From assembly GCF_006345805.1 (NCBI RefSeq), contig NW_021827399.1, positions 1 to 10,465 on the forward strand: 10,465 nt of DNA, given 5' to 3'. The position numbers were made by a program, and so were the translations under genes. Of this stretch, positions 1 through 10,465 are shown one piece after another (positions within the stretch are counted from its first letter, which is position 1; the number at the start of each line of letters is the position of its first letter). The DNA is from Octopus sinensis (Eukaryota). The notes beneath the pieces were generated by a model. That model made no database searches. It was given only the letters and a program-made list of their open reading frames with translations, and was not told the DNA's origin.

Positions 1-441
1 AGAGGCTGTATGGAATACTAGGATAAAAGGAATTAAGACAGGCAACTTTATCTCTGGTGACAATTTACGATCCTTTTTTTCTTTTCATATGAAAAGGAAA
101 CTGTGGCTGGAGAAGAGGTGTCTGTCAGAGTGTACGTTCCAAAAGAGATGGAAGTATGTTGCACGAGTGTTGTGCGTGCAAGGAACCGTGTGAATAGACG
201 AGGAAAAAAAAAAAAAAAGGAAAAATAAAAAGGTATCAGCGGTAGATCGGGGCTTGTGGGATCGGAGCGTAACTTGATCATCGCTTCATTTGTATTGTTT
301 TTGTACTGTGTATTCCATTCGATTTTTATGTATTGTATTTTATTTTTGATGTCACATTTATGTAAAATCATATCGATTCACTGATCCCATCAGTTGTACT
401 GTCCATATCTATGTTTGGCCCCCGGTGGGCAATAAAGAAAT
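1..441 (+). mobile_element. 3' end of a probable L1/Tx1-clade LINE (ORF2 C-terminus, T-rich 3' UTR, hairpin plus AATAAA terminus)
   Basis: An open frame runs from the window edge to TGA at 191-193. It is followed by an A-run (203-218), a T-rich UTR-like tract (281-360), a gccc-N5-gggc hairpin and AATAAA (431-436). The clade is inferred only from the C-terminal peptide pattern. Confidence 0.5.
2..193 (+). pseudogene. Partial C-terminus of L1/Tx1-like ORF2 (open at the window edge, not in the ORF track)
   Basis: My translation of frame +2 is EAVWNTRIKGIKTGNFISGDNLRSFFSFHMKRKLWLEKRCLSECTFQKRWKYVARVLCVQGTV*. The 'VW..R' and 'F..RW' motifs match the extreme C-terminus of L1/Tx1 ORF2 proteins, downstream of the zinc knuckle. 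Confidence 0.5.
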
Positions 442-442
442 T

Positions 443-807
443 GGTATTTCGTCTGCCGCTACGTTCTGAGTTCAAATTCCGTCGAGGTCGAATTTGCTCT
501 TCATCCTTTCGGGTCGATTAAATAAGTACCGTTTACGCACTGGGGTCGATATAATCGACTTAATCCGTTTGTCTGTCCTTGTTTGTCCTTTCTGTGTTTA
601 GCCCCTTGTGGGTAGTAAAGAAATAGGTATTTCGTCTGCCGTTACGTTCTGAGTTCAAATTCCGCCGAGGTCGTCTTTGCCTTCATCCTTTCGGGGTCGA
701 TTAAATAAGTACCAGTTTCGCACTGGGGTCGATATAATCGAGTTAATCCGTTTGTCTGTTCTTGTTTGTCCCCTCTATGTTTAGCCCCATATGGGCAATA
801 AAGAAAT
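443..807 (+). mobile_element. Two tandem 5'-truncated units (443-625, 626-807) of a tRNA-derived SINE, same family as 9926-10465
   Basis: Direct repeats of ~183 bp, each starting ggtatttcgtctgccg and ending a(a/g)taaagaaat. Each has a B-box-like gagttcaaattcc (468-480, 651-663) and the core cttcatcctttcg(g)ggtcgattaaataagtacc. They match the body of the head-bearing copy at 9926. Confidence 0.85.
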
Positions 808-2070
808 CTATATTGATGGAATATTTTCCACACAACACAAATGATGTAGCGTCCCCAGCAACGTTGGAGAGAGTAGAGATTGAGTTTTTTAGTCGAATCC
901 AATAATCAAGGCCTCTCATGCCATCTATCTTTCTTGTTACGGACCTTTGGAGTGCTTCTACTTTCACAATGAGTTGTTTCGTTTGGAGGTGGGGATCACA
1001 GTGGTCAACACTACTCAAGGTGAAGTCGGGCAAAAGTAGAGTAGAGAAGGATGATGGTGTAGGCATCTATAAACCGGAAAGTTCTCAGAATCCAGGAGCA
1101 CATCTTGCGGGCCAAATCAACCTTACTGTTTACGTGGTAATTCCAGCTTAGATTGTTATCAACAATCACTCCAAGATCTCTGGTATTGTTTGATGACACG
1201 AGGGAAGAGCATATGGTAATTTCAGAGTTTCCTCCTTCCCAAAGTGGATCAAATCAAACTTAGTTTTCATTTAAAAGCATATTGTTTTTTACCGCCCATT
1301 GGACAAAAACAAATGGATCTGACTGAAGGTATGTTCGGCCTTCCATGCCGTTTATGGCTTCCTGGAGTTTGGAATCACCTGGAAAGATTTTCAATGTAGA
1401 ATGTTTGATGACATCTACTATGTCGTCGATGTAGATAATGAAGAAGAGTGGGCCCAGCACAGTACCTTGTGGGACACCACTACTGACTTTAGCTGAGCTG
1501 GATCGTATGCCCTCAAACACAACATATTGGGTTTTGTTCGTCAGGAAACACTTTATCCACTGCAGCAGCTTTCCACGGACTCCAAAGTTGGACAGTTTTT
1601 TTCAGCAGGATTTTGTGGTCCACTCTGTCAAATGCCTTGCTGAAACCAAGGTATACGACGTCAGCGTTGGAGCCCTCTTCCAACGCTTTTAAGACGTCAT
1701 CAAAATACTGCAGAAGCTGCGACAGGCAGTCCCTGGCATTACGGAAACCATTCTGGTTGGGGTTCAGCAGATTTTTATCTTCGAGGCAGTGAGTTGTACG
1801 CGATCTCACCACCCTCTCGAACACATCAATGATATGAGAAGTGAGTGAAATCTGACGGTAGTTCACTGCAAGGGATTTGTTTCCCTTTTTTGAAGACTGG
1901 AACGACAGACTGGGAAAAGAAAAGGATCAGGAATGTAGCCAGCATCAAGTGAGTTTCTCCAGAGCTCAGCGAGAGGGGCTGCAATTTGATGTCGATGCAT
2001 CTTCAGGACAGTGACCGGGAACTTATGGGGAACTACTGCCAAATTGTGCTGCATCATATCTGTTTCTCTA
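808..2070 (-). mobile_element. Degenerate CR1/L2-group LINE fragment (RT and C-terminal region), truncated at both ends
   Basis: Collinear frameshifted peptides on the minus strand: [86 protein letters not shown] (degenerate F/YADD), RDLGVIVD, LYSLQR..RYII..WKI. It is cut by the SINE units at 807 and by microsatellite at ~2075. Confidence 0.93.
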
Positions 2071-2078
2071 TAAATAAT

Positions 2079-2116
2079 TATGTATGTATATGTATATATA
2101 TATAATATATATATGA

Positions 2117-2172
<56 letters not shown>

Positions 2173-2389
2173 TGTGTGTGTGTACACACATATATATACG
2201 TATGTATACATATATATATACGTATGTATATATATATATGTGTGTGTATACATATATATGTATACGTATGTATAATATATATATATATATATATACACAC
2301 ACACGTATAAATATGTGCATAGATACACTATATGTATATACACATGCATATATATAGTATGTATATATATAATATATATATATATATAT

Positions 2390-2423
<34 letters not shown>

Positions 2424-2477
2424 TAGATAGATAGATAGATAGATAGAAGAAGATAGATAGTAGATAGATAGATATGT

Positions 2478-2519
<42 letters not shown>

Positions 2520-2588
2520 ACATACATACGCTTATGAATGTATATATATATTTATATTTACAAACACATTCCTCGTATATATACACAT
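2079..2588. repeat. Compound microsatellite: (TA)n/(TG)n/(CA)n mosaic, (GA)n at ~2399-2421, (GATA)n at ~2422-2472
   Basis: Read directly from the sequence. Confidence 0.97.
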
Positions 2589-2849
2589 AAATAATTATTG
2601 ATCGAAAAGGAAGGAAACTTCTTCATTGCACTCAAAGACCTTCTTTCTTTGGCTTCAAGACGTTTCCCCAACGCCACCCTCCCCCACTTCTCGACAGAGA
2701 CATCGTCTCCTTTTCCCTCTTCTTTCCTTGAGAACTAAAAACAAAATGTGACTACAGAGGAACAAGAAGACATTCCTGGCAGAAGAGGATCCCAAGAGAA
2801 TCTTAAACCGTGTTTGGTAGCGTGTCGGTGGCAACGATGATGAATATCT

Positions 2850-2870
2850 CACGCACACACACATACACAC

Positions 2871-2925
<55 letters not shown>

Positions 2926-2946
2926 CTATCTATCTATCTATTTATC
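2850..2946. repeat. (CA)n followed by (TCTA)n microsatellite
   Basis: Read directly from the sequence. Confidence 0.97.
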
Positions 2947-2990
2947 ACCCAGTCTTACACTCCCCTTCTCATTCTCTCTCTTCCTCCCCT

Positions 2991-3068
2991 TGTATACATG
3001 TATACATACTTGAATGTATATATAATATGCATGTACGTGTATATATATATATATATATATATACATAT
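2991..3068. repeat. Impure (TA)n/(TG/CA) microsatellite
   Basis: Read directly from the sequence. Confidence 0.9.
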
Positions 3069-3069
3069 A

Positions 3070-3123
3070 GGCGCAGTGGCTATTGGTAAAAACCTTGCTT
3101 CTCAACCACAAGGTTCCGGTTTC
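3070..3123 (+). mobile_element. Isolated tRNA-like head of the CORE-like SINE family, truncated in the B box
   Basis: ggcgcagtggctattggtaaaaaccttgcttctcaaccacaaggttccggtttc aligns with the head of the minus-strand copy ending at 4213 (ggcgtaggagtggctgtgtggtaagtagcttgcttacaaaccacatagttccgggttc). Confidence 0.75.
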
Positions 3124-3153
<30 letters not shown>

Positions 3154-3157
<4 letters not shown>

Positions 3158-3204
3158 GACGTACAGGAAGTAAATAGGCACCTTTAATTTTCAAAATCTT
3201 TTAT
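3154..3204 (+). repeat. Tc1 terminal inverted repeat (3' TIR relative to the transposase)
   Basis: cacagacgtacaggaagtaaataggcacctttaattttcaaaat... is the reverse complement of 3682-3732. Confidence 0.88.
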
Positions 3205-3582
3205 TTGATATTAATTGGTTGAAGGTGAGGTTTTCTTCTAGCTGATCGTCCACAATACCCAAGTTTATGCAGATATATAACACACGTTCTTGGACTAACT
3301 TCTAACTGTTTTGCAATGTCAGAAGTCTTCGAACGGGATTCGTTTTCCACAATTCTCTTCAAACAGCGAAGATTCCTTTCCGAGAGCCCAGGTCGGCCGG
3401 TACGAGAATCTGTTGATTCTTTTCCTTGGCTTTTGAATTGCACTATAATTCTGTTAAACAGTAGCAAGAGGAATTTGAAGATTTTCGGCAATTTTTAGCT
3501 GGCTAAGACCAGCCTCACATTGCCCAACAATACGACTTCTTTGAAAATCTGACAGTTCTGCTGAATTTTTTGTGCGTGGTAT
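3201..3582 (-). pseudogene. Tc1 transposase N-terminal paired-like HTH DNA-binding region; DDE domain absent
   Basis: Reconstructed peptide: (ATA)[41 protein letters not shown] / +1 frameshift / NRIIVQFKSQGKESTDSRTGRPGLSERNLRCLKRIVENESRSKTSDIAKQLEVSPRTCVIYLHKLGYCGRSARRKPHLQPINIK*. It carries the GRP motif and the RRKP.L linker typical of Tc1. Confidence 0.9.
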
Positions 3583-3681
3583 GGTTACTCTTCGCAAATG
3601 TTTAATATAATGGCACCTGGAATGAAAAAGAATAATTACATTGTAAATTCTACACTGCTGAAAACATATTAAGACGCTTAG

Positions 3682-3732
3682 ATAAGAAATTTTGGAAATT
3701 AAAGGTGTCTATTCACTTCCTGCATGTCTGTG
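3682..3732 (-). repeat. Tc1 terminal inverted repeat (5' TIR relative to the transposase)
   Basis: Its reverse complement, cacagacatgcaggaagtgaatagacacctttaatttccaaaat..., matches 3154-3204. Confidence 0.88.
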
Positions 3733-3779
3733 AATATATATATATATATTATATATATATATATATATTATATATATAC
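3733..3779. repeat. (TA)n microsatellite
   Basis: Read directly from the sequence. Confidence 0.95.
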
Positions 3780-3780
3780 A

Positions 3781-4213
3781 CTCTTTCTCTTATTATTTTA
3801 CTTGTTTCAGTCATTTGACTGCGGCCATGCTGGAGCACCGCCTTTAGTCGAGCAAATCGACGACCCCGGAACTTATTCTTTTGTAAGCCCAGTACTTATT
3901 CTATCGGTTTCTTTGCCCAACCGCTAAGTGAGGCGACGGTAGTAAACACACCAGCATCGGTTGTCAAGCAATACTAGGGGGACAAACACAGACACACAGA
4001 CATACACACACACACCACACATTAATATATATATATATACATACATATATACGACGGGCTTCTTTCAGTTTCCATCTACCAAATCCGCTCACAAGGCTTT
4101 GGTCGGCCCGAGGCTATAGTAGAAGACATTACCCAAGGTGCCACGTAGTAGGACTGAACCCGGAACTATGTGGTTTGTAAGCAAGCTACTTACCACACAG
4201 CCACTCCTACGCC
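3781..4213 (-). mobile_element. Full-length tRNA-derived SINE with a CORE-like domain and internal microsatellite (octopus OR-type, tentative)
   Basis: On the minus strand: A-box-like tggctgtgtgg (4193-4203), B-box-like gggttcagtcc (4151-4161), gcaccttgggtaatgtcttctactatagcc resembling the CORE motif (gaccttgggcaagtc), an internal TA/TG tract (~3990-4051), and a 3' hairpin plus A-rich tail. The family name is from memory. Confidence 0.88.
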
Positions 4214-4307
4214 TATATATATATATTATATATTATATATATAGAATATATATAATAGATATATATTATATATTATATAATATTATATATATATTTATAT
4301 ATATATT

Positions 4308-4345
<38 letters not shown>

Positions 4346-4387
4346 TATATATTTATATATATATAATATTTATATATATATATATAT
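4214..4387. repeat. Impure (TA)n microsatellite, left flank of the LINE
   Basis: Read directly from the sequence. Confidence 0.96.
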
Positions 4388-4776
4388 CCACACTCTAATT
4401 ATATTAATATTGCTAATATATTTTTCAGATACTCTCTATCTTCTAATTAGCCTTAAGATTAAATTAAATAACGTTTAATATTATAACGTCTAATTAGCCT
4501 TAAGATAAGTAAATTAAATAACGGTTTATATTGCTAATTATTGTATATATAATTTTCAGATACTCTGTCTTCTAATTAGCCTTAAGATTAAATTAAATAA
4601 CGTTTAATATTACCACACTCTAATATAATATTTATATTGCTAAATATTTTCAGATACTCTATCTCCAAATTAGCCTTAAGATTAAATAACGTTTTTACCC
4701 AAATAACGTTTTTACACAAACTTTAATATTGTTAATATTTCTTTTTCAAGTACTCTATCTTCTAATTAGCCTTATT
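4388..4776 (+). repeat. AT-rich higher-order tandem repeat, putative LINE 5' UTR monomers
   Basis: Five copies of (ct/ca)aattagcctta (4443, 4490, 4572, 4666, 4762). Four copies of tattg(c/t)taa..ttttca(g/a)..tactct. ccacactctaat occurs at 4388 and 4613 (225 bp apart). Confidence 0.85.
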
Positions 4777-4835
4777 ATCTTCCGTCTTCTCTCGAACATA
4801 ATTAGATAGATAAACGGATAGACGGATTATCCAGC

Positions 4836-5729
4836 ATGTCCAGAGCATGGACGTGACGAGCTGGATTTATTTGTACGAGCATGGGAGTGCGCCGGCGGAG
4901 AGAGCCCTAGGGAGGTGATTGCGGCTGCGCTGAAGAGCAGAGGCTACAAGAGGACAGCGCTCAGATGGAGCGAAAGAGACAGGAATTCGTGCGCTCATAT
5001 GCGCTTGTACGGTCACACATTGGCGCACTTGATGCCATCTTTGAGAACGAGCGGAGCAAAGATGGCAGAATGGAGACGATGATGAAAGAAGTCACCCCCA
5101 CCTGGTGGACGCCCAGGAGGAGGTTTTGAATGAGAAACCTGCCCGGGAGTGAACCCAGTGCAAGTTCTCCAACCGGCAGCAAGGGCCATGGAGAAGGAGA
5201 ACCCGGTGAAGAGGTAGAGGGAGGAAGAGAAGAAGAACTAAAAGAAGGACTGGAAGAGCTAAAGGAAAAGAAAAGCTCAAGCAGGACCAAAGAGTGAAAC
5301 AACCAGAAATAGAAGTGGAACCGCAAAGGATGGAACCAAACAGCGCACACGGGTGTGTATGTTCTACCTGAGAGGTCCTGCTGGCATGGAAAGGAAGGTG
5401 CAGGCTGCCGCTTTGCACATCGGGGACCCTGCCACAGAGACACGAGGCAGATGGACAAACCATCAACACAAAGAAAAGGGATGGACACAGCACCACCTGC
5501 CCCAAAGCGGAGGTACGCAGATGTTGTGCGCGCCACAAACAGCCAACATGATGTCGAAAGAGCAGCTGCTGAGCAACAATCTTTTTTGTGCATGGCACAA
5601 AAGATTGTACAGCAGCTGACCTGGCTTCATCAAACCCAAGCCCGCAGGTGGGACTACCCACTATATACCAGACCACCACAGCAAACAGACACAGGATGGG
5701 ACACCGCCGGCAACAACGTACACCTCACC
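4836..5729 (+). pseudogene. N-terminal/ORF1-like region of the LINE: helical segment, acidic E-rich tract, CCCH-type zinc finger
   Basis: Frameshifted reading: MSRAW/RDELDLFVRAWECAGGESPREVIAAALKSRGYKRTA/QMERKRQEFVRSYALVRSHIGALDAIFENERS...EPGEEVEGGREEELKEGLEELKEK.../VCMFYLRG/SCWHGKEGAGCRFAH (C-x7-C-x8-C-x3-H after repairing a 1-nt loss at ~5376). The start codon position is inferred. Confidence 0.6.
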
Positions 5730-6400
5730 TCGATACTCCTACTGAACATCAGAGGACTGCAAACACTCAGTAACAGGACAAAGATCCCGTTCCTGAGAGA
5801 CTTTGTTGCATGCAATCAAGCCTTATGCATAGCACTTACAGAAACGCACTGAAACCAGACATAGCAGATGCGGAGTTACACATACCACAGTATGCTGTAC
5901 TACGGACCGACAGGAAAGAAAGGAGTCATGGAGGGGTGCTATGTACATCCGCGAGGACCTCACACCCCAGGTCCTCTTGTCATACTCAAACTCGGTGTGT
6001 GACACACTAATTGTACATATCAGGCAACTTGATGTAGTTGTGTGTGCTACATATCGCCCTCCAGATGCCCCAAGCCATGTGGGCAAGTTTGAAGACTGCC
6101 TTATAAAAATAGAAGAAATTCTAACCACATTAGAACAACACATAGGTGTGCTTCTTATGGGAGACTTCAATCTGCCCAATGTCAGATGGCCCGAGGGCCT
6201 TTCTCTCCCAGGAATGATAAGATGTGAACGAGGACAGGCGAGGTCCCTCCTGAACCTCATCAACACCCTGTACGTGGAGCAGGTAATACTCTAACCAACC
6301 AGGGCAGGAAACACACTGGATCTCTGCTCACAAATGACATGGATCTCATCCATAATGTGAAAGTGACACCGACACTACTCTCGGATCACAACATGATAGA
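5730..6400 (+). pseudogene. Apurinic/apyrimidinic-type (APE) endonuclease domain of the LINE
   Basis: Motifs in order: LLLNIRGL, IALTETH(L), RTDR..GGV, YRPP, LMGDFNLP..W, PTR..NTLDL, SDHN. Interrupted by frameshifts at ~5849, ~5940 and ~6327 and by TAA at 6292-6294. Confidence 0.93.
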
Positions 6401-8695
6401 GCTGACCATGTACGGGCCAAAAGAGAGCACGGACATGCAGCCTACAAGAAACCCTCAAAATCTTTCCAGCTTGAACTACCATAAGGCAAACTGGAAACAA
6501 ATTGAGAAAGAGATCCTCAAACAAAACTGGCCTAAATGTCTCTCCTCGCCAGACATCGACGTGAAACTTCAACAATTCATGTCTGTAATGCAAGCCATAT
6601 GCTACAAATGTGTCCCAGAGAGAAAGGCCACTGTACACAAGAACAAAATCCCCAGAGAGAGGAAAATTTTAATGAGACGGCGTACGAAATTTTCAAATCG
6701 CCTAAACAAACAGATTGAAAGCAGTGAAAAGTCCCGCCTAAAAATAAAACTGTTGGAAATCGAAAAATGTCTGCAACTCTCCCATGAAAAAGAAAGAGCA
6801 GACAGAGAAGCCTGGGCTATAGAGAAAACATAGAATCTAACCCCAGAGCTTTCTATAGGTATGCCAAAGAAACAGCTACAGTGCACTGTAGAATAGGGCC
6901 ACTCCTCGAAAAAGGATGGCACACTTACAGGAAAACCAATGAGGGTAAGTGAAATACTGAATGAGCAATTCAAGAGTGTTTTCACTCCACCCTTGGGCAT
7001 CTCCAAATCACCAATCCAACTGACTTTTTAACACTGCAGATATAAAATCAGAGGCGGCGACGATAGATTACATCGATATAAAGGAAGAAGATGTAACCAA
7101 GGCTATAGATGAAATGAAAACAGACTCAGCTAATGGCCCCGATGGATTCCCGGCAATCCTCCTAAAAGCATGTAAGAGAGTCCTAGCAAGACCACTGCAG
7201 TTCCTCTTTCAGAGCTTCCTTGCAGCTGGCAAACTTCCAGGAAAACTGAAGGAAGGTAAAATATGCTCCATTCAATAAAGGAGGTAGCAGAGCGGAAGCC
7301 AAGAACTATAGACCTATCTCTCTGACCTCACACATCAGCAAGGTCATGGAACGAATAGTCAGAAGGAAGCTGATCAACTTCCTTAAGAGAATGACTTGCT
7401 GCCCGACACCCAACATGGTTTCCGACCAGGGAGAAGCTGTTTAACTCAGCTCCTACAACACTATGACTGGGTTGCTGAAACGGTGGTGCTCAACCACTCA
7501 AATGTGGAAGTGATATATCTCGACTTTGCAAAGGCCTTTGATAAAGTCGATCATGGAATGATATGTCAAAAACTGCGTGATCTCAACATAGTTGGAAAAA
7601 CTGGGAGAATGGCTTCATGACTTTCTGAAGGATAGAAGTCAGGTGGTAGTAGCCAATGGGGCCACCTCCATTAACACACAAATAGTGAGCGGTGTTCCGC
7701 AGGGCACTGTTCTGGGACCACTACTGTTCATAATGGCCCTCTCAGACATGCCCTCAGCCACGCAGAGAACCACGATCACAAGTTATGCAGATGATACAAA
7801 AGTTTCACAGGCAATACAGAACCCTGAGGACACTAAACACATGCAATGTGAGCTGGACGAAATATACAAGTGGGCTGAAAAGAATAGCATGCAGTTCAAT
7901 GCTGGAAAGTTTCAAGCTTTATACTATCAGCATGCAAAACTGAATGCAATACCCAATGAATACACTGGACCCGGAGGGATTGCAATACCAGAGGCACAAT
8001 CAGTGCGTGACCTGGGTATTCACATGAGTGATGACGCGACCTTTCATGTACATGTTGCTAAACTGACACTGAAATGTAGACGGCTGGCTGGCTGGATTCT
8101 TAGAACCTTTAGAACAAGAGAACAAGAAACCATGATGGTCCTCTGGAAGACACTTGTCCTAAGCCACTTTGACTATTGCTCTCAGCTATGGTCACCATCC
8201 AGTGTCAAGTTGATCACAGAACTTGAGGTGACCCAACGAAGCTACACAAAGAAGATAGCCTCTATGCAGAATGTAAGCTACTGGGAAAGACTCAAGAGAT
8301 TAAAATTATATTCCCTGGAGCGTAGGCGGGAAAGATATGCCATAATATACATCTGGAAGATCCTGGAGGGAAGTGTCCTGAACTTTGGCATCGAGAGTTA
8401 CGCAAATGCCAGAACTGGGCGCCACTGCGTGGTGCCTAGGACTCCAAACCTGCCTTCAAGATGTAGGACAAGATTCTGTGATAGCCTGGGCTTCGAGGCC
8501 CACAGCTCTTCAATATCCTCCCGAAGAACCTGAGAGACCTGCATGGGGTGGATACAGATGTCTTTAAAATGAAGCTGGATCTCTTCCTGTCAGGTGTCCC
8601 AGATGAACCAACTTCACAGCAGGAGGGGCAGATGAGGGCAGCCTGCATCGAACTCTCTCATGCACCAAATAGCAGTTGCTAGAAAGCCTCCATGA
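6401..8695 (+). pseudogene. Linker, reverse transcriptase and C-terminal domain of the LINE
   Basis: Motifs: GPDGFPAILLK, NYRPISLTSHISKVMERIV (7304 onward), QHGFRPGRSCLTQLL, IYLDFAKAFDKVDH, SGVPQGTVLGPLLF, YADD (7784-7795), RDLGI, FDYCSQLWSP, LYSLERRRERY, GPQLFNILP, FKMKLDLFL..VPDEP, ASNSLMHQI, then TGA at 8693-8695. 7592-8533 is an uninterrupted 313-aa frame. Confidence 0.95.
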
Positions 8696-8721
8696 AGTGA
8701 AACCAAGTAGCAACACCAAAT

Positions 8722-8752
8722 GGCGGTGCCCCAGCTCATAAGCTGAAACTAG
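8722..8752 (+). other. LINE 3'-terminal recognition element (conserved box plus 5-bp stem-loop)
   Basis: ggcggtgccc-cagct-cata-agctg-aaactag; the stem cagct/agctg lies directly before the tail repeat. Function is inferred by analogy with L2-group 3' stem-loops. Confidence 0.7.
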
Positions 8753-8776
8753 AATCAATCAATCAATCAATCAATC
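8753..8776 (+). repeat. (AATC)6 3' tail of the LINE
   Basis: Six exact copies immediately after the 3' hairpin. Confidence 0.92.
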
Positions 8777-8824
8777 ATATATATTATATATATATATATC
8801 TATATATATATATATTATATATAT

Positions 8825-8857
<33 letters not shown>

Positions 8858-8860
8858 ATT

Positions 8861-8900
<40 letters not shown>

Positions 8901-9068
8901 TATTATATATATATATATATATATATTTATATTATATATTTATATATAATAATATTATATATTTATATATATTATTTATATATATATATATATATATTTA
9001 TTATATATTTATATATATATATATATATATTTTTATTATATATATATTATATAATATATATATATTAT

Positions 9069-9103
<35 letters not shown>

Positions 9104-9217
9104 ATATATATATTTTTATAATATATAATATATATATATATTTATATATATATATATATATATATAGTTATATATATTTATATATATATATATATATATT
9201 GTTATATATATATAATA

Positions 9218-9291
<74 letters not shown>

Positions 9292-9397
9292 TAATATATA
9301 TATAATATATTATATTATATTCTATATATATATATATTATATATATATATATATATATTTTATATATATATATATATTTATATATATTATATATATA
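8777..9397. repeat. Long impure (TA)n microsatellite (~620 bp), right flank of the LINE
   Basis: Read directly from the sequence; many single-base interruptions. Confidence 0.97.
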
Positions 9398-9697
9398 TTG
9401 TTTGTTTGTTCCTTCTTGAGCCACGCCTGGCTCATAAGGGCCGGTTTCCCGGTTTCCTTGGCGTATAGGTTCCCCACTTGGACGGGACGCCGGTCCGTCG
9501 CAGGTGAGCTGCAAGATGCAGGAGGAAAGAGAGAGAGAGAACGTTGTGGCGAAAGAGTCAGCAGAAGTTTTGCCATTACCTTCTGCCAGAGCCGCCTGGA
9601 GCTTAGGTGTTTTCACTCATAAACACTCACACATCGCCCGGTCCGAGATTCGAACCCGCGATCCCTCTGCTCTAACGGCTAGGCCATGTGCCTCCAC
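9398..9697 (-). mobile_element. tRNA-derived SINE with a V-SINE-like central domain and (AACA)n tail
   Basis: On the minus strand: A-box-like tggcctagccgtt (9674-9686), B-box ggttcgaatct (9646-9656), cacctgcgacggaccggcgtcccgtccaagtgggga (9472-9506) resembling the V domain (tgcgatggactggcg.cc.gtccaggg), and an aacaaacaaacaa tail at 9398-9410. Confidence 0.85.
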
Positions 9698-9925
9698 ACA
9701 CACACAGTGAAAGAGAAAGAGCAGGAAAATTACAAAAGAATCGCTATACATATGATTATATAAAGAAAATAATTTGATTAATTACTAATCGGAAGTATTA
9801 TCCACATGAAGACATAGGTTTTATAAAACTTTCAAAGACTATAAGAGATCATCAGGCAAAGATTCACATTGACATCTTATTTTTCTTATTTTTCATATTG
9901 TGGTATCATAATAATGGTGGGACTC

Positions 9926-10465
9926 AAGGCGGCGAGCTGGCAGAAGCGTTAGCACGCCGGGCGAAATGGTTAGCTGTATTTCGTCTGCCGCTACGTTCTC
10001 AGTTCAAATTCCGCCGAGGTCGACTTTGCCTTTCATCCTTTCGGGGTCGATTAAATAAGTACCTATTTCTTTATTACCTACGAGGGACTAAACACAGAGG
10101 GGACAAACAAGGACAGACATAGGTATTAAGTCGGTTACTGGTACTTAATTTATCGACCCCGAAAGGATGAAAGGCAAAGTCGACCACGGCGGAATTTGAA
10201 CTCACAACGTAACGGCAGACGAAATACCTATTTCTCTTTCTTTATTACCCACAAGGGGCTAAACACAGAGGGGACAAACAAGGACAGACATAGGTATTAA
10301 GTCGATTACATCGACCCAGTGCGTAACTGGTACTTAATTTATCGACCCGAAAGGATGAAAGGCAAAGTCGACCACGGCGGAATTTGAACTCACAACGTAA
10401 CGGCAGACGAAAACGCGCTAAGCATTTCGCCCGGCGTGCTAACGTTTCTGCCAGCTCGCCGCCTT
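9926..10465. mobile_element. Fold-back SINE composite: plus-strand head and body (9926-10063) joined to two minus-strand units (10060-10224, 10225-10412) and a minus-strand head (10413-10465)
   Basis: Starts aaggcggcgagctggcagaa and ends ttctgccagctcgccgcctt. The arms 9926-10063 and 10329-10465 are inverted repeats (about 13 differences in 138 bp, ~90%). A-box-like tggcagaagcgtt at 9938-9950 and B-box-like gttcaaatt at 10002-10010. Confidence 0.88.

What the first reader, a model, noticed from the sequence alone, without database searches (positions are those of the whole stretch)
3801..8776. SINE and adjacent LINE share a 3' box and hairpin with compensatory stem changes (candidate partner pair)
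Seen: SINE tail (minus strand, 3801-3842) ggcggtgctccagc-atggccg-CAGTC-aaat-GACTG-aaacaag; LINE tail (8722-8752) ggcggtgccc-CAGCT-cata-AGCTG-aaactag. The box matches 13/14 and the final ctgaaac(a/t)ag matches 9/10. Both have a 5-bp stem and 4-nt loop, and two stem pairs differ yet still pair (T-A to C-G, C-G to T-A). The LINE copy is ~10 nt shorter, explainable by a deletion between two cag(c) repeats. Established: L2-group LINE proteins recognise a 3' stem-loop shared with partner SINEs (e.g. eel UnaL2/UnaSINE1). Inference: this LINE family or a close relative mobilises this abundant SINE, and the covariation marks the recognised RNA structure.
Basis: partly seen in the sequence, partly recalled or inferred. 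Interest (0 to 1): 0.8.

Follow-up and report, generated by a model that had tools for sequence, protein, structure and literature searches.

The report
Octopus SINE borrows LINE tail hairpins
An abundant octopus SINE ends in the same roughly 45-base, two-hairpin RNA tail as a family of octopod LINE retrotransposons, which is the usual mark of a SINE that is copied by its LINE partner's enzyme; this is a clear new example of a known arrangement, not a new kind of system.

Summary
The SINE (window 4214-3797, minus strand) and the decayed LINE (about 5544-8777, plus strand) share a 3' tail. A covariance model built only from six LINE tails from other loci finds the SINE tail as the best hit in the window (55 bits, E=1.5e-16).

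Relatives sharpen the picture:
- The window LINE has lost 11 nt that intact relatives keep.
It has an invariant G.G mismatch next to a G.U pair. Its inner stem takes 14 different sequences in 22 tails and still pairs.
It is followed by unpaired RAAC and lineage-specific short tandem repeats.
- The SINE's H2 stem, CAGUC/GACUG, is a family trait, seen in 7 of 8 copies. All six LINE lineages with an intact tail have C-G where the SINE has U-A.
- The window LINE is a dead copy, and its deletion destroys H1.
- A related lineage (locus L001) matches the SINE's terminal repeats best.

The LINE clade (L2 or CR1) could not be resolved, and mobilisation was not tested. This is a new member of a known kind: a stringent-type LINE/SINE pair.

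The parts
3797..4214 (-). The full SINE copy: tRNA-like head (about 4214-4138), CORE-like body (about 4137-4052), an internal TA/TG microsatellite (about 4051-3980), a 3' body (about 3979-3847) and the LINE-derived tail.
   Evidence: Read. Three copies at 88-90% identity over head, body and tail lie in the O. vulgaris locus L091. The body also matches Argonauta SINEs that carry a different tail. ARAGORN and Rfam do not call the head a tRNA. Only relaxed ARAGORN on a 6-copy consensus gives a weak tRNA-like call.
3823..3842 (-).
   Evidence: RNAalifold consensus. Single-sequence minimum-free-energy fold of -17.8 kcal/mol, z=-3.4. Pair counts.
3808..3821 (-).
   Evidence: The same stem occurs in 6 of 7 O. 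vulgaris tails, and is implied by the peptide ..SFDC.. in four Octopus protein models.
3790..3807 (-). Unpaired AAAC followed by the A-rich terminal units (AAGUAAAAUAAUAAG in this copy; family consensus GAAACARGUAAAAGAGUA). This is the presumed start site for reverse transcription. The 3' boundary is approximate.
   Evidence: Comparison of 8 SINE copies. It matches the L001 LINE end, GAAACAGAGUAAAAGAGUA.
5544..8682 (+). Decayed LINE ORF2 (APE endonuclease plus reverse transcriptase), broken by several frameshifts and stops.
   Evidence: Pfam Exo_endo_phos_2 and RVT_1 on the ORF pieces. tblastn with the intact 1033-aa relative P0274 gives hits that switch reading frame (2, 3, 1, 3, 2) across 5588-8680. 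87.8% nt identity to L006 from 5544. ORF list.
4840..5543 (+). Probable ORF1 and upstream remnant of the LINE, with a CCCH-like cysteine/histidine pattern seen by eye. The boundaries and the 5' end of the element were not determined.
   Evidence: ORFs, with no Pfam hit. ORF1 of relatives L010 and L009 carries a PHD finger. The monomeric repeats at 4389-4800 may or may not belong to the element.
8722..8735 (+). The 5' half of H1 in the window LINE (GGCGGUGCCCCAGC). An 11-nt deletion (ATGGCCACAGC, or an equivalent register between the two CAGC repeats) has removed the 3' arm of H1. The junction lies within 8732-8736.
   Evidence: Alignment with L006, L001, L007, L008, L002 and L004. The fold of this copy loses H1 (z=-1.0). 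The model score drops from about 65-72 bits to about 21-30 bits.
8732..8745 (+). H2 of the window LINE: CAGCU [CAUA] AGCUG. Because of the deletion, its 5' arm reuses the CAGC of the box.
   Evidence: L006 has the same stem with loop CAUG.
8746..8777 (+). Unpaired AAAC, then UAG and the terminal tandem repeat (AATC)6.2.
   Evidence: Tandem Repeats Finder. Relatives carry other units: (AAATT)n, (ATACAAG)n and (AAAACATT)n.

Best explanation
The window is octopus DNA. It holds one copy of an abundant CORE-type SINE and one dead copy of an APE+RT LINE of the CR1/L2 ('Jockey') superfamily.

The last 45 nt or so of the SINE were captured from the 3' UTR of this LINE family. As RNA, the tail folds into a fixed module:
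- Hairpin H1: GGY-G-[4-5 bp]-loop-[4-5 bp]-G-RCC, with an invariant G.G mismatch beside a G.U pair.
- Directly abutting it, a short hairpin H2 of 4-6 bp with a free loop sequence.
- Then unpaired RAAC.
- Then a few short tandem repeats.

By analogy with UnaL2 and ZfL2, the LINE's ORF2 protein binds this structure on its own RNA and starts target-primed reverse transcription within the terminal repeats. The SINE transcript displays the same module and is copied in trans.

Shown: the homology, the structure and its covariation, the SINE's copy number, and the existence of intact ORF2 relatives. Inferred: protein binding, the initiation site, and which LINE lineage is or was the driver. An L001-like lineage shares the SINE's terminal repeats and is the best candidate.
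For: Element identities and source:
- Pfam finds APE and RT domains.
- The closest proteins come from Argonauta hians and from octopod-like contigs.
- SINE copies and SINE-derived peptides occur in O. vulgaris and O. bimaculoides.

Tail homology:
- The LINE-only model R2 hits the SINE tail at 55 bits, E=1.5e-16.
- It also hits 7 tails in 20.3 kb of O. vulgaris DNA.
- The SINE tail is 30-31/40 identical to each intact LINE tail.

Structure:
- RNAalifold predicts H1 plus H2.
- 15 of 15 intact tails fold on their own into the same two-hairpin shape; z-scores run from -1.5 to -4.5.

H1 covariation:
- The strict pattern gives 17 sense-strand hits, all just 3' of ORF2, and only 2 stray hits in 2 x 438 kb.
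- 12 of 24 eligible sister-clade LINEs have the anchor motifs, and all 12 pair with at most 1 mismatch. None of 190 background anchor sites pairs perfectly.
- 22 tails carry 14 distinct inner stems. G.G is present in 22/22 and G.U in 19/22. Inner-stem cells are 96.6% paired, against 52.8% after shuffling (0 of 2000 shuffles reach this).

H2:
- 91-94% of cells are paired.
- Pair 29-38 is U-A in 7 SINE copies and C-G in 6 LINE lineages.
- Slid-register controls pair at 0-52%.

Terminal repeats: the SINE end GAAACARGUAAAAGAGUA matches the L001 LINE end GAAACAGAGUAAAAGAGUA.

Intact ORF2 copies exist: P0274 (1033 aa), P0275 (1041 aa) and P0276 (984 aa).

Mechanistic precedent:
- PMC1636434: the UnaL2 stem with its internal loop and the UGUAA repeats are required, and initiation occurs in the repeats.
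- PMC4176376: the ORF2 region between EN and RT binds the stem-loop.
Against: - No functional test was possible.
- No sampled LINE carries the SINE's exact H2 stem (CAGUC/GACUG), and all LINE tails are about equally similar to the SINE. The true driver lineage is therefore unsampled or extinct.
- The H2 covariation amounts to about two independent events. Its closing pair is C.C in two LINEs with intact ORF2.
- The H1 set was chosen with a pattern that demands pairing, so the pair table is partly circular. The background control (0 of 190) is what carries the weight.
- Related sequences inflate the shuffle statistics.
- The sister-clade LINEs come from metagenomes of unknown host.
- The tRNA origin of the SINE head is not confirmed by ARAGORN or Rfam.
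- Published work reports only RTE, not this family, as recently active in O. bimaculoides (PMC9115989).
Confidence: 0.8

Rival explanations
1. The tail is shared and LINE-derived, but only H1 (the box hairpin with its G.G/G.U internal loop) and the terminal repeats are recognised. H2 would then be a tolerated or merely spacing element, and its 'covariation' is too thin to mark a recognition site.
For: - H1 carries far more covariation and an invariant mismatch across 22 tails.
- H2 shows only about two compensatory events. Its closing pair is C.C in L007 and L008, both of which have intact ORF2.
- H2 length (4-8 bp) and loop (3-12 nt, or far longer in L030 by eye) vary freely.
- A 5-bp hairpin occurs about once per kb by chance.
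Against: - A hairpin sits directly 3' of H1 in 15 of 15 intact tails, although its sequence is completely different in the sister clade (GGUC/GACC, GAGUAA/UUACUC, CGCUCC/GGAGCG and others).
- The SINE family fixed a double change that keeps the pair.
- In ZfL2 and UnaL2 both stem and loop matter (PMC4176376).
Confidence: 0.25
2. The SINE tail is a historical relic. It was captured from this LINE family, but the SINE's amplification was or is driven by another LINE (for example the RTE element reported as active in octopus), or by relaxed recognition. On this reading the shared tail says nothing about the working partner.
For: - No sampled LINE has the SINE's H2 stem.
- The window LINE is dead.
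- PMC9115989 found evidence of recent activity only for an RTE element in O. bimaculoides.
Against: - Several SINE subfamilies with different 3' bodies all keep the same tail, H1, H2 and terminal units. That is what selection on master copies for tail function would produce.
- Most substitutions seen in H1 of individual copies are at the CpG of GGCGG, and the rest are also transitions, as expected for decay after insertion.
- Intact ORF2 copies of the family exist.
- The terminal repeats match the L001 lineage.
Confidence: 0.12
3. The resemblance between the two tails is chance or low-complexity similarity, and the hairpins are incidental.
For: The two sequences in the window share only a 14-nt box and a 10-nt end. 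Short hairpins are common.
Against: - The LINE-only covariance model gives E=1.5e-16 for the SINE tail.
- 1 of 5000 shuffles reaches the box score.
- Six LINE lineages with an intact tail, from four metagenome or read-assembly contigs and two Argonauta loci, carry the full tail.
- Seven further SINE tails occur in O. vulgaris.
Confidence: 0.01

Closest known systems
Eel UnaL2 LINE and UnaSINE1 (stringent-type pair, L2 clade)
   Same: [quoted passage not shown] It consists of a stem interrupted by a small internal loop or mismatch, followed by short terminal tandem repeats where reverse transcription starts. In UnaL2 the internal loop and the repeats are required for retrotransposition (PMC1636434). 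Here H1 likewise has an invariant 1x1 G.G mismatch beside a G.U pair, and repeats follow the structure.
   Different: - UnaL2 has one long stem with a bulged C, a U-U mismatch and a specific GGAUA loop. Here there are two abutting hairpins, H1 loops are CCCA-like but variable, and the H2 loop is free.
- There is no sequence similarity, and no match to any Rfam family (from memory Rfam holds a UnaL2 3' element).
- The repeats are (UGUAA)n in UnaL2 and lineage-specific units here.
- L2-clade membership of the octopod LINE was not established.
Zebrafish ZfL2-1 and ZfL2-2 (ORF2 tail-binding region)
   Same: These are stringent LINEs in which the ORF2 region between EN and RT binds the cognate 3' stem-loop. 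The stem is read generally and the loop specifically (PMC4176376). This is the most likely model for how H1 and H2 are read.
   Different: No binding data exist for the octopod family. The published cTBR signature (P-W ... E..W) could not be aligned with confidence to the linker of P0274. That linker shows a conserved ..DW-x11-DW.. pattern instead.
CR1 LINEs of amniotes and their partner SINEs (for example the tortoise Pol III/SINE)
   Same: The 3' UTR has a conserved hairpin followed by a microsatellite rather than poly(A), proposed as the RT recognition site (PMC4316615). CR1-lineage ORF1 can carry a PHD finger, and relatives here do too (L010, 24.4 bits).
   Different: CR1 has a single hairpin and an octamer repeat, with a different sequence. 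PHD-type ORF1 also occurs in the L2 lineage (PMC4120745), so it does not decide the clade.
CORE-SINEs with exchangeable LINE tails (MIR/L2 in mammals; bivalve CORE SINEs with CR1, CR1-Zenon or L2 tails; octopus OR1/OR2)
   Same: The layout is a Pol III head, a conserved central domain and a LINE-derived tail. The same body occurs with different tails. Argonauta SINEs share the body (84-90% over 95 nt) but not this tail. An octopus SINE of Ohshima and Okada (1994) is listed as a CORE-SINE: OR1 in PMC4824008, OR2 in PMC4758252. Bivalve partnerships are described in PMC11481361.
   Different: I could not compare with the published OR1/OR2 sequences, which are not held. Whether the window SINE is OR1, OR2 or a further family is therefore unknown. 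No paper in the searchable library names its LINE partner.

Membership tests
Stringent-type LINE/SINE partner pair (common 3' tail) | The SINE 3' end is homologous to the 3' end of the LINE. | tested here: met
   The LINE-only covariance model R2 hits the SINE tail at 55 bits, E=1.5e-16. The SINE tail is 30-31/40 identical to each intact LINE tail. Alignments A3 and A8.
Stringent-type LINE/SINE partner pair (common 3' tail) | The autonomous partner encodes an endonuclease and a reverse transcriptase, and intact copies exist. | tested here: met
   Pfam Exo_endo_phos_2 and RVT_1 on the window pieces. Intact ORF2 of 984-1041 aa in L006, L007 and L008. The window copy itself is broken.
Stringent-type LINE/SINE partner pair (common 3' tail) | The tail ends in short tandem repeats rather than poly(A). 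| tested here: met
   (AATC)6.2 in the window LINE. (AAATT)n, (ATACAAG)n and (AAAACATT)n in relatives. The SINE ends in AAGUAAAAGAGUA-type units.
Stringent-type LINE/SINE partner pair (common 3' tail) | The shared tail forms a conserved RNA structure. | tested here: met
   H1 plus H2 appear in RNAalifold and in 15 of 15 single-sequence folds. Covariation.
Stringent-type LINE/SINE partner pair (common 3' tail) | The SINE is dispersed in many copies. | tested here: met
   7 tails in a 20.3-kb O. vulgaris locus, 3 of them full copies of the window's subfamily. SINE-derived peptides occur in O. vulgaris and O. bimaculoides protein models. The genome-wide count was not obtainable.
Stringent-type LINE/SINE partner pair (common 3' tail) | The LINE protein mobilises the SINE in trans through the tail. 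| not testable with these tools
   This needs a retrotransposition or binding assay.
tRNA-derived SINE | The 5' head derives from a tRNA and carries Pol III A and B boxes. | tested here: inconclusive
   A-box-like TGGCTGTGTGG and B-box-like GGTTCAGTCC are seen by eye. ARAGORN finds no tRNA in the window or in L091, and Rfam finds none even at E<=10. Relaxed ARAGORN on a 6-copy consensus gives a weak tRNA-like call.
CORE-SINE superfamily | A conserved central CORE domain shared across SINE families that have different tails. | tested here: inconclusive
   The body (SINE positions 70-163) is 84-90% identical to SINEs in Argonauta that carry another tail. The resemblance of CTTGGGCAAGT... to the MIR core is recalled from memory. 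No reference CORE sequence was available to align.
L2 clade LINE (UnaL2/ZfL2 group) | RT-domain phylogeny places the element within L2. | not testable with these tools
   No named reference RT sequences are on hand. The source names of the homologues are uninformative.
L2 clade LINE (UnaL2/ZfL2 group) | The 3' tail matches the described UnaL2 3' element. | tested here: not met
   An Rfam scan of the window and six LINE loci at E<=1 gave only microsatellite/miRNA noise and nothing on the tails. That Rfam includes a UnaL2 3' element model is from memory, not checked.
L2 clade LINE (UnaL2/ZfL2 group) | A stem with an internal loop or mismatch, followed by terminal repeats. | tested here: met
   H1 has a G.G 1x1 loop in 22 of 22 tails, and repeats follow. 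This is a resemblance in how it works, not proof of membership.
CR1 clade LINE | RT phylogeny in CR1, a hairpin plus octamer microsatellite, and a PHD- or esterase-type ORF1. | tested here: inconclusive
   A PHD finger is found in ORF1 of relatives L010 (24.4 bits, cut-off 24) and L009 (weak), but PHD ORF1 occurs in both CR1 and L2 lineages (PMC4120745). The tail repeats are not octamers of the CR1 type. No phylogeny was possible.

The most novel reading that the evidence does not exclude
H1 is a hairpin whose stem sequence is free, but whose G.G mismatch and adjoining G.U wobble are fixed. It may be the ancient ORF2p recognition 'hinge' of a whole CR1/L2-like LINE clade that is widespread in marine invertebrates: octopods plus many unidentified hosts in ocean metagenomes. 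H2 and the terminal repeats would then provide lineage specificity. If so, a simple descriptor (GGY-G-stem-loop-stem-G-RCC + hairpin + RAAC + repeats) would predict LINE/SINE partnerships across phyla. It would also give a compact, naturally varied RNA-protein recognition system for studying how stringent LINEs choose their template.
Probability: 0.4. Interest if true: 0.55.

Novelty: new member of a known kind. Interest (0 to 1): 0.4.

Why it matters
SINEs make up a large share of octopus genomes and are embedded in many brain transcripts (PMC9115989). Knowing which LINE family supplied their tail says which reverse transcriptase drove, or still drives, their expansion.

The result gives a concrete, testable RNA element. 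It has natural compensatory variants, a natural loss-of-H1 deletion (the window copy), and naturally intact ORF2 relatives.

It also shows that the conserved 'box' shared by many LINE and SINE tails can be a hairpin, recognisable only once divergent relatives are compared. The principle itself, stringent LINEs recognising a 3' stem-loop that SINEs borrow, has been textbook knowledge since the UnaL2 work. The gain is in detail and taxon coverage, not in kind.

Tried and rejected
- Exact-pattern scans for the box (GGYGGTGCNCCAGCATGRCCRCAG) in JGI metagenomes, IMG/VR and GTDB genomes found nothing. Those collections hold no octopod DNA carrying it.
- Rfam gave no family on the tails or on the SINE head. 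The only hits were miRNA false positives in microsatellites.
- ARAGORN found no tRNA in the window or in L091.
- Cluster names of the LINE homologues were uninformative for clade or host.
- Model R1, built from near-identical tails, was too sequence-specific to recover most sister-clade tails. I used an explicit structural pattern with a background control instead.
- L003, L005 and L010 are LINE relatives with other tails, although all have a hairpin followed by repeats. They were not used for the family alignment. L003 has an H1-like hairpin with one mismatch and is included in the 22-tail set.
- The second tail in L004 is a 5'-truncated LINE copy, not an Argonauta SINE.
- Literature searches found no statement of the LINE partner of the octopus CORE-SINE and no printed copy of the tail sequence. 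Albertin 2015 and Gilbert and Labuda 1999 were not held under the ids tried.
- I considered whether the adjacency of the SINE and LINE matters. I rejected it because they lie on opposite strands, are separated by microsatellite and other repeats, and are independent insertions.
- L2 versus CR1 assignment was attempted through ORF1 domains and the published cTBR signature. Neither was decisive.

Full report
**What is in the window**

The window is octopod genomic DNA, rich in TA microsatellites and transposon debris.

- On the minus strand, 4214-3797 is a roughly 418-nt SINE. It has a head with A- and B-box-like motifs, a conserved central body, an internal microsatellite, a 3' body and a tail.
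- On the plus strand, about 5544-8682 is a decayed LINE ORF2. Pfam finds Exo_endo_phos_2 and RVT_1 on the ORF pieces.
- tblastn with an intact relative (P0274, 1033 aa) gives hits that switch reading frame (2, 3, 1, 3, 2) across 5588-8680. The ORF list shows many stops.
- The LINE ends in a short 3' UTR and (AATC)6.2 at 8753-8777.
- The octopus origin rests on three results. The nearest LINE proteins are from Argonauta hians. Copies of the SINE at 88-90% identity lie in the O. vulgaris chromosome record OX597830.1. Peptides encoded by the antisense SINE tail occur in O. vulgaris and O. bimaculoides protein models.

**Checking the observation**

So are the 13/14 box, the 9/10 end, the two 5-bp/4-nt hairpins and the two differing but paired stem positions.

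- Within the window the box alignment is reached by 1 of 5000 shuffles. Nothing else in the window matches the SINE's last 60 nt as well.
- A 5-bp/4-nt hairpin on its own is worth little. Five occur in the 3.9-kb LINE body, against 3.8 expected.
- The strong test uses outside data. I built a covariance model (R2) from six LINE tails taken from other loci, with no window sequence. I then searched the window with filters off.
- The SINE tail is the top hit (55 bits, E=1.5e-16). The window LINE tail is second (21 bits, E=1.3e-5). Nothing else is significant.

**Relatives of the LINE and the deletion**

Protein searches with the ORF pieces, followed by look-ups of the encoding contigs, gave six further tails of the same family (54-71% aa identity in ORF2):
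- L001, an ENA metagenome contig.
- L002 and L004, two Argonauta hians lineages.
- L006, a Logan assembly with an intact 1033-aa ORF2.
- L007, with an intact 1041-aa ORF2.
- L008, with a 984-aa ORF2, flanked by an octopus-type SINE.

All six carry GGYGGTGCNCCAGCATGRCCNCAG, then a hairpin, then CTGAAAC. So they contain the ATGGCC(N) segment that the SINE has and the window LINE lacks.

L006 is the window LINE's closest relative, at 87.8% nt identity over 3230 nt. It reads ...AGCAACACCAAATGGCGGTGCCCCAGCATGGCCACAGCTCATGAGCTGAAACTAG. The window copy is identical upstream, but 11 nt between the two CAGC repeats are missing.

**The box is a hairpin**

RNAalifold on the eight tails predicts two adjacent hairpins.

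It has a 1x1 G.G internal loop.
It starts at the next nucleotide after H1.
- H2 is followed by unpaired AAAC and then the repeats.
- Within the octopod family, H1 already shows compensatory change. Pair 7-22 is C-G in five tails, U-G in L008 and U-A in Argonauta L002. Pair 4-25 is U-A, C-G or G-C.

The wider clade is what makes the case. A sister LINE at 43% aa identity (L009) keeps the outer stem UGGC/GCCA and the G.G mismatch. Its inner stem is GAUUA/UAAUU and its H2 is GGUC/GACC.

A metagenome scan with a protein alignment added 80 LINE relatives. I searched them with a strict descriptor: GGY-G, a perfect 4-6-bp stem, a loop of 3-9 nt, the complementary stem, then G-RCC.

- It hits 17 times on the LINE sense strand, each time just 3' of ORF2.
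- It also hits the window SINE and a second L004 copy.
- It hits only twice elsewhere in 2 x 438 kb.
- Of 24 eligible sister-clade loci, 12 have the anchors within 260 nt of the ORF end. All 12 pair with at most one mismatch, and 9 pair perfectly.
- The same loci hold 190 anchor-only sites elsewhere, and none of those pairs perfectly.

Across 22 tails:
- There are 14 different inner-stem sequences.
- The G.G mismatch is present in 22/22.
- The adjoining pair is G.U in 19/22.
- Each of the other three inner pairs takes four Watson-Crick types.
- Inner-stem cells are 96.6% paired, against 52.8% when partners are shuffled. None of 2000 shuffles reaches this value.

Folded one at a time, 15 of 15 intact tails give the same shape: H1 with a 1x1 loop, an abutting H2, and an unpaired 3' end. 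Their z-scores run from -1.5 to -4.5. The window LINE copy loses H1, with z=-1.0.

On the eight-tail alignment, H2 is 94% paired. Two pairs change on both sides, and the loop-closing pair is C.C in L007 and L008. Slid registers pair at 0-52%.

One SINE copy could not show whether its U-A pair was a family trait, so I looked for more copies.

- Read antisense, the tail encodes ..FQSFDCGHAGAPPLVEQID...
- A search of the representative protein library with this peptide found four Octopus-derived proteins that contain ..SFDCGHAGAPP...
- One of them led to a 20.3-kb O. vulgaris locus, L091.
- In L091 the LINE-only model finds seven tails. Three belong to full copies of the window's SINE subfamily. 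Four belong to subfamilies with other 3' bodies.
- Six of the seven have CAGUC/GACUG.

On the combined 15-sequence alignment:
- Pair 29-38 is U-A in 7 sequences, all SINE copies, and C-G in 6, all LINE lineages with an intact tail.
- Pair 30-37 is C-G in 9, U-A in 1, U-G in 1 and unpaired in 3. The window LINE is not counted at this pair because the aligner placed its 5' arm under the box; its own stem CAGCU/AGCUG also has U-A there.
- Overall 90.8% of cells pair, against 20-43% in slid registers.

The SINE's double change is therefore fixed at family level. It is still a single evolutionary event. Most substitutions seen in H1 of individual SINE copies are GGCGG to GGTGG or GGCAG, at the CpG, and the others are also transitions. 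That is what decay after insertion would give.

**Which LINE is the partner**

The SINE tail is about equally similar to every LINE tail, at 30-31/40. No sampled LINE has the SINE's H2 stem.

Beyond the conserved AAAC, however, the SINE family ends GAAACARGUAAAAGAGUA and the L001 LINE ends GAAACAGAGUAAAAGAGUA. The window LINE and L006 lineage ends UAGAAUC(AAUC)n or UAGAUAAAAUGAAAA, and the other lineages carry other units.

In UnaL2 the terminal repeats are where reverse transcription starts (PMC1636434). An L001-like lineage is therefore the best candidate driver. The window's own LINE copy cannot be the driver: its ORF2 is broken and its H1 is destroyed.

**How it most likely works**

- Shown: homology of the tails, a conserved two-hairpin structure with covariation, lineage-specific terminal repeats, high SINE copy number, and intact ORF2 relatives.
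- Inferred from UnaL2 and ZfL2 (PMC1636434, PMC4176376): ORF2p binds the structured tail, probably through the linker between EN and RT. The invariant G.G/G.U site would play the part of the UnaL2 hinge.
- Also inferred: reverse transcription starts in the repeats, with slippage, and the SINE's Pol III transcript carrying the same module is copied in trans.

**Comparison with what is known**

This works like the stringent LINE/SINE pairs UnaL2/UnaSINE1, ZfL2 and the CR1/tortoise SINE. The SINE looks like a CORE-SINE with an exchangeable tail: Argonauta SINEs share the body but not the tail.

Membership in the L2 clade is not established.
- The tails do not match any Rfam family. From memory, Rfam includes a UnaL2 3' element.
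- The ORF1 PHD finger found in relatives occurs in both the L2 and CR1 lineages (PMC4120745).
- No reference RT set was available for a phylogeny.

I found no paper that names a LINE partner for the octopus CORE-SINE.

**Verdict**

This is a clear new example of a known kind of system. The modest added value is a deeply conserved, descriptor-searchable tail module. Interest is 0.4.

Noticed in passing
window 819-1890 (-): A second, unrelated APE/RT LINE fragment, 32-53% aa identity to P0274 over the RT region. Its expected 3' end abuts copies of another SINE family.
   Followed up: partly
window 444-530, 627-719, 9925-10075 (+); 10140-10227, 10329-10465 (-): Five copies or fragments of a different SINE-like family (88-94% alike), arranged as a tandem pair at the left end and an inverted set at the right end. 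They have no H1/H2 tail: model R2 finds nothing there.
   Followed up: partly
window 9400-9700 (-): A third SINE-like element with a B-box-like GGTTCGAATC motif, seen by eye. It is a single copy in the window.
   Followed up: no
window 4389-4800 (+): Imperfect monomers spaced 94-129 nt apart (..TTTTCAGATACTCTNTCTTCTAATTAGCCTTAAGATTAAATTAAATAACGTTTAATATT..) lie upstream of the LINE homology. They could be monomeric LINE 5' UTR repeats or an unrelated satellite.
   Followed up: partly
window 3201-3491 (-): A 96-aa ORF that looks by eye like the helix-turn-helix N-terminus of a Tc1/mariner transposase, probably a DNA-transposon remnant. It was not searched.
   Followed up: no
window 3781-3924 (+), antisense of the SINE tail; proteins P0384, P0385, P0388, P0389: The antisense SINE tail encodes ..FQSFDCGHAGAPPLVEQID.., which forms the C-terminal end of predicted proteins. 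These are O. vulgaris CAI9735586.1 and O. bimaculoides A0A0L8FM37 (laminin N-terminal domain protein) and A0A0L8FIN7. XP_014789476.1 ('UTY-like') is in the same 90% cluster as A0A0L8FIN7; its sequence was not read. They are either exonised SINE tails or gene-model artefacts.
   Followed up: partly
L091 19780-20130 (-): A 116-nt tandem satellite in O. vulgaris, made of SINE B-box/CORE-like sequence (..CCAGTCCCACTGTGTGACACCTTGGGCAAGC..) ending in ..CATGAAACAGAATCA. It appears to be a SINE-derived satellite.
   Followed up: no
L006 45-3146; L007 312-3437; L008 207-3161: Uninterrupted ORF2s of 1033, 1041 and 984 aa (APE plus RT) of the same LINE family lie on short read-assembly and metagenome contigs. 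Potentially active copies therefore exist in some octopod or octopods of unknown species.
   Followed up: partly
L014 about 4790-4830; L037 about 2030-2060: Some sister-clade LINEs lack the GGYG/GRCC anchors but keep related hairpins. L014 has GAUGC[CCCA]GCAUC, with the same loop as the octopod H1. L037 has GGGA-GGUCGA..UCGAUG-ACCC. The module seems to have variants that the strict descriptor misses.
   Followed up: no
window 2100-2560, 2990-3175: Rfam 'evalue' hits to mir-297, mir-466, mir-3149 and similar families all fall in TA/TG microsatellites, far below the gathering scores. They are low-complexity artefacts.
   Followed up: yes
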